Shown one piece after another: positions 1-64,000 of a stretch of 64,000 bases of DNA. Origin of the DNA: a virus; IMG/VR virus record IMGVR_UViG_3300009081_000009, positions 1 through 64,000 of that record; one strand, written 5' to 3'. The position numbers were made by a program, and so were the translations under genes. The number at the start of each line of letters is the position of its first letter. The first letter of the stretch is position 1. The notes below the pieces were generated by a model. It did no database searches. It was given only the letters and a program-made list of their open reading frames with translations, and had not been told where the DNA came from.

Positions 1-1
1 A

Positions 2-454
2 AGTGATGCAACGACTGGTGTTATATTTGTTCATATAGAAAAACAATTTGCAGTTGAAGATTTATATAACGTTAATATAACAAATCCAATTCAAGGCGAC
101 TCATTAATTTATGAGAATAATCGTTGGTTAAATCGAAATTTTGGTTCTATTACAAAGGAATCAACCGGATTTGTGGTTCCAGAAAATGTTACAGTTACAT
201 ATAATAGCACTGCTAGAACCATTACATTAACTGGAAGTGATATCAGTGCATATTGGAGAAGTAATGCAACCCCATTAACAGGAACTACATGGACATCAGA
301 TCCGCATCCCGCTGGAGTTACAACTCCTCAATTTCTATATTATAACGGAACTGCATTTGTATGGTCTTCAATACCATGGAGTTTCAGCGATCTTCACATA
401 GCATATGTTGGATTTGCATCAACTGGAACTTATACAGGATCACTAAGAGAATGA
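2..454 (+). CDS. Tail/structural protein, 5'-truncated; N-terminal part of a frame that continues past TGA 452-454 into 464-2029
   Basis: Frame is open from position 2 (SDATTGVIFVHIEKQF...GSLRE*); same frame as ORF 464-2029, with only CAC GGA ACA between the TGA and the next ATG. Confidence 0.7.
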   Translation, partial: SDATTGVIFVHIEKQFAVEDLYNVNITNPIQGDSLIYENNRWLNRNFGSITKESTGFVVPENVTVTYNSTARTITLTGSDISAYWRSNATPLTGTTWTSDPHPAGVTTPQFLYYNGTAFVWSSIPWSFSDLHIAYVGFASTGTYTGSLRE

Positions 455-463
455 CACGGAACA

Positions 464-2029
464 ATGCAATGGCAAGTTCATAGAGAATTACATAATACAG
501 TAGGATGCTATCTTGGTGGTGGTGGTGATGTGACTAGTTATGTATTAAATTCAACCACAGCAATAGACAGAAGACCTGATATAATACAAACTATTTTATT
601 TGATGAAGATTTACAAACTACAAATTCTGCATTAACTACTAAATTATACAGCCAAATATATTTAAGTGGTGCTGGTTCTACACGAACTTATATTGACAAT
701 GCAAGCGATATAATTCCATTAAGTGGATCTCAACCATATTGGAATGAATATACAGGTGGTGCATGGACACAATCATTAATACCAAATAATGAATATGCAT
801 GTATTTTTATAGTGGCTGCACCAACAGCATCCGATACAGTATCACAACTTCATAGATACGTATTTGTTCAACCACAAACTCATTTTTCAACTTTAAGTGC
901 AGCTCAGAATTATGCATCAAATAGTATAGATTTTGGTGATGCAACAACATTAGCACCTGAATTCAATTTTATCGGAAAAATAATTATTAGGTATACGGGT
1001 GGTGATTGGTCGATAACCGAAGTTAGTAAGTTAACTGGAAGTAAAATAACTCAAACAGTATCATCTGGACAAATTGGAAATCAAGGTTATCAAGGTAATC
1101 AGGGTAATCAAGGTGCGTCTGTAACCGGATCACAGGGCAATCAAGGTAATCAAGGTAATCAAGGCAGACAAGGCAATCAAGGTGCTTCAGTTACTGGATC
1201 ACAAGGTAATCAGGGTAATCAAGGTAATCAAGGTAATCAAGGTAATCAAGGTGTGTCAGTTACTGGATCACAGGGAAACCAAGGTAATCAAGGTAATCAA
1301 GGTGTGTCAGTTACTGGATCACAAGGTAATCAGGGTAATCAAGGTAATCAAGGTAATCAAGGTGCGTCTGTAACCGGATCACAGGGCAACCAAGGTAATC
1401 AAGGTAATCAAGGTGTGTCAGTTACTGGATCACAAGGCAACCAAGGTAATCAGGGTAATCAAGGTGCTTCAGTTACTGGATCACAAGGTAATCAAGGCAA
1501 TCAGGGTAATCAGGGTGCATCCAATACGACTACGTTTTATCAACATAGCGCAATGATGGGAAGTGCAACTGGTACAATTGGATATTATTCCATACATCCA
1601 CAACTAGCAAATCCATTTGAAAATGCTATAACAACCGCAGGTGATTCATATAATAATGGTAAATTAAATCCGTTTATTATGCCATTTGCATGGAAATTAA
1701 CTGAATTACATGTATCTGTTGGTCATTGTGCAGTTGCTCAATCTACAGCAGCAGCTAACCCAACTATGAGAATCGAATTTTTCTCTCATACAGGAACCAG
1801 TAGAACCTCATTAGGCTCAATTGATGTTCCTCTCAATGGAGCAAACTGTGGCGTATTTAATAATTTAGGATCTGATAATTTTCAGACGGCATCTGTAACG
1901 AATATAACAACTATATCAGGCAGTTTACGAGATTTAATAGGATGGCAATTCACTAACAGAGGAGCCAGTAATGATCAAATAAATGCGATAGCGCAATCAA
2001 CTTTAAAAATAAAAATTGAGAAGGTATAA
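464..2029 (+). CDS. Tail fibre-like protein with collagen-like Gly-X-Gln repeats
   Basis: Long (GNQ)n tract interrupted by GASVT/GVSVT; Ser/Thr/Gly-rich flanks; sits among structural genes. Confidence 0.65.
   Translation: MQWQVHRELHNTVGCYLGGGGDVTSYVLNSTTAIDRRPDIIQTILFDEDLQTTNSALTTKLYSQIYLSGAGSTRTYIDNASDIIPLSGSQPYWNEYTGGAWTQSLIPNNEYACIFIVAAPTASDTVSQLHRYVFVQPQTHFSTLSAAQNYASNSIDFGDATTLAPEFNFIGKIIIRYTGGDWSITEVSKLTGSKITQTVSSGQIGNQGYQGNQGNQGASVTGSQGNQGNQGNQGRQGNQGASVTGSQGNQGNQGNQGNQGNQGVSVTGSQGNQGNQGNQGVSVTGSQGNQGNQGNQGNQGASVTGSQGNQGNQGNQGVSVTGSQGNQGNQGNQGASVTGSQGNQGNQGNQGASNTTTFYQHSAMMGSATGTIGYYSIHPQLANPFENAITTAGDSYNNGKLNPFIMPFAWKLTELHVSVGHCAVAQSTAAANPTMRIEFFSHTGTSRTSLGSIDVPLNGANCGVFNNLGSDNFQTASVTNITTISGSLRDLIGWQFTNRGASNDQINAIAQSTLKIKIEKV
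1067..1516 (+). repeat. Collagen-like tandem repeat (GGTAATCAA)n with G(A/V)SVT spacers
   Basis: Direct 9-nt tandem repeats encoding GNQ. Confidence 0.95.
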
Positions 2030-2037
2030 AAATACGT

Positions 2038-3453
2038 ATGAGTAAAATATTATTCAATCGAATTCAAAATATAAGCGAAAATTCTATTACAGTTGCTGGT
2101 GATACAGTTACAACGGGATCATTTTTATATGTTTGCAAAAATCCAAAATATTTTGCTAATTATATGAGTGATCTAACTAGCTTATATACACAGGGACTTA
2201 TAAGTATTTATGATAATGCTAATAGCACAATCACATCAAATAATGTATGGGATAGTATAGATTATAACGTTCAAATTTCCAATAATCCAACTGTGGATAC
2301 AACAAACAATCCAGTTGTTATATCGGTAGATACTACATTAAATGGATATGAAAACGGTATTATTTGCGTCCCAAATAAAACATTGGAAATAACATTACCT
2401 GCAATAAATACATTAACATCATATAAAGCAACCACAATAAAAAACGCTTCAAGTTATCCAGTTAATATAAATACATCAGGAAGCGACACATTTGACGGAA
2501 CTGCTACTATACTAACATTAAATCCATTTGATGCAACAACAATAATACCAAATGCTGCCTTATCAGCATGGATGAAAATTGTATCTACGGGATCACAAGG
2601 TAATCAAGGAGCTGGATCACAGGGTAATCAGGGCTATCAGGGTGATTGTTCTGTGATATATGATGCAGTTGCTACATCCGAAGCTGAATTCGTTTCTGCA
2701 TTAACATCCAGTACAGTAATTTCAATATATGTTAAATTACCATCAGGGGGCGAATGGACATTAGGCACAGCAGTGCCCTCAGTCACACTTGGATCATCAA
2801 AACGAATATATGGTGAAGCATTCTATATGAATGCTGTTACATTGAATTTAAATACATTTACAATTCGATTCCGAAATGACAAAATAGACGTTACGACAGG
2901 TGCTACGTCTATTACAGGAACTGGTCAACTATACATAAAGAAAATTAATATTCAAAGTGGTGGTACTATAACTGGACTGGCGGGTACTTCATATTATGAA
3001 AATACCACAACACCAGCCAACGTAACAAATTTCACCCAACAATTCTGGGATAATCCCATCAGAACAACTACATCAATAGCAGATGGGCAGGTATTAGCAT
3101 ATAGTGCATCCACCGGAGCATGGACTCCAACAAGTTCAGTTACTGGATCTCAAGGAAACCAAGGTAATCAAGGTAATCAAGGTGCATCAGTTACTGGATC
3201 TCAAGGAAACCAAGGTAATCAAGGCAGACAAGGTAATCAAGGTGCATCAGTTACTGGATCACAGGGTAATCAGGGTAATCAGGGTAATCAAGGAACTGGA
3301 TCTCAAGGTAATCAAGGTGCTCAAGGTGCTCAAGGAACTGGCCCCATTGGAAATGTATCAGGTACTAACGTAGTTACTAGTATTGAAGTTGTTAGTGTAA
3401 TACCAGATGTTGGTGCTAGAGTTTCGGGTAGATTATATTTCCTAATTGGATGA
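2038..3453 (+). CDS. Second tail fibre-like protein with collagen-like GNQ repeats
   Basis: ITLPA...TIKNAS module typical of phage fibre proteins; GNQ tracts at about 2590-2643 and 3145-3336. Confidence 0.6.
   Translation: MSKILFNRIQNISENSITVAGDTVTTGSFLYVCKNPKYFANYMSDLTSLYTQGLISIYDNANSTITSNNVWDSIDYNVQISNNPTVDTTNNPVVISVDTTLNGYENGIICVPNKTLEITLPAINTLTSYKATTIKNASSYPVNINTSGSDTFDGTATILTLNPFDATTIIPNAALSAWMKIVSTGSQGNQGAGSQGNQGYQGDCSVIYDAVATSEAEFVSALTSSTVISIYVKLPSGGEWTLGTAVPSVTLGSSKRIYGEAFYMNAVTLNLNTFTIRFRNDKIDVTTGATSITGTGQLYIKKINIQSGGTITGLAGTSYYENTTTPANVTNFTQQFWDNPIRTTTSIADGQVLAYSASTGAWTPTSSVTGSQGNQGNQGNQGASVTGSQGNQGNQGRQGNQGASVTGSQGNQGNQGNQGTGSQGNQGAQGAQGTGPIGNVSGTNVVTSIEVVSVIPDVGARVSGRLYFLIG
3145..3336 (+). 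repeat. Collagen-like GNQ/GASVT repeat, near-identical at DNA level to the repeat in the upstream gene
   Basis: Shares units such as TCAGTTACTGGATC and CAAGGTAATCAAGGCAGACAAGG with 1067-1516. Confidence 0.9.
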
Positions 3454-3457
3454 GTTT

Positions 3458-4042
3458 ATGGCTAATACAAGTAATATAGCAATCAATTCAATATCAGCCA
3501 TTTCTGATATTGGCATTAATACGGTAAATATGATAGAAGCATATCACTGGAATGGAACCGATTTGAATTTAGTATGGCAAAAAGGTGGATCATCGGATAC
3601 ATGGGTGACATATACAGATGGTTATGTGTTTTTAGCTGAATATACCCCATCAGTTAATATGGAAGTTAGTTCGTTTAAGATGATTCAAAATAAAAATACA
3701 CCCGTGTATAATTATTTCCATGGTATATATGTAAAATCAACATTAGCACCCGTATCTAATTCAGTTATTGTAGGGATGGAGGGTGTCAGCATAGTTGCCG
3801 ATGGTACGTATTTGGGGGAAAATAAATATATACACACATCTACATATTCTACGGGTTCATACCCATCATTAACCGCTGGTGTTACATATTATTTTGGATG
3901 TGCGGAACGTTATGCTGCATATAAAATATTAAGTGGATCTAATGTGGCTGTTAATGTAGCTGGGTGGTCGATTGGTAATAATCCTATACAAACCCCAGTA
4001 TCGGTAGCAACCCCAATTTATTTAGAGGTGACAGCCGTATGA
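3458..4042 (+). CDS. Hypothetical structural (fibre-associated) protein
   Basis: ATG 3458 follows the upstream stop; ATGA overlap with next gene. Confidence 0.55.
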   Translation: MANTSNIAINSISAISDIGINTVNMIEAYHWNGTDLNLVWQKGGSSDTWVTYTDGYVFLAEYTPSVNMEVSSFKMIQNKNTPVYNYFHGIYVKSTLAPVSNSVIVGMEGVSIVADGTYLGENKYIHTSTYSTGSYPSLTAGVTYYFGCAERYAAYKILSGSNVAVNVAGWSIGNNPIQTPVSVATPIYLEVTAV

Positions 4043-4647
4043 TTTATCTAGTAAGAAATTCAATGAATTACGTAATTGGCGTATTTGACACAATAGCTTT
4101 AGCTAAAACGTATTTATCCAGTATTGGAGTAACTACATATGAAGACTTTTCATATTTAATGAGGATCGAAGATATGACTTATGCAAGTAGAATATGTTAT
4201 GTAGATGGTATTTGTATATATAACAATAAAAATTTTTGGTTAAATACATCCAATACTATATATGATAATTATGAGTCTCATACGGTAACTGATTTCATGA
4301 ATAAAATTGTGTATAAAGATCAATTTAAACAAGAAATGAACCGAAATTCAATGAGATTAAATAATATTTATACTACATCGGATGAAGTTAATTATAACAT
4401 AGACATCGGATTTGAATTTATTACCTTATTTAGAGAAGAATGCGTTAACGCAGATTTGGGATCATTAAATGGATTATCTATTGCATCAAAAACTGCTAAT
4501 TTAATACCATTAATAATGACTGGTTCATTCAAGGAATCATTAACAGTATTATCTACATATACAACAGATGAATATTTCACAACAGAACGATTATCTAAAT
4601 ATAAAGCAATGATAGCATCGGCTGATGTAATAACATATCAGAGATAG
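4039..4647 (+). CDS. Hypothetical protein (possible fibre assembly factor)
   Basis: 202-aa ORF translationally coupled to upstream gene. Confidence 0.5.
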   Translation: MIYLVRNSMNYVIGVFDTIALAKTYLSSIGVTTYEDFSYLMRIEDMTYASRICYVDGICIYNNKNFWLNTSNTIYDNYESHTVTDFMNKIVYKDQFKQEMNRNSMRLNNIYTTSDEVNYNIDIGFEFITLFREECVNADLGSLNGLSIASKTANLIPLIMTGSFKESLTVLSTYTTDEYFTTERLSKYKAMIASADVITYQR

Positions 4648-4657
4648 AGGTAGTATT

Positions 4658-5125
4658 ATGAATGCACATATTGTATTAATAATGGGTAGCTTACAATATA
4701 AAGGCACTGGAATAATATCATCATTCAATGGACTTGAATTAGTTGAATTAACTAATGATATTAATTATTTAGTTAAATATAATAACAGTGATGAGATGTT
4801 TACTATAACAGTACCAAAAGGATTTATCACTGATTTTGGTACTGTTCCTAAATGGGCACAGTGTATGATAAATCCCAAAGGACAAGGTACATTAGCTTAT
4901 ATACTACATGACTGGCTATGTATTACCAATATATATAAAAGAAGTACGACAGATAAATTTCTATACCTCGCTCTTGATTATTGTGGAGTTTCATATAATA
5001 AACGAATAATAACTTATATAGCAGTTCGACTTTATTATATAATAACTAATAGAATTTTAGATATTAATATAAAAACTGCATTAGATTCATTAGATGCAAA
5101 ATTCAAAATAAAAAAGACCGATTAA
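4658..5125 (+). CDS. DUF1353-family protein
   Basis: Motifs VPKGFITDFGTVP and AYILHDWL typical of DUF1353; GAGG SD. Confidence 0.75.
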   Translation: MNAHIVLIMGSLQYKGTGIISSFNGLELVELTNDINYLVKYNNSDEMFTITVPKGFITDFGTVPKWAQCMINPKGQGTLAYILHDWLCITNIYKRSTTDKFLYLALDYCGVSYNKRIITYIAVRLYYIITNRILDINIKTALDSLDAKFKIKKTD

Positions 5126-5141
5126 CTCGGTCTTTTCTTTT
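5110..5141. terminator. Bidirectional intrinsic terminator
   Basis: AAAAGACCGA-ttaac-TCGGTCTTTT hairpin between convergent genes. Confidence 0.8.
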
Positions 5142-5610
5142 ATATTTTTATTTGTTTATCGTAGTCTTTTTGTGTTATTGGTTTAGATCCAATTGCAGTT
5201 GCTGTATTATTTAACGTCCATCCCTGTGTTTTAAATGCGTTTAATATTTTATCAACAGTCATTTCAGTCTTTTCATCAACTTCTTTAGCAACTTCTTCCT
5301 TTCCTTTATCATCAAATCGATCATTATAATCATATTCCATACGATTATAATTTCTATGTTCGGGACGACCCGGAGTTCCATACAAAGGATCTTCGGTTAC
5401 GAATTCATCCTGAATTTTAGCTAATTTTTTAAAATCATGATTATGGAATTGCTTATATGCTCTGTCGGTAAAGTCATCACTTTCCTCACCAACATCACCA
5501 ATACGTTTCAAATTTCTCTGAACGTCTGAAAAGAAATCTCTATATTCATGCTTAACATTAAAGTTAGCTTGTCCATTTAACATGGTCGAAGGAATGCTAC
5601 TACTGCTCAT
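5140..5610 (-). CDS. Hypothetical late protein
   Basis: 156-aa ORF preceded by TATAAACT (5632-5639, minus) and AGGT SD. Confidence 0.6.
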   Translation of the reverse strand: MSSSSIPSTMLNGQANFNVKHEYRDFFSDVQRNLKRIGDVGEESDDFTDRAYKQFHNHDFKKLAKIQDEFVTEDPLYGTPGRPEHRNYNRMEYDYNDRFDDKGKEEVAKEVDEKTEMTVDKILNAFKTQGWTLNNTATAIGSKPITQKDYDKQIKI

Positions 5611-5646
5611 ATACTAAACCTATTTATTATAAGTTTATATAAATCC

Positions 5647-6279
5647 CTATTTCATTTTTTCAAGTATAGCAATGTATGCATCCAATGCTTTAATAATAGG
5701 GGCTGCTATATTAGTAAGTTTAGGAGCATATTCCTTTTTTGACTCAGGAATCCACGCATTTACATTTCTCAATGATGTTAATGTATTTTTCATATTCATC
5801 ACAGTCGAATCTATGGGTGCTTTATTAGACGCTGGTTTAGTAGTGTTTAATGGTGCTGGTGCATTAGATGGTCTTCCTTGATTTGGTGCATCGCTGCATA
5901 CAACATCAGCTAAATTACCTAATTTAGACAATACATCATTAAATTCATTTCTTTTTGCTGGTGCTGCGTCAAAGTTTGGTGTTTTTGGTATATTTAATGC
6001 GCTCTGTACTGTTTGTCTAATTTTATTAGTTGCGTCAGCATCAGGCTTTGCCTTATACTTATCCAAATTATTCATATCAACAAATCCCTCAGTTAATGGT
6101 TTCATTGGAATTTGAGGACGCTCATATTGTTTTGAGTTTGGCATCATTGGTGTATATGGCATGTCACCAATATCATCATCAGGATTATATTCTTCGGCAT
6201 CTGGTGGCAACTCAACAAATCTCTGTTGTTGTTCTACTACTGAATCGGGTTGAATGTTATTTAAATCGTTAATATTCAT
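5647..6279 (-). CDS. Hypothetical late protein (Pro-rich)
   Basis: 210-aa ORF preceded by TATAAACT (6304-6311, minus). Confidence 0.6.
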   Translation of the reverse strand: MNINDLNNIQPDSVVEQQQRFVELPPDAEEYNPDDDIGDMPYTPMMPNSKQYERPQIPMKPLTEGFVDMNNLDKYKAKPDADATNKIRQTVQSALNIPKTPNFDAAPAKRNEFNDVLSKLGNLADVVCSDAPNQGRPSNAPAPLNTTKPASNKAPIDSTVMNMKNTLTSLRNVNAWIPESKKEYAPKLTNIAAPIIKALDAYIAILEKMK

Positions 6280-6329
6280 AATTAATACCTTGATAGTTAC
6301 TCTAGTTTATAATATAGATTTTTATAAAT

Positions 6330-6362
6330 AAAAAAGAACCTTGGTTTTACCCAAGGTTCTTC
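6330..6362 (-). terminator. Intrinsic terminator after major capsid gene
   Basis: AAGAACCTTGG-loop-CCAAGGTTCTT hairpin followed by a T-run on the minus strand. Confidence 0.8.
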
Positions 6363-6405
6363 GTGTAGTTTCTAGTGTTATCTAGATAGCTATACTTATG
6401 GTTGA

Positions 6406-7812
6406 TTAGACCTCAGTATCGCCTTCTTGATTGCCGTTAGCGTCAAGACCAACACCACCCAAACCAGCTTCGCCATCGTAAGATGCGCCAGAGGTTTCCC
6501 ATGGGTATGAGTCGCGGTTAGACGAATCAATACCAAGGATTGCGTAGTTGATGTTCTTGAAGTTAATCAAGCGGTAGAACTGACCAGCACCGAGCAAGTT
6601 AGCTACGATTGCGTAACGTGACTTGACGATCAAGCGTGGAGAACCATCTTCCTGACCAGCAGTTTTTGTGAAGATGTATGGAATGTATGGCATAAAGATA
6701 ATGCCCGATTCACCCTGACGTGGGCCTTTATAGCCAACAAGAGCATAGGACTCTTCTGCGTAGATATCACGGTAAACCTTGATACCACCACCAATCAAAG
6801 AACCAGCTTCTGCAACACCGCCAGATGGCTGCATGTTCATTTTTCCGTCCATATAAGCAGTTGGAGTATAGATACCGTTATTAAGGGTAGATATAGCAGC
6901 AACAACGTCTGGAGAAGCGATAACCCAGTTACCAGAACCCATACGGGAAGTAACAGCGATCTTCTGAGCAACAGCGATAATCGTGTTAACGATACCACCA
7001 GCGATTCTTTCAGCAGCCCAACGACCGTCCATAGCCTTGGAAGTAGTGCTTGCAAGGTCAACTTCAAGTGCAGTTTCGCCACCCAAGCCCTTTGTAGTTG
7101 CAGCGAACTTCAAGGATGCAAGAATTTCACGGTCGATTTCCTGTTGGATCTCAAACTGAAGAGCTTCGAGCAATAGAGCCTCAATGTCCTGACCATGAAC
7201 AGCAGCCAAATCCTGCTGCAATTCAAGAGTATAATGTGACTTGATGGCACGAGTACCAACGATCACAGAACCCTTAATAACCTTAATAGAAGCTCTCTTA
7301 ATTGTGTTTCCACCAACAGTTGTGCCATCGGTATCAAATGTGTTAAGAGTTGTTCCATTTTCCATATAATTGGAAAGGAATTCACCTTCGGAAGTTGACC
7401 ATGGAGTTCCATTTCCCGGTTGTTTACCAGTATGGTCGGTATCAAGGTCGAAACCGATTTCTTTCTTCTGACCCTTACGGAAATCAGTAGTTTTTGTGGT
7501 GCCTTCGTACAAATAACGAAGTGCGAAATAAATACCCTGTGGAGTCGTGGTAGGAATAACAGCGATGGTGTTCATAGCTAACAACTCTGGGAACTGACGA
7601 CGAATCAGTGGAAGAGCATATTGCTGATAAACTTCAACATCTGCGGTTACGTTAGCAGATTCTGCAAGGAAACCCTTATTGAGCTTAACTTGGTTTTCCA
7701 ACAAAGTAGCAAGGACGGATGCCTCATTCTGACTTCTGATTGGAGCACCGATGTTGCTCTCAAGGACTGGTGCCCATTTCTGGACTAGACTTTTCTTCTG
7801 TATAGTTTTCAT
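6406..7812 (-). CDS. gp23: Major capsid protein (T4 gp23 family)
   Basis: KWAPVLE, LLENQ, LIRRQFPELLA, ELQQDLAAVHG, EIDREI, GYKG, PYIP, SRYA motifs; strong codon bias. Confidence 0.97.
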   Translation of the reverse strand: MKTIQKKSLVQKWAPVLESNIGAPIRSQNEASVLATLLENQVKLNKGFLAESANVTADVEVYQQYALPLIRRQFPELLAMNTIAVIPTTTPQGIYFALRYLYEGTTKTTDFRKGQKKEIGFDLDTDHTGKQPGNGTPWSTSEGEFLSNYMENGTTLNTFDTDGTTVGGNTIKRASIKVIKGSVIVGTRAIKSHYTLELQQDLAAVHGQDIEALLLEALQFEIQQEIDREILASLKFAATTKGLGGETALEVDLASTTSKAMDGRWAAERIAGGIVNTIIAVAQKIAVTSRMGSGNWVIASPDVVAAISTLNNGIYTPTAYMDGKMNMQPSGGVAEAGSLIGGGIKVYRDIYAEESYALVGYKGPRQGESGIIFMPYIPYIFTKTAGQEDGSPRLIVKSRYAIVANLLGAGQFYRLINFKNINYAILGIDSSNRDSYPWETSGASYDGEAGLGGVGLDANGNQEGDTEV

Positions 7813-7959
7813 TTTAAGTTACCTCTTGTAACATTGGTTTGGCTAAAATTTCAGCCTTCGAATATTGTTTATACAAGAGGAAAAACTTTTTTTATTTTTT
7901 TCGGAAAAACTACATTGAACCGCAAAAAACAGGCTTATATTGCTATGTAATATGCAATA

Positions 7960-8814
7960 TTAGCCGAATTTATTGAATCCAAGCCCTTTATATGTATCAA
8001 TCATACGTAGGGTGTCGCGAGTATCATTTTCCATTAATTCATCAGTTCCCATCGAAGCAGCTTCAATTAATGTTTCTGTACTAACGTCAGGACTGTGATT
8101 TACTTTGTGCTGTTTTAGTCCCTTTCCCAAACTTTCTAACTTAGGTGCTTTAGGAGTTGCAGTACCTGATACCTCGGCATTGATTTCATCCAATGCATCT
8201 TTAACTTGATCCAAATTAATTTCACCACTGAATTGATTATCTTCCGTGCTATCAGTAAATAATTCTGAGTGATCACCATCTAAAAAGTTAGCGATGGCAT
8301 CTTTATCAATTTCTCTAATATCTTTGTTCTTGAAAAATTCTATTGCAGCATCTACGATTTCAGGACGCATTCCCTTTGTTTCGTTCATTATCATAACTAA
8401 TTTAAGATTATCATTATATAAATCTTTAATCGCTTTACGTTCATCATATGCTTTCTGTAAACGTGTATCTGCTTCTTTCAAATCTTGTTGTAATTTTTTT
8501 GTAGCTTCTGTTGTAGGTATACCAGCGTCTTCGAGTAAATTAACCATTTCCTTTATTATCCCATAAAATTTTTTATTAATCATATCAGATGCGTTACCTC
8601 TGACGTTTTCAACTAAGACGCTACTAACTTTATTTTCAAATTTATTTGTAAGGTTTTCTACCAACGAATCAAATTTCTTAGAATTTTCCTTTTCTAAGGT
8701 ATCGATTTTATTATCAATACTTTCATTTATGGATCGTTCTATCTTAGACAATACCGTTGCTGGCATTGCTGATAGTTCAGTGTCATTCAAAAAATCCTTT
8801 AATTGTATAGCCAT
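7960..8814 (-). CDS. gp22: Prohead core scaffold protein (gp22-like)
   Basis: Coiled-coil acidic protein between protease and capsid genes, as in T4 synteny. Confidence 0.7.
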   Translation of the reverse strand: MAIQLKDFLNDTELSAMPATVLSKIERSINESIDNKIDTLEKENSKKFDSLVENLTNKFENKVSSVLVENVRGNASDMINKKFYGIIKEMVNLLEDAGIPTTEATKKLQQDLKEADTRLQKAYDERKAIKDLYNDNLKLVMIMNETKGMRPEIVDAAIEFFKNKDIREIDKDAIANFLDGDHSELFTDSTEDNQFSGEINLDQVKDALDEINAEVSGTATPKAPKLESLGKGLKQHKVNHSPDVSTETLIEAASMGTDELMENDTRDTLRMIDTYKGLGFNKFG

Positions 8815-8823
8815 ATTGTTACC

Positions 8824-9561
8824 TTACACCAAAAATTTGTTTTTATAACCAAGCATTGCACTTTCTAACGCAACCCGATCAAATTTATTATATCCAACTT
8901 TTAATTGACGATTCATCATGAATTCTATGCGACCACGCTCAACGCTTTCAGTCAATACCTTTAATGAGCTAGGAGCTACATTTTCAAATTTATGACTAAT
9001 TAATGCTTTATTATCAAATGATGGATTTCCAACCACATCAATAGTAATAAATCTATAATCATCAGCAACTTCGTAGTATCCTCTACTACTTTCAACCACA
9101 GATCCAGCTCCGCGAAGTGAATATCCGGGAACATATCCAATTTTCAATAAACCAGCTAAATTATGACCAGCATCTGTTTCTTCTGCCACAATCATCTTAC
9201 AGAACAATTTATTTCCATTAAAATAAAGCTCTTCAACACGTGCGCAGGTTTTCATTAAATTCATTTCAAATACTGAATAATCCTTTCCTTCACCATCTGC
9301 GGTTAATCTAGGATGATTCAATTCAGCAGCTAATCTTCCATAAGGAATCATATCTTTATTTAATCTAGCTACTTCAGCTTCCAAAATTCTCTTTGGATAT
9401 GATCTGCCGTTAATACCCGGAATATCGCATACTATAGCAGTACCAAAAATTTTCAAAAATTTAGTCTTTTTTCCAGTTATATCAACACCATCTTCTAGGA
9501 TAACACGAGCATCCTCAAAACATGGAGAACTAATCATATCTTCTTCATACTTCTTATACAT
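8824..9561 (-). CDS. gp21: Prohead protease (T4 gp21 family)
   Basis: NGRSYP, ELNHP, GYSLRGAGS, TIDVVGNPS motifs. Confidence 0.93.
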   Translation of the reverse strand: MYKKYEEDMISSPCFEDARVILEDGVDITGKKTKFLKIFGTAIVCDIPGINGRSYPKRILEAEVARLNKDMIPYGRLAAELNHPRLTADGEGKDYSVFEMNLMKTCARVEELYFNGNKLFCKMIVAEETDAGHNLAGLLKIGYVPGYSLRGAGSVVESSRGYYEVADDYRFITIDVVGNPSFDNKALISHKFENVAPSSLKVLTESVERGRIEFMMNRQLKVGYNKFDRVALESAMLGYKNKFLV

Positions 9562-9724
9562 GCGTGTCTCCCCTGAAACTTTCAGTAATTATTTGCATTA
9601 TATCTCTTTCTTTTTCTGGTATAATACTTTCAGACAATTCTCTAACAATACGATCTACTCGCTGATTATCATCAGCAAGCAAACCACTGATTATAGCTTT
9701 AATTTGCTTTTTTGTATTATTCAT
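9554..9724 (-). CDS. Small prohead core protein (gp67-like position), 56 aa, not in the ORF track
   Basis: MNNTKKQIKAIISGLLADDNQRVDRIVRELSESIIPEKERDIMQIITESFRGDTHV; between portal and protease; overlaps the gp21 start; TATAAACT 6 nt upstream. Confidence 0.7.
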   Translation of the reverse strand: MNNTKKQIKAIISGLLADDNQRVDRIVRELSESIIPEKERDIMQIITESFRGDTHV

Positions 9725-9752
9725 AGTATAAGTTTATAATTTTCAATATTTA

Positions 9753-11390
9753 TTACTGATTAGCTTCCTCGGCTTCACTGTCTTCGGTTTTTATCTGCTC
9801 TTTAATTTCAACAATTTCAGAATCGGATAATTTAAGACCCTTGCGAAGAGCATATGCAATAGATATAACACCACCGGGATTGTCATCCGTCTTAACATGT
9901 TGCATATATCCATCAAATGCTTCTAAATTCATTTTGGTGACTTCGGCATCAATATAATTCTGGAATGCATTCGCTTTATTAAATTTAATTCCAAAATTTT
10001 CTTGTAATTTAATGTCATCTGATATATCATTTTTGGTATTTAATACCATTACAAACAATCGAGTTAATAATATTTCCAGTGACATCTGATATCGTTGCAC
10101 CATTCTAGCAAACGCAACTTCTGCTACAGTAACCTCACCTATTTTACCACTCGTATAGTTTTCGCCATCACCTGCAAGCGCAGTAACACGTCCCGGTGGA
10201 ACCTTCATAGCATTTACTAGGTTTCGTTTAAAGTATTTTAAATCTTCTATATTTCCGATATTATCACCACCCTTCAATCTATCAATTGAAGAACCAGCAC
10301 TCTGACTTGATGTAGATATAAAGAAATGCTCACTTAAACCGACTACACGACCATTATTAGTAATCTCACCTGTCGATGTATTATAATCAACTTTACGAGA
10401 GAACAGTTTAGCCTGATCTTTCATAAATTTTTCGGCTTTTGGTTTTGGCATCATACCAGTATCTATCTTAAATACTAATTTCTCACTACCCCATTGTATA
10501 CGATACATTGTAATAGAATCTTCGATTGTATTTAATTGATTGAATGGTTTGACAGCAGCTTCAAGTGGAGATCTAGGATCATTGATACCACCGGGGCCAT
10601 ACATACCTAAATCAGCATATAATATCTGATTAGGAGAGAAATCAATATAATTTTTACCAGCAGATTTAGAATTAACTGTATAAGTTCCTTCTAACATCTG
10701 TCTATATGATATCACAAGGTTATCTTGAACAACTAATATCATATTCTGCGCAGGAAGAAGATTTACACCGACGATTTCGTTTTTCTTCTCACTATACACT
10801 ACTTCTAGAAAAATTCTACCTTCGATTAACAAGGTACGCATCATCTGCCATCCCTCTTTATCGAAATTAAGTATGCGTTTTAAAACTTCTCGTCTAAAGG
10901 TTTTATGTAATTTTACCTGAACAGCATGACCAATTTCAGCATCAGCATCTACTTTAAGAGAACATATCTCACCCAAGTCATCTTTATAAATACCCTCATC
11001 ACATATTTGATCTAATGCTTCTGATACCTCAGATCTACCAGCAACACGATAATATTTAAGAATGCGTTCTTTATTCTTTTTCCAGTATAAATGTACTTGA
11101 TTTTCGGCAATTACATCTTGTGCTCGTACTGGATCTACGTTTGGTGAATATACACCAAGAGATGGTGAGAATGCACTAAAGCCATCCGGTGATAACCCAT
11201 TAGGATATGTTAATTGCTTTTTACCCTGTCCAACGACATTTCTGGATACATCCAGCTCTCGCTCAACTTCATCTCGGTTGAAAATACGATCAAATACTGG
11301 GCCTTTCTGGTTAGCTAATCCATAGTCTCTAGCACGAGACAGAATTCGGGTTGCAAGTGTATCTTGCTCTTTTCTTGGTTCTATTAACAT
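9753..11390 (-). CDS. gp20: Portal vertex protein (T4 gp20 family)
   Basis: YYRVAGRSEVSEALDQI, EGRIF, NQLNTIEDSITMYRI, FKIDTGMMPKPKAE, IEDLKYF, MKVP motifs. Confidence 0.95.
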   Translation of the reverse strand: MLIEPRKEQDTLATRILSRARDYGLANQKGPVFDRIFNRDEVERELDVSRNVVGQGKKQLTYPNGLSPDGFSAFSPSLGVYSPNVDPVRAQDVIAENQVHLYWKKNKERILKYYRVAGRSEVSEALDQICDEGIYKDDLGEICSLKVDADAEIGHAVQVKLHKTFRREVLKRILNFDKEGWQMMRTLLIEGRIFLEVVYSEKKNEIVGVNLLPAQNMILVVQDNLVISYRQMLEGTYTVNSKSAGKNYIDFSPNQILYADLGMYGPGGINDPRSPLEAAVKPFNQLNTIEDSITMYRIQWGSEKLVFKIDTGMMPKPKAEKFMKDQAKLFSRKVDYNTSTGEITNNGRVVGLSEHFFISTSSQSAGSSIDRLKGGDNIGNIEDLKYFKRNLVNAMKVPPGRVTALAGDGENYTSGKIGEVTVAEVAFARMVQRYQMSLEILLTRLFVMVLNTKNDISDDIKLQENFGIKFNKANAFQNYIDAEVTKMNLEAFDGYMQHVKTDDNPGGVISIAYALRKGLKLSDSEIVEIKEQIKTEDSEAEEANQ

Positions 11391-11470
11391 ATTAATTAGT
11401 CCTTAACTCAAATATAAAATAGGTTATTTATATATTGTATACGTCAAGTTTATAATTAATTATATTATTT

Positions 11471-11710
11471 TCAATCCTCGTTAGGTATTGATTTATTCTT
11501 GAATGATCTAAGGTCTATAATAACACCTTCATAACATATACCGAAATCATTAGTTCTTGATTTTTTATAGTATGCATGAAGTTCACTTCTAGTTATATTT
11601 TTACTGAATATTCTATGTCCATTCTGCAATGATTCATAAAACATATAAAAATCATTAAATCCCACATTAAATATAGGAATTCCATTATATGTAAAATCCC
11701 CATTCTTCAT
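11471..11710 (-). CDS. Hypothetical protein
   Basis: 79-aa ORF coupled (TAATG) to upstream gene. Confidence 0.55.
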   Translation of the reverse strand: MKNGDFTYNGIPIFNVGFNDFYMFYESLQNGHRIFSKNITRSELHAYYKKSRTNDFGICYEGVIIDLRSFKNKSIPNED

Positions 11711-12474
11711 TAATTACTAACTCCTGCTAATCGTTTCCAATTATGATTCTGACTTTCTATTCTATCTTTACTTGTACTGAGAATATTGCCATCCACCACA
11801 ATTTTAGCTAATTTAACTACAAGTTGAATGCCTTCTTTACTTATTCTATCATACTCGACTAACTTATTTTTATCACAAAAATCTTTTATTTCGTTATATG
11901 TTCCAATAGATCGTACATTAAATGTAGTCTCAACCGATGCTAATATATTACCATCAAATTCCACCTCATTCGGTAGTCTATCAAGTCGGATTGCATAAAT
12001 TAAATAAGTACCTACGGTCAATGCTTTAGATAGATGATCGCAATAATTCATCTCATCTCCATTGAGTTCTACATACGAATCATCGCCATGATATAAATTT
12101 TCAGGTAAATAGCTTTTATCATGAACCGTACTTATAATCTTATCAAATGAATCCTTTACTTTATGTAAATTAGTACCACTCTTCATATTTATAATGAATA
12201 ATGGATCTATAAATTTCGTATACTCAAAATTAGATAATAATATTTTTAATTCATTGGTTCCTATTCTACTCTTCACTAACATCATAAATTGATCAAGCAT
12301 AGTAAATGCCCATTTATCATTTTTATCTGGTTCTGCTATTTTATTTCCTAATGAATCAATTATATCTGCATTACATGCATCAGTTTCAGATACATCTTCA
12401 AACAAACGTTTCATTAAATATACGAACGCTTTATTATCATATTCACTTTTAGTTTTTTTATATTGTTCAGCCAT
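11710..12474 (-). CDS. Late hypothetical protein, resembles a conserved T4-like head-region protein
   Basis: N-terminal YLMKRL...ADIIDSLGNKI pattern; TATAAACT at 12491-12498. Confidence 0.5.
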   Translation of the reverse strand: MAEQYKKTKSEYDNKAFVYLMKRLFEDVSETDACNADIIDSLGNKIAEPDKNDKWAFTMLDQFMMLVKSRIGTNELKILLSNFEYTKFIDPLFIINMKSGTNLHKVKDSFDKIISTVHDKSYLPENLYHGDDSYVELNGDEMNYCDHLSKALTVGTYLIYAIRLDRLPNEVEFDGNILASVETTFNVRSIGTYNEIKDFCDKNKLVEYDRISKEGIQLVVKLAKIVVDGNILSTSKDRIESQNHNWKRLAGVSN

Positions 12475-12507
12475 TATATTACCTTACAGTAGTTTATACA
12501 ATCCGAT

Positions 12508-14739
12508 TTATGCTTGATCACTCTTACCAGACGCATTATTAACTGCATCATTATGATCTTTTAATATTGGATTTGTCCATGTACTCGATTTCTTTAAATT
12601 TGTATTCAACATAACAAAGGATACAGTAGGAGGTGCATTATTCTTGAATGATGCATTTGCAAATCCTGTAGGAGCCTTCTCATTTTGCCATACTTCAATG
12701 TGGTATGCTGGATCACTTCCCGGCCCTTTTGGACTTGGCCCTAAGAACGCCTTTAATATTCCATCAGCCTTTGCTTGAAGTAATACAGTTCTGAGACTTT
12801 CGCTCTTATTCGTAGGTGATAATCGTGATGGACTTATATCAACAGCTTGTATAATAGTAGGATCTGCTGAATGTTTAGATATAGATTGAGGAGGTGATTT
12901 TTTAATAGCCTCTATCATATCACCCTTTACTTTACTTATCTGTGATGGATCTGTAAATGGTTCATTACTTTTTAAACCATATGTTGATTTAGCTTCATCA
13001 TATATAGCAACAATAGCTTTACCAGCAGGTGCATATGATACTCGTTTATTACTTTGTAAATTATTAAACATAGTAGCAGCCTGTACATCAGCAGGACGAT
13101 ATAAGCTAGTAACAATTACCTCAGTAACACCAGCCGATCCACATAATGATTTAATTACATTTGCAGTTAATTCACTTAATTGTTCTGATTTTACCCCTGA
13201 TCCGAATTTTATTGTGACTGAACCCTCTTCTGGTGTTGCCAATGCTCCACTATCAGCAGTACCACCAGCAACACCTTCATTTGGATATCTTAATATTGTA
13301 GCACCCATGATTTTATCAAAATTTCTATTTTTTAATTCAGATTGACCATGAAATACATCTAACTTGGATATAGAAGCACCGTATTCAACTGAAGGTTTTC
13401 CTAATCCTTTATATATAAGATTTGCCTCGGATACTCTTCGTTTACGCATTCTTATATCAGTTTCCGTTGAATTTGTACTGTATGTTAGTCGTAGTAAAAT
13501 ATCAGCTATCCATGTAAAATACTGATTAGCAATTGTACTATTCTTAGGAAGTCCTTTTGATGCCACCATTGGGCCAGTCGTTGTTACAGTAACTGCCTTT
13601 CCTGTTGAATCTATTGTTTGATCAAACCCAGAAATACCATACATATTGACACTATATTGATAACCAGTTAAATAATAAATACCCATAGTAACACAATAAC
13701 TAATAAATCCAGCCTCAGAACTCTTACTAGGATCGATTGATAATCCATTAGTCCATAAAAAACTACACACAGCAGTTTTTACATATTCTGGACATGAATT
13801 ATGTGTTAATGCACCCCAATGAGAATGTGCCCAATTTTGTCTATTATTAATCACATCCCATAAAGTTGATTGCACGTACTTAAAAAATGAGGCTTGTATC
13901 TGAGCATCAGTAATAGTGAATCCGCTATATTTACTATCAGCAGCAATCTGATTTTCATTCATAGTGGCTGCTGCTTTTACAATAGCGAATTGTTCCGCTG
14001 TCAATCCACCCTTAACATCACCTAGAGGTGTTAAATTTTTATCTACTGTATTAACAGCAAATACATTTTTTATAAATAAGTCTCGTCGAGCACCACCTTG
14101 ATCTAATACTATATTAGCACCCAATCTAGTTTTACCATCTCCTGTAAAATAAAACTTGTTACTCTTTATATTCTCTTGTTGATATAAAAAATCCCAATTT
14201 GGTTGAAAAAATCCTGCTTTGAATGTATTTGCGATACTAACAGGCAATCCATCCAATCCGATTGCTATAGGTGGAATTAAATCAGCATTAAATGGACTAG
14301 ATCCCATAACTGATGTGGTCTGTGCTTCTGCCATTTGTCTTGATGCATTAATTCCTTGTAATGGCGCAAGTGGCCCTTGACCTATAGCAGACAATCCTGC
14401 TCCTACTGCATTTAATTGAGCTGCATTTGCACTTCCTCTTATATCTAATGTATCAACTATAGCTTGCATATCATTAGTAATAATGCCATTATCACCATCC
14501 GCTAAAAAATATGAAAACATATCAGCAATTGCAGTTGATAATTGACTCATACGTGTTTGATTTTCAACAGGAACTTGCTCCCGTTGCTCTTTAGTAAGAC
14601 CATTATTTTGGTCATTTACGTCATAAAAACCATAACTATTTAATATTGAATAAAATTTACCCTCACGACCCTTTGCTGAATCGTAAGTTCGAGTAATGGC
14701 TGTACCCATTCTACCGGAATAATGTGAATTTGTTGGCAT
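12508..14739 (-). CDS. Virion-associated peptidoglycan hydrolase (lysozyme-like region plus C-terminal M15-type peptidase)
   Basis: RKRRVSEANL resembles the GH24 C-terminal motif; TSLYR...SKH....AVDIS...YHIE matches the M15 Zn-ligand layout. Confidence 0.6.
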   Translation of the reverse strand: MPTNSHYSGRMGTAITRTYDSAKGREGKFYSILNSYGFYDVNDQNNGLTKEQREQVPVENQTRMSQLSTAIADMFSYFLADGDNGIITNDMQAIVDTLDIRGSANAAQLNAVGAGLSAIGQGPLAPLQGINASRQMAEAQTTSVMGSSPFNADLIPPIAIGLDGLPVSIANTFKAGFFQPNWDFLYQQENIKSNKFYFTGDGKTRLGANIVLDQGGARRDLFIKNVFAVNTVDKNLTPLGDVKGGLTAEQFAIVKAAATMNENQIAADSKYSGFTITDAQIQASFFKYVQSTLWDVINNRQNWAHSHWGALTHNSCPEYVKTAVCSFLWTNGLSIDPSKSSEAGFISYCVTMGIYYLTGYQYSVNMYGISGFDQTIDSTGKAVTVTTTGPMVASKGLPKNSTIANQYFTWIADILLRLTYSTNSTETDIRMRKRRVSEANLIYKGLGKPSVEYGASISKLDVFHGQSELKNRNFDKIMGATILRYPNEGVAGGTADSGALATPEEGSVTIKFGSGVKSEQLSELTANVIKSLCGSAGVTEVIVTSLYRPADVQAATMFNNLQSNKRVSYAPAGKAIVAIYDEAKSTYGLKSNEPFTDPSQISKVKGDMIEAIKKSPPQSISKHSADPTIIQAVDISPSRLSPTNKSESLRTVLLQAKADGILKAFLGPSPKGPGSDPAYHIEVWQNEKAPTGFANASFKNNAPPTVSFVMLNTNLKKSSTWTNPILKDHNDAVNNASGKSDQA

Positions 14740-14844
14740 AGAGCTAAAATACCTTATTTATAAACATTTAACATGCTATTATTAAATATGTTTATCATAT
14801 TACTGGTTATTTTTATATAAAAAATTAAAATAAAAATGGAATTT

Positions 14845-14852
14845 TATAAACT
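14845..14852 (+). promoter_or_regulatory. Putative late promoter TATAAACT (representative copy)
   Basis: Same octamer upstream of many structural genes on both strands; analogous to T4 TATAAATA. Confidence 0.75.
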
Positions 14853-14891
14853 ATTTGAAAACACTGTAACAGGTTTAACGAGGAACTTCAA

Positions 14892-16271
14892 ATGAAGACC
14901 AATAAAAAAGAAAATACAACTATGTCTGCTCTTCAATTCATGAGAGAATTCGAGAACACCCAAAAAATCATGGAATCTATTGCGGATAATACCGTAGTTC
15001 AGCAGAAAGCTCTTATGGAAGCTGCATTTGCTGGCGAAGATTATACCGATGATGAAGGTGTGTTTGATATGAATTCTATGCTTGATGTTGATGTAAGCGA
15101 TAAACCAGAAAATCAACCACGCTATTATAATTCACCAGTAGATCCTCTATCAGACTCTGATAAAGCTCTTATTGTAGATGAATTTGCTAAGAAATTAGCT
15201 ACAATGCAAAATGATATCATTGACTTCTCCGAAGTTGGCCCAATTGCCACTGTTATTCAGAATCAATTCGGATTCAAACAGGATGTCGAAAAATTCCTAC
15301 AAGATACAATTCAGAAAACTTCCGATTGGATGCGCAACCAGAACAATACTCAAGCTAACACCAATGGTGTTGCTGAGCAGACTGATGGTGGCCCTGCCGA
15401 TTTGAAGCCAGAAACCACTAGTGGCCCAGAAGGTACTGAAGGTGGAATCGATGGAATGGGAGAAATGGGAGTCGAAGGAATTCCTGCAATGACCGAAGTT
15501 CCTGCAATAACTGATACAGTCGCTGATGCGTCTGCTATCGTTCCACCAGAACCAGCTATGGGTGACATGGTTCCTCCAATGGGTGATGATCAAGGAATTG
15601 AAGGTGCTGAGATGCCTCCTATGGGTGGTGAAGATATGCCTCCAATGGGTGATGATCAAGGAATTGAAGGTGTTGAAGGCGGTGAAGGTGAAGAGATTCC
15701 TCCTATGGGTGATGAAGCTCCAGCTATTCCAGATGAAACCGATGAAGCAACCGAAACACCAGCAGAAGAAACCGCTGAACATGCTACTGGAGAAGAAGCA
15801 CCAGACGAAGCTCCAGAAACCGAGAAACCAGAAGCAAAGGAAGAACCAGAAACTGATGATGATGATGATGATGAAGATGATAAACTTCTAGAATCTATCA
15901 GAAGTGATTATAAGAATGCATCTGTAAAAACTCAACTAGAATCAGTTAAACAAACTTTAATTGACAACACACCTAGTATTGATGCAGTTAAAGCTCAATT
16001 AGAATCTATTTCTTCTAATTTCCATGCAACTGAAAATGCAAAATTGGAAGCCGTAAAACAGGAACGTTATGTTACTGCTCGTTTAGAATCAATTGCATCG
16101 AATTTCAAAAATGCAGAGAAAGCAAAATTAGAAGCAATCGAACATGCAAAAACTGTTGACGCTAGATTACAACAACTACTTGAATCACATCAAGCAAAGT
16201 CAGTTGATGGAAAATCTAATTTAACTGCTAGATTAGAAGCTAAAGATAAAATTGAAAAGTTATCTAAGTAA
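14892..16271 (+). CDS. Acidic late protein, probable prohead core/internal protein
   Basis: Asp/Glu-rich, PPMGDDQGIEG repeats, repeated (L/M)E(S/A) sites; late promoter and AGGA SD. Confidence 0.55.
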   Translation: MKTNKKENTTMSALQFMREFENTQKIMESIADNTVVQQKALMEAAFAGEDYTDDEGVFDMNSMLDVDVSDKPENQPRYYNSPVDPLSDSDKALIVDEFAKKLATMQNDIIDFSEVGPIATVIQNQFGFKQDVEKFLQDTIQKTSDWMRNQNNTQANTNGVAEQTDGGPADLKPETTSGPEGTEGGIDGMGEMGVEGIPAMTEVPAITDTVADASAIVPPEPAMGDMVPPMGDDQGIEGAEMPPMGGEDMPPMGDDQGIEGVEGGEGEEIPPMGDEAPAIPDETDEATETPAEETAEHATGEEAPDEAPETEKPEAKEEPETDDDDDDEDDKLLESIRSDYKNASVKTQLESVKQTLIDNTPSIDAVKAQLESISSNFHATENAKLEAVKQERYVTARLESIASNFKNAEKAKLEAIEHAKTVDARLQQLLESHQAKSVDGKSNLTARLEAKDKIEKLSK

Positions 16272-16290
16272 TTAATTCAATGATATATAC

Positions 16291-16320
16291 AAAGGCGAGA
16301 GAAATCTCGCCTTTTTATTT
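16291..16320. terminator. Bidirectional intrinsic terminator
   Basis: AAAGGCGAGA-gaaa-TCTCGCCTTT followed by a T-run. Confidence 0.85.
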
Positions 16321-16977
16321 TATACGCATCGATTCAGTTTTTATTAAATGCTGAATTCCACTACTAGCGTTTAAGTTAACATAAGATGGATCTGTGACAT
16401 TCAATGATATCCATCTATCAGCCATAGCATAAAAACTATCACGTGTACCAATTATATCAGTTAATGCATCATGTAAGTTTCCACTTGGTTTTATATCAAG
16501 TGCTTCCATTATAGTACCTAATTTAACATTTGGTACATTTAATTTACCTGATTTTTTTAAAGGACGTGTCATATCCATCAAATCATATGATATCTTGGTA
16601 CTAAAATAATATTCCAAATCCACTTCGTTAGCGTTTTTATGTTTTTGCCAAAATGATGATAAAAATCTCTTATCAAATGGAACATTCTGTCCAGCAAATA
16701 TAAATCTAGGTTGACCCTTTACAACATGCGAATCTAATATATTTTTTAATCCAATGAATGCTTCTCTGGGAGGTGGAAATGTTTTCAATTCCTCTACGGT
16801 CTTTCCAGTCACTTTTAACGCATCTTTACTAATGGCCCAAAAATTAACAGGAGAACATATAAAATTAAAAGACTCTAATATTTCGCGATTTTCAGTGACT
16901 AATCCAGCAATCTGAATTATATCCTGACGCTTATCGTCGAATCCTGTTGTTTCGGTATCAATAAATATTACTTTCAT
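16315..16977 (-). CDS. DEDDh 3'-5' exonuclease (DnaQ/epsilon-like)
   Basis: FIDTETTG, GQNVPFD, HDALTD motifs. Confidence 0.9.
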   Translation of the reverse strand: MKVIFIDTETTGFDDKRQDIIQIAGLVTENREILESFNFICSPVNFWAISKDALKVTGKTVEELKTFPPPREAFIGLKNILDSHVVKGQPRFIFAGQNVPFDKRFLSSFWQKHKNANEVDLEYYFSTKISYDLMDMTRPLKKSGKLNVPNVKLGTIMEALDIKPSGNLHDALTDIIGTRDSFYAMADRWISLNVTDPSYVNLNASSGIQHLIKTESMRIK

Positions 16978-17073
16978 AAAATAAATATAGCATTATTTAA
17001 ACCATTGGACTAAAAAATTATGTAATAATCTATATTAATTACATCAAAGGATGTTGAGTAACATCCGTTTATT

Positions 17074-17427
17074 ATGAAGGTATATATGTATTTAGATTAC
17101 GAAAAGAAAGAAATTATAACCAGAATATTCACAAGTCCTGATATAGCTATAATTAAAATAAATAATAAATCAAAACCAAAAACTTGGGGACAAGCTAAAT
17201 ACTGGTTTGACAAAGCATCAAATAATTTAAATCTAGATCCTGATTACTATAAAACAATCGGTTGGGATGAATGGAATGATTTCATGGAAGGTGATAGACC
17301 AGATGATGAAATCTGGCTATTTAAGTTAGAACCAAATAACAACTTCGTTCCATATTCAGAAGGATTCTTCCGTGTCAGAAATGATGAACCAGTTAATTAT
17401 CTGAATCTAAGTGAAATTGATAATTGA
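17074..17427 (+). CDS. Hypothetical protein
   Basis: 117-aa ORF whose stop overlaps the 3' end of the convergent tRNA-Gln. Confidence 0.55.
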   Translation: MKVYMYLDYEKKEIITRIFTSPDIAIIKINNKSKPKTWGQAKYWFDKASNNLNLDPDYYKTIGWDEWNDFMEGDRPDDEIWLFKLEPNNNFVPYSEGFFRVRNDEPVNYLNLSEIDN

Positions 17428-17494
17428 CCTAGCTGGGATCGAACCAGCGTACTTCGGGTCAGAGCCGAATGCACTACCTCTATGCTATAGGTCA
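17424..17494 (-). tRNA. tRNA-Gln(CTG)
   Basis: Cloverleaf TGACCTA...TTCGG-CTCTGAC-CCGAA...GCTGG-TTCGATC-CCAGC-TAGGTCA; U1-A72; CCA not encoded. Confidence 0.92.
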
Positions 17495-17502
17495 TCATTA
17501 TA

Positions 17503-17585
17503 TTGTCCATGTAGGAGTCGAACCTACAGTATCCTTTCGGATGCCAGATTCAAAATCTGGTGAGCTACCATTACTCTAATGGACA
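17503..17585 (-). tRNA. tRNA-Gln(TTG) with atypical long variable arm
   Basis: CCAGA-TTTTGAA-TCTGG anticodon arm; variable arm ATCC-GAAA-GGAT; U1-A72. Confidence 0.88.
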
Positions 17586-17590
17586 TCATA

Positions 17591-17663
17591 TTGTCCGTGC
17601 TGGACTCGAACCAGCATCCTTGTGCTTCAAAGGCACCTGCTCCACCAATTGAGCTAACGGACA
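17591..17663 (-). tRNA. tRNA-Gln(TTG)
   Basis: TGTCCGT acceptor, GTGC-CTTTGAA-GCAC anticodon arm, GCTGG-TTCGAGT-CCAGC T arm. Confidence 0.92.
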
Positions 17664-17669
17664 TCAAAT

Positions 17670-17759
17670 TTATTTATCACATTTAGAACACTTAATTTCA
17701 TTATTATAAGTGAAATATAATAATGAACCACATCTATCACACATCTTTACATAATACAT
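17670..17759 (-). CDS. 29-aa C4 zinc-ribbon microprotein MYYVKMCDRCGSLLYFTYNNEIKCSKCDK
   Basis: Strong SD GAGGTG; CxxC-x13-CxxC; fills the gap between terminator T3 and the first tRNA-Gln. Confidence 0.7.
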   Translation of the reverse strand: MYYVKMCDRCGSLLYFTYNNEIKCSKCDK

Positions 17760-17776
17760 ATACACCTCTATATACG

Positions 17777-17804
17777 AAAAGAACTCTTGCTTCTGCAAGA
17801 GTCC
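17777..17804 (-). terminator. Attenuator terminator T3 upstream of the tRNA-Gln block
   Basis: GGACTCTTGC-AGAA-GCAAGAGTTC-TTTT. Confidence 0.8.
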
Positions 17805-17827
17805 CTAATTTATTTGACATAGCAACA

Positions 17828-17890
17828 TCAATCAGGTGGTCTAGCAGAGCTATCCATTACTTGTTGTTGCTGTTGTTGATTTGTCTTCAT
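17828..17890 (-). CDS. Leader peptide L3 MKTNQQQQQQVMDSSARPPD (Gln sensor)
   Basis: Six consecutive Gln codons (CAA CAA CAG CAA CAA CAA); ATG at the predicted +1 of a consensus promoter; followed by T3 and three tRNA-Gln. Confidence 0.85.
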   Translation of the reverse strand: MKTNQQQQQQVMDSSARPPD

Positions 17891-17896
17891 ATTACT

Positions 17897-17925
17897 AATA
17901 TAGTTCTTTTTTAGTGTTTTGTCAA
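17897..17925 (-). promoter_or_regulatory. Sigma70-type promoter driving leaderless L3
   Basis: TTGACA-N17-TATATT, with ATG 6 nt after the -10 box. Confidence 0.85.
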
Positions 17926-17945
17926 TACTTTTTTATATTTTTTAG

Positions 17946-18017
17946 TGATCCCACAGGAAATCGAATCCTGCTCCACGGATTAAAAGTCCGTTGCTTAACC
18001 TTCCAAGCTCTGAGATC
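17946..18017 (-). tRNA. tRNA-Lys(TTT), divergent (G8, 4-nt variable loop)
   Basis: ACGGA-CTTTTAA-TCCGT anticodon arm; CAGGA-TTCGATT-TCCTG T arm. Confidence 0.85.
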
Positions 18018-18023
18018 ATATAG

Positions 18024-18095
18024 TGGTTCCACAGGGATTCGAACCCTGTTCCATCGGTTAAGAGCCGATTGCATCTCCTATTATGCTTTGGAACC
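18024..18095 (-). tRNA. tRNA-Lys(CTT) (A8, 4-nt variable loop)
   Basis: ATCGG-CTCTTAA-CCGAT; GGTTCCA/TGGAACC acceptor. Confidence 0.88.
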
Positions 18096-18099
18096 TTAG

Positions 18100-18174
18100 T
18101 GGAACTGGTGGGACTTGAACCCACGACCCATCGCTTAAAAGGCGATTGCTCTAAACCAACTGAGCTACAATTCC
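18100..18174 (-). tRNA. tRNA-Lys(TTT)
   Basis: ATCGC-CTTTTAA-GCGAT; canonical D and T arms. Confidence 0.95.
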
Positions 18175-18177
18175 ATA

Positions 18178-18249
18178 TGGGTGTGGAGAGATTTGAACTC
18201 TCGACTCGCTGATTAAAAGTCAGCTACTCTACCACTGAGTTACACACCC
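18178..18249 (-). tRNA. tRNA-Lys(TTT)
   Basis: GCTGA-CTTTTAA-TCAGC; GGGTGTG/CACACCC acceptor. Confidence 0.95.
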
Positions 18250-18250
18250 T

Positions 18251-18287
18251 AAAAAATAAAAAACCTCACAACAACTGTTGCGAGGTT
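18251..18287 (-). terminator. Attenuator terminator T2 upstream of the tRNA-Lys block
   Basis: AACCTCGCAAC-AGTT-GTTGTGAGGTT-TTTTATTTTTT; 5' arm also complementary to GCGAGGTT in leader L2. Confidence 0.9.
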
Positions 18288-18311
18288 CAGTGAAAATCAT
18301 ATAATATGATG

Positions 18312-18371
18312 TTACACAACAACCTCGCTTGGTTGCTTTTTCTGTTTATTTTGTTTACTAATCATCTGCAT
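18312..18371 (-). CDS. Leader peptide L2 MQMISKQNKQKKQPSEVVV (Lys/Gln sensor)
   Basis: AGGA SD; 4 Lys and 3 Gln codons within KQNKQKKQ; 3' end carries the antiterminator strand GCGAGGTT. Confidence 0.85.
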   Translation of the reverse strand: MQMISKQNKQKKQPSEVVV

Positions 18372-18401
18372 AATCTTATCCTATTAAAAACATTCATTTA
18401 G

Positions 18402-18473
18402 TGGTTGCACGGGTATCGAACCCGATCTCCAGATTTTCAGTCTAGCGCATCTACCATATATGCTATCACAACC
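18402..18473 (-). tRNA. tRNA-Phe(GAA), atypical acceptor/T-stem junction
   Basis: CTAGA-CTGAAAA-TCTGG anticodon arm; 8 nt before the UA linker and a 4-bp T stem. Confidence 0.75.
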
Positions 18474-18477
18474 ATAG

Positions 18478-18550
18478 TGGTCAGGATCGGAGTTGAACCG
18501 ATGACGCAAGCATTTTCAGTGCTTCGCTCTACCTACTGAGCTACCTGACC
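18478..18550 (-). tRNA. tRNA-Phe(GAA)
   Basis: AAGCA-CTGAAAA-TGCTT; GGTCAGG/CCTGACC acceptor. Confidence 0.95.
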
Positions 18551-18671
18551 ATATAAAAAAGTCACTTTCATCAGTATTTTCACTAAATCGAGATAATCCC
18601 ATTTTTCTATCCTCAAGTAAACTAAGCTACCACTATGCATCTAACTTATAGGTCTAGATACTTGACCTTTA

Positions 18672-18753
18672 TGGATCAGGCAGGATTCGAACCTGCAATG
18701 CCCGAAGGCGGGTGGGTTACAGCCACCTGAACAACCAATTGTTCAACTGATCC
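18672..18753 (-). tRNA. tRNA-Tyr(GTA)
   Basis: GGTGG-CTGTAAC-CCACC; long variable arm GCC-TTCG-GGC. Confidence 0.93.
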
Positions 18754-18759
18754 TTATAG

Positions 18760-18832
18760 TGGATGTGGTAGGATTTGAACCTACTTCCCCTGCATTATGA
18801 GAGCAGTGCTCGACCAATTGAGCTTCACATCC
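18760..18832 (-). tRNA. tRNA with CAT anticodon (Ile2/lysidine type favoured, elongator Met possible)
   Basis: CTGCT-CTCATAA-TGCAG; G1-C72, so not an initiator; leader L1 has two ATA codons. Confidence 0.85.
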
Positions 18833-18836
18833 ATAG

Positions 18837-18917
18837 TGGGTTAGGTAGGGGTCGAACCTACAGTGCCCGAAGGCGGGGGATTTACAGTCCCCGGAGCAAC
18901 CATTGCTCAACTAACCC
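18837..18917 (-). tRNA. tRNA-Tyr(GTA)
   Basis: GGGGA-CTGTAAA-TCCCC; long variable arm. Confidence 0.95.
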
Positions 18918-18925
18918 AAATTACA

Positions 18926-18959
18926 TAACAAAAACCCACTTCTTTTGGAAGTGGGCTTT
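18926..18959 (-). terminator. Attenuator terminator T1 upstream of the Tyr/CAT/Phe block
   Basis: GCCCACTTC-CAAAA-GAAGTGGGT-TTTTGTT; CACTTCC also complementary to GGAAGTG in leader L1. Confidence 0.9.
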
Positions 18960-18993
18960 ATAACTTTTGCCATACGCATTTTACGTATATAAG

Positions 18994-19065
18994 TTATCGC
19001 ATCACACTTCCTTTCGGAGTTGTTTTTATAAATCGATAATACTTATATATGCGTTTCATGTTCAT
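18994..19065 (-). CDS. Leader peptide L1 MNMKRIYKYYRFIKTTPKGSVMR (Tyr/Ile-AUA/Phe/Lys sensor)
   Basis: Codon run AAA CGC ATA TAT AAG TAT TAT CGA TTT ATA AAA; antiterminator strand GGAAGTG near the 3' end. Confidence 0.85.
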   Translation of the reverse strand: MNMKRIYKYYRFIKTTPKGSVMR

Positions 19066-19072
19066 ACCTTAT

Positions 19073-19102
19073 AATATAGTTCTTTTTAAGACACTTTGAT
19101 AA
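19073..19102 (-). promoter_or_regulatory. Possible second promoter directly ahead of L1
   Basis: AAAAAGAAC-TATATT-A context identical to the L3 promoter; weak -35 TTATCA at 18-nt spacing. Confidence 0.5.
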
Positions 19103-19143
19103 ACTTTTTTAGAGAAATACTACTTTTCTTTCTCTATGTATAC

Positions 19144-19172
19144 AATATAGGAAAAAATTCAATGAATGTCAA
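19144..19172 (-). promoter_or_regulatory. Sigma70-type promoter of the tRNA cluster
   Basis: TTGACA-N17-TATATT. Confidence 0.85.
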
Positions 19173-19186
19173 TGAAAAAGTACAAT

Positions 19187-20809
19187 TTATTCACTTTCCG
19201 GTGGATTGTACTTAATATACTCAGCATATTCATCCATAATTCGCTTATTTTCCGCTTTTTGCCACTTATCGGCCTCATCCAACTGTTTTTTAGTTCCTAT
19301 TGGTTTTGGGGGTTTACGATTCATATCCTTTTCTGAGTCTCTTATATCACTTGCATTCATTTTCAACCTCATTAAATAGTCATCTGGATATTCTTCTAAT
19401 TGCCATTTACTAACACCAGTTACTTTTTTAAGAAATTCTTTTTTATTATTGTCATTCATTGCCTTAAACATAGAAATGATTGAGAATATTGTTTTATCTC
19501 TATAACTCATATCATCTGAATTCAACTTTGATTTTGTGGTAGGTGGATACCATCCCTGTCCTTCTATGATTCCAGCACCCTCTTCCATTTTTCGTAACCT
19601 ATCATAATAATCAGGAATTTCAGCTTCATGATCCTTTGCGATTTCATACGCTATCTCTGGATTATTAGTATGTTCAGACTCTACATCTACGCCCATATCC
19701 AATTGATCCTCTATATCCTCTACAGGAAGTCCATGTTTCTTTGCTATGTCTTCTGGTGTCATTCCATCAGCTCTGCCACCAATAAGATGCTCAGCAGCTT
19801 CGAATCGACCTTTGGGTTTACTATAATGTTCATTCATGACTGTCTTTGTCAATCCTGCATCACGTAACATTAATTCACCGCGACATTTACCATATGATCC
19901 AAGTCTGGTTAAGTCACCACCCATCAATTCCATACTACCCATTAAATCAAATACACCAGAAATAAATTCATTCTCCCATAATTGTTCCATTTGCTCTGAT
20001 GTTAAATAACGAGGACTTCTACTATTACCTCTGACATCAGCTTCATGTGTTAATATAGCTTGACAATACAATTTGAATGGAATCCCAAGCAATCGTTCAA
20101 ATTCTTTTTGTGTAATTCCATCTACTCTATCGCTAATTAACCACAAATCTTCGGGATCACTATCATATACTTTAGCAGCAACACCAGACTGTTGAACATA
20201 TCCATCAGCCTCAGTTCCATTCTGAGCAATTCCTTTAGCATTTTTTGCCAATTTTAATACTTTATCATTACCTAAATCAAATGTTGTACGAGAACTTCCT
20301 GTACCCAATTGAGATAATTTTGATTTAGCATATTTAACTCTTGCAGCAAAACTAGGTAATTGTTTAAATGTTTTTACATCAAATGGCATATCTTGAATAG
20401 ATGTATCTAATCCTTCCAATATGCAAGTTATTAATGAATCATCAGCATTACCTCTAAATGATTCAATGAAAATACGTAATGCGTTATATGATTCTGTCAT
20501 TGGTCTTACCATTGAGTTTGATATAGTGAAATCTTTATGTCGGCCTTTATTTGGTTTAAATCCTAACCCTTTATAAAATTTTAGTAGTTTACCTTTTTTG
20601 CCACCAAAATCAGTTGATGGTGATAGTGATACTTGTTTCTTTACACTATTTGCGTATTGAATTATATCATTCATAATATTAGTCCCTATTCCTGAATTTC
20701 GTAATTCAGGATTGACTACTATTTTAGATACTTCTACACTATTACGTCCATCCCAGACAAATAAGTCAGCGACATCTTTATATTTATCTTTGATTTGATC
20801 TAATGTCAT
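19187..20809 (-). CDS. Multidomain protein: GNAT acetyltransferase + kinase-like + DUF5661-like
   Basis: IVVNPELRNSGIGTNIM (GNAT motif A); LGTGSSR..F...VLKLAKN..GIAQN..E, DL..LGSYG, LRDAG (kinase-like); GVDVESEHT...EIAKDH..E.PDYYDRL (DUF5661-like). Start placed at the ATG right after the upstream stop. Confidence 0.7.
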   Translation of the reverse strand: MTLDQIKDKYKDVADLFVWDGRNSVEVSKIVVNPELRNSGIGTNIMNDIIQYANSVKKQVSLSPSTDFGGKKGKLLKFYKGLGFKPNKGRHKDFTISNSMVRPMTESYNALRIFIESFRGNADDSLITCILEGLDTSIQDMPFDVKTFKQLPSFAARVKYAKSKLSQLGTGSSRTTFDLGNDKVLKLAKNAKGIAQNGTEADGYVQQSGVAAKVYDSDPEDLWLISDRVDGITQKEFERLLGIPFKLYCQAILTHEADVRGNSRSPRYLTSEQMEQLWENEFISGVFDLMGSMELMGGDLTRLGSYGKCRGELMLRDAGLTKTVMNEHYSKPKGRFEAAEHLIGGRADGMTPEDIAKKHGLPVEDIEDQLDMGVDVESEHTNNPEIAYEIAKDHEAEIPDYYDRLRKMEEGAGIIEGQGWYPPTTKSKLNSDDMSYRDKTIFSIISMFKAMNDNNKKEFLKKVTGVSKWQLEEYPDDYLMRLKMNASDIRDSEKDMNRKPPKPIGTKKQLDEADKWQKAENKRIMDEYAEYIKYNPPESE

Positions 20810-20810
20810 A

Positions 20811-22139
20811 TTAGCTCTCATCATATTCAATTATAATATTTGGTGTCGCTTGTCCAACTGTTGAGCTTCCTGTAACTTTAAGTTGTAAATACACATAATC
20901 AGTTTCACCAGCAGACATAGGATTATTTATACCAGCCCCAACAGTTTTTATATTATAGTTTCCTACCAATCCAGTTCTTGTATTTGTAACTTGGTTTCCA
21001 TAACAAGTATTTCTCACTGATTGATATCCTAAAATTTTATAACCAGCTTCCTTTACTGCTATTGGATCAATAGTAACAATTTCATTAACAGTCCCACCAT
21101 TTTCCACTGTAATTCCGTAAATTACCATGTGATATTCATTGTTTGCGATCACATCATCTTTATTATCTAGGAATCGTATAGGATCTGTATCGCCATTAAT
21201 ATTAATAAATCTATATATTCGATTTTCTAAAAAATTAAGGACAGGACTTTTTGTTCCATTCAGATAGAATGCTTTGGTTCCTGCTTGTGTTTCTCTGACT
21301 TCCACTGTATATTCTTCGGTAGTCGCTGGAGTCGTAGATAGATCTATCCATGTTATAGTATATCCGATTTCTGTTTTTATTACATCACCATACTTAAATC
21401 CATTAGGATATGCAGTCAATAAAGCACTAGATGCCGTTAATGTAACTACTCGTTCACCGGATACCGTAGTAACGACAATATCAGAACTTGATATAGGCAA
21501 ATTAGTAGCAGGATCTAAAATAGTAAATACAATAGCACCATTAGTTTTATCTATAAATTGATACGTACTACCTTGAACAATTGGAACATCTATCTGTCTG
21601 TCTTCATTTAGATAAATTAGATTTCCCGTTCCGATATCATGCATACTTATGTTATAATTAATTACAGCTAACCGTTCATCAACATATTGACCGTAATTAT
21701 TATTTACAGTTAATAAAAATGGACTTTCTTTAGTATAATTCCAAATACTATTAGTAGCTATCATAGATACAGTATTTGTTGGTTTTGTATAAGATACTGA
21801 ATTTCCTATATATAAAGTTGGAATGTTTAAATCAGCAGGAGCTTCGGTTTCTGGATATATTCTAATATGACTCAACTGATTAGATGGTGGAGTTTTTAGA
21901 ACTAACTTAAATACAGATTCAAATGAATAGGCTATAGCATCTGGATCATCCGGTCTATACACGCAATATGTATTGGCATCAGATTTATCATCGCTTGGTA
22001 CAACAACACCGGGATTCGGCATTTGTTGATATACAGCAGGAACAGCAGCATCGATTCTTTTTATACCAATGCTGGTTACAGGAGTTCCGAATGTTCCGTC
22101 TTTACCTGTATACTTATAAATGTTAAAAGTTGCACTCAT
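20811..22139 (-). CDS. Virion structural protein, unknown function
   Basis: 442 aa, Thr/Val/Asn-rich beta composition; directly downstream of the neck gene. Confidence 0.5.
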   Translation of the reverse strand: MSATFNIYKYTGKDGTFGTPVTSIGIKRIDAAVPAVYQQMPNPGVVVPSDDKSDANTYCVYRPDDPDAIAYSFESVFKLVLKTPPSNQLSHIRIYPETEAPADLNIPTLYIGNSVSYTKPTNTVSMIATNSIWNYTKESPFLLTVNNNYGQYVDERLAVINYNISMHDIGTGNLIYLNEDRQIDVPIVQGSTYQFIDKTNGAIVFTILDPATNLPISSSDIVVTTVSGERVVTLTASSALLTAYPNGFKYGDVIKTEIGYTITWIDLSTTPATTEEYTVEVRETQAGTKAFYLNGTKSPVLNFLENRIYRFININGDTDPIRFLDNKDDVIANNEYHMVIYGITVENGGTVNEIVTIDPIAVKEAGYKILGYQSVRNTCYGNQVTNTRTGLVGNYNIKTVGAGINNPMSAGETDYVYLQLKVTGSSTVGQATPNIIIEYDES

Positions 22140-22156
22140 TGATAATACTCCAAATT

Positions 22157-22903
22157 TTACATATCCAAATCAGTCATTATGAATGGTGTAGCGGATTCCA
22201 GTCTGATTTCTTTCTTTAATTCTTTAAAAGTTGTTGTGGCATCATCTAATAATTTTTGCCCATTAACTTTACCACCACCCGGAAATGTATAATCATCTCT
22301 ACTTAAAATCTTACCCCATAACATTTCCGTTTTAGCAACAACCATTTCACGAAATAATGGATTTGCGAATACTTCCGAAATTGCTGATTTTCTATAAATT
22401 CTACACATAGCAACTCTATCAGCTCTAGGAGTTGGAATTATTCTTAATTTATGTGCCTGTGGGTGAAATCTAACCTGATATTGAACACCAACCAATTTTT
22501 GGACATCTGCTAGGTATCTCATTGCACCTGCGTATGTCACAAGGTCGAATTGCGACCATCCAGTGGTTGCTACAAGTGATTCTCCAGCACCAACATCAAA
22601 TGCAGTCCATGGTGTGAATCCGTTACCAAATGATGGAGCTACGTCAATCACATCTGTAACTTCGGCAGGTACATCATATTCAATGATACCAGCTTTTAAT
22701 CTAAGAACCATCCAATCATGAAAACTTGCTTCATCTTGGTTTTCTCTATAAAACCAATCAAGACAGTCATTAATAGCCAAATGAATATGACCAAGACCAT
22801 TTTTTTCTTCTAATTCTAATTCGATTTCAAGTACAGGAGAGCCTAACGCAGCTTTGACATATTCAACCATGTCATCTCGTGTAATGTAACTATACATTGC
22901 CAT
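22157..22903 (-). CDS. gp13: Neck protein (T4 gp13-like)
   Basis: YVKAALGSPVLEIEL at the N-terminus and WGKILS..DYTFPGGGKVNGQ at the C-terminus. Confidence 0.88.
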   Translation of the reverse strand: MAMYSYITRDDMVEYVKAALGSPVLEIELELEEKNGLGHIHLAINDCLDWFYRENQDEASFHDWMVLRLKAGIIEYDVPAEVTDVIDVAPSFGNGFTPWTAFDVGAGESLVATTGWSQFDLVTYAGAMRYLADVQKLVGVQYQVRFHPQAHKLRIIPTPRADRVAMCRIYRKSAISEVFANPLFREMVVAKTEMLWGKILSRDDYTFPGGGKVNGQKLLDDATTTFKELKKEIRLESATPFIMTDLDM

Positions 22904-22927
22904 ATTATTATCCTATTTTATTATAGT

Positions 22928-25900
22928 TTATAATATGTCCCTAACGCTAGGCATTCTGGATTTCTTTAATTGAGCAATAACCTTTTCTACATTCAAACCA
23001 TTTTTTAATGGTTCAATTATAGGTTTTTCGCGAGTTAATTTTGCTCGTCTAGCACCAACCAATTGAGAATTTGATACCAATTTTTCATAAACAGATTCAC
23101 CACTACCATCAGTATACATATCTTCAATGTTTGCACCAGCACCACGAACAGTACCATCAGGATCTGTCTTTTTATTATTTATATTTATACGAGCGTACAT
23201 ATCACGCAATTGATCAAATGTTAATAGATCCTGTGTATTTATGACACCAAATTCATTTTCAAGATAATCTATAAATTCATAATTAGGTGAATTATAGAAT
23301 GTGTCATACATGAACTTTATTTTTAGATTATTAAATAACTCTACTATCTCAGTATATTCTTTATATAACTGATCACTAATCAATGAATGCAGCACAAGTG
23401 CGTCTTTATTTATTGGAGTTCCGTCATCAGCATACCCATCTATAACCGATGTTTCTGATTTTATATTTACTATGGCAGCATCACCTTCAGGTATAAAAAT
23501 ACCATCTTGATATTGACCAAACTGAACATGGTTAAAATCTAATTGTTTTTGACCGAAGGTATTACCATTTCCCTCTCTATGCATAGAACGCGCTTCTAAT
23601 ATAGGAGTTGTTAATTTTCCATCATATAATGTTATATATGATCCATCAGGTAATTCATCAATCTTTATTTGTATATTATAATAATAGTCACCTAGATATA
23701 ATTGCACAAATTTAATAGGATCAGTTTTGTAGTATTTCGTTACTATATTACTAAATCTCTCAATATAATCACCAGCAAGTAATCCTCTAGTTGCTGAGTA
23801 GTTACCTATTAATGAATAAAATATAACCAATTGATTGAATGATTTAGGATTTCCCGATTTCCACTCAGATACCAATTGTCTACCCATTAATGAGGTTCCA
23901 TTTGATTTCATTTTTCCATCAATTAATAATAAAAATTCCTTCACATCCTTCAATACTAAATCACTTGGAATAGCATAATTGGTTATTTTCTTAGGATCTA
24001 CCCACAAATCACCATTTATCGTGATTCCAGTATTAGCTGCTTTACTACCTATTTTTACATAAGGTGCCGTTATATCATTTCCATCAGTTACTAAATAACC
24101 AGCCTCGGTGACATTAACATATGCATTAGTTATTACAGGATCTTGTTGCGTAAATGCAGCATCTCTGAATTTTAACGCATCTTTATGATTTACACCAATT
24201 GGTAAAAATTCCCATACAAATAAATCAGGCCCAGTTACTAACTGACCACACCATATTACATTTAATGGTTCGCCATAATAACCGTTCTTCACACCATCAA
24301 TATATGCTTCTGCTATATTAAGCAAACGCATCATATCAGGAGTGCCATCTTCTATAGCCGTTATATTATCATCTTTAGTAATTCTTATTTTTACTGATAA
24401 TCCATAATTATGCCATGATAAAAATGTACTTACATCACCACCCAATTGTAATTTATCCTGATCTTCAGTCGATCTCATAGTTTCTATTAAATGAACTCTA
24501 GATTTACCAAATTCAGCCTCTAAAATCTTTAGTAAAAATTCAACCTTATTATATATATCTATACCACTACGTAATGTATTTATTGACTTACTGGATTCAT
24601 GAAATATTTCCCATCCCGGTATATCTGCATTTAATACAATATTACCAGCCATATCATATGTATAGTCACCATTTCTATTTTTATTTGCAGTAGATGATTG
24701 ATCAAATGACCCAAAATCACTAAATACTTGCTTACGTAATTCTGAATCATATGGCAAGTGAGGCATTGCATAATTGACTTTAATATTTTTTGGATCATCT
24801 GATGGCTTAGTTGTATCAAACGGCATTAATACTTTATTAAGCACACCACCGGATGTATTTCCGCTAAATGTCACATTAGTTGGTGCTGTATATGTTATAT
24901 GAGTAGAATCTATAATTTTAGCATCAAATGTTCCATTGAATGTTTCATTAGAACAACCAGAAATTGTTACAATTACAGTTTCAGGCATAGGATCTTTATT
25001 CATTATAGAAGTCGGCAATGTACTTGATAATGTAGCAGATGCATAAGTTCCATTTCCATTTAATGCTGATATTGAGATATTCATATCATTTGGAATTCCT
25101 AATGGCTCATCATTCTTTCTATATTTTGTATATGTATTGGTATCTACAAAATTGACCTCTACCCAACGAACACCAAGATCAACTTTTCTATATGTTGTGT
25201 ATTTTCTACCAAATAATCCTTTTTTTCGTATTTTTTTACGCTTTGTGCCCATGTATACAGGAACCAATAATCTACATAACTGCTTATCATATATAAAATT
25301 TTCATCCTCAACTGGAGGTATGGTAGAATCATCAGTATCAAAATTCTTTATGAATTGTCTATCAGGAAATACAGATTCATTGGTATAGTGCTGATACCAT
25401 CGTATATTTCTAATAATAACATTCAATTCACGCAAACTATCTTTAGCATCCGAAATACTTTCATACGCCAAGGCAACAGCAACCGCACCAAATCCAGCAC
25501 TAACAAATGCAGCACCGATAACAGCAGAGGCTGCTCGATTAACTTGTTTTTTTAGTTTTGGTAATATGTCAATTATCTCATTTATATTAGTCTCTGTAGG
25601 TAATACATATTCATATTCAAATTTTTTATTGTTATTTTTATCTAATACGAATTTGACTCCACCCGGAACCTCGGAATCTTCCGTAGTTACATATTTAGCA
25701 AATGGAACCGCAGCAGTTGTATCAGTCACAACCAACTCAGATTTTAGAGTAATTGGGTTATATGCTAATGTTTCAGCCAATGAAGGATCAACTACAAACT
25801 GTTTTGTTAGATTGATATCTTCCTCATCTACGAATGAATTAACTATTGCACTTGAATTTATTGCCTTTATCAAGGCAGTTAATTCTTCTATGAAACTATC

Positions 25901-26767
25901 ATATAATTCATCTGAACTAATGAAGTATGCCTTAAATACATCCTTTACTGACATATTAAATGGAGTTATATCATCAGCAGTAATCGACTCCATACCACCA
26001 TCAGCTAGTTTTTTTTCTATAAATTGTGGTGCCTTTACACGAGCACCGAAGAAATTATAAAATAAATTAACTCCGCTTGAGTTTTTGTCAATTCCATCTT
26101 CACCAATGTCAGCCATATATTCATTGGTTACTATTTCAACTCCATTATTCTCTACGGCTTCTCGCAATTGATTTATGCGTTTATAAAACAATTTTTTTGT
26201 TATATGTCCCTTATATCTGAAATCAGGTTTCCCTAGATCTAGATTCACCGGAATCCCATATGGAGTTGCACTATCAGGAAGTGATTCTATATTGTATTTA
26301 TTATTAGATACCAAACCAAGAGCTGCGAATACACCCTTTTCAACTATTGGATATGTATTATTAGCAAATCGGGTATATTTAGGTATTATATTAGCACCAA
26401 CCCCATTTAAATTGATATAATTAGGATTAGTTACAGTAAAATCAATTAAATCAGTTTCGGTAACAGCCTCACCAATTAATCTATATGCGGTTACTGGATT
26501 TCCTTCTCCATCTAAAACGGGATCTCCATTCTCATCCAATGGCATATATGAAAATCGTTGATTAATAGCGGATGGACAATATGTATACACAAAATTGATA
26601 TTATTATCAACTACTTCAGCTAGATTAACCTCAGATATTTCATTATTTTCGTCTTTTTCTAATGTTGTGGCATCGCCTTTTACATCAAGACCGCTTAAAT
26701 CAATCTTGATATCGTATTTTAGTTGTTTCTGTTTTAGAAAATTATAATAATTAAAGTCAATGTTCAC
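22928..26767 (-). CDS. Large virion protein with degenerate M15-like peptidase domain
   Basis: ETMRSTEDQDKL...SWHNYGLSVK resembles CwlK/M15 SxHxxGxAxD; GTG start; late promoter at 26792-26799. Confidence 0.55.
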   Translation of the reverse strand: MNIDFNYYNFLKQKQLKYDIKIDLSGLDVKGDATTLEKDENNEISEVNLAEVVDNNINFVYTYCPSAINQRFSYMPLDENGDPVLDGEGNPVTAYRLIGEAVTETDLIDFTVTNPNYINLNGVGANIIPKYTRFANNTYPIVEKGVFAALGLVSNNKYNIESLPDSATPYGIPVNLDLGKPDFRYKGHITKKLFYKRINQLREAVENNGVEIVTNEYMADIGEDGIDKNSSGVNLFYNFFGARVKAPQFIEKKLADGGMESITADDITPFNMSVKDVFKAYFISSDELYDSFIEELTALIKAINSSAIVNSFVDEEDINLTKQFVVDPSLAETLAYNPITLKSELVVTDTTAAVPFAKYVTTEDSEVPGGVKFVLDKNNNKKFEYEYVLPTETNINEIIDILPKLKKQVNRAASAVIGAAFVSAGFGAVAVALAYESISDAKDSLRELNVIIRNIRWYQHYTNESVFPDRQFIKNFDTDDSTIPPVEDENFIYDKQLCRLLVPVYMGTKRKKIRKKGLFGRKYTTYRKVDLGVRWVEVNFVDTNTYTKYRKNDEPLGIPNDMNISISALNGNGTYASATLSSTLPTSIMNKDPMPETVIVTISGCSNETFNGTFDAKIIDSTHITYTAPTNVTFSGNTSGGVLNKVLMPFDTTKPSDDPKNIKVNYAMPHLPYDSELRKQVFSDFGSFDQSSTANKNRNGDYTYDMAGNIVLNADIPGWEIFHESSKSINTLRSGIDIYNKVEFLLKILEAEFGKSRVHLIETMRSTEDQDKLQLGGDVSTFLSWHNYGLSVKIRITKDDNITAIEDGTPDMMRLLNIAEAYIDGVKNGYYGEPLNVIWCGQLVTGPDLFVWEFLPIGVNHKDALKFRDAAFTQQDPVITNAYVNVTEAGYLVTDGNDITAPYVKIGSKAANTGITINGDLWVDPKKITNYAIPSDLVLKDVKEFLLLIDGKMKSNGTSLMGRQLVSEWKSGNPKSFNQLVIFYSLIGNYSATRGLLAGDYIERFSNIVTKYYKTDPIKFVQLYLGDYYYNIQIKIDELPDGSYITLYDGKLTTPILEARSMHREGNGNTFGQKQLDFNHVQFGQYQDGIFIPEGDAAIVNIKSETSVIDGYADDGTPINKDALVLHSLISDQLYKEYTEIVELFNNLKIKFMYDTFYNSPNYEFIDYLENEFGVINTQDLLTFDQLRDMYARININNKKTDPDGTVRGAGANIEDMYTDGSGESVYEKLVSNSQLVGARRAKLTREKPIIEPLKNGLNVEKVIAQLKKSRMPSVRDIL

Positions 26768-26801
26768 AACGATAAATCCGTAGTTTACAGTAGTTTATAT
26801 T

Positions 26802-27314
26802 TCAGTCGTCAGTTGAAGTTGACCATTTTGCCTGTTTTATTGTTTCATTAAATTCAGCCGAGTTGTCGTATTCTTGAAGGATATCTTCATTCAGTGGTAG
26901 TGTGCTTTTGCTATAGGCTTCACATTTGCGCCAGCTTTGGATAAATGCATTTGTTGCTATTCGTCCGATATAATAGTAGGGATCTTTATTTTGAGAATCT
27001 TGAGATGATTTAACAGCATCATAATTATGTACATATCTCAATACGTGCTCGATGGCTTTTCCTCTCATTTCCTCTTTCCAATCTTCTGTATATCCTCTCC
27101 ATCGGAAACTACCTAATGTTTTATCTATTACTATTAATGACACTTCAGCTAACTCTCTAGGCATCGGATAAGTCGGGTCTACGCTTCTTTTAAATTTATA
27201 TGCCATAATCAAGTCAGATAAATAATCTTTATCAATTCGCCCACTTTTCATAGCACTTATTCGCTGAGCATATGTCATATCGATTGCACTTTCTTGTTTT
27301 TTTCTTCTAGCCAT
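26802..27314 (-). CDS. gp55: Late-transcription sigma factor (T4 gp55 family)
   Basis: RGYTEDWKEEM, YVHNYD, DPYYYI..IATNAFIQ match the gp55 pattern. Confidence 0.85.
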   Translation of the reverse strand: MARRKKQESAIDMTYAQRISAMKSGRIDKDYLSDLIMAYKFKRSVDPTYPMPRELAEVSLIVIDKTLGSFRWRGYTEDWKEEMRGKAIEHVLRYVHNYDAVKSSQDSQNKDPYYYIGRIATNAFIQSWRKCEAYSKSTLPLNEDILQEYDNSAEFNETIKQAKWSTSTDD

Positions 27315-27984
27315 TTTGTATTCCCATTTCGACTAATTCGACCGTAAACTTCTCAAGATACTCTTTTAGTGTTATCCCCGAAAAATCACTCATATATAAT
27401 ATGCAGTATTGACGATCTGATCCAAAACAATCTTCTAGTCTTCTATAACTATTAAAAATATATTTCAATTCTTGATCCAAATCCATATTATTTTTATTAT
27501 TTGTATAAAACTCTTTATATTTATTTAGAATCCATAATTTACCCGCCAAATGAAAAATTGATGTCCCTGACCCAAAGGTTCTATATATCATACTATCCTT
27601 AACATCAGGGGTATCGTTGATTATAACTCTATCAATAATTTCACCATATTCAGCATAAAATGTATCATATGCACAATCAGTGAATATCATTTGATGAATT
27701 AAATCAATCCATGCTATATTTATTGTATGTAAAACACTTAAAAATGAAATAGGTAGTTCATGTATGGTTACATCAAACTTTTTATATTCGGCTTCAATTA
27801 CATCAGAAAATAATGATGAGTTATTTCTGTGCATCTTAAATGCATCTATATAATCTAAAATTATTGGGTTATCTGTATTTATTGGATCGAATTCAACTGC
27901 ACGTTTATGTATCGCTAAATATTTATATCCAATATCATCATCATAGGAATATATGAAATCATTCACTTTCAACCTCCCATTCAA
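27307..27984 (-). CDS. Hypothetical protein
   Basis: 225-aa ORF overlapping neighbours in the operon. Confidence 0.5.
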   Translation of the reverse strand: MNGRLKVNDFIYSYDDDIGYKYLAIHKRAVEFDPINTDNPIILDYIDAFKMHRNNSSLFSDVIEAEYKKFDVTIHELPISFLSVLHTINIAWIDLIHQMIFTDCAYDTFYAEYGEIIDRVIINDTPDVKDSMIYRTFGSGTSIFHLAGKLWILNKYKEFYTNNKNNMDLDQELKYIFNSYRRLEDCFGSDRQYCILYMSDFSGITLKEYLEKFTVELVEMGIQNG

Positions 27985-28888
27985 ATACCGAAGGACTATA
28001 TAATGAATGTTTCATATCAAAAATAGATTCATACTGTGTTTGATATTTACAGTTTGATGCGGTTAGACAAGTAACCGAAAATGAATTAAAATCACATTTC
28101 AATAAATTGCATCGTATCATCAAACAATCCACTACGGTGGATCTTTTAAAATCAGATTCGGTAAAATTAATATTGGTAAATGAGCATTCAATTAAATCTG
28201 AATCTTTCCAATCACATCGATTAGCTAAACAATCACATAACGCAGTATATAGTATTTTTGATTGTATTATCGTGGAATCTGTCATAGTAGAAGCAATAAA
28301 TATACAGTCGGATATGGTAACATAATCATATGTACCTTTATCTAATATACATTCATAGAATTTACTGCGAGTTATAGTTGATGCAGTTAAATCACTTTTT
28401 ATAAATAAACAGTTATTAAATATACACGAACTTATTACTGAATATTCTATATTAGAATTATTGAAAATGCAGTTATAAAATGTACATCCACATAGATAGC
28501 TATGACTTAAATCAGATCCCGTAAAATCAGCACCAACTACGATTTTTCCGGTCAATGCAATGGATTCTGATATTTTTTCGCCATCACTCACTCTAATTCT
28601 AAACTTATCTAATGATGTGGGTTCGTATAGTAAAGAATAGTCACCTTGATTGAATAATTTACGGGCATCTTTATCAATTTCATCTTGTTCATGTGACAAT
28701 TTCTGAATAGATTGTTTTGATATATTTAGCTTAATCCGATCTCCCACGGATCTTAATTCACCTGAGTGAGTTAGTTGCTTTAGTTCGTCAGTGGTTATAC
28801 CAAATTTAGAAGCAACTGACTCATTCCACACATCAGCCTTTAAATTTACAAGATCATTAAAATAATTAGTTGGCATATCTTTATTCAA
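27959..28888 (-). CDS. Pentapeptide-repeat protein
   Basis: Five-residue periodicity ADFTG SDLSH SYLCG CTFYN CIFNN SNIEY... Confidence 0.85.
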   Translation of the reverse strand: MNKDMPTNYFNDLVNLKADVWNESVASKFGITTDELKQLTHSGELRSVGDRIKLNISKQSIQKLSHEQDEIDKDARKLFNQGDYSLLYEPTSLDKFRIRVSDGEKISESIALTGKIVVGADFTGSDLSHSYLCGCTFYNCIFNNSNIEYSVISSCIFNNCLFIKSDLTASTITRSKFYECILDKGTYDYVTISDCIFIASTMTDSTIIQSKILYTALCDCLANRCDWKDSDLIECSFTNINFTESDFKRSTVVDCLMIRCNLLKCDFNSFSVTCLTASNCKYQTQYESIFDMKHSLYSPSVFEWEVESE

Positions 28889-28929
28889 TCTATTTATAAA
28901 TAAAGATAGTTTTTATACCAACCAAAAAT

Positions 28930-31167
28930 TTAATATTTTGTTTTACTAGAAATCAAATCCTGTGCTTTTATTGATGAATATCTACCATCATGCTCAACCT
29001 CAAGCCTATGGTCGAAACATTCAGTTAAATCAGTTCCTCTATGAGTAATCAGATAGATTCCACCTATTTCAATAACTTTGTTTTTTAACAACATTATCAT
29101 ATCTCTAAGAGCTTCTCCGTCAGTTGATACATCAAGAACCTCATCTAGGAATAGAACATTAATCCTGAAATCACCAATGCTAGTAACGAAATCACGGAAT
29201 GCCATAGCAATTGCAAAATTTATCTTTCGTTTCTGACCTTCTGATAATCCGTTATATACTTCCGACAATCCATATCGACTAGAGAATTTATAATTCATAG
29301 AATCATCAAACTCTATTATGAATGGAAGATCGAACGCCTTTAGATTATCCATAATGGCTCGATTCAAATTAGGAACAAATATACCCAAAACAATTTTTTT
29401 CATCCCATTGTCAGAACATAGTTTATCGATATATTTAGTTATTTCTATTTCATCGGAATATTTAATTACACGAGTTTTTGCTGTATTAAGATCACTTATA
29501 ACACCATCTCGTTTTTTTACAGTAGATGTTAACGCATCATCCAAATCTATGTTTTGTTTCTCATCTATCTTAGCTTGCTTCCGTTCAATTTGAGAATTGA
29601 TTGAATTAATAGAAGTTTCAATACCATTCTTTCTTTCTACTTGAGTAGATGCCTCCGAGCGAAGATCAGACATCTTCTTTTCAATTGATGCTTTTAATAC
29701 CTTTTTATTCTGCAAATCAGATATAATTACATTCAATTTAGTTATATCGCTTTCACCAACAGATTCTATCTGAGATTGTTTTGTCTTTATATTCTTTTCG
29801 ACATTATTTAAAAAGTTTTTTGCTGAATTATATTCAGAGTTTTCATACTTATTACAATCTCTAAGATATCCTTCATATTCAGATGCCTTAGTTGATAATT
29901 GGGATTGCTCAGCCTCTAATTCATTAATTACTTTTTGTAATGATTCAATCTCTTTATTTAATTTATTAGTTTCAGCTAATTTTTCTCTGAATTCCTTTCT
30001 ATATGATGCCTTTATATTTTCCACATCATCATCAGTTGAAGGTTTACCACATGCATGACATGCAATACCCGATACTACTGATTTGGCTTTCGTTGTTATA
30101 TCAGCCATTGCCTTATCTAATATTTTTACCTCTGTTTGGAATCCAGATAACTTCCGACCATTCTGTAAAAGTTCTGATGTTATAGACTGTAATCTAGATT
30201 TAATGGTAATTCCATCAATCGATGCAACTAATGCCTTTAATTCATTGAATTTAGTTTCTGCTAATTCAAATGTTTTTTTGCATTTAATCAGTTCTAATTT
30301 ATCCGATTCAAGGGATGGTATTAAAGCAACTACTGTTGTATATTTTGATAACTCAGCATCTACATCACCAATCTCAACTAATTTATTTTTTTCGGTTTTT
30401 CCCAATGATACTATACGGTTATACTCAGTAACCACTATATTTAGTTCACTCTTTTTAGATGTCACATCGTTAATAAGTTGAGCAACTTCAGCTTTTAGGT
30501 CTTCGATGTCATTATTTTTTTCTTGTTGCATTTTTTCTATAATAGAATCGAATTCAACCAAATCTCTATTATATTTAATACAGTCACTACTCGCAGATTC
30601 GAATTTAGTGGTTGCTTCCTTGAATGCGGTTTTATTTAAGTCTTTCCATTTATCAATGCATAAAGTCAATACAGATTCAAGCAATGATCTCTTATCTTTT
30701 GGTTCCATATCTATAAATGGAACTGTCTGAATTGTATTTAATGATATAACATTTTCCCATAATGTTTTATTAAATCCAAGAATTTCTTCTTCTAATTTTT
30801 TCTGTGATGTTCCTGCGCCTTTTTTCTCAGCTACATTATTTTTTGTAATACTGGTAGTTGTAGATCCAGATTTTTCCATATGTCTAGATATAACATATGA
30901 ATCAGTTGTTAGGCTATCAATTCGATCAAATTCTACCTCAACAAACATTTTAGATTTGTTTGCTGTGTTTTTTAATTGTGGTTTTGTAATATCTCTATAA
31001 GGAGAATTAAAAAATACAAACGTCAATGCTTCCATTATCGTGCTTTTACCAGCACCATTAGGCCCACTAATCCATGTCAAACCATCAGTAAATGTCACTT
31101 CATTTACATTATTTCCATATGATAATATATTAGAAAATCTTAATCGCTTTACTACAATTCTATGCAT
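28930..31167 (-). CDS. gp46: Recombination endonuclease ATPase subunit (gp46/Rad50/SbcC)
   Basis: GPNGAGKST Walker A, CHACG zinc hook, LSEGQK signature, LFLDE, ITH. Confidence 0.95.
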   Translation of the reverse strand: MHRIVVKRLRFSNILSYGNNVNEVTFTDGLTWISGPNGAGKSTIMEALTFVFFNSPYRDITKPQLKNTANKSKMFVEVEFDRIDSLTTDSYVISRHMEKSGSTTTSITKNNVAEKKGAGTSQKKLEEEILGFNKTLWENVISLNTIQTVPFIDMEPKDKRSLLESVLTLCIDKWKDLNKTAFKEATTKFESASSDCIKYNRDLVEFDSIIEKMQQEKNNDIEDLKAEVAQLINDVTSKKSELNIVVTEYNRIVSLGKTEKNKLVEIGDVDAELSKYTTVVALIPSLESDKLELIKCKKTFELAETKFNELKALVASIDGITIKSRLQSITSELLQNGRKLSGFQTEVKILDKAMADITTKAKSVVSGIACHACGKPSTDDDVENIKASYRKEFREKLAETNKLNKEIESLQKVINELEAEQSQLSTKASEYEGYLRDCNKYENSEYNSAKNFLNNVEKNIKTKQSQIESVGESDITKLNVIISDLQNKKVLKASIEKKMSDLRSEASTQVERKNGIETSINSINSQIERKQAKIDEKQNIDLDDALTSTVKKRDGVISDLNTAKTRVIKYSDEIEITKYIDKLCSDNGMKKIVLGIFVPNLNRAIMDNLKAFDLPFIIEFDDSMNYKFSSRYGLSEVYNGLSEGQKRKINFAIAMAFRDFVTSIGDFRINVLFLDEVLDVSTDGEALRDMIMLLKNKVIEIGGIYLITHRGTDLTECFDHRLEVEHDGRYSSIKAQDLISSKTKY

Positions 31168-32516
31168 TAGAATACCTCATCTTCTGAATTATCATCTATT
31201 GGTGGAGCCGTTACAGAAAGAGGATCATCAAATACATTACCTAAATCAGCAAAGGTTCTTTTTGGAGTAATAGCAGCCTTATATTCAGCTTCATCATCAA
31301 GCATCACATTTTTTGGATTGAATATATCTGGATTATCTGATACATACTCACTATCAAGCAATGAATAAAAACCCAGATTCTTCATCTGCATTGCTTTCTC
31401 GATTAATTTATCAGTAACACCAATCCTATACAATTCATCAGATCCACATAGTTCGGTGGTAGCTGCATCAATTGCTTCACATGATGTTCTCTGAATATGA
31501 GTTGGGATATACTTCATACTAATCAATAATTGATTTCGTCTATATTGATTATCCCAACCTTCAGCCTTTGCTTTCGAGTAAACATCTGTACTAGATTCAA
31601 ATAATGTTCTAGCTGTATCTTTACCTAATTTATTTTTCTTATTAGGTAAAGCTATGCCATTAATATTATCGCTACTATCACCTTGTAAAATTTTTAATTC
31701 TAGATATTCATCAGGACTGATACATTCACATAAATTATCTTCTTCATGATTGTATATCTTTAAATTTGGTTGACTTAGTAACTGATTAAAGTCGGTATCT
31801 CGTGTGACCACAATTATAGAATCATATTTATCTTTAAGATATTGAGTTGCTACATAAATAACATCATCACCTTCAGCACCTTCAACTCGAACACATTTAG
31901 CTCTATATAAAGCACTTATATCTTTAGCGAATGCCTCTTTCATCTCTTTCCATTCAGACTTATTAGTCATGAATTTCCAATCACCTGCTCTAGTTCCTTT
32001 ATACTTAGGAAGTAAAGGAGTAGTTCCATTTGGGAGATATAAATCCCAAAATATAGATTTAATTCTATCAGGAAATTCTTTAAGTTTCTTATGTTTATTC
32101 TGCATTACAGAAGCATTCTTAATAAAATCGAGCTTCTGAATTTTATATTCATCATTTTCTTTATATACACGGAATAATACATTATCATATCTGAGATAAT
32201 ATGAAGTAGAATCATAATATACCTCAGTATATTCTTCATAATACTCTTTAACTACATCAAATCGCCATACATTCTTCCCTTCCAAAGCACATATAATATC
32301 CTTTGGATTGAAAAGTTTTATATATTTTAACATTTTATTCACCATATGATTCTTCCATACACGCATTTCATCTTCTGGTGTTTCAATAGTAAGAACCGTA
32401 CTTCGTTTTGCCGAAGTCATGGCAAACATCTGATGATACGATAAACTCGCCCAATCGATTATTAATAATCGATTCTGGGAGTATGGATATGATTTTAATG
32501 GATTATATGTACGCAT
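31167..32516 (-). CDS. rnh: RNase H / 5'-3' exonuclease (T4 rnh family)
   Basis: LLIID, KYKGTR, EGDD, TRDTDFNQL, GDSSDNI motifs. Confidence 0.9.
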   Translation of the reverse strand: MRTYNPLKSYPYSQNRLLIIDWASLSYHQMFAMTSAKRSTVLTIETPEDEMRVWKNHMVNKMLKYIKLFNPKDIICALEGKNVWRFDVVKEYYEEYTEVYYDSTSYYLRYDNVLFRVYKENDEYKIQKLDFIKNASVMQNKHKKLKEFPDRIKSIFWDLYLPNGTTPLLPKYKGTRAGDWKFMTNKSEWKEMKEAFAKDISALYRAKCVRVEGAEGDDVIYVATQYLKDKYDSIIVVTRDTDFNQLLSQPNLKIYNHEEDNLCECISPDEYLELKILQGDSSDNINGIALPNKKNKLGKDTARTLFESSTDVYSKAKAEGWDNQYRRNQLLISMKYIPTHIQRTSCEAIDAATTELCGSDELYRIGVTDKLIEKAMQMKNLGFYSLLDSEYVSDNPDIFNPKNVMLDDEAEYKAAITPKRTFADLGNVFDDPLSVTAPPIDDNSEDEVF

Positions 32517-32560
32517 GCTACAAATATAGCAAAATTATTATAGATATAACAACTATTTCA

Positions 32561-32839
32561 TTAAGGTGTTAGCTTTTGAATATATTGTCGTTTTTCAATT
32601 AACTCAGCCACCGAATAATTTAATTCTGTCATATAAACAATTAATAATTCTAATGTCTCTGCTTCAATATCTGTTAATTCAGGGATATCAGAAGCATCGA
32701 TTCCATCCCATACCGATAGAAGTGCATCACGTTGAATTAAACTATCAGTATAATCAACTGAGTTCAATATTGATTCATCTAAATCAATTATACTTAATAG
32801 TAATTCCGTTAAATAATCTAATGTGTCAATTCTAGTCAT
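32561..32839 (-). CDS. Hypothetical acidic protein
   Basis: 92 aa, ATGA-coupled to the RuvC-like gene. Confidence 0.5.
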   Translation of the reverse strand: MTRIDTLDYLTELLLSIIDLDESILNSVDYTDSLIQRDALLSVWDGIDASDIPELTDIEAETLELLIVYMTELNYSVAELIEKRQYIQKLTP

Positions 32840-33507
32840 GATTTTTTTATTACTTTAGTTTCAACTATTGATTGCATTTTCTTACTTGATTTGTATTCTA
32901 ATAAAGCAGCAGTCCCTTCTTCTAATCCACTACTCCCAATGACTTCATATATAATATGGTTTCGTAGCGTTTCAGCAATCCAGAATGCATCACATAAATC
33001 AGAATGAGGACTATCATTTTGTGGTAATAGATTAAATTCTTCTGGATATAAATTTGGATATTCTTCTAACAACACAGCAGACATCATAGTTTTATCAGCG
33101 GTTCCATTACCAGTAGCAAAACGTTTAACAACCGTTGGAGGATATATCATTATACCCAATCCAATATCATAAAACATCTTTTTCATTCCACCGATAAATT
33201 CACCTAGCTGAAAAATAGAACTAGTTTTGGTTGCACCAAATGCATAACCTTCAAATGCAATATGTTTAACGTCATCCATGTCATTCATTAGAATTTTATA
33301 TGCCTTATCTTGTCTATCGAACATATTCAATTTAGCATAATTTGTTCCAACGTGAGAAATATGTACATTGTTTTTTTCAATGCATCTAGACTTAACTGTA
33401 CTATAACCATAAAATTCAATATTTAAAATCGAAAATGTATTTGGATCTAAATCCATAATACATTTTCCAGTAGAATTCATGGATGGATCAATACCACAAA
33501 TCTTCAT
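32836..33507 (-). CDS. RuvC-like Holliday junction resolvase
   Basis: GIDPSMNSTG, FEGYAF, VKRFATGNGTADK, DLCDAF. Confidence 0.85.
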   Translation of the reverse strand: MKICGIDPSMNSTGKCIMDLDPNTFSILNIEFYGYSTVKSRCIEKNNVHISHVGTNYAKLNMFDRQDKAYKILMNDMDDVKHIAFEGYAFGATKTSSIFQLGEFIGGMKKMFYDIGLGIMIYPPTVVKRFATGNGTADKTMMSAVLLEEYPNLYPEEFNLLPQNDSPHSDLCDAFWIAETLRNHIIYEVIGSSGLEEGTAALLEYKSSKKMQSIVETKVIKKS

Positions 33508-33671
33508 TATTCAGCTCGTTTTGCGATGGTAACTATCTTATATTCTTTACCAGCATATTTTCGCATACTATCAGCTACTTTCTTTAAATATTCATCAGCT
33601 TTCGGATTCGGCATACGTCCAACATCAATTTCAATGACATTTATGCACTCTTTATGTAAATATGATACCAT
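33507..33671 (-). CDS. 54-aa microprotein resembling a conserved portal (gp20) segment; not in the ORF track
   Basis: MVSYLHKECINVIEIDVGRMPNPKADEYLKKVADSMRKYAGKEYKIVTIAKRAE; AGAGG SD; TAATG coupling to the RuvC-like gene. Confidence 0.75.
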   Translation of the reverse strand: MVSYLHKECINVIEIDVGRMPNPKADEYLKKVADSMRKYAGKEYKIVTIAKRAE

Positions 33672-33747
33672 ATTATAACCTCTTGTTGGTATATATCAAA
33701 TATAATTTATTAAATTATTATAAACTATATAAAAAATGAGGTTAATT

Positions 33748-33900
33748 ATGGAAGTTAATAAAAACATAATACCACCAGCGATAAATCCAGTAGCTCAAAT
33801 TAAAGTCCACACTAATAAAATATTAATGGATAGAACTATTATCGCTAATAGACCAATGACAGAAGAACAAAAATTAAACGTAAAACCATTATTCAGTTAA
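33748..33900 (+). CDS. 50-aa late microprotein; not in the ORF track
   Basis: MEVNKNIIPPAINPVAQ...KPLFS; GAGG SD; TATAAACT at 33719-33726. Confidence 0.6.
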   Translation: MEVNKNIIPPAINPVAQIKVHTNKILMDRTIIANRPMTEEQKLNVKPLFS

Positions 33901-35669
33901 ATAAATTGTGATTTTGCTTTTGTTGTTGTAGGTGTTGGTACTTTAGGTTTCTTCTTAGTGGCTGCTTTCTTAGCAGCCTCTTTTTTAGATTTTACGGCAT
34001 CAGGATATACCGTAGCTTCAAAAATACCCTCAAGATTATACTCAATAACCGGAATATCATCCATATTATAATATGATTTGCGTGTCTTGTAATGTTGCAT
34101 TGAGTAATTTTCTTTCAATCTAGGTGTACCACCTTCATATCTAGGTTTTGTATAATAACTACAATCATCACACACATCAAATACACGAGCCAGTTTTTTA
34201 TCTTTATGTTTACGAACAATACGACCAATAGACTGAACTACCTCATACATTGATTTAGAGAACTCAGCAAATACCAAGTTATGTAATAATTTAATATTCA
34301 CACCCTGTTTCATGGTTCCGTAGGTAGCTATAATCATATTACCAGTACTGAATTCCATTTCCTTTCGTATGCGTTCTCTCTCGTCTGTGTCAATCTCACC
34401 TTTAATTATATAATATTTGAATTGTGGATATGTTTCTTTTAAATATGCATACATATCATCTAATGTAGCCTTAGACTTATATAATAAAACTGTATTTTCG
34501 GCAGTGGTTATCTTTCCAGACGTTATCAATAAATCCATTACACGTTTTCGACTACCATTATTGGTAATAAGTGAATACTCTTCTTGATAATTTTTTCTAT
34601 TTACTAATGCTCGTATTGAATCTAAGTAGGGAACTATTAATGTATGAACTTCAACTGGAGTTAATATTCCTTTCAATACTAATTCTTTAAGTCTTACTAT
34701 ATTCTCTTTTCTACCAAGAGCACCTTCTATCCACGCAGCATCTAAACCTTCGTCAGGTAATGTACCTGATAATCCTATCTTGAAATCGCTTGCGTTTGGA
34801 CATTTATCTAATATATCTCTAAGAATAGCACCACGAGTACCATGAGCCTCATCGACAATAACCGCAGTAAACACTTTAAAAAATGAGTCTGGTTTGTTTT
34901 GTAAACTCTGCCATGTGGATATTGTTATAGGACGAAGCATAACCTCTTCGCCTAAATTCAATGATTTTAAATTATCTTTCTGTTTGTTAGTTAATTTATC
35001 ACGCGAATCACCATGTATTAACGTACAATTATATTCGGCTCCATCCCATCCGTAATCTTCATAGAAATCACTATATAACTGTTCCACTAGGTTAGTTGAT
35101 GGAACCACAATCAATATTTTTTTCTTCTCAACTTCCATTAAATATCTAGATATTATGCACATGGATAACGACTTACCAGAAGATGTACATGCCAATAATG
35201 ATGACCGTCTTCCATTCAATGCTCGATCTACTAATTTAATTTGATGTTCATATGGTACTATGATAGTTCCATCACGTCTATTATGTAAATTAAGACCTTC
35301 TGCATATGCACTGATGGTCTCACGCGATATTACTCCGTTTGGTGATGTATATATACGCTTAACTTTGTCAGTTACTTTAATTCGTAATGATGGCTTTCTA
35401 TCCTTTAAATAATTAGTTGCTCTAGGTATTAAACCAATTGGTATTGTTTGTGTGTTTTTATTGTAAATATATACAACACCATCAGTAAATCCCTCTTCAT
35501 ATTCCCACGTATACATGGTTTTTGTATTAAAATATGAAAGACCAGCATACAATAAACTATTGATACTTATAATATCTTCTTTAGTAGGTGCTGATATGTT
35601 AATTATAGCATGAGTAGCATTTAATATATCAAACTCAACACAGTATTCGGAACCGATTGTATTATGCAT
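33897..35669 (-). CDS. uvsW: UvsW-type SF2 DNA helicase
   Basis: PYEHQ, TSSGKS, DEAH, GLSGT, GVNIKLLHN, VQSIGR. Confidence 0.93.
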   Translation of the reverse strand: MHNTIGSEYCVEFDILNATHAIINISAPTKEDIISINSLLYAGLSYFNTKTMYTWEYEEGFTDGVVYIYNKNTQTIPIGLIPRATNYLKDRKPSLRIKVTDKVKRIYTSPNGVISRETISAYAEGLNLHNRRDGTIIVPYEHQIKLVDRALNGRRSSLLACTSSGKSLSMCIISRYLMEVEKKKILIVVPSTNLVEQLYSDFYEDYGWDGAEYNCTLIHGDSRDKLTNKQKDNLKSLNLGEEVMLRPITISTWQSLQNKPDSFFKVFTAVIVDEAHGTRGAILRDILDKCPNASDFKIGLSGTLPDEGLDAAWIEGALGRKENIVRLKELVLKGILTPVEVHTLIVPYLDSIRALVNRKNYQEEYSLITNNGSRKRVMDLLITSGKITTAENTVLLYKSKATLDDMYAYLKETYPQFKYYIIKGEIDTDERERIRKEMEFSTGNMIIATYGTMKQGVNIKLLHNLVFAEFSKSMYEVVQSIGRIVRKHKDKKLARVFDVCDDCSYYTKPRYEGGTPRLKENYSMQHYKTRKSYYNMDDIPVIEYNLEGIFEATVYPDAVKSKKEAAKKAATKKKPKVPTPTTTKAKSQFI

Positions 35670-35703
35670 TAAATTATGAAACTGACTTTAGTATAAAATT
35701 ATA

Positions 35704-36759
35704 TTATTTTTTCCCCGAATTCATTACTTGATCCACTGAAACAGGTTTAATATTTTTATTTATTTCATCTTCATCAGGTGCTGATAGTATTTTACTCGCA
35801 TTAGATTCAGTAGGTTTAGATTCTTCTGTGTTTGTATTTACTATATCATTTACATCCACAGCTTCCGGTTCTACTGGTTCTTCTTCGATTGTGTCATCTT
35901 GAATTATGTTATTAACTGGCTCAGTTTTTAATTCAGGTTCTTTATTAATATTTTTAGATTCAACTGCATCATTTGCATCATTTAAAATATCAGATGCTCC
36001 ACTTTCAATATCTTTATTAAGTTGTTCACCAGCAGCATATAATGAATCTAATATAGGCTTACTCTCAGAAGGTGGTATTTCACGAGGTTTGCCACTTTCT
36101 GGCTGGGTTGGTTCTTTTATTTGTTCAATAGGAGTCTCACCTGAATCAACCTTTTCGGTTTTTTCAGTATCGACTTTATTCTTATTATCAAATTTTCGCA
36201 CTGCACTTACTATCTGGAATGCATTAGCAGGAAACACCTTAAATATTGCATGTAAATGTTTACACATGGTATTACTACCAGATGGATCTCGTATCACAGG
36301 AGCACTTGGTGCAGTTTGTGCGTTTTTTACTAGAGTTGGGTTTCCTTGTGCAAGTGATCCTTTATATTTACCATTTGGGCCACCATTATGCATCATACCA
36401 GCCCAATAAAAATCAGGACAATTACAATGAACTCTAACATCGGATTGAGTTAATATACTTTTGAATTTTTTTGGTTCCCATTTACTAACTAATGAAAATA
36501 ATCCACCTTCGGATGGGACTACGATTTCTACGACAGCATTGTATTTTAAGTTAGCGTCAGATGCACTCTGAACTTGCCAATGAGTTGCAGTATGTCCATC
36601 TGGGGTCTCATCTACATACTTATAAAATGCACCAAGTCCAGTTGCACGTGATTTTCTAGCTGGATCAACATGACTATCCAATTCAACAAATGAATGTTCC
36701 ATCAAAGGTTTTGGATATGTTGTCTGTAGATTTTCCAATAATTTTTTTACATTTATCAT
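35704..36759 (-). CDS. SWIM zinc-finger-containing protein
   Basis: VHCNCPDFYW...MCKHL motif; acidic low-complexity tail. Confidence 0.65.
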   Translation of the reverse strand: MINVKKLLENLQTTYPKPLMEHSFVELDSHVDPARKSRATGLGAFYKYVDETPDGHTATHWQVQSASDANLKYNAVVEIVVPSEGGLFSLVSKWEPKKFKSILTQSDVRVHCNCPDFYWAGMMHNGGPNGKYKGSLAQGNPTLVKNAQTAPSAPVIRDPSGSNTMCKHLHAIFKVFPANAFQIVSAVRKFDNKNKVDTEKTEKVDSGETPIEQIKEPTQPESGKPREIPPSESKPILDSLYAAGEQLNKDIESGASDILNDANDAVESKNINKEPELKTEPVNNIIQDDTIEEEPVEPEAVDVNDIVNTNTEESKPTESNASKILSAPDEDEINKNIKPVSVDQVMNSGKK

Positions 36760-37661
36760 TATTCCACCGGATGAAATAAAAGATTATACTCAGTTTTATT
36801 CAGAATCATAATTAATTCAGAATCATTTATTTTAACAAATATTATATATTTGTCTGATTCATCTTTTAAACTAATATATTCGATTAATTCCTCACTTCCC
36901 GATTTTTTTGATCCCAATATCGCATATTTCTCACCAGTATCTGGTCTAGTTATTGAATTCTCGCGTTTTGTGTAATATGTATCAATATAACTAACAGGAA
37001 CTTCTCCCTTTGTGAGGACTGAATTAGTTCCCTTATTTGAATTAAAACATAAATATTTATCACCTTTACCAATATCAGATTCTTTACAAAATAGTAAATT
37101 CCTATATAATTCTTTCTTTGCATCTGATGTTACATTTAATATCTGCTTTATATCAGATTTAGTTAACAACCCATCAAGCATAGACTCATCTGCATTTTTT
37201 AAGTCTTCACTTAATTTAATTTCAGGATATCCATGAGATTTATCAATTAATGTCTTTGTCTTCGTTTCTTTAGGTTGTTTCGATTCAGGATCTTTAGGAG
37301 TATCTTTACTCACCAGTGCATCCTTTGGTTCTTTTTTGACTGTTTCTTTTGGTATTTCTACCGTTGCCTTTTTATTAACTGGTGTATCTTTTTCTATGTA
37401 AGGTTCTACTTTACTGACAGGCTCTTTCTTTTTGGATATATCATATATTTTCTTACCACCATCAGATTTACTATCCAATTCCATCAAATCAGGTCTTGTG
37501 CTTCTACTAGGTGGTGCTTGTTTTGGTGATTCACTACGTCTAGGTATTAATCCATTAGCTTCCAATAACGGTAATATTGAATCATTATTAGCAGAATCAA
37601 CCTTTTTTAGATAGTTTCCTTTCAGTGCTTCGCATAAAATTAAAAGATCCTGTTTTTTCAT
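36759..37661 (-). CDS. Hypothetical late protein
   Basis: 300 aa; TATAAACT at 37683-37690 and GAGG SD. Confidence 0.55.
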   Translation of the reverse strand: MKKQDLLILCEALKGNYLKKVDSANNDSILPLLEANGLIPRRSESPKQAPPSRSTRPDLMELDSKSDGGKKIYDISKKKEPVSKVEPYIEKDTPVNKKATVEIPKETVKKEPKDALVSKDTPKDPESKQPKETKTKTLIDKSHGYPEIKLSEDLKNADESMLDGLLTKSDIKQILNVTSDAKKELYRNLLFCKESDIGKGDKYLCFNSNKGTNSVLTKGEVPVSYIDTYYTKRENSITRPDTGEKYAILGSKKSGSEELIEYISLKDESDKYIIFVKINDSELIMILNKTEYNLLFHPVE

Positions 37662-37693
37662 ATAAATTCCTCGATTATAAGAAGTTTATAAAA

Positions 37694-37843
37694 AAGGGAA
37701 AACATAAATGGTATTTCTATTGTTATTGTAATTCTTATCTTTTTCCTTATTAATTTTAATAATTTTATTATTTTTTGATTTATTTAGTGATTTTCATTTT
37801 TTTATTTCAATTTCAGATATTAAGGGAAAACATAAATGGTATT
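37694..37843. repeat. Two 22-bp direct repeats AAGGGAAAACATAAATGGTATT flanking a T-rich tract (origin-like)
   Basis: Exact copies at 37694-37715 and 37822-37843. Confidence 0.85.
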
Positions 37844-37941
37844 CCTTTATTATTTATTCTAATTCTTATTTCTTCTTATAAACTTGACATATATTTGAAT
37901 CAGAATCTTAATTTTTTTACTTTTTACGTATATTTATCATA

Positions 37942-39369
37942 ATGGATACAAATCCGATCATTATTCAAGTGCCGATTCAGTTAAAAACTGATCTTTTAGG
38001 GTTATTGTTGCGCAATAAGCCTAAATTTGCATTTAATATTGATTATTTTTTATATGTCGTAGGGAAGATCATTCAAATTCCTCAATATAATTCAAAACTA
38101 AAAAATCTAAATAAAATTCCTTTATATTCTAAAATTCTTAGATATGAGTTAGGAAAGAATTATAGAAAGTATTTAGATTACATGATAGATAACAAATTAA
38201 TAGAAACTGACAATCATTATATTGTGTCGAGTCCATTAATTAATGGTAAATGTAAATGTTATGGATTATCACCAAAATATAGAAATGCGCCATTAGTCGA
38301 TCATGAGATAACCAGAAAAACACTATTAAAACAAATCATTAAATGGAAACTGAAAACCTTTGGAAATGTAAGTAATGATGAATTGCTTATTAAATTATAT
38401 GGTATGTTAGATGGATTTTCAATAGATATGGATGGAGCAACAAAATATCTATCTGATTCATTACATGCGAATGAAATAAGTCAGAAACAATATGATATAG
38501 AATTGCATAAGTGTGAGAAAATAAATAATAAATCTAATCCTAATCTGGGTTTATTCATATCAAAAGACTCATATAATCGAGTTCATACTAATTTCACTAA
38601 TATATCAAAAAATATACGAGAGAAATTTTTATTTCATAAAGGACATAAAGTAAAGGGTATTGATATAGTGTCATCTCAGGCATCTTTGCTATGCTCATTG
38701 TTCAGAGATTATGCCGATAAAATGACTAATAGTATAAAAAATCCATTAGAATTGCAGAGAGATGACTTTAGATATGATTTACGTGATAAATATGTGAATA
38801 AAAACAATAATTATAACGGTGATCCTATTCATAACGATATTAATAGTGAATTTTCATTATTTGGTCTTTCTCACATTGATAATACTGAATCAATGTTACA
38901 TAAGGAAATTAAAAAATTCACTAGCATTATGTCTATAGGTGGAATTTATGAATTTTTTCAGGAAAAATATGATGATTTATTTTCTGTAACGAAAACTAGA
39001 TCTGAGGTAAAAAAACGATGGATTGCTTATGTATTCGGTGCATATCAAGATGGAATCAACATAAAAAATGAAGAAAAATACATGATTCATAGCATATGGA
39101 AGCATGAATTTCCTACACTAACTAAGTTATTGAATCATTTTAAGTTATATGATTATAAAACATTGGCTCATAAACTACAGCGAATCGAAGCTGATTTAAT
39201 ATTTAATAAAGTATGTCCTGAAATAGATTCTAGGTTGGGTATCGAATATTGTACTGTGCATGACTCACTCATTGTTGAAGAACAATATTGCGAAGATGTC
39301 GCATTGATTTTTAATGAAATACTGGAAAAAAATCATATAATGACCTATGTAAAATTCGATGATGAGTAG
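37942..39369 (+). CDS. Family-A-like polymerase-palm protein (TV-Pol-like, replication-associated)
   Basis: RVHTNFTN, GIDIVSSQ (motif A Asp), LQRIEA, TVHDSL (motif C); wHTH-like N-terminus. Confidence 0.6.
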   Translation: MDTNPIIIQVPIQLKTDLLGLLLRNKPKFAFNIDYFLYVVGKIIQIPQYNSKLKNLNKIPLYSKILRYELGKNYRKYLDYMIDNKLIETDNHYIVSSPLINGKCKCYGLSPKYRNAPLVDHEITRKTLLKQIIKWKLKTFGNVSNDELLIKLYGMLDGFSIDMDGATKYLSDSLHANEISQKQYDIELHKCEKINNKSNPNLGLFISKDSYNRVHTNFTNISKNIREKFLFHKGHKVKGIDIVSSQASLLCSLFRDYADKMTNSIKNPLELQRDDFRYDLRDKYVNKNNNYNGDPIHNDINSEFSLFGLSHIDNTESMLHKEIKKFTSIMSIGGIYEFFQEKYDDLFSVTKTRSEVKKRWIAYVFGAYQDGINIKNEEKYMIHSIWKHEFPTLTKLLNHFKLYDYKTLAHKLQRIEADLIFNKVCPEIDSRLGIEYCTVHDSLIVEEQYCEDVALIFNEILEKNHIMTYVKFDDE

Positions 39370-39414
39370 TTGAATAACATATATTTCATATTAAGATCAT
39401 ATGGAATATTAATT

Positions 39415-39657
39415 ATGAAACGTGTAGGAATTATAGAGATTGGTAAAATTAGTATAGATGTTATTGGATTCGGTGAGTGGATATGCGAAGAGACTGTATT
39501 CGATGATGATATTGGTATTGAATTATCAATGCCTAAAGTAAAATTAGACTCAGGTGAAGAAATATTAGTTCGAGATGCTATGATAGCGGAAGAATATATA
39601 ATATTAAAAGAAATCGATTCATATAAAAGTAAAGGATTTATAATTAATCGTAAGTGA
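39415..39657 (+). CDS. Hypothetical protein
   Basis: MKRVGIIEIG...; ATG 39415 chosen over the track's TTG start. Confidence 0.45.
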   Translation: MKRVGIIEIGKISIDVIGFGEWICEETVFDDDIGIELSMPKVKLDSGEEILVRDAMIAEEYIILKEIDSYKSKGFIINRK

Positions 39658-39704
39658 GTTATAAACATATATGTAAACAATAATCATACACCGGGATTGA
39701 TAAA

Positions 39705-39983
39705 ATGGACATCAATTGGTATAATGTTAAGATAGATGGTACTTCAAAAAGTAATGAATTACTTGAAATGCCAAATAAAATGGGTAAATACGGTAAAAGA
39801 CGTGAATTAGAACCATTAGTTCGTAGGTTATATAAAGAACGTAGAGAAACTGATAAACTATTATCTCATATTAAATATACAATGGAAACATTTAGATCCC
39901 AATTTTCTAAGGATGATAATGAAGGTATGGTTAATAATTGCAATGCTATTATTCACAAAATAAATACAAATATTAATGAGTGA
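39705..39983 (+). CDS. Hypothetical protein
   Basis: 92-aa ORF. Confidence 0.45.
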   Translation: MDINWYNVKIDGTSKSNELLEMPNKMGKYGKRRELEPLVRRLYKERRETDKLLSHIKYTMETFRSQFSKDDNEGMVNNCNAIIHKINTNINE

Positions 39984-39984
39984 T

Positions 39985-40428
39985 TTACAACAGTAAGTCA
40001 TTAATTAAATTTGTTCGTTTTTCCATAATTAACTTACCTAATATATTAGAACCTACTGGTGGTGTTGATTTTAGACATACACCCCAATAGGTATCATTCC
40101 ACCAATTACCTTCCTGTATATATTCAGATCCAGTTTCTATTAATTTACTTCTATATGGTTCTTGATCATATTTTTGATCAATGCATAATTTCATAATAAC
40201 TAATTTTTTTACATCCCAATCAGATGGCAATGTTAATTCACGACCTTGTTTTTTGATTATCGCTGGATTCAATTCAGTTCTGCAAAATTCCTTCCATTCT
40301 ATTGAATCAGATTTAGCTGATACATATGCGTGTTCAACTGATGAATATTCAATTCCATCGAGTACTATTATACATGGTTTAAAATTTGATAACCATTCAT
40401 ATTTTTCTGATTTAAAATGTTCTATCAT
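39985..40428 (-). CDS. NADAR (YbiA-like) family protein
   Basis: WLSNF, SVEHAY.SAK, EGNWWNDTYWG, N.LGKLIMEKR. Confidence 0.9.
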   Translation of the reverse strand: MIEHFKSEKYEWLSNFKPCIIVLDGIEYSSVEHAYVSAKSDSIEWKEFCRTELNPAIIKKQGRELTLPSDWDVKKLVIMKLCIDQKYDQEPYRSKLIETGSEYIQEGNWWNDTYWGVCLKSTPPVGSNILGKLIMEKRTNLINDLLL

Positions 40429-40472
40429 ACGATAAATATAGAAAAATATTCTATTTTTAAGTAGAGGTATCC

Positions 40473-41495
40473 ATGTTTACAGTAATAATACCATTTATGA
40501 ATCTCAATCAACAATTTAGATTACGTAATCTAATTTATGTTATCGAGAATTATAAAAGAATAGCACCTGATTTTGATATTATAGTGATAGAACAGAATGG
40601 TGATGGGTTGGTTGAGTCGTTATTAGCTGAGTATGATAACGTCAAACATATTAATTTATCTATAAATAACAAGTTATTTCATAAAACCAGATTATTAAAT
40701 TATGCTATTGATTCATGTAATAGTGAATATATAATAATGTCGGATGCTGATTGTGTGATTTCGATTAATGGTATCGATATAATACGAAGTCATTACGCTG
40801 ATGGTAGTATAATATATCCATTTAATGTGGTTGATTATTATAATGAAGGATATACTAGAAAATACATCAAGGGTGAGGCATTTACTAAATATAGTATAGA
40901 CTCTAGAAATCTTCCAATTAAACGATTTACTGGATTGATTAACTGTTTTAGTAGATCAACGTATAATAAAGTTGGTAAATTCGATGAAGAATTCATTGGA
41001 TGGGGGTCAGAGGATGATGCCTTTGTTATTAAGTGTGAACGAGTGTGTGGTGCTGTGTATCGAAGTGATTTAGATTCAATGTTGATTCATTTATTCCACC
41101 CAAAATGCGATACCGATTCATATAAAAACAGTTCTGAATTTATTGATAATAAGAAACGAGCTGCTGTTATTAAACGAATGAGTGATGATGACCTATTTGA
41201 ATACGTAAATAAAAAGACCACATTAAAGGAGTTAATATCTAAGTATGAATCTATGAATATGATGGATCTAACTCTAAAATGGAAATTAAATAATGCTGTC
41301 GTGACGTTGGATAGTACTATATATGATATAGGTTCATTTGATAATATGTCAATCACTAGAATATTAAAATCTATTTATGATATAGATGGAAAGGATTTTA
41401 TGTTATCTATAGTTGAATTGATTTATAGTAAAGTGACTGATTTGTCTATATCACAACGAGACGAAATCGATTCCTGTATCAAAATGTGTGTTTAA
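40473..41495 (+). CDS. Glycosyltransferase (GT-A, GT2/GT7-like)
   Basis: VIIPF, IIVIEQ, DAD, FDEEFIGWGSEDD, HLFH. Confidence 0.85.
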   Translation: MFTVIIPFMNLNQQFRLRNLIYVIENYKRIAPDFDIIVIEQNGDGLVESLLAEYDNVKHINLSINNKLFHKTRLLNYAIDSCNSEYIIMSDADCVISINGIDIIRSHYADGSIIYPFNVVDYYNEGYTRKYIKGEAFTKYSIDSRNLPIKRFTGLINCFSRSTYNKVGKFDEEFIGWGSEDDAFVIKCERVCGAVYRSDLDSMLIHLFHPKCDTDSYKNSSEFIDNKKRAAVIKRMSDDDLFEYVNKKTTLKELISKYESMNMMDLTLKWKLNNAVVTLDSTIYDIGSFDNMSITRILKSIYDIDGKDFMLSIVELIYSKVTDLSISQRDEIDSCIKMCV

Positions 41496-41577
41496 TCACT
41501 AAGTGATCCTTATCACCTACAAATAAAGGAAAAAAGTTCTATATTGTATATATAAGAAACTCAACAAGGATATATTT

Positions 41578-42480
41578 ATGGAACTCATTGCACTAGGAAC
41601 CGGAAACTCCAGAACTAAGAAAAACTGGCAATCAAACTTTCTATTTAGACAGAATCAAAAAACCATGGCTCTTGACTTTGGTACATATGCGCCTCTTGCT
41701 CTCGAAGAGAATCATATGACTACATTGGATTTAGATGCTATCTATATTAGTCACCTACATGCAGATCATACAGGTGGTCTTGAAGAATTGCTATTTGATA
41801 CATACTTTAATCCAAAAGCAAAACGACCTACATTATATTGCCAAGGTGAATATATTCGTGACTCCGAATCAAATACAATTATAAAAAGTGGATTAGTATC
41901 TGATTTATGGGATCATACTCTATCAGGTGGTGCAATTGGGTTAGAAGGAAAGATAGCAACGTTAGATACATATTTTGATGTGCGTGCTGTAAAGGATAAC
42001 TCATCTTTCATATGGGAAGGTGTTAAATTCGATATTGTCCAAACTATACATATTTGTGCGAAATATAGAATTGAAAATAGTTTTGGTCTTATGTGGAATG
42101 ATCCAGATACAAAGGAACGCATATACATAACAACCGATACACAATTCTGTCCAGTTAATGCAGCAATGGCGTATTTAAGAGAAGCTGATATTATTTATCA
42201 CGACTGCGAAACTACGCCATTTAAGAGTGGCGTTCATGCCCATTATAGCGAATTGGTAACATTACCAGCAGAAATAAAAGCTAAGATGTGGTTATATCAT
42301 TTTGATGATAGTATTATCATGAACTGGGATGTAATGAATGAAAAGGCTAAAAATGATGGATTCCTTGGATTCGTTCCAACGGGTGCTGTATTTGATCTTC
42401 ATTACAATAAATACAGTGTTGGTATGATTGGTAAGCAATCACATCATAATGAATACATGAAGACTCGAAATGCAGCATAA
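41578..42480 (+). CDS. MBL-fold metallo-hydrolase, Apyc1 (anti-Pycsar)-like
   Basis: LGTG, ISHLHADHTGGLEE, LWDHTLSGG, TLDTYFDV, TDTQF, HDCE, VHAHYSEL..LP, LYHF. Confidence 0.75.
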   Translation: MELIALGTGNSRTKKNWQSNFLFRQNQKTMALDFGTYAPLALEENHMTTLDLDAIYISHLHADHTGGLEELLFDTYFNPKAKRPTLYCQGEYIRDSESNTIIKSGLVSDLWDHTLSGGAIGLEGKIATLDTYFDVRAVKDNSSFIWEGVKFDIVQTIHICAKYRIENSFGLMWNDPDTKERIYITTDTQFCPVNAAMAYLREADIIYHDCETTPFKSGVHAHYSELVTLPAEIKAKMWLYHFDDSIIMNWDVMNEKAKNDGFLGFVPTGAVFDLHYNKYSVGMIGKQSHHNEYMKTRNAA

Positions 42481-42955
42481 GATATATGCAGGAATAGGAT
42501 CTAGGGAAACCCCTAGATCCATTTTAGATATAATGACATCATGTGCATCTAGATTGGAAGCATTAAATTATACATTACGCAGTGGGCATGCTATTGGAGC
42601 AGACACTGCATTTGAATGTAATGTTCATAAAAAAGAAATTTTTATAGCAGATGATGCAACTTCGGATTCGATTGAATTAGCTTCTCATTTTCATGGATAT
42701 TGGGATAAATGTTCGTCATATGCTAAAAAGTTACATGGGCGAAATTCAATGATTCTATTAGGTAAGAATCTGGATACTCCAGTTAGGTTCGTTATATGTT
42801 GGACTAAAGATGGCAAAGATACTGGTGGTACTGGATTAGGAATACGAATAGCAGAAGCCTATAAAATTCCTGTATTCAATCTATATAATTATGATACAAA
42901 GATACGATTATTAGAATTTATTGGTATGAAATCATCTGATATCGATGTATTATGA
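42470..42955 (+). CDS. SLOG/DprA-like phage protein
   Basis: YAGIGSRETP, LRSGHAIGAD, ICWT..G..GGTG. Confidence 0.8.
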   Translation: MQHKIYAGIGSRETPRSILDIMTSCASRLEALNYTLRSGHAIGADTAFECNVHKKEIFIADDATSDSIELASHFHGYWDKCSSYAKKLHGRNSMILLGKNLDTPVRFVICWTKDGKDTGGTGLGIRIAEAYKIPVFNLYNYDTKIRLLEFIGMKSSDIDVL

Positions 42956-42969
42956 ACTATATTTAAAAC

Positions 42970-43956
42970 ATGTCCGTAAATTACTACCAAATCCTTGAAA
43001 TTTCTCAAAATGCATCTGAAAGTGATATAAAAATATCATTTAAGAAATTAGCAGTTAAATACCATCCAGATAAACATAGCGGATTTGAGGATAAATTTAA
43101 AGAAATTAATGAGGCATACTCAACATTATCAGATCCTATTAAACGAAAGGAATATGATACTAAATTATCATTTTCATCTCAATTTAAGCGATGGGGTGCT
43201 GCGTTTGGAAAGCCAACTACAGCAACTAATTTTTCTCAGACGGCAAAGAAAGAAGCCCCTAAAGGTACTGATATACATGTATTTGCTGATGTTACATTAG
43301 ATGATTGTATACATGGTGCAAAAAAGATTATTACGGTAGAGTATGGATCGAGATGTCCATTATGTGATGGAACTGGTGCAAAAACACGAAAAAAATGTAC
43401 TGTATGTAAAGGCATCGGAATGGTAAAGAAAATTATTGATGGAGAAATTAAACCAGCACCTTGTACTAGCTGTAATAATTCAGGATTAATAATCGATGAT
43501 GTGTGTTTACATTGTAAAGGAACTGGATTAACTAAATCGAGTCGAGATATTGAGATAACAATTTCGAAAGGAATGAAAGATGGGGATGAAATCACTATAA
43601 AAGGAAGCGGTAATGCTGGATTTAATGGTGGTGCTTATGGTGATGTTAAGATATTTATTAATGAACTGCCTCATAAAGAATATACTCGTCATGGCAATGA
43701 TTTAAACATGAAATACGAAGTTTCTCCTATTGATCTTATACTGGGTAAAGAAATAATTGTAAATACTCCATATGGAATTGTAAATACAACTATCCCAATG
43801 GGAACACAGGTAAATTCTAGAATTAGAATTAAAGGTAAAGGAATATTGGATGGTGATTTATATGTTGGGTTTAACACTATAATACCAACTAATATTTCGG
43901 ATGATGAGATTGAATTATATAAAGAACTGAGAAAAATGGAATTTTCAAACCTATAA
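42970..43956 (+). CDS. dnaJ: DnaJ molecular chaperone
   Basis: J domain with HPD, four CxxCxGxG-type repeats, C-terminal domain. Confidence 0.95.
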   Translation: MSVNYYQILEISQNASESDIKISFKKLAVKYHPDKHSGFEDKFKEINEAYSTLSDPIKRKEYDTKLSFSSQFKRWGAAFGKPTTATNFSQTAKKEAPKGTDIHVFADVTLDDCIHGAKKIITVEYGSRCPLCDGTGAKTRKKCTVCKGIGMVKKIIDGEIKPAPCTSCNNSGLIIDDVCLHCKGTGLTKSSRDIEITISKGMKDGDEITIKGSGNAGFNGGAYGDVKIFINELPHKEYTRHGNDLNMKYEVSPIDLILGKEIIVNTPYGIVNTTIPMGTQVNSRIRIKGKGILDGDLYVGFNTIIPTNISDDEIELYKELRKMEFSNL

Positions 43957-43995
43957 TAAATTATATTTAGATTATAAATTAAGGAATTAATAATT

Positions 43996-44334
43996 ATGAA
44001 CGAAGTTACTAAATCGCTCACGCTTGAAGATCGTTACAGACTTAGCATGTATAGCCGTAAGTTGCCATGTACTCTTAGATTACGATTGGTTATAAATGAT
44101 TTTTTGAGTCAGATTGAGATTACGTCTGATGAGATGAAAAAATTTGAAGTATCAATTGATCCGACTACTATGGCATTCAACTGCAATGATTCGGAATATA
44201 CAGTAGATTATACTGGATTTCCTCAAGATATTATCATTGCTATGACTAGATATGTATCATTATTGGATACGGAAAAAAATGCTGATAATGTACTGTTACA
44301 GAAAACATTGTTAACATTCAAGAAAATAATATAA
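43996..44334 (+). CDS. Hypothetical protein
   Basis: 112-aa ORF with AAGGA SD. Confidence 0.55.
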   Translation: MNEVTKSLTLEDRYRLSMYSRKLPCTLRLRLVINDFLSQIEITSDEMKKFEVSIDPTTMAFNCNDSEYTVDYTGFPQDIIIAMTRYVSLLDTEKNADNVLLQKTLLTFKKII

Positions 44335-44335
44335 T

Positions 44336-45352
44336 ATGAAGCATAATAATTCAGTAGTGAGAATTTATAATTTTGATTTGGATGAATGCATTAGTGAATT
44401 CAAAAATTCATTTAATGATATAACCAAATCAAAGAATTCACAAGGAATTCATACATTCCTATTTTCATCATATAATGATCAGAAAGTCACTACTGAATTA
44501 GTATATTGTTCTATATATGAAAAAACCGTCATATTTTATGTTAGTCAAGCAGCTATCCAATTAAATATTGGATATAGAAAGGCTGAACCTACTGATGGAG
44601 ATGAATCAGAAGATAATATGGAAGAACCTGAATTTGAAATATTAGGTGGTGAAGTTCTTCCTATTGGTGGCAATACATTTGATTTAATGGCAAATGAAGC
44701 TAAATCGGATGTTTATTATATAGGACGATATAATAAAAATACCAATATTATGGAATTAAGTCGGAATTTAATATCATCAAACATGTATGAATTAAATTCT
44801 CTTAGACTTAGTGACGAATTACGTCTATCAATTCTGAATCATACTCATCCAGATGTATCACATATAGGAACCCATGTGATAGATGGGAATTATTATGATA
44901 TATACACTATTCCGGTTAATAGTTCACTAAAAATAAATCAAATAGACGGTATTGGTGATGATGATAATAATAGAGATGTCGAATTAATGATTGTCAATAG
45001 TCATCCTGATATTTTATATCTAGGTGATTGTTGTAATATGAACGGCTTTTTTTATAGTATGTATACACTAAATAAGTCAGAAGAATTGAATAATGCAATG
45101 AATTTGATAGAAAATGAGCTAATTGATACTAATAATTTGATTATTGATGATAGTGAATTAGTTGATACATCGATTGACTTTTTTAATGATAGAATAAATC
45201 AGTATAAGAGTGATATTAATATAGCAATTGAAAAAGAAGAACCACCTATGAATATAGATGAAAATCCATTCGCTAATGGCTTTTTTGATAATATGAATGG
45301 GGATAAGAGACAAACTAAACCACTAAATGCACCTCGTAGACTAGGTGAATAA
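44336..45352 (+). CDS. Hypothetical acidic protein
   Basis: 338-aa ORF. Confidence 0.55.
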   Translation: MKHNNSVVRIYNFDLDECISEFKNSFNDITKSKNSQGIHTFLFSSYNDQKVTTELVYCSIYEKTVIFYVSQAAIQLNIGYRKAEPTDGDESEDNMEEPEFEILGGEVLPIGGNTFDLMANEAKSDVYYIGRYNKNTNIMELSRNLISSNMYELNSLRLSDELRLSILNHTHPDVSHIGTHVIDGNYYDIYTIPVNSSLKINQIDGIGDDDNNRDVELMIVNSHPDILYLGDCCNMNGFFYSMYTLNKSEELNNAMNLIENELIDTNNLIIDDSELVDTSIDFFNDRINQYKSDINIAIEKEEPPMNIDENPFANGFFDNMNGDKRQTKPLNAPRRLGE

Positions 45353-45377
45353 CCGAAAATCTAGATAAAAAAGAAAG

Positions 45378-45415
45378 AAACCCATTAAATAATAAAAATT
45401 TTAATGGGTTTTTTA
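45378..45415 (+). terminator. Intrinsic terminator
   Basis: AAACCCATTAAA...TTTAATGGGTTT followed by a T-run. Confidence 0.7.
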
Positions 45416-45448
45416 TTATAAACTATTGAAAACTCACTGAATTTACAT

Positions 45449-48400
45449 ATGGCATTACAATTAAGATTACATGAAGGCAGTCACCAGACGCATGATACAG
45501 AAATCGATCTATATAGGATCTGGTTTGGATTGTATCGTGTTGATTCTGGTACATATTACTTACCCGATTATAGAATTCGTGGATTTTTTAACTGTCATTA
45601 TGGATTATCCGCAATTTCAAGTAATACTGGGTATATCGTAAATAATATACAGCAAACCCAAGGTGTAAATATATCAGTTGTTCCGGGTTATGATGACTGG
45701 TGTAGTGATATTAGACCACCTCGAATAGATAGTAATAAATTTAATACTGAAGTTCAATTTTATTTCCCAAATGGGACTTTAAATGGAACATCTCCAACCG
45801 CTAATCAAGGTGGATTTGATTTAATGGGAGCCATAGGTGGTGGTATTCGATTGGGTAGATATCATGATGTTCAAGAATCATACTCATATCTAAATGCATC
45901 AACTAATGACATAACAAATCCAATGAATTGGATTATGGAACATAGAGATAATACAAAAACTAAATCAATATTATCTATTTCGTCTGTGGGAACATTAGTT
46001 ACTGTAACTACAACCACGTCTCATGGGTATTCAGATGGAGATGCCATTAGAGTAACTGGATTTGGTAATGGATCTCAACGATTATTTGGTAATGCAGGAG
46101 AACGCTATAGTGGTACATTTAAAATAACGGTAACAGGATCTAATACATTCACATATAGAACAAAACATGTAGTAATAGCAGGTACATATAATAATACAGG
46201 AACCTGTGAATTCTGGAACGTTCATGTTTGTGAAGCTCGAATAAGTTCTATACAGGGTAATGGTACTGGCACCATCTCAGTGACAACAACTGACAATCAT
46301 AATTTACAAGCAGATGATATAATTTCTATATCAGGAACCACTAACTATAACGGAACCCAATTAAAAGTATTAACTAGTACATCTACTAGCTATACCTGTA
46401 GTATGCCATCAAATACCAGTAATACATTAGAAACTACTGGATTAACATCATTCTCAACTCGTCCTCCATCGGCAGCAATTCCAGTCAATTATGTTAGTGG
46501 ATACGAACCAAAACAAATGACGGATCACACTACAATAACAGAATTAATATATGCAAATAAAGATACCTATATTGCGGTAGGTGATACTAATGGTCATGGT
46601 GGTTCAACTTCTCTGAATGTTATACAAAACGGTTCTCAGATATCAAAGGCATTATTTAATTTCCCCGTTGATAATGTCGCATTGGCTGATTTATTATTTG
46701 CTGAAATATGTACATATTATAATGGTGGTAGTGATGGAACTGCTCAAATGTCATTATATCAGATGACAACTGATACATGGAATGATTACGATGCATATAA
46801 TACATTAAATCCATTAATTGCGTCTCCATTGGATCAAGTTGGATTTTATCAATTTACTAATGTAGGATCTGGTGAGAATAATACTTATACTAAATTTACA
46901 GTTTCTACTGAGAAAGTATATAATTGGTTAACAGCCGTTCAGTATCCATCAGTTGCATTAGTAAAAACAGCGGTAAATTCAGGTATAACCAACGAATATC
47001 TTAGTTCGGAAGTGGTTGAATACAAACCATATATGGTTATTAGTTCTGGTGTTATATCAGATACAACTAAGCCTACATTAACATTAACCGATACTTTCAT
47101 GTATCTTCCTTGTAATAATATTCAAGGTAATGGAACCGGAAAAGTAACCATCACCACTATAGATGCACATCTATTACAAGCAGGTGATGTAATTCATTTA
47201 TATAACACAACTAATTATGATGCCATTTCTGCAACAGTATTAGGTGGAACTGACGCACCTTCGACATATCAATTTAAAATAAATATAGCAGGAAATACAA
47301 GTACTGCAATAGATATTGCTGGTATTGTTCAACGCACAGGAACGATAAAGATTTCGGCTATTGGGTATGATGATACTGAAATATCTAGTGATTCGGCTGA
47401 TATACAAATAAGAAAGGGATCTTCATTAACAGATATTTCCGAGTATAACGTGATTAAATCATCAGATGGTAGATCTGTAACATTTGATTTCAATTTACTG
47501 GGTATTGATGATGGTTTTTTTGATGTATCTGTTAAAGATAAAGTTGGTAATAAAAGTATAGTTCCATTCCAACCACCTATCATAATGAATTATACAAACT
47601 CATTAAATTCATCCTATGAAGTAGTTAAATCAGGTCATGATATAACAGTGAGTGGATTTAATGTGGATTATTATACTAGTGGATTTAATGCAATCATTGG
47701 TGATTCTGCATTATCTGGTGGTATAGTTTCTGGTGGTACTAATATCACTGTCAATAATTTTAATACAGTAGACAATACATTTACTATTCAGATACCTAGC
47801 AATCTACAAGCTGAATATGCAATTGGTTCTATTGATACGATAGCTGATACTATTACCGTATTAAATGCAGCTCTAAAAATTGGTGATGTGATGTCATTCA
47901 ATTCACTTGGTAATTTTATACAACCACCTCTCAAGGTTGGATTATTATATTTTGTAAAAACTGTAACTCAGGTTGGAACTGATTCTGTAATAACATTATC
48001 AAATAATGTTTTATTGACGGATACCATAAATTTAACAACTGCTGCTTATACTGTTAATATGGTAGCATATAATACAGTTACTCCATTATATGTCATACGT
48101 GATGGATTTAATTCGTATAGTTATTTCAATAGATTATATGTTAGATTGGATGAATATGCACCAAAGATATATATTGAACCTATAATTGGCGTTAATGATG
48201 TAATAAATGTAACAATAAGTGATGCATTTCCTGTTGATCAGAGTACTGTTAATTTTATCAATGGAACGATAAATGGTTCTATTGTTGATGTTAATGGAGA
48301 TGGTCGTGTATTAATATATCCAATAAAAATAACGGCTGCTGGTACTTTTACCGTTCAGGCTGATGATATTATAGGTAATAGTGCATATGCTGATGCATAC

Positions 48401-49921
48401 GTACAGTCACTAATCACACCATTTATAGAAATAACAGGTCATACAATAAATTCAGCAACTTCGGCTGTTATTCATGTTAAAGTAACCGATGGTGATATAT
48501 CACCTATAGTAGCTCCAGATAATGCATCTCGTGGTGTATTCGTAGAAGGTAGTGTTGCTAACAGTACCTATGGAACCATTACCAATTTAGTATCAACCTC
48601 TACTGGTATCACCTTTGATGTTAATGTAAATGGGTTGGGTGATGGTATAATGAAGATATATGCACATGATAATGTTGATGATGTTGATAGCATAATACCT
48701 CCAGTACTTACATCGGTCTCCCCTAATTGTATTAAGGCTGGTGTATATTCTGAAATAACAGGTATTAATTTAAGTCCAGTTGGATATATTCGAACATTTC
48801 TTAATAATAAAATAAGCATATATGAAGCAACCGCAAGTAATATATATCTAAGTGCTATAATTTTAAGTGGTATTTCTGATGGAAATTTACCATTCATTTT
48901 ATCATTAACTAATTCTTCTACATTATTAAGTAATTCCATAGTAAAAACATCAGATAATACATCACCTACTATAAATATAATAGGACTTCCCGTAACAGAA
49001 ACCATTCAGGGTGAGGTATATACCGATCTCGGTGCAACAGCATCAGATACAGTATCTGGTGACGTTACTGATAGCATAATAACCACTGGTGTAGTTGATA
49101 CTACGACATTGGGTAGTTATACTATTACATATACAGCAACTGATGATTGTGGTAATTCAGCAAGTTCAAGTCGAACCGTGAATGTAGTAACTGGATGTCC
49201 TATATACATCTCAGTGTCTCCAAATGTTGGATATGCTGGTGATTTAGTAACTATCACAGCAACGGTAGGACTATTCAATCCAACTGCATTGAGTAACGTG
49301 GTTATGTTTAATGATAAGATTGCTCAAGTGATATCAGGAGATAGAGAACAACTATTAGTTATGATTCCAGAAGGTGCGACAACCGGATATGTTCAAGTGG
49401 AAACTGGGTCTACTAATACAGGATATGAAAGATGTTCATTGAGTAATATTGTTAATTTTACTGTATTATATGACGATCAGACATTTACAACAACTAAATC
49501 CATACTTTCTATATTCAATAGAGGATCTAGTGCCAATGCTATTTATAATAGAGATTTGTCATATTCTGGATTTAGTGAAGTTACTGATGAAAATAGTATG
49601 ATCCAGAATTTATATACAATATTATTGACCAGATTAGGAGAAAGATTTTTTAATAGTAGATTTGGGTCTACTATAGAGGGAAGACTATTTAGTCCTATAA
49701 ATGACTATGATACATTTGAGGCCGATGTAATGAAGGAAATTGATACGTTAATAAAACGTTATGAACCACGTATTATTCTAATAAAGGATCAGTCATTTGT
49801 TGTATTTGATTCTGATTATAATAGTGCTCAAGTTGTCTTATTAATTAGAGTTCCTAGTGGTAATATAAAAACTGTATCATTAACATTTAAAAGTACTCGA
49901 AATGGGGAATCTAACATATGA
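45449..49921 (+). CDS. Large baseplate protein: beta-rich/Ig-like modules with C-terminal gp25-like domain
   Basis: Repeated VTTTxxHxL..GD.I.I.G modules; DUF5011-like YTDLGATASD..GD.T...YTITYTATD; IPT/TIG-like; C-terminal IQNLYTILLTRLGERFF..FGS....LF...YEPRI (gp25/GPW). Confidence 0.75.
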   Translation: MALQLRLHEGSHQTHDTEIDLYRIWFGLYRVDSGTYYLPDYRIRGFFNCHYGLSAISSNTGYIVNNIQQTQGVNISVVPGYDDWCSDIRPPRIDSNKFNTEVQFYFPNGTLNGTSPTANQGGFDLMGAIGGGIRLGRYHDVQESYSYLNASTNDITNPMNWIMEHRDNTKTKSILSISSVGTLVTVTTTTSHGYSDGDAIRVTGFGNGSQRLFGNAGERYSGTFKITVTGSNTFTYRTKHVVIAGTYNNTGTCEFWNVHVCEARISSIQGNGTGTISVTTTDNHNLQADDIISISGTTNYNGTQLKVLTSTSTSYTCSMPSNTSNTLETTGLTSFSTRPPSAAIPVNYVSGYEPKQMTDHTTITELIYANKDTYIAVGDTNGHGGSTSLNVIQNGSQISKALFNFPVDNVALADLLFAEICTYYNGGSDGTAQMSLYQMTTDTWNDYDAYNTLNPLIASPLDQVGFYQFTNVGSGENNTYTKFTVSTEKVYNWLTAVQYPSVALVKTAVNSGITNEYLSSEVVEYKPYMVISSGVISDTTKPTLTLTDTFMYLPCNNIQGNGTGKVTITTIDAHLLQAGDVIHLYNTTNYDAISATVLGGTDAPSTYQFKINIAGNTSTAIDIAGIVQRTGTIKISAIGYDDTEISSDSADIQIRKGSSLTDISEYNVIKSSDGRSVTFDFNLLGIDDGFFDVSVKDKVGNKSIVPFQPPIIMNYTNSLNSSYEVVKSGHDITVSGFNVDYYTSGFNAIIGDSALSGGIVSGGTNITVNNFNTVDNTFTIQIPSNLQAEYAIGSIDTIADTITVLNAALKIGDVMSFNSLGNFIQPPLKVGLLYFVKTVTQVGTDSVITLSNNVLLTDTINLTTAAYTVNMVAYNTVTPLYVIRDGFNSYSYFNRLYVRLDEYAPKIYIEPIIGVNDVINVTISDAFPVDQSTVNFINGTINGSIVDVNGDGRVLIYPIKITAAGTFTVQADDIIGNSAYADAYVQSLITPFIEITGHTINSATSAVIHVKVTDGDISPIVAPDNASRGVFVEGSVANSTYGTITNLVSTSTGITFDVNVNGLGDGIMKIYAHDNVDDVDSIIPPVLTSVSPNCIKAGVYSEITGINLSPVGYIRTFLNNKISIYEATASNIYLSAIILSGISDGNLPFILSLTNSSTLLSNSIVKTSDNTSPTINIIGLPVTETIQGEVYTDLGATASDTVSGDVTDSIITTGVVDTTTLGSYTITYTATDDCGNSASSSRTVNVVTGCPIYISVSPNVGYAGDLVTITATVGLFNPTALSNVVMFNDKIAQVISGDREQLLVMIPEGATTGYVQVETGSTNTGYERCSLSNIVNFTVLYDDQTFTTTKSILSIFNRGSSANAIYNRDLSYSGFSEVTDENSMIQNLYTILLTRLGERFFNSRFGSTIEGRLFSPINDYDTFEADVMKEIDTLIKRYEPRIILIKDQSFVVFDSDYNSAQVVLLIRVPSGNIKTVSLTFKSTRNGESNI

Positions 49922-50832
49922 TAGTTCAACGAATTGATAGTAATACTCAGATCATATATACAAATGATCGAATATCAGATGCAAAAAGTATAGCATCTGA
50001 GCTTGGATATGTAAAAAAAGATGGTGAATACTATAAGACACTAGAATATATGCAAAATACATCCTATTATCCAAAAGGATCATCTCATTCAATTGATTCA
50101 AGTAAATTTGTATATAAGGGTGTATCTACTTATATCATTAATAAGACATATTCCTTTATGATTAATAAAGAAAATCCTCAGTTATTAGTTGATAATTTAA
50201 ATAAATTTGGATCAACCTTTATTATGAAAACTGGTAGTAACCAATTTGAAGGTGATGTTTCATTAGATGCTAGTCGAAATATAAAATTTAGTGATGGTTC
50301 CACCATATCATTAGATGCATCAACTAAATCAGATACAACTAATTTAGATAATTTTATTCATCGTATGTCCATGGATAATGGTAGAATGTTATATCCTGTA
50401 TTAAAAAGATTTATTAATACAGTATTTATGTTTAATGGACATAAATCAATGTTAACTGGATATATCAAATTACGTGATTATTTATATATGATAAAAACTC
50501 CATCAACAGGATTATTTAATGCTGTAAAAGGCACAAATGCAAAATATTCATTAAATATAAATTCCAGTTCTGCTCGTATGTCAGTGGTTGATGTAAATAA
50601 TGGAATTCCTATAATTGAATTATTGATTGATGGAACAATTACTCTAAATACGCAAACTGGTAAATTTGATCCATTCATTTTATTTACAACAAAACCAATT
50701 TCAATGAAAAATCAACAGATGCCTTTTAAGACAGTTCAATATAAGGGAGTAACTATTTTTATAACTCCATTATTATTTAGTAATATAGAAACATTAAGTA
50801 CTCTTAGAGGTGGAATTAATTTATTATCTTAA
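49918..50832 (+). CDS. Hypothetical protein
   Basis: 304 aa, ATGA-coupled to the baseplate gene. Confidence 0.5.
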   Translation: MIVQRIDSNTQIIYTNDRISDAKSIASELGYVKKDGEYYKTLEYMQNTSYYPKGSSHSIDSSKFVYKGVSTYIINKTYSFMINKENPQLLVDNLNKFGSTFIMKTGSNQFEGDVSLDASRNIKFSDGSTISLDASTKSDTTNLDNFIHRMSMDNGRMLYPVLKRFINTVFMFNGHKSMLTGYIKLRDYLYMIKTPSTGLFNAVKGTNAKYSLNINSSSARMSVVDVNNGIPIIELLIDGTITLNTQTGKFDPFILFTTKPISMKNQQMPFKTVQYKGVTIFITPLLFSNIETLSTLRGGINLLS

Positions 50833-50899
50833 TAAATATAAGGTAATCGATATTCAAATAAATTATTTTATAGCTATATAAATAAAAGGAATGTATTAT

Positions 50900-52141
50900 A
50901 TGGCTGCTAAAAAAACATCGAAACCTGCTGTATTACCATCATTCGAATTTTTCCAGACTGTAAAGACTGGTGATAGATTCGCTGACAGTGGTAAGAAACG
51001 CGAAATTAAAACATGGATTGATACGGGATCATACACGCTAAATGCATTGATTTCTGGTGATATGACCAAGGGATTTCCGGGTAATAGAGCTGTTATGTTA
51101 GCTGGTGAACAAGCAGTGGGTAAAACCTTCTTCGCTGTATATGGATTTGCTCGTCCATTGGTTGAAATGGGATACTTTATTTTCTACATTGATACCGAAA
51201 ATGCTCTTACTGATGATACTTTGATTTCTTATGGATTACCAGAAGGCACATTTAAAATAATTTCACAGGATGTTGTCGAAGAGTTGAAGGTTAACTTTGA
51301 TACAATTTTAACTCAGCTAGAAGAAGCCCGTGGTAAGTCACTTGAGAATAAGAATAAGTGCGCATTCGTACTTGACTCTCAGGGTATGTTGGATACATTG
51401 AAGAGTCGTGCTGACATCCAGAAAGAAAATTATGTTAATGATATGACAGCACAAAAGGAATTGAAGAGATTATATCGATCAATTTTGGTAAGAATGGGTG
51501 AATTGGAAATTCCTCTGTTGATTACTAACCACGTTTACGCCAATATTGGTGGTTATGGTGATCCAACTAAGGTAGCTGGTGGTAGTGGTGGCTTATATGC
51601 ATCAACTGTTATTCTTCACATGAGAAAGAAACAGTATAAAGAAGGTGAGATTCGAAAGGGAACTATCATTACTGCGAAAAATATAAAGAGTCGTATATGC
51701 CGTGATGGACTTGAATCATCTGTATATTTAAATTTTGAAAAGGGTTTAAATAAATGGTATGGATTGCATTTATTTGCTGTTGACGCTGACCTTATCGAAA
51801 AATGGAGTGCTAAAGAATTTGATAAAAAAGGTGTTATTGGCCCAGAAAAAGCGGGTAATTCAACATTCTATGTTATCAAAGATCCAAAACTAACTCCTGA
51901 TAAGTGGATTGTTTGCAAAGAAACCGAATTACATAAACAAAGCACGATTGGAACCATATTCAATGAAATAAATGAATATGTGAAAGAAACGTTCAAGCTA
52001 TGTAATCCAGCAGACTTTGATTATGGTGATGATAATCCAGATGAAGAAGAATTGGATATCTTAGAAGATAATCTTAAAGATGCTGATACCGTTGTTACCA
52101 AGGCAAAAAAAGCTGGTAAGTCAATTACATCAGATGAATAA
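50900..52141 (+). CDS. uvsX: UvsX/RecA-like recombinase
   Basis: DTGSYTLNALISG, GEQAVGKT, IDTE, LDS, TNHVY, GGSGGLYAS. Confidence 0.93.
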   Translation: MAAKKTSKPAVLPSFEFFQTVKTGDRFADSGKKREIKTWIDTGSYTLNALISGDMTKGFPGNRAVMLAGEQAVGKTFFAVYGFARPLVEMGYFIFYIDTENALTDDTLISYGLPEGTFKIISQDVVEELKVNFDTILTQLEEARGKSLENKNKCAFVLDSQGMLDTLKSRADIQKENYVNDMTAQKELKRLYRSILVRMGELEIPLLITNHVYANIGGYGDPTKVAGGSGGLYASTVILHMRKKQYKEGEIRKGTIITAKNIKSRICRDGLESSVYLNFEKGLNKWYGLHLFAVDADLIEKWSAKEFDKKGVIGPEKAGNSTFYVIKDPKLTPDKWIVCKETELHKQSTIGTIFNEINEYVKETFKLCNPADFDYGDDNPDEEELDILEDNLKDADTVVTKAKKAGKSITSDE

Positions 52142-52172
52142 TTAAATATTCTATATAAAATTATTTTTTACT

Positions 52173-52203
52173 AAAGTCACGATTCGTATCGTGGCTTTTT
52201 TAT
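52173..52203 (+). terminator. Intrinsic terminator
   Basis: AAAGTCACGA-ttcgta-TCGTGGCTTT followed by a T-run. Confidence 0.75.
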
Positions 52204-52233
52204 TTTTTATGTATATTTAGCATAGGAGTTTTT

Positions 52234-53778
52234 ATGGCAGAAGTTCAAGATCTAACACGCGAAGACTTAGTGTTACGTAAATTTTTTGATGATTCTATAA
52301 TACAGAATAGAATCGTTAGTCATTTGTCATGTGATTTATTTGACGATCCCGATAATAAGAGAATATGTGATTTCATCATTAGGTTTAATAAAAAATTTAA
52401 AAAGTATCCAAGTCCACAAGAATTAATAACTTCTCTACCCCCATGTAGAGAACGCACTAAAATAATATTTATAAATAATGTTAATATTCCTCATATGGAG
52501 AGGGATTTTACTATTGCCATGATTGAAAGTTTCTTCAAAGAGAAGAAAACTGAAATGATTTTAAGTAGTGCAGCCGAATTCATGCATGACGGGCATATAG
52601 ATAATATCAGTGATCTAGTAAAAGATTTACATAATGCTGTTAATTTTTCTCTCAATCTAGATATTGGCTTAAATATGGTTGAAGATGCAAAGGTAGCACT
52701 TGATAGATTGAATAAATCATTGGTTGCAGTTCCTTCAGCATTATCATTCATTCGTCAGGCAACTGCTCCTCCGAATGGCTTTGGTGGGCATTATAGAAAG
52801 GCTCTAGCCGTTTATTATGGTATGCCTAACGTAGGTAAGTCTATCTTATTATGTAACGATGCAGCCTATGCATATCAGGCTGGTTATAATGTTCTATATA
52901 TAACAATGGAAATGGCAGAAGAGCTTATATGGGAAAGAATAGCATCTAATATAAGTAATATAGAACTTGGTGCAATTAGAGGTAGAACCGCAGAAGAGAT
53001 TCAGGCATTATTGATAGGAAATAAATTAGAGGGTGCTGAAAGTGCTGGTACATTATATGTGAAAGCATTACCAACTACAGCAACTGTAAATGATTTTGAA
53101 AATGAAATTATTGAAATCAAGAGAACCAAAGGCATTGATGTTGACTTGTTAGTCGTTGATTATATTGGTATTATGAAACCAGCTAAGAGAGAAGGTTCAT
53201 TTAAAGATCATACTCTATACACTATGATTAAGGAAAGTGCTGAACAGTTGCGTGATTTAGCTAAAGCTAGATGTATTGCGGTTGTTACTGCTTCTCAGTT
53301 GAAACGTGAAGGTTATGAGAATAAAGAAGCTAGTATGAAGGATGTAGCTGGTTCGGTTGGTTTGAATGATACGGCTGATTTTGTTATTACTATTACTCAA
53401 GATCCATTGCTAAAACAATGTGGGTTGTATGCTCATATGATATTAAAAAATAGATTTGGGCAGAATAGTATTCCGGGAATGTCTAGAGTAGATTATACCC
53501 ACATGAGAGTAACCACTGCTACTAATGACGATACTGACAAATATACAGATTTGCAAATGAATCAAACACAATCGATTCCAGAATTTAATGCAAATCGTAT
53601 GGAAGTTGGTGGCTCATCAAAAACACAGATGAAGGATAAAGGTGGATATAGTCCTAGAGTAAATCCAAAGGCTAAGAAATCAACAAAAGAACCAGAACCA
53701 AAGCAAAAAGAAACTCCTGAATTTGATGTCGATAATCAGCCCGATGGATATGTAGACTCATCTGATGTTGTATTTTGA
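52234..53778 (+). CDS. gp41: Replicative helicase (T4 gp41/DnaB family)
   Basis: GMPNVGKS, YITMEM, VVDYIGI, EQLR.LA, TASQLKR, LKNRFG. Confidence 0.93.
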   Translation: MAEVQDLTREDLVLRKFFDDSIIQNRIVSHLSCDLFDDPDNKRICDFIIRFNKKFKKYPSPQELITSLPPCRERTKIIFINNVNIPHMERDFTIAMIESFFKEKKTEMILSSAAEFMHDGHIDNISDLVKDLHNAVNFSLNLDIGLNMVEDAKVALDRLNKSLVAVPSALSFIRQATAPPNGFGGHYRKALAVYYGMPNVGKSILLCNDAAYAYQAGYNVLYITMEMAEELIWERIASNISNIELGAIRGRTAEEIQALLIGNKLEGAESAGTLYVKALPTTATVNDFENEIIEIKRTKGIDVDLLVVDYIGIMKPAKREGSFKDHTLYTMIKESAEQLRDLAKARCIAVVTASQLKREGYENKEASMKDVAGSVGLNDTADFVITITQDPLLKQCGLYAHMILKNRFGQNSIPGMSRVDYTHMRVTTATNDDTDKYTDLQMNQTQSIPEFNANRMEVGGSSKTQMKDKGGYSPRVNPKAKKSTKEPEPKQKETPEFDVDNQPDGYVDSSDVVF

Positions 53779-53838
53779 TGTATTATAATAAAAAATAACC
53801 TATATTATGATATATGTATAATATAGGTTGTTTACTAA

Positions 53839-54156
53839 ATGATTAATTTAGCAAAAGAAATTGAAACCCTCCTTATGACAAAACGATCAGAAGATGATGT
53901 TGTCGCAACATTATCAATGCCTGAACATAAGTTTAAAAAGATTTCTGATAAATTTAATGATGTAATTTTAGAAGTATATAACAATCATAAAAACGATGGT
54001 ATACGAATGCGTGATATTTTGTTATCACTACATACACACTTTGAGATTGAATATATGGTGGAAACATTGTTAAACATAAGAATCAAAGATATAGTAAAAA
54101 CAGAATACTCAACAAATATAGTGAATGCACATGACACGAAAAATAATTCTAAGTAA
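53839..54156 (+). CDS. Possible late-transcription coactivator (gp33-like)
   Basis: 105 aa near gp32; C-terminal LLNIRIKDIVKTEY loosely resembles gp33; weak call. Confidence 0.35.
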   Translation: MINLAKEIETLLMTKRSEDDVVATLSMPEHKFKKISDKFNDVILEVYNNHKNDGIRMRDILLSLHTHFEIEYMVETLLNIRIKDIVKTEYSTNIVNAHDTKNNSK

Positions 54157-54736
54157 GAAAGACACCTACGCTAAATATCAAGAAGTTATGAAAGAACACC
54201 TAAATGAGCCAATGGAATTATCTCATAATGCTCTTGTTGAACGTGCTGGTGGTTCTATAAGTAATTTACCTGTAAAAACTAAAGAATTTGCTGATTGGTT
54301 ACAAGATCAGCGAGAAAGAAATCCATTGATCGGTCGTGATTATATAGAAGCTGCTCCTGAATATAATTCGGAACAAATTAAAATGAACGATGAAAAAGAA
54401 ATATATGGATCTGATGCAAATGAATTAGTAGATAAAGAAGAATCCAAAGCCTTTGATGTTGAAGCTAGTCAATCAATGCTTTCGGATAGATTGGGTGCTG
54501 CTTTAATCGGTGATGATTCGCATGACACTAAATTTATCGATATGGCGATCATATCAAATGCTACAAAGCAGTTACTTACATCGGATGTAGATTCAATTAC
54601 GAGTCATGCTACAGATGAATTAAAGAAGTACCATGGTGATGCTAATTACCAAACTGATATAAATGTAACTGATGTAATAGAGCAAGAACAAATATTATTA
54701 ATAGAAGAACAAAATAATTATAAATTGCTAAAATAA
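54125..54736 (+). CDS. Hypothetical protein
   Basis: 203-aa ORF. Confidence 0.5.
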   Translation: MHMTRKIILSKKDTYAKYQEVMKEHLNEPMELSHNALVERAGGSISNLPVKTKEFADWLQDQRERNPLIGRDYIEAAPEYNSEQIKMNDEKEIYGSDANELVDKEESKAFDVEASQSMLSDRLGAALIGDDSHDTKFIDMAIISNATKQLLTSDVDSITSHATDELKKYHGDANYQTDINVTDVIEQEQILLIEEQNNYKLLK

Positions 54737-54848
54737 TATCTGACAAATCGAGCCAAATAATATATATTTATTATTGTTCACACGTAGAATATTGATTCTA
54801 AATACGGAACATTAATAAATAAAATAAACATGGAACAAGGAGTTCAAT

Positions 54849-55877
54849 ATGTCAGATTTTCTAACGATCACCAACGAAACAGCCCCAGACCTTACCCCAG
54901 CAGGTAAAGGTGGAAACGGTGGAGGCAAGAAGCCAGTAGATCCTCGCTTCTGGAAACCAACAATCAAAAATGAAAAGAAAGAATATCAATCGTATATACG
55001 ATTGTTACCACGTGGCATTAATGGATTGAAAAATCGATTGAATCCAAGTGTTAAGGTTCTTACTCATTATCTTAAATCCGATTCAGCAAAGGTATTTAGA
55101 ACTATTAAATGCCGTAAAACTGCTGGAAGTGAAGAAGTATGCCCAATTTGTGAAGCAGCATGGGCAATCTTTAATGAAGGAAAGAAGCAAAACAATGAAG
55201 ACCTAAAGGACATGGGAAAATCCATGCTTCCAAAGGAAACTCATGTTATTAATATTCTTGTACGTAACGATATACAGAATAAAGATAATAATGGGCAGGT
55301 CAAACTCTGGGAACATACTCAGAAGTTGAATGAAACTTTGTTTGCACCTACAAAGGAAGAAAAGGCAGATCCTAATAAGGTTTCCCTTAAAAAGAAAGAA
55401 ATTTTCTATCCTTATAGTCCAAAGCATGGTCGTGATTTCTTGGTTGTTATGACTGAGAATCCAAAGAATAAATATCCTACATATGATAGCTCAGAATGGG
55501 ATAAGGAATATAGTGATTTGGCTGCTACTGAGGGTGAAATCATGGCTATTCTTGATAAGTGTCATGACTTGACTGAATTTGTAAGTAACATTCCTACGAT
55601 TGAAGAAGCAGCTCAGAAGTACTCCGAATTCAGAGCAGCAGTAGAAACCAAAGAAGCAGCTCAGTTGCTTAATGGTGGTACTGCTAGTGCATCTGTCGCT
55701 TTGAGTGGATCTAGTGCAACTGCATTTAAGAATGTTTCTTCTGGAAATGCTCAAGAGTACTTCCAAGGAGGCTCTGTTCAGAATACAGCAGCACCTAAAT
55801 CGAATCCACTAGAACCAATGGAACCAGTCGCACCATCAATGGAAGATTCTATTGCTGATGATGAACTTCCATTCTAA
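54849..55877 (+). CDS. gp32: Single-stranded DNA-binding protein (T4 gp32 family)
   Basis: DPRFWKP, IRLLP, CPICE, NILV..D, YDSSEW, acidic DDELPF tail. Confidence 0.92.
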   Translation: MSDFLTITNETAPDLTPAGKGGNGGGKKPVDPRFWKPTIKNEKKEYQSYIRLLPRGINGLKNRLNPSVKVLTHYLKSDSAKVFRTIKCRKTAGSEEVCPICEAAWAIFNEGKKQNNEDLKDMGKSMLPKETHVINILVRNDIQNKDNNGQVKLWEHTQKLNETLFAPTKEEKADPNKVSLKKKEIFYPYSPKHGRDFLVVMTENPKNKYPTYDSSEWDKEYSDLAATEGEIMAILDKCHDLTEFVSNIPTIEEAAQKYSEFRAAVETKEAAQLLNGGTASASVALSGSSATAFKNVSSGNAQEYFQGGSVQNTAAPKSNPLEPMEPVAPSMEDSIADDELPF

Positions 55878-55898
55878 TGGATGATTAAAGTATATATT

Positions 55899-55930
55899 TA
55901 AGAGAGATGGAGACATCTCTCTTTTTTATT
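55899..55930 (+). terminator. Intrinsic terminator
   Basis: AAGAGAGATG-gaga-CATCTCTCTT followed by a T-run. Confidence 0.75.
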
Positions 55931-55933
55931 TAT

Positions 55934-56149
55934 ATGAAAAAATACAATGAAATAATAACAAATGCAATAGATACCGAATATACAAGATATAACGGATTAT
56001 CTAATATATTAATTGATCTTGAGTTTACATCATCTATGAGAAGATATGGGAAAACGAAAAATATCACTCGTTTTCGAAATTCTTTACTATATTTAGGGAT
56101 GATAGAAGAAACTTTACAAGCATTAAAAGATGGTACACACAAAATTTGA
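55934..56149 (+). CDS. Small hypothetical protein
   Basis: MKKYNEII...; overlaps the primase start. Confidence 0.4.
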   Translation: MKKYNEIITNAIDTEYTRYNGLSNILIDLEFTSSMRRYGKTKNITRFRNSLLYLGMIEETLQALKDGTHKI

Positions 56150-57356
56150 CGAAGGTAGAATACCAGATTCCGTATTTCATGATGCGGTTCAAGAAGTATT
56201 AGGTAACTGTTCATTATCCTGTAATTCTACAGGAACTGAATATACCTTTCATTGTCCTATGTGTGGAGGTCATACAAAGAATCGTAACATCAAATGTGGC
56301 TATGTGTATAGTGATACATGGAAATACAAATGTTATAATGAATGTGGATCTATGTCATTCCTATATTTCTTAAAAAAAGAACATCATGATGTATGGAAAA
56401 AAGTGATATTTCATGCATTTGATAATTCTAAACGAGACAAGAAAAAAGTAGTTGTAAAAACAAGAGTACAAAAAACATACAATGCTAATAACCTATATAA
56501 GTTTAAAGATGGTGAATTAATCGATATAACCGATTCTGATAATCCAGTTGCTGTTGAAGCATTAAAATATTGTATAAGTCGAAAAATACGAAAAGACGTA
56601 TATAAAAAATGGTTTGTCTGTATACGAGATGATAAATTTTTCGACAGAGATGCTAAAGGTGAACTTGTTTATAATGATAAAGGATATCCTAAAGGCAATG
56701 AATATGGCAATCGGATAATAATACCATATTATAAGTATGGTGGTAAATGGGTACAATTCGATGCTAGATCACTAGACCCAAATCCATTTCTACGATATAA
56801 GAATCTAGCTGATGCTGATCGCGAGATGTATAACATTGATTTTATAAATGTAAACGAACCGTTCTTTCTTCTTGAGGGAGCCATAGATTCTACATTTATA
56901 CGAAACTCAATTGCATTTGGTGGAACTCAGCATCTTATGAAGTTTCTGGAGCAATACCCAGAATTAAAGAAGAATGCACATAATGGTACTGTTATTTGGG
57001 ACAACGATGAAGCTGGACGAGATGAGATGCCTAAAACCGTTAAACTTGGATTTAACTGGTTTGAATGGACTGATATAATACCAACGGATGAGTATAAGTA
57101 TAATTCTGATGGAACACTTAGAATAATTAAAGATGTGAATAATGCCGTTATGTATAGTGATGCATTTAGATTGGATAAAAATGGTTTTATTGTTTTTGAT
57201 GATATAAAAAAGTATATTAGAAAGGCAGAAGGTGCATCTGTTAAACTCACATTACTGTATGGTAACAGAGTTAAAATGAAATTTGAAAAAAATAGAAATT
57301 TATCAAATGCACTAAAAACTAAAAACGTAAAAAAAGTTATAGTACCATATTTCTAA
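56130..57356 (+). CDS. gp61: DNA primase (T4 gp61 family)
   Basis: CPMCG...YKCYNECG zinc domain, RIIIP, EGAIDS, WDNDEAG (Toprim), KDVN. Confidence 0.92.
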   Translation: MVHTKFDEGRIPDSVFHDAVQEVLGNCSLSCNSTGTEYTFHCPMCGGHTKNRNIKCGYVYSDTWKYKCYNECGSMSFLYFLKKEHHDVWKKVIFHAFDNSKRDKKKVVVKTRVQKTYNANNLYKFKDGELIDITDSDNPVAVEALKYCISRKIRKDVYKKWFVCIRDDKFFDRDAKGELVYNDKGYPKGNEYGNRIIIPYYKYGGKWVQFDARSLDPNPFLRYKNLADADREMYNIDFINVNEPFFLLEGAIDSTFIRNSIAFGGTQHLMKFLEQYPELKKNAHNGTVIWDNDEAGRDEMPKTVKLGFNWFEWTDIIPTDEYKYNSDGTLRIIKDVNNAVMYSDAFRLDKNGFIVFDDIKKYIRKAEGASVKLTLLYGNRVKMKFEKNRNLSNALKTKNVKKVIVPYF

Positions 57357-57365
57357 GGAATCCAC

Positions 57366-58400
57366 ATGAGTAAGAAAGACAAAAAAATAGTTAAAGCCGA
57401 TGATGTATCAGAAACTCTTTTTGAAGGAGATGGTACTATTGCTTCTGATGAATTAACGATTGATGAAGCATTTGGTGATATATCGATTAATGATGCGATG
57501 GATACTGTTATAAATGAATTAGAGAATCAAAATATTGCAAAAAGTGAAGCATTGAAAGTAAAAGCTAGTAAAAAACGCCAAGAAGTTGGGAAAATAAAGA
57601 CTGAATTGGGTATTAGACCTCCAAAACAGAGTAAATTCCCTACTCAAAGTGATGATTTTTTAAGTAAGCCAGCGAGTGATCGAGCTATTCATGTAATCTT
57701 GAATCAACATATGTCAAAGATTTACTTGGATGGTGTTGATTTCGCACCTCGTATAATGATGGGAATCCCTGCATTTAATAAGCAATGTAAAAAGAATGCA
57801 TTTGAACATTTAATCCGAGTCCAAGAGAAGATTAAAGAATTTAGAGGTAATGATCCAACTAAAGCTCCTAAATGGATTGTTATTAGTAATGATTCATCCA
57901 TGATACAAGATCGAAATATATTAAGTCGGTTAGAAGAGTGTAAAGAAAATACACATGTAGTCGCTCCATATGGATATTCACAGATTCGATCATCTGGTAG
58001 ATGGTTTAGTTTGGATACTAATGATGTGCATTATGGATGCTACATACAAGGAAAAATGGATAATAATTCATGGAAATTTGTTAGTGGCATGGATTATGTA
58101 GGCCCACGTAATCGAGTATTGATAGCACATGGCCCATTTATTGCAGTTCGTGGCGAGACATTCATGAAGTTAGATTTTAAAGAGATGTCCGAACATATGG
58201 AATTGGGGTATTATCACTATATGGCTGATATTTCATTGGAATGTCATAAGCGAGGATTACTAACTGCTACCATACGATCTATTGCAACTCAATACGATGA
58301 AATATCCAATGTGTTTTCTGGTAGTGAAGTACAAGTAGATCATGCATACTTTACATCAAAATGGCAATCTAAACTACCAATAAGTATAGTAAAACGATAA
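57366..58400 (+). CDS. Hypothetical protein with degenerate GT-A-like C-terminal region
   Basis: GPFIAVRG...YHYMADISLE resembles Glyco_tranf_2_5-type motifs; DxD not evident. Confidence 0.4.
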   Translation: MSKKDKKIVKADDVSETLFEGDGTIASDELTIDEAFGDISINDAMDTVINELENQNIAKSEALKVKASKKRQEVGKIKTELGIRPPKQSKFPTQSDDFLSKPASDRAIHVILNQHMSKIYLDGVDFAPRIMMGIPAFNKQCKKNAFEHLIRVQEKIKEFRGNDPTKAPKWIVISNDSSMIQDRNILSRLEECKENTHVVAPYGYSQIRSSGRWFSLDTNDVHYGCYIQGKMDNNSWKFVSGMDYVGPRNRVLIAHGPFIAVRGETFMKLDFKEMSEHMELGYYHYMADISLECHKRGLLTATIRSIATQYDEISNVFSGSEVQVDHAYFTSKWQSKLPISIVKR

Positions 58401-58407
58401 AATTAAT

Positions 58408-58435
58408 TATCCCCTTCACCGGGGATTTTTTATTT
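58408..58435 (+). terminator. Intrinsic terminator
   Basis: ATCCCC-ttcacc-GGGGAT followed by TTTTT. Confidence 0.7.
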
Positions 58436-58470
58436 ATATAAACTATTATCATAAAACAATAAGGTTATGT

Positions 58471-59124
58471 ATGAGTTCCAATTTCGATAAATTATTAGAT
58501 CTCACCAAAGGATTCGAACCATCCTCTGGTGCTCAGTGTGATTCGTTCGGTAATAATGTATTTTCTCCAATTTCTGCTGGTTTGAATGATTTTAATAAAG
58601 GTGTCGGATTTATGACTAAATTCGGTGATTATTCTATTCCAATCAATGAAGCAGTTGAGTATGTATATGACACAAAATTATTGTATGATAATTTACAGCC
58701 AGTTGAACAATATTTTAAGACTAAATTAAAGGAAATGAATACCAACGAAATCGCAAGAAATAAGAACTATAAAGGTGAAAAGGATTTAGGTTCTTCTATT
58801 GGATTCATGCAAGGAATTGATGGAGAACCTACGGCAGATGAACAGGAAGCCATAAAATTGATGAAATATAACGAAAATGAATCAAAATTCCCACCTCCAT
58901 TAAGCACAGATATACCAATCAAGTCATCACAAGAATTCGTTAAATTACTATCTGAAATATATAAAGATTTGGATTCAGATACGTTAAATAAGATATTACA
59001 AAGTGCATCTGGATTTATTAATGCATTTGATGTAAATTCTTTCAGACGTTATATTGAAACAGTAAAGGAAGAAATTCAAAATAGAAATTTTTCTAATACA
59101 GAAAGAGAACCACGCCAATTCTAA
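58471..59124 (+). CDS. Hypothetical late protein
   Basis: TATAAACT at 58437-58444; AAGG SD. Confidence 0.55.
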   Translation: MSSNFDKLLDLTKGFEPSSGAQCDSFGNNVFSPISAGLNDFNKGVGFMTKFGDYSIPINEAVEYVYDTKLLYDNLQPVEQYFKTKLKEMNTNEIARNKNYKGEKDLGSSIGFMQGIDGEPTADEQEAIKLMKYNENESKFPPPLSTDIPIKSSQEFVKLLSEIYKDLDSDTLNKILQSASGFINAFDVNSFRRYIETVKEEIQNRNFSNTEREPRQF

Positions 59125-59203
59125 TTCATAAATATATAATTACAATAAAAAAGAGTCAGAGATGGCTCTTTTTTGCTATATTATAGTAATCTATGGAGAA
59201 AAT

Positions 59204-60046
59204 ATGTCCTATCCTATAATTATAAGTCAAGTATATTTAGATGTTTTGAAAAATCTATTAAAAGTAGCCAATAAGCGAGAGGTGCTATTTTTTAAAGAGA
59301 ATGATGATTATATGATCTCATTGATGGATATGGGAACATTAGTTCATATATCAACTACAGAATCCAATATATCATATCAAGATAGCGAGGTGGGTATATC
59401 CAACATGAGTGAATTCATGGATTATGTTAAAGCTGTAGGATATCCAAAAACAGGTGATATAAAGTTTTCACAAGAAAAATCAACTAAAGGTAGAGTTTTA
59501 GATTGTCTAGTTTTCAGTGATGATTATTCCACATATAGAACTGTAGTGGCTGACCCAACTAAATTTACAGCCAAATACGATAAAAAAGTTCCTGTAGATA
59601 GAAGTATCGATCCAATGAGTCTAGTTGCTCAATTTACATTAGATGAAGAAGATTTAGCTCGAATAACTAACGATATCAAGCTAATGAAAAAGTGTGAAAT
59701 ATTTGGCGTGACCGTGGCTGATGATATATCATTGTATATGAGAGGTATTGAACGTCAGCAGGTTACACGTACTATAGATTCTACTAAAGCTAGGATTTTG
59801 AATTCTACTGTCTTGAAGAGTGATAGTATTGATAAGTATAGATTGTTTCCTAGTAGACTTTTCTCCTTTATGTCAACATTTGATTGTGAATTTGATGTCG
59901 AACTAAGATATCTAGAATCTCGTAATATAGTAGCATTCAAGGCATTTGGTAAAATTGAGAATCCGAATGGCGATCCTATTAATGTATATGTAGCATCTTC
60001 CGAAAGTACATCTCAAATAATGAGTAACTTTGATATAATAGAATGA
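59204..60046 (+). CDS. gp45: Sliding clamp (T4 gp45-like)
   Basis: LDVLKNL, EVGISNMSEFM (cf. gp45 FGIYDLNEFL), FTLDEEDL; GGAG SD before ATG 59204. Confidence 0.6.
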   Translation: MSYPIIISQVYLDVLKNLLKVANKREVLFFKENDDYMISLMDMGTLVHISTTESNISYQDSEVGISNMSEFMDYVKAVGYPKTGDIKFSQEKSTKGRVLDCLVFSDDYSTYRTVVADPTKFTAKYDKKVPVDRSIDPMSLVAQFTLDEEDLARITNDIKLMKKCEIFGVTVADDISLYMRGIERQQVTRTIDSTKARILNSTVLKSDSIDKYRLFPSRLFSFMSTFDCEFDVELRYLESRNIVAFKAFGKIENPNGDPINVYVASSESTSQIMSNFDIIE

Positions 60047-60106
60047 TTTATGTTTATATTGTCATAAATATAAACTATTGATAATCATTATATTTAGGTA
60101 TACAAA

Positions 60107-61705
60107 ATGGAATTCAAACGATCTGATGTATTAAATGCATTAAAAAAGGTTAATATTGATAACGGCCCAGATAACACCAAGTTTAAAAAACAGGATGTTA
60201 TCGCCAACTTAGGTAAAACTATACCTAAACCAACTGAAAAAACACCCGATAAAATTAATCAGATGGCGGTTATTAAGAAGATGAATGGTGATTTATCTAA
60301 TCCAGCTAAAGGGATTAAGTTTGAATCTACGTGGAGACCACAACCAACCACAGTTAAAGCCATTACCCAGCGTATATTAACCGAAGCGACTGTAACACCT
60401 AATGCATCTCCTAATGCATTTAGATTAGATCTAAAAAGCATCGTACTAGATAAATGTCATAGTAAATTCAACATTAAGAGAAAGAATGCTGACGCTGTAG
60501 TTGAATTGATATACCCGAATGCTAATAGTAAGATAACCGTAAAGATACATGTAGATGGAATGGATGATTCAGTATATGAAGTTGGATTAGAAGATCAACA
60601 ATATACTACGAACTTTGGTGCATCTATTATTAAATCGATTGATCAATTAGTATCAAAACAGAAAGAACAATCTCCTTCATTTAGCACACCGTCTCAGTTC
60701 TCAAATCCTGCTATCAGTGTGTCAGGATTCTCGCCAAACTGGGTACAGAATGGATATGCTATGGAATCTGATGCTAGACATATGATGGATTTAATCACAT
60801 TAATAGAGCAAGGCGAAAAGCCAGTTGATGAAGAACCAACAGATGAATCTACAGATCCTGCTGATGCAACAGATCCTGCTGTTGATGGAACAGAAGGTGC
60901 TGATGCTGTACCCGAAGGTGATGCAGGTGATGTCAATGCAGATGCCTTTGGTGCGGAAGACTTCTCATTAGGTGGTGGCGGTGGTTCAGCTCCTTCTATG
61001 GGTGGTGATATTGGTGGTGGAGGTGCTCCTGATGCAGCCCCTGATGCTGTGAATACTGATGCTGGTGGTGTAGGACTTGAAGATAATGATGAATATGCAT
61101 CGTTTAAAGAATTTGCTGTAGATAATTTCTCCACTACAAAAAATGGTGTAGTTGATGTATTAGCTAATATAGTTGGCGATGCATTAGGTAAGCAAATGAA
61201 TAATTCAACTCAAGGTGTTAAATTAACTTCATATCAAATATCTAATGGTATGCAAGGGTTAAATACAAGACCTGCTATCGAAATTATTGATGCATTCTTA
61301 AAATTATATCCAGCTCTCGATGGTGAATTTAAAGTTAGTGATTTAGAAACTCTAGCTGAAAAACTGGAAGAAAGACCATCACCTACAGAATTTAATCAAT
61401 TCTTAGAAGGTCATTTAAAAGAAATGCAAAATGAATCTTCTACCGATACGGATGTATTACAATTACCTGATTCTGAAATGCAACCTATGGGTGGTGCTGC
61501 TCCAACTGATCAATACCAACCAAGTGAATTTGGTGATTTTATGGATAATGCTTCTCAAATGGGTGGTAATGAAGGAGTTCCTGCTCCAGAAGAAGTAACG
61601 CCAGAAGCAAATGCAGAAGACGAAGATGTACAGAACACATTAAAGAAAGCTGCTGAAATGGAAACTGGTGTAGGCCCAGCCAAAAACGAATTTCCTAACG
61701 TTTAA
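60107..61705 (+). CDS. Acidic late protein, probable head-internal protein
   Basis: TATAAACT at 60069-60076; Gly/Asp/Glu low-complexity tracts; IKFES, ILTEA, YAMES sites. Confidence 0.5.
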   Translation: MEFKRSDVLNALKKVNIDNGPDNTKFKKQDVIANLGKTIPKPTEKTPDKINQMAVIKKMNGDLSNPAKGIKFESTWRPQPTTVKAITQRILTEATVTPNASPNAFRLDLKSIVLDKCHSKFNIKRKNADAVVELIYPNANSKITVKIHVDGMDDSVYEVGLEDQQYTTNFGASIIKSIDQLVSKQKEQSPSFSTPSQFSNPAISVSGFSPNWVQNGYAMESDARHMMDLITLIEQGEKPVDEEPTDESTDPADATDPAVDGTEGADAVPEGDAGDVNADAFGAEDFSLGGGGGSAPSMGGDIGGGGAPDAAPDAVNTDAGGVGLEDNDEYASFKEFAVDNFSTTKNGVVDVLANIVGDALGKQMNNSTQGVKLTSYQISNGMQGLNTRPAIEIIDAFLKLYPALDGEFKVSDLETLAEKLEERPSPTEFNQFLEGHLKEMQNESSTDTDVLQLPDSEMQPMGGAAPTDQYQPSEFGDFMDNASQMGGNEGVPAPEEVTPEANAEDEDVQNTLKKAAEMETGVGPAKNEFPNV

Positions 61706-61723
61706 TAACTAAATTATTTAATT

Positions 61724-61755
61724 TAAGGCAGAACTCAATAGTTCTGTCTTTTTTA
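61724..61755 (+). terminator. Intrinsic terminator
   Basis: AAGGCAGAAC-tcaata-GTTCTGTCTT followed by a T-run. Confidence 0.75.
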
Positions 61756-61788
61756 ATTATATTTAGATGATAATAAGGAAATTAAATT

Positions 61789-62979
61789 ATGTCTAATATA
61801 GAACCAACAGTAATGGTAATCAGTCCATATAGCAGCGGTATAACCAATAAATTAACATTCATGGCTAAAGGATTGCAATCAGAACATGATGCGGATACAG
61901 AACCTCTATATATCGAATGTTATAAGAAAGATACCGGAGAGTCTACAATCAGAATAAGTACCGGAACGGGAATATGGTGTGAATTTCAACCATACGATAA
62001 AGAAGCTGGTGAATTGTTGCCTACATCGGTTGCTGTAAATCTATACGATTTATTCAATACTGTTGATCAATGTGCTGATGAAATGATTTCATTCTGGATC
62101 GATGATGAATCTAATGAATTAGTATTAAATAGTATGTATAATCCTACAAAGGATATTGATGAGTTGGAAGTTCGATTCCGTATTATAGAAAAGGGATTCG
62201 CTAGAAGATTGATTGATGTAGAACCAACTGATACCCTAATAACAACAATTGAATTAAATCAGATGTCATTGATGAGCATTCTATCTGAATTGAATGTAGA
62301 AAATTCAGTAGATGGCGTAAATATGATAATTCAAAACGGTAAATTGAAATTTCAATCAGTATATGCTGGTTTGAAGAGTAATTTGATTATAAAAGAATAT
62401 GCGAATGAAGTATATCCTACCGATGTATCTGTATTTATACCATTTAATATATTTAATTTGATGATGTCAACTGGTGAATATAAAGATATCAAATTTAGCG
62501 TATATGAGAATAACATTGTTACCGTCAATACCGATGAATATAAATTTGTATATCGTGGTAACGAGGTGAGAGCCGTATTTTCATCTGATGCATCTAAGTA
62601 TGAAGATTATTTCGTGATTGATGCTAAATTAATCGATAGTACAATGAAATTGATTAATAAATTAACTCAGCAGGTTCCTGTAACAAATATTACATTTGAA
62701 AAGGTGAGTGCTGGTGAAGCTGATATATCAACAGAATTCACAGATCGTTTTTCTATTTCAATCAGAACCGATTTAGCTATGTTATCAGATAAAAAAATGA
62801 CAGTTGATGCTCAATTATTCGCTGAAATGATGAAACGCACAGGACTTGATGCAATTAAAGTGAAAGTCAATTCGGATGATGGTGTATATATTGGATTTGA
62901 AAACAAAATGATCATAAAACAAATGGAATATGATCATTCAGATTTCAGTAAATTCCGAACTTATTCAGAGCATAAATAA
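61789..62979 (+). CDS. Possible DnaN/beta-clamp-fold protein
   Basis: 396 aa with three similar beta-alpha-beta repeats (VAVNLYDLFNTV, VFIPFNIFNLM, MTVDAQLFAEMM); pattern-based only. Confidence 0.4.
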   Translation: MSNIEPTVMVISPYSSGITNKLTFMAKGLQSEHDADTEPLYIECYKKDTGESTIRISTGTGIWCEFQPYDKEAGELLPTSVAVNLYDLFNTVDQCADEMISFWIDDESNELVLNSMYNPTKDIDELEVRFRIIEKGFARRLIDVEPTDTLITTIELNQMSLMSILSELNVENSVDGVNMIIQNGKLKFQSVYAGLKSNLIIKEYANEVYPTDVSVFIPFNIFNLMMSTGEYKDIKFSVYENNIVTVNTDEYKFVYRGNEVRAVFSSDASKYEDYFVIDAKLIDSTMKLINKLTQQVPVTNITFEKVSAGEADISTEFTDRFSISIRTDLAMLSDKKMTVDAQLFAEMMKRTGLDAIKVKVNSDDGVYIGFENKMIIKQMEYDHSDFSKFRTYSEHK

Positions 62980-63525
62980 TTATAATTCTAGTTCATCCAT
63001 CATTGCGGAAAATTCTTCCTCACTTGGTATTTGACTAGATTCATCAGCAGATTCTGGAGTTTCTTCGGTTGGTTCGGTTGGGGTTGGTTGACCCTCTTCT
63101 GTGCCCTCTGGAGGAACTTCTTCTGTAGGTATAGCAGAAGGTTCTTCCATTCCTGTATCTCCTTCAATTGGTGCTTCTGTGCCTTCTGGTGATATATCAG
63201 CGGATGGATTTTCAAGATCTTGTTCAATCTCATTACCGAATTGTTGTTCAGCTTCACCAACCTCTTGATCTTGAAGTTCTTCTTTAGCTTCTTTATTTGG
63301 ATTTGTTAAATAGTCTTCTAATCGTCTTCCGATTTCTGTGTATAAATCAGTTTTTCCAAAATTTATATATTTAGTTGGATTATACATTACGTCATATTGT
63401 ACTTCTCTATTATACTTATCCCATAATGATTTCAATTCACGGTATGTTTTTCCTGATGTGTTGCTTAAATTAACAATATATGATGATGTATTGCTATCGT
63501 TTTGAAATGGTATATTTATAGGCAT
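62980..63525 (-). CDS. Acidic hypothetical late protein
   Basis: GGAG SD; TATAAACT at 63546-63553 (minus); Glu/Pro-rich C-terminus. Confidence 0.55.
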   Translation of the reverse strand: MPINIPFQNDSNTSSYIVNLSNTSGKTYRELKSLWDKYNREVQYDVMYNPTKYINFGKTDLYTEIGRRLEDYLTNPNKEAKEELQDQEVGEAEQQFGNEIEQDLENPSADISPEGTEAPIEGDTGMEEPSAIPTEEVPPEGTEEGQPTPTEPTEETPESADESSQIPSEEEFSAMMDELEL

Positions 63526-63608
63526 TTGTAATCTCCAATATGTAAAGTTTATATAATTTTCTCTTTTTTATAAACTAATATAAACAAAGAATATAAGCGG
63601 AGCCTTTT

Positions 63609-64000
63609 ATGGACATGCTAAGTTTAAATGCGCTAATGGAACAGACTAAGATGATTGAAGATATTTCAGCATCTGTAACTGATGATCAGGATTATAACGT
63701 TATGACTCAACGGTCTAATGTTGTTATGGAATCTGTAGATGATGTCAATGGAATACTATCAAGAGGAAATGATATCAACAATGTGATTGATTTTTCTGAC
63801 TTAGAAAATGCTGTTAGCGGATTGACGGAATGCAATAACACCAACTTAGGAACGCAAGTATCTAATAAAATGAAGGAAAATATGAAAGATCCAAAAGCAA
63901 ACCCAATAGTAAAACCAAGTGCTCCAAAGGCACCAATACAGGAAGCAAGCGCAAGCAACCCATCTGCTGGTGTAACTAGCGCGAATGCTTTTATGAATGC
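63609..64000 (+). CDS. Late protein, 3'-truncated by the window edge
   Basis: MDMLSLNALMEQTKMIEDIS...; GGAG SD; TATAAACT at 63569-63576; frame open to the end. Confidence 0.65.
   Translation, partial: MDMLSLNALMEQTKMIEDISASVTDDQDYNVMTQRSNVVMESVDDVNGILSRGNDINNVIDFSDLENAVSGLTECNNTNLGTQVSNKMKENMKDPKANPIVKPSAPKAPIQEASASNPSAGVTSANAFMN

Follow-up and report, generated by a model that had tools for sequence, protein, structure and literature searches.

Probable ribosome-mediated attenuators in front of the sorted tRNA blocks of an uncultured giant T4-like phage

What do short ORFs and intrinsic terminators do between the promoters and the tRNA genes of a phage? The question is raised by positions 17424-19172, minus strand, of the 64,000-nt stretch of DNA analysed here (the window), which is the start of a 164.7-kb fragment from a distant T4-like, uncultured, giant phage of ~420 kb. 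The 164.7-kb record carries 57 tRNAs grouped into five clusters. At this locus lie 12 tRNA genes, sorted by amino acid into Tyr/CAT/Tyr/Phe/Phe, four Lys and three Gln, together with two strong promoters, the short ORFs L1, L2 and L3, three intrinsic terminators and a Zn-ribbon mini-ORF. In the direction of transcription, the features are as follows.

19144-19172, minus strand: promoter P1 (TTGACA, 17 nt, TATATT) upstream of L1, 11 of 12 matches, joint top score in the region
19073-19102, minus strand: weaker promoter-like site adjoining L1, 9 of 12 matches
18994-19065, minus strand: leader ORF L1, 23 codons (ORF scan)
18998-19011, minus strand: putative L1 antiterminator segment (GGAAGTG...), complementary to the T1 5′ arm
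18933-18956, minus strand: terminator T1 (called by the scan at 18931-18959), 9-bp stem, -13.7 kcal/mol, U-tract (terminator scan and fold)
18672-18917, minus strand: tRNA-Tyr(GUA), tRNA(CAU), tRNA-Tyr(GUA) (ARAGORN, Rfam)
18516-18602, minus strand: conserved ORF with a Shine-Dalgarno site, just 5′ of the Phe genes
18401-18550, minus strand: two tRNA-Phe(GAA) genes (ARAGORN, Rfam)
18312-18371, minus strand: leader ORF L2, 19 codons (ORF scan)
18320-18329, minus strand: putative L2 antiterminator segment (GCGAGGTT), pairing with AACCTCGC of the T2 5′ arm, -14.8 kcal/mol
18262-18287, minus strand: terminator T2 (called by the scan at 18261-18288), 11-bp stem, -15.4 kcal/mol, long U-tract (terminator scan and fold)
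17946-18249, minus strand: four tRNA-Lys genes (UUU, UUU, CUU, UUU), three by ARAGORN (18023-18249) and the fourth by Rfam
17897-17925, minus strand: promoter P3 (TTGACA, 17 nt, TATATT) before L3, 11 of 12 matches
17828-17890, minus strand: leader ORF L3, 20 codons (ORF scan)
17779-17805, minus strand: terminator T3, 11-bp stem, -15.6 kcal/mol, U-tract (fold)
17670-17759, minus strand: 29-codon Zn-ribbon-like ORF (two CxxC pairs), 3′ of T3 and 5′ of the Gln genes
17424-17663, minus strand: three tRNA-Gln genes (UUG, UUG, CUG) (ARAGORN, Rfam)

Every element named in a preliminary description of this DNA was found at its position. Its count of four tRNA-Lys genes was also correct, the gene at 17946-18017 being the one that Rfam adds (52.8 bits; anticodon UUU read by eye), and its lists of leader codons agree with our ORF codon counts. 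The tRNA(CAU) could be Met or Ile2, and the second tRNA-Phe copy is the weaker one (35.8 bits in Rfam). The elements form three units in series: L1 heads the Tyr/CAT/Phe genes, a nested L2 heads the Lys genes, and L3, with its own promoter, heads the Gln genes.

Each leader is rich in codons read by the tRNAs that follow. L1 contains three TAT, two ATA, one TTT and four AAA/AAG codons, and its sensing core, codons 6-14, holds Tyr three times, Ile-ATA twice, Phe once, and Lys. In L2, four Lys codons (three AAA, one AAG) are interleaved with four Gln codons (two CAA, two CAG), and codons 5-10 of L3 are a single run of six Gln (five CAA, one CAG). A Shine-Dalgarno-like AAGG lies 7 nt upstream of the second L1 ATG, and AGGA lies 7 nt upstream of L2; among all the leaders, such AAGG/AGGA motifs occur 6-8 nt before L1, L2, L4, L7 and L8, while the starts of L3 and L5 lie 6-7 nt downstream of a -10 element. 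L3 is probably leaderless, since the P3 -10 ends 6 nt before its ATG. The same could hold for L1 if it is transcribed from the 19073-19102 site, whose -10 is similar to the P3 one and stops 7 nt short of the first L1 ATG. The promoter scan of the region found none belonging to L2, which is therefore nested in the L1 transcript.

No other promoter-like site in the region matches as well as P1 and P3. Their motif has 14 strict matches in the 164.7 kb, half of them in tRNA regions, and six of these seven precede leader units and have the orientation of the tRNA genes. Taken together, promoter-like sites show no excess over shuffle expectation in the region; terminator-like sites number eight, versus 1.9 in shuffles. 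The Zn-ribbon-like ORF is kept in the related genome G001 and missing from G007 and G009, and thus lies outside the core switch.

The arrangement is not confined to the window. Four more tRNA blocks (Leu/Ser/Trp/Cys/His; Asn/Arg-UCU; Glu; and Ala/Gly/Met/Thr/Ile/Arg/Val/Asp) are headed by a leader and then a terminator, and a fifth outside unit, L5 (Pro), has a leader in the matching position without a convincing terminator. An intrinsic terminator thus stands between leader and tRNAs in seven of the eight units of the genome, the Pro unit being the exception, and in these seven a strong canonical hairpin with its U-tract lies immediately 5′ of the first tRNA. Between them, the eight leader units account for every one of the 20 amino acids, two of the sets being as large as eight and five. 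When the eight leaders were compared with the eight tRNA blocks, the true pairing outscored every other one of the 40,320 permutations (summed -log10 P, 25.7; permutation mean, 4.7), and the only signals off the diagonal joined a leader to the block following its own (L1 with Lys, L2 with Gln, L6 with Glu). Against the 1058 short ORFs of the record, leaders ranked 1, 1, 3, 3, 7 and 14 for their own sets, with L3 in 3rd place and L2 in 14th (for Lys); in this comparison the codon enrichment of L1, which ranked 114th for its own amino acids, and of L5 was individually not beyond chance. The Leu/Ser block has an internal promoter without a leader, which would express the distal tRNAs regardless of the leader. 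Synonymous families are split among leaders, AGA occurring with Asn in L6 and ATA in L1, but there are counter-examples: ATA is absent from L8 of this genome, one occurs in the relatives L210 and L211, and CGC is also found in L6. Sensing of codons rather than of amino acids is therefore only suggested.

The sensing codons persist where the surrounding sequence does not. G007 and G009, whose major capsid proteins are 83-85% identical to that of this phage and whose DNA at this locus is about 72-78% identical, retain L1-L3 with diverged sequences and the same sensing codons. The L1 core (of the I-K-F-Y-Y-F-K type) is kept in both while the remainder differs, and L1 is identical in G001. The L2 homologues of G007 and G009 carry five and six Lys codons, respectively, in a diverged sequence, and the L3 homologues have six consecutive Gln codons in G001, eight in G007 and six in G009. 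On contig L076, an N-N-N-N-E-R(AGA)-E leader precedes exactly the Asn, Glu and Arg-UCU genes. The Ser/Leu/His/Cys/Trp leader is retained on contig L206, and on L207 its sole His codon is replaced by Arg. On L210 and L211, a strongly diverged 30-codon leader draws 26 of its 30 codons from the set supplied downstream. Relatives retain the units and the open leader ORFs while leader and terminator sequences have diverged, and the sensing codons persist across six other contigs. Relatives with unsorted tRNAs have no leaders.

We consider it likely that these units are ribosome-mediated transcription attenuators, which place each tRNA block under negative feedback from the speed at which its own codons are decoded. 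The anatomy, the codon matching and its conservation, and the complementary segments described below were established in silico; translation of the ORFs, function of the terminators and the direction of the response are what we infer from them. A strong sigma-70-type promoter would start a transcript whose first element is an ORF of 15-30 codons rich in the codons of the downstream tRNAs. When decoding is fast, the ribosome would reach the last codons or the stop and cover a segment that mimics the 3′ arm of the terminator; with this segment covered, the terminator hairpin would form and transcription would stop before the tRNAs. When charged cognate tRNA is scarce, the ribosome would stall 5 to 15 codons earlier and leave the segment free. 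The free segment would then pair with the 5′ arm once it is made, forming an antiterminator, and RNA polymerase would enter the tRNA genes, whose products would relieve the stall and close the loop. Because L1 has Lys codons and L2 has Gln codons, a shortage further downstream may open earlier gates as well. Leader-peptide attenuation requires coupled transcription and translation, a coupling that not all bacteria have.

The complementarity expected of such a switch is present in nearly all units, in which the last leader codons are complementary to the 5′ arm of the terminator. In L1, L2, L3, L4 and L6, the segment most complementary to the 5′ arm occupies positions -16 to -2 relative to the stop codon, and in L8 it spans the stop; a terminating ribosome would cover this position, and one stalled on the sensing codons would leave it free. 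In this genome the stop codon is 22-37 nt upstream of the terminator, too far for the ribosome to block the hairpin directly, which fits an antiterminator mechanism. The claim of the preliminary description that codon-matched leader attenuators gate these tRNAs is supported by the complementarity, by the four further blocks, by the best of 40,320 permutations and by conservation: in a check that the description itself proposed, the matching with upstream ORFs proved to have been kept in related phage tRNA clusters despite sequence divergence.

We then consider co-transcriptional folds of 20 leader instances in which the ribosome was modelled as a mask. With the ribosome on the sensing codons, the mean probability of the antiterminator was 0.35-0.83. 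With it at the last codons, the value did not exceed 0.17 except in one of the 20 instances, L7 of this genome (0.38); the masking itself partly accounts for the low pairing when the ribosome is at the stop. Without a ribosome, L1, L6 and all but one of the four L3 instances gave values of at most 0.18, and the folds suggest a protector helix for the ribosome-free state in L1, L6 and most versions of L3. In L2, L4 and L8 the antiterminator formed even without a ribosome, so that untranslated transcripts of these units would read through. At equilibrium the terminators always won, and the model therefore rests on kinetic, co-transcriptional reasoning. For this genome, shuffled sequences reached the observed antiterminator value in 4 (L1), 1 (L2), 7 (L4), 12 (L6), 3 (L7), 3 (L8) and 58 (L3) of 100 cases; as a control this is only moderate, and L3 fails it.

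Individual units differ in how clearly they show the pairing. For L1, the antiterminator probability was 0.50-0.82 with the ribosome on the sensing codons and 0.00 when the ribosome was at the stop or absent; in relatives the segment reads GGAGTGG(G) against the arm CCCACTC, so that the leader tracks the arm. The L2 antiterminator is 100% paired in three genomes, with one compensatory pair, and in L8 the antiterminator strand and the 5′ and 3′ terminator arms, in that order, change together at one position (G/C/G to A/U/A). In every genome the pairing of the L8 and L2 antiterminators is 100%, as compared with 29-50% for slid partners, but the covariation, with three to four sequences per unit, was not significant against shuffles. 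In L3, the fold without a ribosome pairs the Gln run with the region of the stop codon, and when the ribosome stalls at the end of this run a structure that takes up the T3 5′ arm is favored; the predicted L3 antiterminator of this genome is weak. L7 has two candidate antiterminators, one of them overlapping the Glu codons, and its switch logic is ambiguous.

The ambiguity of L7 bears on a different reading, in which the leaders are real codon sensors with another output, such as RNA processing or stability through RNase P/E access or Rho loading, or with the sign reversed, so that fast decoding gives read-through in a feed-forward manner. A ribosome stalled on the Glu codons would mask the overlapping L7 candidate, L5 has no clear terminator, and the terminators form at equilibrium in every case. 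The ORF at 18516-18602 also suggests a different way in which translation may act on tRNA transcripts: it contains three Phe codons, two in tandem at the tRNA 5′ end, and overlaps into tRNA-Phe with no terminator downstream. Homologues occupy the equivalent place in G007 and G009, and it is possibly a Phe sensor of a different kind. We nevertheless regard this reading as unlikely, because a canonical terminator hairpin directly precedes the first tRNA in seven of eight units, the 5′-arm complement of six families, which sits at the last codons or spans the stop, gives a logic from stall to read-through, and positive feedback on tRNA supply makes little regulatory sense.

Granted that the units are attenuators, their purpose could be a specific, inducible counter-defence that replaces host tRNAs cut by anticodon nucleases (PrrC, PARIS AriB, or those of the retron/colicin type). 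Rescue from tRNA-cleaving defence by phage tRNAs is already known; the tRNA-Lys of T5 neutralises PARIS, whose AriB degrades host tRNA-Lys (PMC11464382). The Lys, Tyr and Gln blocks are moreover each gated in the window. The gates are not enriched for known nuclease targets, however, and the amino acids that they cover, which include the multivalent sets of eight and five, amount to all 20, which fits a general control of supply and demand better than a response aimed at individual anticodon nucleases and leaves so specific a purpose improbable. A broader form of attenuation can be entertained more seriously, though tentatively and as something we would not yet bet on: the eight attenuators would make up a complete modular homeostat of decoding capacity, each opening only its own block, and the sorting of the tRNAs would have evolved because of this control, since relatives with unsorted tRNAs lack leaders. 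If so, the phage could sense that particular host tRNAs are missing and selectively make good the loss, be it the result of anticodon-nuclease defence, of the phage's host shut-off or of a mismatch in codon usage.

That the short ORFs are meaningless or unrelated micro-peptides, the hairpins leaky terminators or insulators and the codon match a coincidence is very improbable and strongly disfavoured: AAA, TAT, TTT and ATA are indeed common in AT-rich DNA such as this genome, L1 and L5 are not individually significant and promoter-like sites do not exceed shuffle expectation, but the pairing is the best permutation, leaders ranking 1st to 14th each precede the matching block, six other contigs keep the sensing codons while the rest has diverged, and a strong terminator ~100 nt after a promoter would be senseless as an insulator.

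Our literature search found no description of codon-matched leader attenuators controlling tRNA genes or phage tRNA arrays. Like other large phages with tRNA arrays, such as T5 (PMC11464382), this phage carries many tRNAs that could replace those of the host; the difference lies in the proposed codon-matched leader regulation, of which we found no report for such arrays, and in the cited study the T5 tRNA was expressed simply from a plasmid promoter. The probable attenuators are not members of the Rfam leader families that they would resemble in function: the window region gave sub-threshold matches only (Thr_leader 22.2 bits versus a cut-off of 55; L10_leader 28.5 versus 44), and in the other tRNA clusters only tRNAs were matched.

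T-box riboswitches of Gram-positive bacteria likewise control translation-related genes by switching between terminator and antiterminator according to the state of a specific tRNA. T-boxes bind uncharged tRNA via a specifier codon and the T-box motif, and translation is not needed, whereas the codons here are carried by an ORF with translation signals; Rfam gave no T-box match (E up to 1 in the window region and up to 0.01 in the other clusters). The pheM leader of E. coli pheST, encoding phenylalanyl-tRNA synthetase, senses the supply of charged cognate tRNA and is similar in that a leader peptide controls a component of the translation apparatus, but it controls a synthetase in one unit, not tRNA genes in a genome-wide set. 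The ilvGMEDA leader senses Leu, Val and Ile and the thr leader Thr and Ile; several phage leaders are multivalent in the same manner (Ser/Leu/His/Cys/Trp; the eight-amino-acid leader; L1 with Tyr, Phe, Ile-ATA and Lys), but here up to eight amino acids are combined, and the set is fixed by the tRNA genes that follow rather than by a shared pathway.

Leader-peptide attenuation is the classic control of amino-acid operons. As in trpL, hisL, pheL and leuL of enterobacteria, a short leader, whose translation is here predicted, contains regulatory codons in a run and is followed by an intrinsic terminator, for which the phage units have a candidate antiterminator whose formation would depend on where the ribosome is; the protector helix predicted in L1, L6 and most versions of L3 for the state without a ribosome has its counterpart in the trp attenuator. 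Unlike leaders of the trpL type, they are phage-borne and would regulate tRNA genes instead of biosynthetic enzymes, the product feeding back on decoding. As judged from its sequence, the phage probably makes a given tRNA set only when ribosomes read the matching codons slowly.

The tRNA locus was fully confirmed as the preliminary description had it, with the tRNA order including four tRNA-Lys genes, the promoters, the leader ORFs L1, L2 and L3, the terminator T3 after L3 and an ORF with two CxxC pairs all present, and the leaders have the codon content attributed to them. ARAGORN called 11 tRNA genes on the minus strand, which run Tyr, CAT, Tyr, Phe, Phe, Lys, Lys, Lys, Gln, Gln, Gln; the fourth tRNA-Lys was located by Rfam, which found nothing besides tRNAs at the locus. 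The two promoters are the top matches of the region. Terminator-like hairpins, including T1 and T2 after L1 and L2, are 4 times commoner than in shuffles. The locus comprises the following features.

17424-19172, minus strand: whole locus with tRNAs, leaders, promoters and terminators
19172-19144, minus strand: promoter, TTGACA, 17 nt, TATATT; 11/12 positions matched
18994-19065, minus strand: leader ORF L1, with three Tyr, two Ile-ATA, Phe and Lys codons
18516-18602, minus strand: conserved ORF just 5′ of the tRNA-Phe genes, with a Shine-Dalgarno site
18312-18371, minus strand: leader ORF L2, four Lys codons interleaved with four Gln codons
17946-18017, minus strand: fourth tRNA-Lys
17925-17897, minus strand: promoter, TTGACA, 17 nt, TATATT; 11/12 positions matched
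17828-17890, minus strand: leader ORF L3, with six consecutive Gln codons
17779-17805, minus strand: terminator T3, a hairpin
17670-17759, minus strand: 29-codon CxxC...CxxC ORF between T3 and the Gln tRNAs

The tRNA(CAT) may be a Met or an Ile2 species, which similarity did not tell apart; as Ile2 it would decode the ATA codons in L1. The ORF at 18516-18602 starts with M-G followed by R-F-S, acidic residues and F-F, and overlaps the first tRNA-Phe gene, with two tandem Phe codons at the tRNA 5′ end and no terminator after it. It has homologues at the equivalent site in two relatives of the phage, G007 and G009, and may be a Phe sensor by another route, e.g. on processing. The 29-codon ORF is present in another relative, G001, and absent from G007 and G009, where tRNA-Gln directly follows T3.

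The viral record (G000), from IMG/VR, spans 164,708 bases, and the window covers its first 64 kb; its completeness is estimated at 39%. Among its genes are those for a T4-type major head protein, a portal, tail fibres and replication, and its IMG/VR relatives include two complete 420-kb genomes with terminal repeats; judged by these sequences, it is a giant, distant T4-like phage. Since its capsid protein is only ~30% identical to that of any cultured (T4-like) phage, there is no cultured relative for experiments, and a DNA search of cultured phages returned similarity at the tRNA level only. Across the record there are 57 tRNA genes, grouped in 5 clusters. Outside the window, ARAGORN also called a tRNA with a four-base anticodon (tata), i.e. 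an eight-base loop, at 103227-103309, and in the Leu/Ser cluster a tRNA-Ser whose anticodon, ACU, is unusual, at 102949-103032.

We read the spacers of the other tRNA clusters of the record for leader and terminator units and found five further leader ORFs.

L4: conserved promoter, Shine-Dalgarno site, 24-codon ORF (codons 3-17 all Ser, Leu, His, Cys or Trp) and terminator, before a Leu/Ser/Trp/Cys/His block
L5: ORF with a Pro-Pro pair and no convincing terminator, before two Pro tRNAs
L6: ORF with N-N-N-N-E-R(AGA)-E and terminator, before three Asn tRNAs and Arg-UCU
L7: nested ORF with E-R-E-E-E and terminator, before five Glu tRNAs
L8: 28-codon ORF (Val, Thr, Ile, Ala, Asp, Arg, Gly or Met in 25/27 post-start codons) and terminator, before an Ala/Gly/Met/Thr/Ile/Arg/Val/Asp block

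The eight tRNA blocks together partition all 20 amino acids. Strictly applied, the promoter motif matches only 14 sites in the whole record, seven of them in tRNA regions, and six of these seven lie on the tRNA strand before leader units. A full consensus promoter without leader or terminator also lies inside the Leu/Ser block (~103676-103723, minus strand, and ~12345-12395 in L206, a contig of a relative), so that the distal tRNAs, Trp, Cys and His among them, would also be expressed ungated, bypassing the gate. Several leader 5′UTRs share the motif GAAACGAAA between the -10 element and the Shine-Dalgarno site (104215-104180 and 131240-131275 in the record; ~1075-1105 and ~875-905 in the relatives' contigs L070 and L211). 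An IMG/VR scan for the promoter plus this motif returned 118 stretches, mostly chance matches, only one of which was followed by tRNAs.

To compare the codon matching with chance, each leader was scored against each block by binomial enrichment over the amino-acid usage of the phage itself. The actual assignment of leaders to blocks was the single best among 40,320 permutations (score 25.7 vs a mean of 4.7), and notable off-diagonal scores occurred only for the next block downstream on the same transcript. Ranked for their own amino-acid sets among all ORFs of the record that begin with ATG and span 15-32 codons (1058), L8 and L7 each came 1st, L3 and L4 3rd, L6 7th and L2 14th; L1 (114th) and L5 (116th) were not significant alone. 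As an attenuator, the Pro unit L5 is unsupported, having neither a convincing terminator nor a significant rank.

The preliminary description had proposed related phages as a test of the codon-anticodon match, and in the loci of these relatives the match is kept despite diverged leaders. In G001, whose capsid protein is 93% identical, the L1 peptide is identical and L3 near-identical. In G007 and G009 (capsid identity 85% and 83%; DNA identity at the locus 72-78%), promoter, leader and terminator are retained before the same kinds of tRNA, while the leader sequences and those of all three terminators differ: the L1 core reads I-K-F-Y-Y-F-K, L2 retains five and six Lys codons, and L3 has eight and six consecutive Gln codons, respectively. 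The same holds for contigs carrying the other units. L076 has an N-N-N-N-E-R-E leader followed by exactly Asn, Glu and Arg-UCU; L206, with a flanking protein of only 53% identity, still has the Ser/Leu/His/Cys/Trp leader, now richer by two His codons, before Leu, Leu, Ser, Ser; in L207 the odd His codon of L8 is replaced by Arg, a member of the L8 set; and in L210, which also has an L7 homologue, and L211 the strongly diverged L8 still has 26/30 codons in the set supplied downstream. The codon match was broken in no homologous leader-bearing locus.

In relatives at ~60% capsid identity (the two complete 420-kb genomes and one 260-kb contig), the tRNAs are unsorted, and comparable leaders were not found in the tRNA spacers of G002, the one of these that was read. 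The leader system is thus clade-specific, and leaders and amino-acid sorting go together. Both 420-kb genomes (G002 and G003; contigs L067 and L068) have GC-rich spacers of 300-600 nt between the unsorted tRNAs, which look highly structured, lack ORFs and may be other RNA elements. Among neighbouring proteins, a 619-aa one had no IMG/VR relative, and no tRNAs were found near relatives of a 700-aa one or near the more distant relatives of a 273-aa one; a single metagenome scan added only one leader.

The relatives differ in other respects. HNH-type or other homing-endonuclease-like ORFs inserted between their tRNA genes (L005 8600-9470 and 9770-10720; L070 1480-2470; L076 12260-12700; L210 1-550) break up and reshuffle the blocks. 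At the first tRNA-Tyr position of G007 (L070 1251-1339) there is a tRNA of 89 nt whose variable arm is long and whose anticodon is UUA; it would act as an ochre suppressor, a hint that stop codons may be reassigned or read through in this phage. WGR/PARP-domain genes and an HD_4 domain (SpoT-like hydrolase) are located just upstream of the eight-amino-acid tRNA block in L207 (1-2888) and L210 (2817-5797), and L206 has a CCA-adding-enzyme-like gene; these genes suggest a wider module for translation stress.

We then considered how the leaders could act on the terminators. Equilibrium folds of whole transcripts under ribosome masks were not discriminating, since the terminators (-14 to -19 kcal/mol) formed every time, and were replaced by folds truncated at the end of the terminator 5′ arm, with 28 nt masked for the ribosome, in 20 leader instances. 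In this genome and the relatives, the best complement of the 5′ arm, i.e. the candidate antiterminator, lies in the last five leader codons of L1, L2, L3, L4 and L6 and spans the stop codon in L8; L7 has two candidates. With the ribosome on the sensing codons, the mean antiterminator probability was 0.35-0.83. With the ribosome on the last codons or stop it was ≤0.17 in 19/20 instances and 0.38 in L7 of this genome, a low pairing partly built in by the masking. Without a ribosome, pairing was ≤0.18 for L1, L6 and all but one of the four L3 instances, as the antiterminator segment is then taken up by the sensing-codon region. L2, L4 and L8 are predicted to read through if untranslated. In the shuffle control the antiterminator did only moderately well, and L3 of this genome did not pass. 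The antiterminator pairing appears to be kept between relatives by compensatory change, a covariation drawn from 3-4 sequences per unit: one position of L8 co-changes across antiterminator strand, 5′ arm and 3′ arm, a G-C pair of L2 becomes A-U or G-U, and both helices are 100% paired vs 29-50% with the partner slid. A pyrBI-type model, in which the ribosome directly blocks the terminator, is rejected, since in this genome 22-37 nt separate the stop codon from the hairpin downstream.

The feature is real, and the proposal of codon-matched leader-peptide attenuators is supported in silico by the anatomy, the unique-best permutation, the relatives and the fold geometry. The best reading of these predictions is classical stall-to-read-through attenuation, which would exert negative feedback on each tRNA block. 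Leader-peptide attenuation relies on coupled transcription and translation, which some bacteria lack, and would work only in a host where the two are coupled.

As for purpose, an inducible counter-defence or starvation response had been put forward. The former has a real background, as AriB of PARIS breaks down the tRNA-Lys of the host and phage T5 rescues infection with a tRNA-Lys of its own (PMC11464382). Because the gates cover every amino acid, general supply-on-demand control is the more economical reading. Amino-acid starvation would open the gates too, yet extra tRNA would be no help then. The trigger of supply on demand could be a mismatch in codon usage, a loss of host tRNA brought about by the phage, or defence.

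If true, this would be the first case known to us of tRNA transcription tuned by the decoding speed of its own codons, and would explain the amino-acid sorting of tRNA genes in some giant phages. The leaders would be natural, swappable, codon-specific sensors of tRNA availability, whose specificity should change with their codons, and they make it testable whether phage tRNAs are constitutive or supplied on demand when the host tRNA pool is depleted or attacked.

Leader-peptide attenuation is textbook knowledge as a sensor of amino-acid supply controlling enzymes, whereas here its logic appears to act on tRNA genes, each block of which has a gate of its own. Full-text searches, which covered few subscription journals, turned up no description of tRNA genes, phage or cellular, under the control of a leader peptide. 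Rfam at permissive thresholds gave no known leader, T-box or riboswitch family at the units, which are thus members of neither the Rfam leader families nor the T-box family. The phage units are predicted to work like the trp, his, phe and leu leaders; pairing of the sensing codons with the antiterminator in L1, L6 and most L3 without a ribosome matches trp region 1:2, and the multi-amino-acid leaders resemble those of ilv and thr. In function, the pheM leader of pheST comes closest. The phage units would apply a variant of a known mechanism to a new class of target genes, the tRNA genes, a proposal that is highly testable.

Follow-up and report, generated by a model that had tools for sequence, protein, structure and literature searches.

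How does a phage tRNA with a glutamine anticodon come to carry a long variable arm, and what would become of such a molecule in the infected cell? Reviews confine bacterial long variable arms to Leu, Ser, Tyr and Sec tRNAs (PMC7609411, PMC9976931), and no description of a long-arm tRNA for Gln or Asn, from either phages or bacteria, came up in full-text literature searches. The gene that raises the question lies in the window, by which we mean the whole 64,000-nt stretch of DNA analysed here. Its source is an IMG/VR virus record of 164,708 bp with 33% G+C, which CheckV rates as only 39% complete, so that the record represents a fragment of a very large phage.

A well-formed tRNA-Gln with a long variable arm

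The first-pass annotation had described a Gln anticodon combined with a stem-loop variable arm, and ARAGORN, Rfam and ViennaRNA all bear this out (Table 1). Rfam model RF00005 inserts 12 nt into the variable region and gives the gene 60.9 bits (E 9.4e-12), a score at least as high as those of several canonical tRNAs of the same cluster. The five-arm cloverleaf is also the minimum-energy fold predicted by ViennaRNA (-28.7 kcal/mol; z -3.26 relative to shuffled sequences).

In the ARAGORN structure, the acceptor stem UGUCCAU/AUGGACA with A73 is followed by U8 and A9, and the D arm GAGU-AAUGGUA-GCUC by A26. The anticodon arm CCAGA-UUUUGAA-UCUGG has a normal 7-nt loop, and the T arm reads GUAGG-UUCGACU-CCUAC. 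Between them lies a variable region of 16 nt, C-AUCC-GAAA-GGAU-ACU, compared with 4-5 nt in class I. None of the stems contains a mismatch; G18G19, the UUCGA T loop and a possible A15-U48 pair are kept, and CCA is not encoded in the gene. The gene is thus a genuine, well-formed tRNA.

Table 1 Features of the Gln cassette in window coordinates
Feature	Position	Strand	Basis or remarks
Long-variable-arm tRNA-Gln(UUG), 83 nt	17503-17585	-	ARAGORN, Rfam, minimum-energy fold
Anticodon UUG	17551-17553	-	ARAGORN, position 33; reads CAA, CAG by wobble
Variable-arm hairpin AUCC-GAAA-GGAU, 4 bp	17531-17542	-	5' flank C, 3' flank ACU
Class-I tRNA-Gln(UUG), trio gene 1	17591-17663	-	Acceptor UGUCCGU/ACGGACA, A73; ARAGORN, Rfam
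Class-I tRNA-Gln(CUG), trio gene 3	17424-17494	-	ARAGORN, Rfam
Promoter-like site TTGACA-17-TATATT, upstream of the cassette	17897-17925	-	11/12 match
Leader mini-ORF MKTNQQQQQQVMDSSARPPD, 20 codons	17828-17890	-	QQQQQQ (CAA x5, CAG x1)
G+C-rich hairpin ACUCUUGC-AGAA-GCAAGAGU, then U-rich UCUUUUCG	17775-17806	-	Read from sequence
Small Cys-rich ORF, 42 aa, between leader and tRNA trio	17670-17798	-	CxxC...CxxC

The Gln cassette and its genomic context

ARAGORN places eleven minus-strand tRNA genes within 17424-18917. Three of them form a Gln trio, in which class-I genes for UUG and CUG stand first and last and the focal long UUG gene lies between them, and a promoter-like site, a glutamine-rich leader, a hairpin and a small ORF precede them (Table 1). 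A consensus terminator scan did not call the hairpin, although it is terminator-like. The 123 long ORFs of the phage contain 867 CAA and 443 CAG codons, in keeping with two genes for UUG and one for CUG.

The cassette lies near genes for a portal protein, a head-tail adaptor and a polymerase-exonuclease-like protein; with the portals of T4-like phages the portal shares ~27% identity. In another contig, the portal reaches 79% identity with that of the window, and a Gln trio is present there too, one of whose members is long but has a very different sequence. The record as a whole contains 57 tRNA genes according to ARAGORN and one more found by Rfam only, many of them duplicates. The additional gene is a fourth tRNA-Lys(UUU) (17946-18017, minus strand; Rfam 52.8 bits), which ARAGORN missed. 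A gene for a CCA-adding enzyme (record 114180-114548, plus strand; PolyA_pol family, in a 418-aa open frame) fits the fact that almost none of the phage's tRNA genes encode CCA. No GlnRS or GluRS domain was found in the record, which holds 39% of the genome by the CheckV estimate.

The whole cassette, comprising the promoter, QQQQQQ leader, hairpin, Cys-rich ORF and three tRNAs, recurs at ~98-100% identity, spacers included, in a second contig (window 17330-17960 against L100:2600-3240; IMGVR_UViG_3300033562_000783). The homology ends abruptly on both sides and the flanks do not align, while the exonuclease-like neighbour protein is only 68% identical between the two. The cassette may move as a unit. 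We rejected this comparison as evidence of selection on the tRNA, as the spacers are equally near-identical; such uniform identity points to recent shared ancestry or transfer rather than to constraint on the tRNA. A search for more relatives via the neighbouring exonuclease gene returned the same contig only.

Identity elements

Gln identity in bacteria involves G73, U1-A72, G2-C71, G3-C70, G10, U34, U35, G36, A37 and U38, with U1-A72 serving as a determinant for GlnRS, GluRS2 and the amidotransferases (PMC9976931). The focal tRNA has U1-A72, G2-C71, A73, G10, U34, U35, G36 and A37, and all of these except U34 are common to it and its class-I neighbours. The two acceptor pairs had been pointed out in the first-pass annotation and are indeed present in the ARAGORN structure. 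Departures from the E. coli GlnRS set are A73, U3-A70 and A38. The U-A pair at 3-70, next to an intact G2-C71, is found in the class-I tRNA-Gln(UUG) neighbour as well, and A73 occurs in all three Gln tRNAs of the phage and in 35 of 54 class-I phage Gln tRNAs.

Among phage tRNAs from the same loci, U1-A72 is present in 44/54 class-I Gln tRNAs and, among the matches listed, in 28/34 long-arm Gln tRNAs, where the rest have A-U, G.U or a mis-registered pair and never G-C. Base 73 is A, G or U in both groups. The same pair is found in none of 171 phage tRNAs for Leu (0/84), Ser (0/62) and Tyr (0/25), in which base 73 is A (84/84), G (48/62) and A (25/25), respectively.

Compared with each class-II type in turn, the focal tRNA shares the long arm, A73 and U35 with tRNA-Tyr, but has U34 for G34 and U1-A72 for the G1-C72 found in 23/25 phage Tyr tRNAs. 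A73, A15/U48 and the GG of tRNA-Leu are present, whereas A20a is absent from the 7-nt D loop and there is no Leu-type D arm. With tRNA-Ser it has the long arm in common, but A73 where G73 is expected. These comparisons bear on the known determinants: SerRS recognises the long arm together with G73 (PMC7609411), leucine determinants include A73, A15-U48 and G18G19, and tyrosine determinants include A73 and U35 (PMC9976931).

A long arm would be tolerable to GlnRS on two grounds. Class-I synthetases such as GlnRS and GluRS bind the tRNA with its variable region towards solvent. The classical su+3 mutants of tRNA-Tyr, in which the 1-72 pair is weakened, are mischarged with glutamine.

Nearest relatives of the individual arms

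The first-pass annotation had seen the gene as an identity-switched chimera built on the phage's tRNA-Tyr. We compared each arm of the focal tRNA with all 56 other tRNAs of the genome and with ~900 tRNAs gathered from phage and bacterial loci. Within the genome, the acceptor stem matches that of the adjacent class-I tRNA-Gln(UUG) at 12/14 positions, the next best tRNA reaching 8/14, and the difference amounts to one compensated pair (G6-C67 in the neighbour, A6-U67 in the focal tRNA). The D arm is closest to Glu(UUC) (16/19; Tyr 14/18) and the variable arm to a long tRNA-Asn (12/16; Tyr 8/16). The T arm agrees with that of tRNA-Tyr (18836-18917) at 16/17 positions and equally well with that of Val(UAC), compared with 12/17 for the class-I tRNA-Gln(UUG) neighbour.

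In the ~900-tRNA set, the D arm is best matched by class-I tRNA-Gln genes of other phages, that of Tunturiibacter phage Tunturi_5 agreeing at 17/19 positions. The same holds for positions 8-43, covering the D and anticodon arms, where the Tunturi_5 gene agrees at 31/36, and the top matches are mostly tRNA-Gln. For the variable and T arms together, the best match is the long-arm tRNA-Asn of the T5-like Salmonella phage KKP_3822 (30/33), and that of Pseudomonas phage Milchi reaches 29/33. With the variable region removed, the best class-I Gln body matches at 52/67 positions and the best Leu, Ser or Tyr body at 49/69.

We also scored the tRNA with isotype profile HMMs made from other phages' tRNAs with the anticodon masked. 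In this crude test, in which the Lys profile acts as a generic class-I model, the focal tRNA scored 39.3 with the long-Gln, 28.9 with the class-I Gln, 23.9 with the Ser, 21.7 with the Tyr and 18.8 with the Leu profile. By the same crude measure, its class-I Gln score equals that of the phage's true class-I Gln tRNAs, and its Leu score compares with 39-66 for the phage's real Leu tRNAs.

The resemblance to tRNA-Tyr is therefore real, as seen in the D and T arms and in a shared ACU before the T stem, but it is not specific, and alignment to the phage's Tyr tRNAs reveals no special tie to them among the 56 tRNAs of the genome. We rejected a Tyr origin, as the acceptor, D and anticodon arms are Gln-type and the variable and T arms are nearest to long-arm tRNA-Asn. 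Of the proposed chimera, the Gln marks on a class-II shape remain, and a mosaic origin is plausible because parts of the gene have different nearest relatives; what falls away is Tyr as the scaffold. Judged by these matches, the focal molecule is a tRNA-Gln with an added arm, and its T arm is of a kind often seen in long-arm tRNAs of phages.

Recurrence of long-arm tRNA-Gln in phages

We searched IMG/VR with two patterns. Pattern 1 required UUUGA, the CCGAAAGG hairpin core and the T loop, and 79 viral stretches fitted it; 21 of the 62 matched tRNAs were tRNA-Gln(UUG) of at least 80 nt, and the remainder were Leu(GAG), Ser(UGA) and Asn tRNAs. Pattern 2 left the arm sequence free and combined a D-loop UGGUA, YUUUGA, a long spacer and GGUUCRA. 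It yielded, among the matches listed, at least 18 long-arm tRNA-Gln(UUG) among 25 matched tRNAs in 78 new loci, with varying hairpins such as AGC-GAAA-GCU, GAG-GAAA-CUC and GAGC-GUAA-GCUC. Pooled, the scans gave at least 34 distinct long-arm tRNA-Gln sequences from dozens of unrelated phage contigs.

In 32 of these, the arms mostly have 3-4 bp, often with a GNRA cap, and 1-4 bases after them are unpaired. Across 20 distinct long-arm Gln tRNAs, covariation is seen in the variable stem as well as in the four standard ones: the acceptor, anticodon and T stems are canonical throughout, with up to five pair types per position, and the third pair of the variable stem occurs in five different canonical forms. 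Class-I Gln tRNAs are also present in 23 of 43 long-arm-Gln loci, counting the matches listed and the stretch fetched for each.

The bodies of these tRNAs do not have a single affinity. With the variable region left out, 12 of 32 are nearer to class-I Gln and six nearer to Leu or Ser, and 14 are ties. One long tRNA-Gln, found in four contigs (L027), agrees at 70/84 positions with tRNA-Leu(UAG) from Pseudomonas phage ZC08 and differs from it by A to U at base 35, G-C to U-A at the first pair and A to G at base 73, changes that complete the set of Gln marks known from E. coli. This tRNA looks like a clear remoulding of a Leu tRNA. More than one origin is probable for long-arm tRNA-Gln: some class-II tRNAs would have been remoulded, and some Gln-type bodies would have acquired an arm. 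The focal gene belongs to the latter kind.

Acceptor stems of long and class-I Gln tRNAs might be expected to track each other within a contig, an idea that we dropped because a permutation test over 14 contigs, two of which have identical stems, was not significant (9.0 versus 8.4 of 14, p = 0.12). Stems of the form UGUCC...GGACA are just frequent among these phages. In one lineage (L014:488-668, L016:737-917), Gln(UUG) and Gln(CUG) are both long-arm, with an 8-bp acceptor or an A1-U72 start. ARAGORN also calls Gln(UUG) genes with an enlarged U-rich anticodon arm (L236:6920-7001, L273:4016-4098); these are probably something else, e.g. an intron or a different RNA.

In cellular genomes, pattern 1 gave no Gln among the 67 tRNAs listed from 80 loci in GTDB (one genome per species), which comprised 61 Leu(GAG) and six Ser(UGA). 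Pattern 2 found no tRNA in 1203 genomes from three phyla, a weak negative because the class-I control also found nothing in 61 Bacteroidota. Long-arm tRNA-Gln was thus not found in the cellular genomes searched, which is not to say that it is absent from them.

Other atypical tRNAs

The same record encodes three further long-arm tRNAs with class-I anticodons: His(GUG) (102298-102380, minus strand), with C73, a possible G-1, a Leu-like body and a Leu profile score of 47.5; Asn(GUU) (124025-124109, plus strand), with G73; and Ile(GAU) (133813-133900, plus strand), with A73. In each, the acceptor end fits the isotype named by the anticodon.

Two more genes of the record are unusual in other ways. 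An 83-nt long-arm tRNA-like gene (103227-103309, minus strand) has an 8-nt anticodon loop, UGUAUACG, and an A/U-rich acceptor, and ARAGORN cannot assign it. A tRNA-His(GUG) (101848-101922, minus strand) has an ARAGORN acceptor that starts with CCCC, internal mismatches and no obvious G-1:C73.

Elsewhere among viral loci, over-long tRNAs with class-I anticodons include Pro UGG of 97 nt (L045, L033), Ile UAU of 90-95 nt (L013, L025) and, at several loci, Thr UGU, which extends the phenomenon beyond Gln and Asn. The reverse case is a 77-nt tRNA-Leu(UAA) of Pseudomonas phage ZC08 (L222:663-739), which is class-I-shaped with a 4-nt variable loop.

At E <= 1e-8, 580 records of cultured phages contain homologues of long-arm tRNA-Asn; nearly all of these are full-length and, if they carry an annotation, are labelled tRNA-Asn, without comment. 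We considered the PARIS experiments with T5 tRNA-Asn (PMC12409363) as proof that a long-arm Asn tRNA works, and rejected them: T5's own tRNA-Asn is class I, so these data do not show a long-arm form at work.

Relation to known tRNAs

The focal tRNA resembles the class-I tRNA-Gln(UUG) of its neighbour and of Tunturi_5 in U1-A72, G2-C71, G10, the 4-bp D stem, a D loop of 7-8 nt, the YUUUGAA anticodon loop and the 7/5 acceptor and T stems. It departs from them in its 16-nt variable region with a 4-bp GAAA hairpin, and from the neighbour in its T arm. Long-arm tRNA-Asn(GUU) of T5-like, Slopekvirus-like and phAPEC8-like phages likewise combines a class-I amino acid with a long arm, and the AUCC-GAAA-GGAU hairpin is common to the focal tRNA and the tRNA-Asn of KKP_3822. 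The anticodon, acceptor stem and D arm differ.

Further parallels exist outside this group. The nev-tRNAs of nematodes (PMC3333845, PMC4300185) and other eukaryotic tRNAs with non-canonical V-arms also join a class-II shape to a class-I anticodon, but nev-tRNAs are nematode molecules with a leucine-type body, whereas ours is a phage tRNA with a Gln-like body and Gln-type acceptor marks. The allo-tRNAs and (8/4) tRNA-Ser/His of Mukai et al. (PMC5389517) have a long arm and an ill-fitting anticodon and come partly from phage clusters; allo-tRNAs, however, are 8/4 or 9/3 and their D arm resembles that of tRNA-Sec, whereas the focal tRNA combines a 7/5 arrangement with a normal D arm. Remoulding, or alloacceptor shift, has been described for mitochondria and eukaryotic nuclei and not for phages (PMC4783518, PMC3923123); some of the long Gln tRNAs of other phages look like Leu tRNAs changed in this way, whereas the focal body is Gln-like.

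Proposed role and alternatives

On balance, we favour the reading that the focal tRNA functions in decoding Gln codons and is charged in the same way as its class-I neighbours. It would be transcribed from one promoter together with the two ordinary tRNA-Gln genes, behind the six-glutamine leader, and after processing its CCA end would be added by a CCA-adding enzyme, one of which the phage encodes. The marks shared with the neighbours, U1-A72, G2-C71, A73, G10, U35, G36 and A37, suggest that it would be charged by the neighbours' route, either directly by GlnRS or by a non-discriminating GluRS and then an amidotransferase. On the ribosome, it would act as an extra decoder for CAA, and for CAG by wobble, with a GNRA-capped hairpin in its variable region.

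Charging by a synthetase that reads class-II tRNAs (LeuRS, TyrRS or SerRS), so that CAA and CAG would partly be read as Leu, Tyr or Ser, is very improbable. The long arm, A73, G18G19 and the possible A15-U48 pair would suit LeuRS, and A73 with U35 would suit TyrRS; a parallel exists in nev-tRNAs with Gly or Ile anticodons, which are leucylated in vitro (PMC3333845). However, the class-I Gln neighbour also has A73 and A15/U48, so these two features do not separate the focal tRNA from class-I Gln, and it lacks the G73 for SerRS, the G34 for TyrRS and A20a. Its U1-A72 has no counterpart among the 171 phage Leu, Ser and Tyr tRNAs, its Leu, Ser and Tyr profile scores lie below those of nearly all real ones (only a Ser(CGA), at 20.7, is lower), and the long His, Asn and Ile tRNAs of the genome keep acceptor ends that fit their anticodons. 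A non-functional duplicate, decaying after illegitimate recombination in a crowded tRNA array, is improbable too: the 57-58 tRNA genes of the fragment, with their many duplicates, and the different nearest relatives of the gene's parts would be expected of such an origin, and one long-arm member (L029), with CAUC and then nine U's as its variable region, does look degenerate. The focal gene, by contrast, has flawless stems and an Rfam score on a par with canonical tRNAs of its cluster, and many unrelated contigs contain tRNAs of this form, in which the variable stem shows compensatory changes.

It also seems unlikely, if somewhat less so, that the tRNA works outside translation as a decoy, sequestering a host tRNase, a toxin or some other factor that binds tRNA. 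Its redundancy with the adjacent class-I tRNA-Gln(UUG), mirrored in the 23 of 43 long-arm loci listed that have a class-I Gln, would be in keeping with such a role, and the literature describes both defences that target tRNAs and phage tRNAs that oppose them (PMC10264068, PMC11464382, PMC11555353). A pure decoy would nevertheless have no need of the charging and decoding features, all of which are kept, including the 7-nt anticodon loop and the weak 1-72 pair, and the leader mini-gene points to control by the decoding of Gln codons.

If the focal tRNA is a working Gln decoder, the arm itself calls for an explanation. The first-pass annotation had suggested that the tRNA may evade Gln-specific tRNases or modifying toxins. 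Our leading guess is that the arm alters how host tRNA-targeting nucleases or toxins see the molecule, but it may just as well have arisen by recombination between densely packed tRNA genes and simply be tolerated. Phage tRNAs are known to evade tRNA-targeting defences through changes in the anticodon arm (PMC10264068, PMC11464382, PMC11555353, PMC12409363), and tRNA-Gln is reported to be a substrate of CdiA-CT EC869 (PMC9071432) and of Cas13a (PMC11042736). A broader reading, which we put forward tentatively and hold to be possible rather than likely, is that the arm is adaptive and that phages have acquired it independently on several occasions. It would leave the tRNA chargeable while letting it escape host enzymes that cleave or modify tRNAs, or would mark it for a phage factor. 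This reading would take in the tRNA-Gln together with the long-arm Asn, His and Ile tRNAs of the same genome. Evasion by means of the arm, if it takes place, would rely on tRNA structure and would differ from the substitutions in the anticodon loop described so far.

The occurrence of long-arm tRNA-Gln in dozens of unrelated phage contigs contrasts with the rule that reserves long arms for Leu, Ser, Tyr and Sec tRNAs (PMC7609411, PMC9976931). For annotation, this means that isotype calls based on shape will misfile long-arm tRNA genes for class-I amino acids. If cognate charging holds true, GlnRS or GluRS, AsnRS, HisRS and IleRS would all tolerate an added arm, and phages would constitute a natural library of tRNA bodies for the engineering of orthogonal or tagged tRNAs. 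Should the arm protect from tRNA-targeting immunity, it would represent a new mechanism in the tRNA arms race between phages and their hosts.

What the first reader, a model, noticed from the sequence alone, without database searches (positions are those of the whole stretch)
17777..17925. Attenuator 3: leaderless poly-Gln leader ending in RPPD, under its own consensus promoter
TTGACA-N17-TATATT puts the ATG at about +1, so the mRNA would be leaderless. The peptide has six Gln in a row and uses both CAA and CAG, matching the TTG and CTG tRNAs downstream. The Gln-codon segment AGCAACA can pair with TGTTGCT just past the stop. An alternative CCTGATT/AATTAGG helix overlaps only the base of T3, so the switch is less clear than in attenuators 1 and 2. 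The terminal Arg-Pro-Pro-Asp resembles Pro-Pro/RAPP-type slow-translation motifs and could set a pause (inference).
Basis: partly seen in the sequence, partly recalled or inferred. Interest (0 to 1): 0.85.

Follow-up and report, generated by a model that had tools for sequence, protein, structure and literature searches.

The report
Glutamine-codon switch gating phage tRNA genes
An uncultured giant T4-like phage puts its three glutamine tRNA genes behind a 20-codon test gene with six glutamine codons in a row and a switchable transcription stop, so it probably makes these tRNAs only when ribosomes read glutamine codons slowly; I found no paper describing this trp-operon-style control for tRNA genes.

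Summary
On the minus strand there is a perfect TTGACA-17-TATATT promoter. Six bases later comes an ATG opening a 20-codon ORF with Gln at codons 5-10, then a 12-bp hairpin with a U-run. A small Zn-ribbon ORF and three tRNA-Gln genes follow.

- **Not chance.** This is the only run of six or more Gln in all six frames of the 165-kb record.
- **Part of a set.** Seven other leader units in the genome match their downstream tRNAs. The observed pairing is the best of 40,320 permutations.
- **Recurs elsewhere.** Other phages carry the same layout before tRNA-Gln arrays: L001, L048/L244 and L122. The terminators of L048 and L122 differ in sequence from this one.
With a ribosome on the Gln codons, a 14-bp interrupted antiterminator forms (-18.2 kcal/mol; 9 of 2000 shuffles match it). 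With the ribosome at the stop codon, the terminator arm is free.
- **Leaderless start is plausible, not proven.** The spacing is kept in two relatives, and an RNA ligase gene in this genome has the same geometry.
- **The RPPD pause idea is not supported.** Pro-Pro is absent in L048 and L122, and those codons form the antiterminator strand.

All evidence is computational. This scan has noted the same principle on other giant-phage genomes.

The parts
17897..17925 (-). Promoter P3: TTGACA (17925-17920), 17-nt spacer, TATATT (17902-17897), preceded by an A-rich AAAAAGT-type upstream element
   Evidence: One search gives an 11 of 12 consensus match. It belongs to a genome-wide promoter class with 43 sites at one mismatch or fewer, several of them in front of other tRNA leader units. 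The promoter is kept in L001 and L048.
17828..17890 (-). Leader ORF of 20 codons plus TGA. The ATG lies 6 nt after the -10 box and has no Shine-Dalgarno sequence, so the transcript would start at or next to the A of AUG.
   Evidence: The ORF, its start and its stop are kept in L001 (20 codons), L048 (21 codons) and L122 (22 codons). The antisense ORF is not kept.
17861..17878 (-). Sensor: six consecutive Gln codons (CAA CAA CAG CAA CAA CAA), nt 13-30 of the transcript. Region 1 (AGCAACA, nt 20-26) lies inside it.
   Evidence: It is the only run of six or more Gln in six frames of 165 kb. The codon string in L048 is identical, although the search that found L048 did not fix the third bases.
17821..17827 (-). 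Region 2: UGUUGCU directly after the stop codon. It pairs with the Gln codons in untranslated RNA (helix 1:2).
   Evidence: One search shows it in the minimum-free-energy fold. In L001 it reads UGCUGUU, which is still a perfect 7-nt complement of the Gln run, shifted by one codon. L048 and L122 have analogous helices between the Gln run and UUG-like repeats.
17831..17848 (-). Left strand of the antiterminator (nt 43-60; codons Ser15-Ala16-Arg17-Pro18-Pro19-Asp20)
   Evidence: Ribosome-mask folding and the shuffle test.
17792..17809 (-). Right strand of the antiterminator (nt 82-99). It overlaps the 5' arm and loop of the terminator.
   Evidence: One search shows three helices: 55-60/82-87, 49-51/91-93 and 43-47/95-99. 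The total is 14 bp at -18.2 kcal/mol.
17775..17806 (-). Intrinsic terminator T3: a 12-bp stem (nt 85-96 with 101-112), an AGAA loop and a UUUUCGU tail
   Evidence: -16.6 kcal/mol. It is identical in L001. L048 and L122 have terminators of different sequence at the same place.
17670..17759 (-). 29-codon CxxC...CxxC (Zn-ribbon-like) ORF with an AGAGGTG Shine-Dalgarno sequence, lying on the read-through transcript
   Evidence: It is kept in L001 with 4 amino-acid changes and is absent from L048. Pfam gives only weak matches below its cut-offs.
17424..17663 (-). Regulated genes: tRNA-Gln(UUG) 17591-17663, tRNA-Gln(UUG, long variable arm) 17503-17585 and tRNA-Gln(CUG) 17424-17494
   Evidence: (60.9-65.7 bits). 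No promoter-like site lies between T3 and these genes.

Best explanation
This is a ribosome-mediated (leader-peptide) transcription attenuator that controls the phage's own tRNA-Gln genes.

1. Transcription starts at promoter P3, at or next to the A of the leader AUG (inferred).
2. A ribosome translates the 20-codon leader (inferred).
3. If charged tRNA-Gln is plentiful, the ribosome runs through the six Gln codons to the stop. There it covers nt 43-75, so the terminator's 5' arm has no upstream partner. T3 forms and the transcript ends before the Zn-ribbon ORF and the three tRNA-Gln genes.
4. If charged tRNA-Gln is scarce, the ribosome stalls on nt 13-30. This breaks the helix between the Gln codons and the segment after the stop, and leaves nt 43-60 free.
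5. The free strand pairs with nt 82-99 as an antiterminator. T3 cannot form, and RNA polymerase reads on into the tRNA-Gln genes.
6. The new tRNA-Gln relieves the stall and closes a negative feedback loop.
7. Untranslated RNA, including read-through from the upstream tRNA-Lys genes (which would lack a 5'-terminal AUG), folds into helix 1:2 plus T3 and terminates.

Shown here are the sequence elements, their conservation, their statistical link with tRNA-Gln and the mutually exclusive folds. Inferred are the start site, translation of the leader, termination at T3 and the response to Gln-tRNA levels.
For: 1. **Anatomy.** All the parts are present in the right order.
2. **Specificity.** This is the only run of six or more Gln in six frames of 165 kb, and it lies 215 nt upstream of the only tRNA-Gln genes.
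3. **System context.** Eight tRNA blocks in this genome are each preceded by a short ORF, seven of them enriched in the amino acids of the tRNAs behind them (the Pro unit is weak). The observed pairing scores best of all 40,320 permutations.
4. **Switch.** With the ribosome on any Gln codon, the nascent RNA folds into an antiterminator that holds 8 of the 12 bases of the 5' arm (-18.2 kcal/mol). With the ribosome at the stop, none of the 12 is held. Shuffles of nt 43-84 give -9.4 +/- 2.6 kcal/mol, and only 9 of 2000 do as well.
5. **Close relative L001.** The unit is 95% identical while the neighbouring protein is only 70% identical. The few changes keep both helices: UGUUGCU becomes UGCUGUU, still complementary to the Gln run, and a GA-to-UU change comes with a 1-nt insertion that restores CCUU/AAGG pairing.
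6. **Other phages.**
   - L048/L244 has a 21-codon leader with six Gln, a different terminator and three tRNA-Gln genes.
   - The metagenome contig L122 has seven Gln, a third terminator and four tRNA-Gln genes.
   - Both show the same stalled-versus-stop switch in folding.
   - In the two collection scans whose hits carried tRNA genes downstream, the only Gln-run ORFs that did were these two, and the tRNAs were all Gln.
7. **Whole set conserved.** The L048 phage carries the full set of matched leaders for Leu/Ser, Asn, Glu, Lys, Gln and Pro.
8. **Leaderless geometry.**
   - The spacing from -10 box to ATG is 6, 6 and 7 nt in G000, L001 and L048, with no Shine-Dalgarno sequence.
   - A 385-aa T4 Rnl1-type RNA ligase gene in the same genome starts 6 nt after a perfect promoter, with an in-frame stop 24 nt upstream.
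9. **Antisense ORF excluded.** It is frameshifted in L001 and interrupted by stops in L048.
Against: - There is no experimental or RNA-level evidence.
- T3 has the weakest U-run of the set (four U, then CGU), so its efficiency is uncertain.
- The antiterminator is interrupted by two internal loops and is only about 1.6 kcal/mol more stable than T3. Its advantage would be kinetic.
- How many 5'-arm bases are paired upstream is not unusual in itself: 42% of shuffles reach 8 of 12. Only the energy stands out.
- With the ribosome on the last Gln codon, its footprint ends just at the first base of the antiterminator.
- Leaderless translation is inefficient in some bacteria, and the host is unknown.
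- Only three independent lineages are available, too few for formal covariation statistics.
- I picked the leader ORFs for the permutation test by eye, taking the ATG ORF that ends nearest upstream of each terminator. The Pro unit is weak.
Confidence: 0.72

Rival explanations
1. This is a translation-coupled attenuator that does not sense Gln specifically. The leader reports general translation capacity or ribosome-polymerase coupling, and the Gln run is incidental or serves only as an unstructured, CA-rich landing site for ribosomes on a leaderless RNA.
For: CAA repeats are unstructured and favour initiation (general knowledge). The single CAG supplies the only G-C pair of helix 1:2, so an RNA-level reason for the codon string exists. 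Untranslated RNA is predicted to terminate.
Against: Gln runs recur in three lineages only in front of tRNA-Gln arrays. The sister units use Lys, Asn, Glu, Tyr or multi-amino-acid leaders that match their own tRNAs. A generic coupling sensor would not need that.
Confidence: 0.1
2. The promoter-to-T3 segment is a free-standing gene for a small RNA of about 115 nt or a 20-residue peptide, with its own function. It merely sits upstream of the tRNA-Gln genes, which are expressed by constitutive read-through or another promoter.
For: A promoter and a terminator about 115 nt apart also describe a small-RNA gene. Attenuator-derived leader RNAs and peptides can act in trans (papers PMC7968998 and PMC7298713, listed; titles and abstracts only).
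Against: No promoter-like site lies between T3 and the tRNAs, so the tRNAs depend on read-through. The alternative folds are mutually exclusive and depend on ribosome position in all four units, even though the sequences are unrelated. There is no Rfam match. The peptide after the Gln run is not conserved across lineages.
Confidence: 0.08
3. The ORF arose by chance, next to an ordinary terminator or insulator hairpin separating the Lys and Gln tRNA transcription units.
For: In a genome with 33% G+C, a 20-codon open frame is not rare in itself (roughly one in four, my estimate). The hairpins could also serve as processing sites.
Against: The Gln run is unique in the genome. The permutation result is 1 of 40,320. 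The same layout recurs in L001, L048/L244 and L122. A terminator placed about 115 nt after its own strong promoter makes no sense unless it is conditional.
Confidence: 0.04
4. The regulated stall is at the Arg-Pro-Pro-Asp end of the peptide (an EF-P-dependent or arrest-peptide pause), not at the Gln codons, as the first reader suggested as an add-on.
For: Pro-Pro followed by Asp is a known slow context without EF-P (general knowledge; topic of PMC8129111, listed). A ribosome held there would cover nt 40-75 and favour termination.
Against: The last residue is Phe in L001. Pro-Pro is absent in L048 (which ends Ala-Arg-Val-Val-Gly) and in L122. The order is A-R-P-P, not R-A-P-P. These codons are the antiterminator's left strand, and the one coding change in L001 comes with a compensating insertion on the pairing strand.
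Confidence: 0.06

Closest known systems
Classical leader-peptide transcription attenuators of enterobacterial amino-acid operons (trpL, hisL, pheL, leuL, thrL, ilv leaders)
   Same: A short ORF with a run of codons for the sensed amino acid. A helix 1:2 in untranslated RNA. An antiterminator (2:3) that forms when the ribosome stalls. An intrinsic terminator (3:4). The default state is termination.
   Different: The regulated genes are tRNA genes, not biosynthetic enzymes, so the product directly replenishes the sensed molecule. The element is in a phage. The leader appears to be leaderless. No Rfam leader family matches. I know of no Gln-specific leader attenuator.
pheST (Phe-tRNA synthetase) attenuator with the pheM leader in E. 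coli (from general knowledge)
   Same: Leader-peptide attenuation applied to a component of the translation machinery for the same amino acid.
   Different: It controls a synthetase, not tRNA genes, and it is cellular rather than viral. I checked E. coli K-12 pheV directly: the roughly 100 nt upstream of this tRNA-Phe gene holds a promoter but no leader ORF.
Polycysteine leaderless short ORFs that act as Cys-responsive attenuators in mycobacteria (bioRxiv 10.1101/834739)
   Same: A leaderless 5'-AUG short ORF with a run of one amino acid's codons, where the stalled ribosome remodels downstream RNA structure.
   Different: There the stalled ribosome unmasks a ribosome-binding site (translational control) of cysteine-metabolism genes. 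Here the alternative structure is an intrinsic terminator in front of tRNA genes.
T-box riboswitches
   Same: They sense the supply of one specific tRNA and switch between terminator and antiterminator.
   Different: A T-box binds uncharged tRNA directly and needs no ribosome or ORF. It controls synthetase, biosynthesis and transport genes. No T-box match was found.

Membership tests
Ribosome-mediated leader-peptide transcription attenuator | Short ORF with clustered codons for the sensed amino acid | tested here: met
   Six consecutive Gln in a 20-codon ORF. It is unique in the genome and conserved in L001, L048 and L122.
Ribosome-mediated leader-peptide transcription attenuator | Intrinsic terminator between the leader and the regulated genes | tested here: met
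   A 12-bp stem of -16.6 kcal/mol followed by UUUUCGU. The U-run is short, and termination itself was not assayed.
Ribosome-mediated leader-peptide transcription attenuator | Antiterminator that excludes the terminator and forms only when the ribosome sits on the regulatory codons | tested here: met
   In-silico ribosome masking gives 8 of 12 arm bases held when stalled and 0 of 12 at the stop. The energy exceeds shuffles, with 9 of 2000 as good. Three relatives behave the same way.
Ribosome-mediated leader-peptide transcription attenuator | Helix 1:2 pairing the regulatory codons with the segment around the stop codon | tested here: met
   AGCAACA pairs with UGUUGCU. L001 keeps the helix with a register shift through two substitutions. 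L048 and L122 have analogous helices.
Ribosome-mediated leader-peptide transcription attenuator | Leader is translated, and read-through responds to charged-tRNA supply | not testable with these tools
Ribosome-mediated leader-peptide transcription attenuator | Regulated genes are biosynthetic or synthetase genes for that amino acid (the usual targets) | tested here: not met
   Downstream lie a 29-codon Zn-ribbon ORF and three tRNA-Gln genes. This is the novel point rather than a mechanistic mismatch.
Leaderless mRNA | Transcript starts at, or within a base or two of, the A of an AUG start codon, with no Shine-Dalgarno sequence | tested here: inconclusive
   The geometry fits: the -10 box is followed by 6 nt, and the spacing is kept at 6 and 7 nt in L001 and L048 with no Shine-Dalgarno sequence. 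A long RNA ligase ORF has the same geometry. The start site was not measured.
T-box riboswitch | Match to the T-box covariance model (specifier loop, T-box bulge) | tested here: not met
   There is no Rfam match at the gathering score or up to E = 10.
Pro-Pro / RAPP-type translation arrest peptides | Conserved arrest motif (R-A-P-P, or poly-Pro in a fixed context) at the stall site | tested here: not met
   The order here is A-R-P-P. The last residue varies (Asp or Phe), and Pro-Pro is absent in L048 and L122.

The most novel reading that the evidence does not exclude
The Gln unit is one channel of a phage-encoded, amino-acid-resolved tRNA-on-demand system. Each tRNA block is switched on only when ribosomes report a shortage of that charged tRNA. 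That could happen after host tRNA-cleaving defence nucleases act, after host tRNA decays late in infection, or from a codon-usage mismatch. The leaderless design would mean that only transcripts started at P3 are read and can escape T3. The phage also carries a T4 Rnl1-type RNA ligase, an enzyme known for repairing cleaved tRNA, which fits a conflict fought over tRNAs.
Probability: 0.3. Interest if true: 0.9.

Novelty: new variant of a known kind. Interest (0 to 1): 0.8.

Why it matters
Phage tRNA genes are usually treated as constitutive passengers that adjust codon usage or replace host tRNAs destroyed during infection. A leader-peptide attenuator in front of them would mean the phage measures decoding speed for one amino acid and makes the matching tRNA only when needed. 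That is a direct feedback loop between translation and tRNA supply.

It would extend the classic trp-type attenuation mechanism to a new class of targets (RNA genes) and to viruses. It would give a Gln-specific example. It would also link the mechanism to leaderless initiation.

The idea is easy to test with a roughly 150-bp synthetic fragment. The element could serve as a compact, codon-specific sensor of tRNA availability. It could also report on tRNA-targeting anti-phage defences.

Tried and rejected
- **Cultured relatives.** DNA search of the phage collection found only tRNA-level similarity. The portal protein is at most 27% identical to T4-like phages. No cultured relative is available.
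- **tRNA-Gln exact-word scan.** It found only the L001 record.
- **Known RNA families.** No Rfam leader, T-box or other family matches. The only hits are noise far below the gathering scores.
- **Literature.** Six searches found no description of leader-peptide attenuation of tRNA genes. This is not proof of absence, because subscription journals are mostly not held.
- **My recollection about E. coli pheU/pheV.** I thought these tRNA-Phe genes might have an attenuator-like leader. The 1985 paper was not readable, and direct inspection of pheV in K-12 shows no leader ORF.
- **Antisense ORF.** The 63-codon plus-strand ORF with a poly-Leu stretch is rejected: it is frameshifted in L001 and stopped in L048.
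- **Arm-pairing count as a statistic.** The number of 5'-arm bases paired upstream is not discriminating, because 42% of shuffles reach it. Only the energy is.
- **Zn-ribbon ORF.** Pfam gives only weak hits below its cut-offs.
- **First version of the folding script.** I redid it from coordinates.

Full report
**Context**

The window is the first 64 kb of a 164,708-bp IMG/VR virus record (33% G+C, CheckV completeness 39%, so the full genome is probably far larger). It encodes a T4-type portal, a baseplate wedge protein, an SbcC-like nuclease subunit and helicases, but it is only about 27% identical to cultured T4-like phages. The record carries 57-58 tRNA genes in five clusters, largely sorted by amino acid. 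The finding lies on the minus strand, between four tRNA-Lys genes and three tRNA-Gln genes.

**Observation**

- Promoter: TTGACA (17925) - 17 nt - TATATT (17897), an 11 of 12 consensus match.
- Start: six bases later, ATG at 17890.
- ORF: 20 codons, with Gln at codons 5-10 (five CAA, one CAG) and the ending Arg-Pro-Pro-Asp-TGA.
- First pairing: AGCAACA inside the Gln run is the exact complement of TGTTGCT just after the stop. This helix appears in the minimum-free-energy fold (-34.6 kcal/mol, z = -2.76).
- Terminator: T3 is a 12-bp stem with loop AGAA followed by UUUUCGU (nt 85-112 from the ATG).
- Downstream: a 29-codon CxxC...CxxC ORF preceded by a Shine-Dalgarno sequence, then tRNA-Gln(UUG), tRNA-Gln(UUG) and tRNA-Gln(CUG).
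- No promoter-like site lies between T3 and the tRNAs.

**Is it chance?**

No.

- The Gln run is the only run of six or more Gln in all six frames of the record, which holds just two runs of four or more.
- The unit is one of eight. Each tRNA block is preceded by a short ORF, seven of them enriched in the amino acids of the tRNAs behind them (Tyr/Met/Phe, Lys, Gln, Leu/Ser/His/Cys/Trp, Asn/Arg, Glu and an eight-amino-acid block). The eighth, the Pro unit, is weak. Seven of the eight are followed by a hairpin with a U-run.
- I scored the fraction of leader residues that belong to the downstream tRNA set. The observed pairing of leaders with blocks is the single best of all 40,320 permutations.
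- One caveat applies: I chose the ORFs as the ATG frame ending nearest each terminator, by eye.

**The switch**

I folded the leader with the ribosome footprint masked.

- With the A site on any Gln codon, the nascent RNA (before the terminator's 3' arm is made) forms an interrupted 14-bp antiterminator.
- CCUGAU (nt 55-60) pairs with AUUAGG (nt 82-87).
  - AGA (nt 49-51) pairs with UCU (nt 91-93).
  - UCUGC (nt 43-47) pairs with GCAGA (nt 95-99).
  - The structure has -18.2 kcal/mol and holds 8 of the 12 bases of the terminator's 5' arm, plus 3 loop bases.
- With the ribosome at the stop codon, none of the 12 arm bases has an upstream partner, and T3 (-16.6 kcal/mol) can form.
- Without a ribosome, helix 1:2 and T3 form together.
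- Dinucleotide-preserving shuffles of nt 43-84 give -9.4 +/- 2.6 kcal/mol. Only 9 of 2000 match the observed sequestration and energy together. The sequestration count alone is not unusual.
The antiterminator's edge over T3 is still small, and its advantage would be kinetic.

**Comparative evidence**

- *L001* (another IMG/VR phage; neighbouring protein 70% identical) has the same unit at 95% nucleotide identity over 285 columns. The differences cluster in codons 3-4, codon 20 and the segment after the stop.
  - UGUUGCU becomes UGCUGUU. It is again a perfect 7-nt complement of the Gln run, shifted by one codon.
  - GAU (Asp) becomes UUU (Phe), together with a 1-nt insertion on the partner strand that creates CCUU/AAGG pairing.
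The only hit with tRNAs downstream was L048.
  - L048 has a 21-codon ORF with six Gln and a TTGACA-16-TATATT promoter whose -10 box ends 7 nt before the ATG.
  - Its terminator has a different sequence, and three tRNA-Gln genes start 127 nt after the ATG.
  - L244, from a different IMG/VR record, carries an identical unit.
- *A metagenome scan* added L122: a 22-codon ORF with seven Gln, a third unrelated terminator and four tRNA-Gln genes. Its upstream region looks like a longer A-rich leader rather than a leaderless start. This is my reading of the sequence.
- All of these units show the same stalled-versus-stop behaviour in folding.
- The L048 phage also carries matched leaders before its Leu/Ser/His/Trp/Cys, Asn, Glu, Lys and Pro blocks.
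- The antisense 63-codon ORF of G000 is frameshifted in L001 and stopped in L048.

**Leaderless start**

- The -10 hexamer is followed by 6 nt (G000, L001) or 7 nt (L048) and then ATG, with no purine-rich Shine-Dalgarno sequence. The usual start position for sigma-70-type promoters is the seventh or eighth base after the hexamer (established knowledge), which would be the A of the AUG.
- The same genome uses strong AAGGAG-type Shine-Dalgarno sequences elsewhere, so the absence here is meaningful.
- A 385-aa ORF (a T4 Rnl1-type RNA ligase, PF09511, 86 bits) starts 6 nt after a perfect promoter. An in-frame stop lies 24 nt upstream, and there is no alternative start.
- The Pro and Tyr leaders have ATGs 7 nt after a -10 box. 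In L001 the Tyr leader ATG lies 6 nt after a perfect promoter.
- This makes a leaderless leader plausible (I put it near 0.55), but no start site was measured.
- Leaderless sensory short ORFs have a precedent in mycobacteria, where they control translation rather than termination (10.1101/834739).

**RPPD**

- The Pro-Pro motif is not kept in L048 or L122, and the residue after it differs in L001.
- The codons for Arg-Pro-Pro-Asp are nt 49-60, which is the left strand of the antiterminator. RNA pairing is therefore enough to explain their conservation between G000 and L001.
- A pause there would favour termination and is not excluded, but nothing here supports it.

**Comparison with known systems**

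The mechanism is that of the classical leader-peptide attenuators. What differs is the target (tRNA genes whose product relieves the stall), the viral setting, the Gln specificity and the probable leaderless start.

- No Rfam family matches.
- Six literature searches found no description of such control of tRNA genes.
- E. coli pheV has no leader.
- Earlier notes of this scan describe the same principle in this genome and in several other giant phages, also without a published precedent. I re-tested the units of this genome myself, but not those of the other genomes.

**Verdict**

The attenuator reading is well supported computationally (0.72). The leaderless start is plausible. The RPPD pause is unsupported. 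I class the element as a new variant of a known kind of regulator, of high interest because it is simple to test and changes how phage tRNA genes are viewed.

Noticed in passing
window 17503-17585 (minus); also L001:15075-15157 and L048:1657-1742: The middle tRNA-Gln(UUG) is 83-86 nt long and has a long variable arm (a 4-bp stem with a GAAA loop), which is unusual for tRNA-Gln. The feature is kept in all three phages. Other over-long tRNAs in the record include Asn (124025-124109), His (102298-102380) and Ile (133813-133900).
   Followed up: partly
G000 151850-153007 (plus), locus L248:151-1305: A T4 Rnl1-type RNA ligase (PF09511, E = 3.8e-24) whose ATG lies 6 nt after a perfect TTGACA-17-TATATT promoter. 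It is a candidate leaderless mRNA, and the enzyme family is known for repairing cleaved tRNA.
   Followed up: partly
window 17670-17759 (minus): A 29-codon CxxC...CxxC mini-ORF with a Shine-Dalgarno sequence lies between T3 and the tRNA-Gln genes. It is kept in L001 with 4 substitutions and is absent from L048. Only weak Pfam zinc-ribbon hits were found.
   Followed up: partly
window 18551-18602 (minus) and L048:298-350: In front of the tRNA-Phe genes, a Shine-Dalgarno sequence precedes an ORF that ends in Phe-Phe-Ile and runs into the tRNA gene. It is conserved at the peptide level between G000 and L048, but I could not find a terminator hairpin. This unit is unlike the others and remains unexplained.
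   Followed up: no
window 17946-18017 (minus): A fourth tRNA with a UUU anticodon (Lys) is found by Rfam (52.8 bits) but missed by ARAGORN.
   Followed up: no
L001:12400-14700: In the relative, the tRNA array is interrupted by two long ORFs with HNH/homing-endonuclease-like features. The Lys leader unit is missing, and the stretch after the Tyr leader looks like an interrupted tRNA.
   Followed up: no
G000, 43 sites (for example 104243, 120736, 123741, 131207, 146002): A very uniform promoter class, AAAAAGTT-TTGACA-N17-TATATT(GTAT), drives the tRNA leader units and many protein genes. It resembles a host sigma-70 early-promoter set.
   Followed up: partly
window 16315-16977 (minus): An RNase T/DEDD-type exonuclease ORF (PF00929, E = 9.6e-17) lies just downstream of the tRNA cluster, beyond a bidirectional hairpin at 17049-17066.
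   Followed up: no

Follow-up and report, generated by a model that had tools for sequence, protein, structure and literature searches.

We identified a leader in front of four tRNA-Lys genes of a phage that is probably a ribosome-mediated transcription attenuator within a polycistronic tRNA operon, and that would provide demand-driven feedback on the supply of tRNA-Lys. Judging from its sequence, the element most likely lets the phage make tRNA-Lys only while ribosomes decode Lys codons slowly. The anatomy of the element, its conservation, its alternative pairings and the match between leader codons and tRNAs across the genome and in relatives are directly established. The initial annotation of this region had proposed a leader-peptide attenuator, and this reading is supported by the computational tests, all of which came out as predicted.

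Phage genome and tRNA operon

The stretch of DNA analysed here (hereafter the window) comprises the initial 64 kb of an IMG/VR virus record that is 164.7 kb long; CheckV puts the completeness of the record at ~39%. The G+C content of the phage is ~32%. Its portal is of the T4 type, Gp23-type capsid genes occur in syntenic relatives, and by sequence the phage is placed in an uncultured T4-like clade. No cultured phage in the phage database was close (best portal match, ~27% identity), and DNA comparison against that database gave no match, tRNA look-alikes aside. Near-identical DNA was found in freshwater-sediment, peat and wastewater metagenomes. Matches in public sequencing runs were mostly tRNA look-alikes of other organisms; one variant contig, from wastewater, was used, for its differences. 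We infer that the host uses sigma-70-type promoters and Shine–Dalgarno (SD) sites.

The record carries 58 tRNA genes (57 found by ARAGORN and 1 by Rfam), which cover all 20 amino acids and are sorted into amino-acid groups. Some blocks hold several divergent copies with the same anticodon (three Asn GTT and four Glu TTC). ARAGORN also called tRNA-like genes with four-letter anticodons in a Leu/Ser array (G000 103227–103309, outside the window) and in the Lys array of a relative (L022 15050–15137); the anticodons in these calls are tata and gtag, and the genes could have eight-membered anticodon loops or be miscalls.

On the minus strand, the order of elements is P1, leader 1, terminator 1, the tRNAs Tyr/CAT/Tyr, a micro-ORF and two tRNAs for Phe, followed by the proposed Lys attenuator, the four tRNA-Lys genes, P3, a Gln leader with its terminator, a small ORF and three tRNA-Gln genes. 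P1 is the sole promoter upstream of the Lys attenuator, and would drive leader 1, terminator 1, the Tyr/CAT/Tyr tRNAs, the two Phe tRNAs and then the attenuator itself. The 150-nt spacer that holds the attenuator has no promoter-like site on the minus strand (18400–18250). The features of the operon are as follows.

19144..19172, minus strand: promoter P1, sigma-70 type, 11/12 consensus matches
18379..18382, minus strand: Shine–Dalgarno AGGA, 7 nt before the ATG at 18371
18312..18371, minus strand: Lys leader ORF, 19 codons plus stop (stop at 18314–18312)
18336..18356, minus strand: Lys codon cluster, codons 6–12, the proposed stalling zone; Lys retained in relatives
18321..18328, minus strand: region 2, predicted antiterminator 5' strand, ORF codons 15–17, GCGAGGTT
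18290..18317, minus strand: inner hairpin, enclosed by the antiterminator; in the minimum-energy fold, with a short U run after it
18277..18288, minus strand: region 3, terminator 5' arm, common to antiterminator and terminator (folding, alignment)
18262..18272, minus strand: region 4, terminator 3' arm (terminator scan, folding)
18251..18261, minus strand: terminator U-tract, 11 U/A including 10 U
18249–18178, minus strand: tRNA-Lys UUU (ARAGORN)
18174–18099, minus strand: tRNA-Lys UUU (ARAGORN)
18095–18023, minus strand: tRNA-Lys CUU (ARAGORN)
18017–17946, minus strand: fourth tRNA-Lys, UUU (Rfam, 52.8 bits; missed by ARAGORN)
17664..17925, minus strand: adjoining Gln unit (P3, leader, terminator and small Zn-ribbon ORF), directly downstream of the tRNA-Lys genes
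17663–17424, minus strand: three tRNA-Gln genes, after the leader region of the Gln unit

Anatomy of the Lys leader

The whole element spans ~135 nt. The AGGA motif that had been described ahead of the leader ORF is present (18382–18379, 7 nt before the ATG). Lys occupies codons 6, 9, 11 and 12 of the ORF (AAA three times and AAG once) and Gln occupies codons 2, 7, 10 and 13; the other two frames across the span are closed, leaving a single open frame. Within the ORF, GCGAGGTT (18328–18321) is the exact 8-nt complement of AACCTCGC (18287–18280), which lies in the 5' arm of the terminator. This complement had been reported in the initial annotation and was found exact at 18321–18328 and 18280–18287, on the minus strand; the inner hairpin that it was said to enclose is present in the minimum-energy fold and is a possible pause element.

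The terminator stem (18288–18261) has 11–12 bp and a folding energy of −15.8 to −16.7 kcal/mol, and was called independently by the terminator scan. Its U-tract ends at 18251 and the first tRNA-Lys begins at 18249, which bears out the claim that the terminator stops one nucleotide short of the gene. Because there is no promoter in the spacer and the gap between terminator and tRNA is 1 nt, the tRNA-Lys genes should be expressed only through read-through of the terminator. The annotated count of four such genes also holds, three being called by ARAGORN and the fourth by Rfam (52.8 bits, anticodon UUU). Their pairwise identity is 55–71%, despite the shared anticodon UUU in three of them.

No terminator was detected between the tRNA-Lys genes and the Gln unit, the leader of which has six consecutive Gln codons. 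The Gln terminator is separated from the three tRNA-Gln genes by a 29-codon ORF (~17682–17771, minus strand) with two CxxC pairs, resembling a Zn ribbon; it is kept in the relatives L001, L014 and L021, and would be regulated together with the Gln tRNAs. Further upstream in the operon, an SD-led micro-ORF (~18536–18602, minus strand) follows the Tyr/CAT tRNAs and precedes the first tRNA-Phe; it encodes Met-Gly, Arg-Phe-Ser-Asp, an acidic stretch and then one or two Phe codons. This micro-ORF is conserved in L021, L022, L030, L035, L023, L026 and L139, has no terminator and extends 15–45 nt into the tRNA-Phe gene. Stalling at its terminal Phe codons might decide whether ribosomes enter the nascent tRNA, which would be control at the level of processing.

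Significance of the pairing and codon content

The duplex formed by the 72 nt upstream with the terminator 5' arm has an energy of −14.8 kcal/mol, compared with −5.6 ± 1.8 kcal/mol in shuffled sequences. This strength was reached by 0 of 1000 dinucleotide shuffles (p <= 0.001), and no other unit of the genome shows so strong a pairing signal. Folding of the whole leader gave z = −4.0.

The Lys count on its own is modestly unusual (p ~0.03–0.04): 4 Lys among 18 residues has a binomial p of 0.04 relative to the phage's own proteins, and is attained by 2.9% of the genome's 799 small ORFs (six frames). Lys and Gln together account for 8 of the 18 residues (p = 2.6e-4), a content matched by 0.5% of the 799 small ORFs.

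Predicted folding of the nascent leader

Full-length equilibrium folding with ribosome masks was rejected as a test, as it returned the terminator everywhere and gave no discrimination: at any masked ribosome position the full-length leader forms the terminator with P = 0.87–0.97. Because the terminator dominates the full-length equilibrium fold, any switch must be kinetic. The classical trp leader is likewise a terminator at equilibrium in full-length RNA. The replacement test folded the RNA as cut before the 3' arm of the terminator, with a modelled ribosome footprint.

The minimum-energy fold of the cut RNA is the antiterminator, in which regions 2 and 3 close over the inner hairpin. Pairing of the terminator 5' arm in this RNA is 0.67–0.74 with the A-site at codons 2–11, falls to 0.46–0.49 at codon 12 and is 0.14–0.34 from codon 14 to the stop; the drop near the stop is repeated in the relatives L014, L022 and L035. 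From this profile, a ribosome at the Lys codons is predicted to spare the antiterminator, and a ribosome finishing the ORF to remove it. The last two Lys codons are close to region 2, and a ribosome stalled there would mask it partly.

Without a ribosome the antiterminator is also predicted (0.67–0.78), and therefore the predicted default is read-through, unlike the trp leader. It follows from this ribosome-free default that termination would need tight coupling of transcription and translation. In the full-length fold, and for the window sequence only, a weak 7-bp hairpin that could act as a trp-style 1:2 protector occupies half of region 2. This hairpin loses to the antiterminator in truncated RNA, has no counterpart in L022 and is not conserved.

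Conservation among related phages

Relatives were reached through homologues of a neighbouring RNase T-like gene, which led to syntenic contigs. They yielded, together with the window, four distinct variants of the element. The three outside the window are listed below with the identity of the neighbouring gene and the number of Lys and Gln codons in the leader.

L014, 8125–8266: neighbouring gene 92% identical; Lys/Gln 4/4
L022 (and the near-identical L030), 15374–15536: neighbouring gene 57% identical; Lys/Gln 5/0
L035, 12967–13122: neighbouring gene 48% identical; Lys/Gln 4/2

The ORF has 18–19 codons, with 4–5 Lys codons, in all four variants, and each has an SD-like purine run 7–10 nt before the ATG. 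The distance from the stop codon to the terminator arm is 26 nt in the window, L014 and L022 and 32 nt in L035. Relative to the window, L014 has the leader changes N8M and P14L and a different terminator loop. In L022 the terminator arm has changed yet still pairs with region 2, and the antiterminator helix is lengthened to 14 pairs. L035 has a compensatory change (G to A in region 2 and C to U in region 3); across the variants, the outermost antiterminator pair occurs as G–C, G.U and A–U. As the reading frame through region 2 differs in L035, region 2 is conserved as RNA rather than as peptide.

The antiterminator duplexes of the relatives exceed chance in shuffles (p = 0.002, 0.016 and 0.001 in the three relatives). 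In an alignment of the four sequences, all pairs (100%) of the antiterminator and terminator helices are standard, with one compensatory pair in the antiterminator and two in the terminator. The covariation score observed for the antiterminator was reached by 244 of 500 shuffles of these four sequences; antiterminator covariation is therefore supportive, not decisive.

Between L022 and L030 one synonymous Lys change is the sole difference in the ORF, in a setting in which the 5' untranslated regions have diverged, and the wastewater contig has two synonymous Lys swaps and one Asn-to-Lys change, with regions 2–4 unchanged. This pattern of synonymous swaps supports selection on the Lys codons. 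The initial annotation had described a sensor of both Lys and Gln. The Lys part of that claim stands, with 4–5 Lys codons in all four variants; the Gln part does not extend beyond certain lineages, with 4 Gln codons in the window, 4 in L014, 2 in L035 and 0 in L022. Lys sensing is the conserved part of the predicted function, and its Gln half is specific to lineages.

In L021 and L019, Lys tRNAs come straight after those for Phe or Met, without the element, which is therefore dispensable. Exact-pattern scans of viral contigs, with the terminator and with a promoter consensus, gave no match, and a structured-pattern scan of viral contigs recovered L022-type copies only.

Protein-coding insertions occur between the Lys and Gln tRNA blocks of several relatives (L014 8591–9328, L021 8050–9343, L022 13110–14886 and L019 7211–8495) and split operons that are contiguous in the window. 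Pfam matches to HNH-type products were found at L022 12005–12724 (weak) and L019 6105–6968 (faint), a DUF559 product is encoded at L022 14055–14831 and HTH domains were found in L019. In L023 (~15030–15050) and L026 (minus strand), the start codon of a Lys/Gln leader overlaps the stop codon of the preceding protein gene, which suggests that the leader is translationally coupled to the upstream gene.

Codon content of other tRNA leaders

The Lys leader is one of eight candidate leaders in the 164.7-kb record, one for each tRNA block, and a leader ORF with a detectable terminator is present in seven of the eight. In the eight leaders 70 of 170 residues match the leader's own block, compared with a mean of 25 under reassignment, and the true assignment of leaders to blocks is the unique best of 40,320 permutations (p = 2.5e-5). 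The Lys leader and leader 1 are unrelated in sequence and alike in design, in agreement with the initial annotation, which had compared the two attenuators.

The sole block off this design is that for Pro (G000 120700–120891, outside the window), whose promoter is accompanied by an ORF that may be leaderless and contains two adjacent Pro codons only. Because no terminator can be detected and the codons match poorly, this block was not counted as an attenuator.

An automatic pipeline that required a terminator and an ORF of 12–40 codons ending <=60 nt from it was applied to 13 loci. A leader was recovered at nearly every detected terminator, mostly as the sole candidate; the exceptions were one extra ORF in L030 and none in L140, in which the start of the leader is lost at the end of the locus. 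The composition of leaders varies with the content of the tRNA array that follows.

Lys-only block (L022): leader without Gln
Gln-only block (several loci): leader with 5–9 Gln, and Lys at position 2 only
Mixed Gln/Lys block (L023, L026, L139, L140): leader that alternates Lys and Gln
Block of Gln, Tyr, Phe, Lys, Tyr (L024, L033): leader of Phe, Lys, Gln and Tyr

Among the arguments for reading of the ORFs by ribosomes and for a role of codon identity, this concordance between leader and array is the strongest.

It also bears on the Gln codons of the Lys leader. In L139 a Lys/Gln leader stands at the same position, after two Phe tRNAs and before a mixed Gln/Lys array, and the leader in the window may keep an ancestral joint composition. 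A plausible alternative is that the Gln codons look ahead to the next block. Codons for the next block occur in the upstream leader in three nested cases (4 Lys in leader 1, 4 Gln in the Lys leader and 3 Glu in the Asn leader), with a combined p of 0.0012.

Alternative explanations

A constitutive leaky terminator could set the ratio of Tyr/Phe to Lys tRNAs, the ORF and the complement being fortuitous in A-rich sequence. The weak significance of the Lys count taken alone, a full-length equilibrium fold that is always the terminator and the relatives that do without the element are in its favour, but it leaves without a reason the preservation, in four diverged variants, of the SD, the Lys cluster and an ORF with its stop position, where Lys codons have changed synonymously, a complement that goes beyond 1000 shuffles and has a compensatory change, the genome-wide match of leaders to tRNAs (p = 2.5e-5) and a leader composition that tracks array content in relatives; we regard it as quite unlikely. 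The element could instead be a ribosome-dependent attenuator that reports general translation capacity or times the infection, with codon identity of little weight. Such a device would gain from a ribosome-free default of read-through, by which any failure to translate the leader switches the genes on, and from the presence of Gln and other codons in the leader. However, codon content is specific to the block across the eight leaders and tracks the blocks in relatives, and the Lys codons are preserved by synonymous change; neither is expected if codon identity is irrelevant, which makes this explanation rather improbable.

Alternative terminator and antiterminator structures are also a hallmark of T-boxes and riboswitches, and the regulated genes concern tRNA, as might be expected of a translation-independent RNA switch that binds tRNA, a protein or a small molecule and in which the ORF is incidental. 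Yet no T-box or riboswitch family matches at E <= 1, ~135 nt is too small for a T-box stem I with a specifier loop, and the SD, start codon and open frame are conserved, so that a switch of this kind is very unlikely. Equally hard to sustain is a role for the hairpin in tRNA precursor processing or stability (for example, as a 5' leader structure for RNase P or E), with termination secondary. The hairpin stands 1 nt plus the U-tract before the mature 5' end of the tRNA and would be lost in 5' processing in any case, but every part of an intrinsic terminator is present (a G+C-rich stem of 11–12 bp and a U-tract), equivalent hairpins lie 55–178 nt from the next tRNA in other units, and the ORF and antiterminator would be left unexplained.

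Model and implications

For the codon-specific attenuator that we prefer, we infer translation of the ORF, ribosome stalling, kinetic competition between the two structures and the physiological trigger. In the model, RNA polymerase starting at P1 would transcribe leader 1, the Tyr/CAT/Tyr/Phe/Phe tRNAs and then the 150-nt spacer, where a ribosome would bind the SD site. With ample charged tRNA-Lys, the ribosome would reach codons 14–19 or the stop and cover or unwind region 2; region 3 would then pair with region 4, and transcription would stop in the U-tract, 1 nt short of tRNA-Lys. Slow Lys decoding, owing to loss of host tRNA-Lys in infection, to cleavage by an anticodon nuclease or to demand in excess of supply, would instead stall the ribosome at codons 6–11. 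Region 2 would then pair with region 3, enclosing the inner hairpin; the terminator would come too late and the four tRNA-Lys genes would be transcribed, with the read-through transcript running on into the adjoining Gln unit. Fresh tRNA-Lys would end the stall, closing a negative feedback loop. In the lineage of the window, Gln codons would be sensed besides those for Lys.

A broader interpretation is possible, if on balance doubtful: that the element is one node of a phage network organized amino acid by amino acid, in which stalling at Lys codons caused by nucleases of the PrrC or PARIS kind switches on four divergent reserve tRNA-Lys genes. The system would then be an inducible counter-defence and not housekeeping feedback, and the upstream leaders would look ahead, so that a deep shortage opens every terminator en route.

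If the attenuator acts as proposed, tRNA genes can be placed under sensors of ribosome speed in the manner of bacterial amino-acid operons, with a separate feedback loop for each tRNA family. This would explain why the 58 tRNA genes are sorted by amino acid, how a full tRNA set can be carried without wasteful expression and how a phage could answer the loss of tRNAs in infection or attack by anticodon nucleases. It would also bring regulation into the current debate over the reasons for tRNA genes in phages, and would supply compact (~135 nt), testable parts for reporting how fast a codon of choice is decoded.

Relationship to known attenuators

Leader-peptide attenuators are known for the trp, his, leu, thr, ilv and pheA operons of enterobacteria. 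Like these classical systems, the Lys element has a short SD-led ORF with a cluster of regulatory codons and an intrinsic terminator before the regulated genes; its antiterminator uses the 5' arm of the terminator, and the other strand would be masked by a ribosome that finishes the ORF. As in the classical systems, the terminator is more stable than the antiterminator, hence the kinetic control. There are also differences. The targets are tRNA genes rather than genes for biosynthesis, transport or synthetases, so that the product would act on the quantity that is sensed. The Lys element is internal to a tRNA operon, with tRNA genes on both sides, and has no promoter of its own. No conserved 1:2 protector hairpin was seen, so that the untranslated state is predicted to be read-through and not super-attenuation. 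Finally, it is encoded by a phage, as one of a set that covers nearly all amino acids. A pyrBI-type attenuator was rejected, as the stop codon lies 26 nt (32 nt in L035) upstream of the terminator 5' arm, beyond the reach of a terminating ribosome.

Closer in purpose are leaders that also act by attenuation on a part of the translation machinery that handles the amino acid in question, such as the pheM leader of pheST in Escherichia coli and the hisS leaders of bacilli. Leader-peptide attenuation has been described for the His leaders upstream of hisS paralogues in bacilli (PMC2965389). The pheST and hisS leaders control aminoacyl-tRNA synthetases and respond to charging, whereas the Lys element stands before the tRNA genes themselves.

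With T-boxes the Lys element shares the logic by which the status of a specific tRNA selects terminator or antiterminator upstream of related genes. A T-box, in contrast, binds uncharged tRNA directly, through a specifier codon and the T-box bulge and without a ribosome, whereas the sensor of the Lys element is an ORF that is predicted to be translated. Rfam gave no T-box match at E <= 1 in 15000–21000, and the only families to reach threshold were tRNAs. The sole match over the Lys element was the sub-threshold L10_leader (RF00557; 28.5 bits against a cut-off of 44, over 18248–18362). Leader 1 had a sub-threshold match to the threonine operon leader (Thr_leader, RF00506; 22.2 bits against a cut-off of 55, 18925–19051, minus strand); leader 1 is not a member of that family, and its architecture is of the same kind.

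Phage-encoded tRNAs can stand in for host tRNAs that are removed by defence nucleases or by host shut-off; abstracts in this field describe T5 tRNA-Lys acting against the PARIS nuclease AriB (PMC11464382) and variants of the anticodon loop (PMC10264068). As described in those abstracts for T5 and other phages (PMC11464382, PMC10264068), the phage studied here carries its own copies of tRNA-Lys, in this case four that are mutually divergent. The abstracts concern the tRNAs and resistance, to which the Lys element adds an apparent sensor of demand before the genes. Full-text searches of the literature outside subscription journals gave no description of leader-peptide control of tRNA genes. By its structure, the Lys element fits the definition of a leader-peptide attenuator and would extend that class to tRNA genes; what appears to be new here is leader-peptide attenuation aimed at the tRNA genes.
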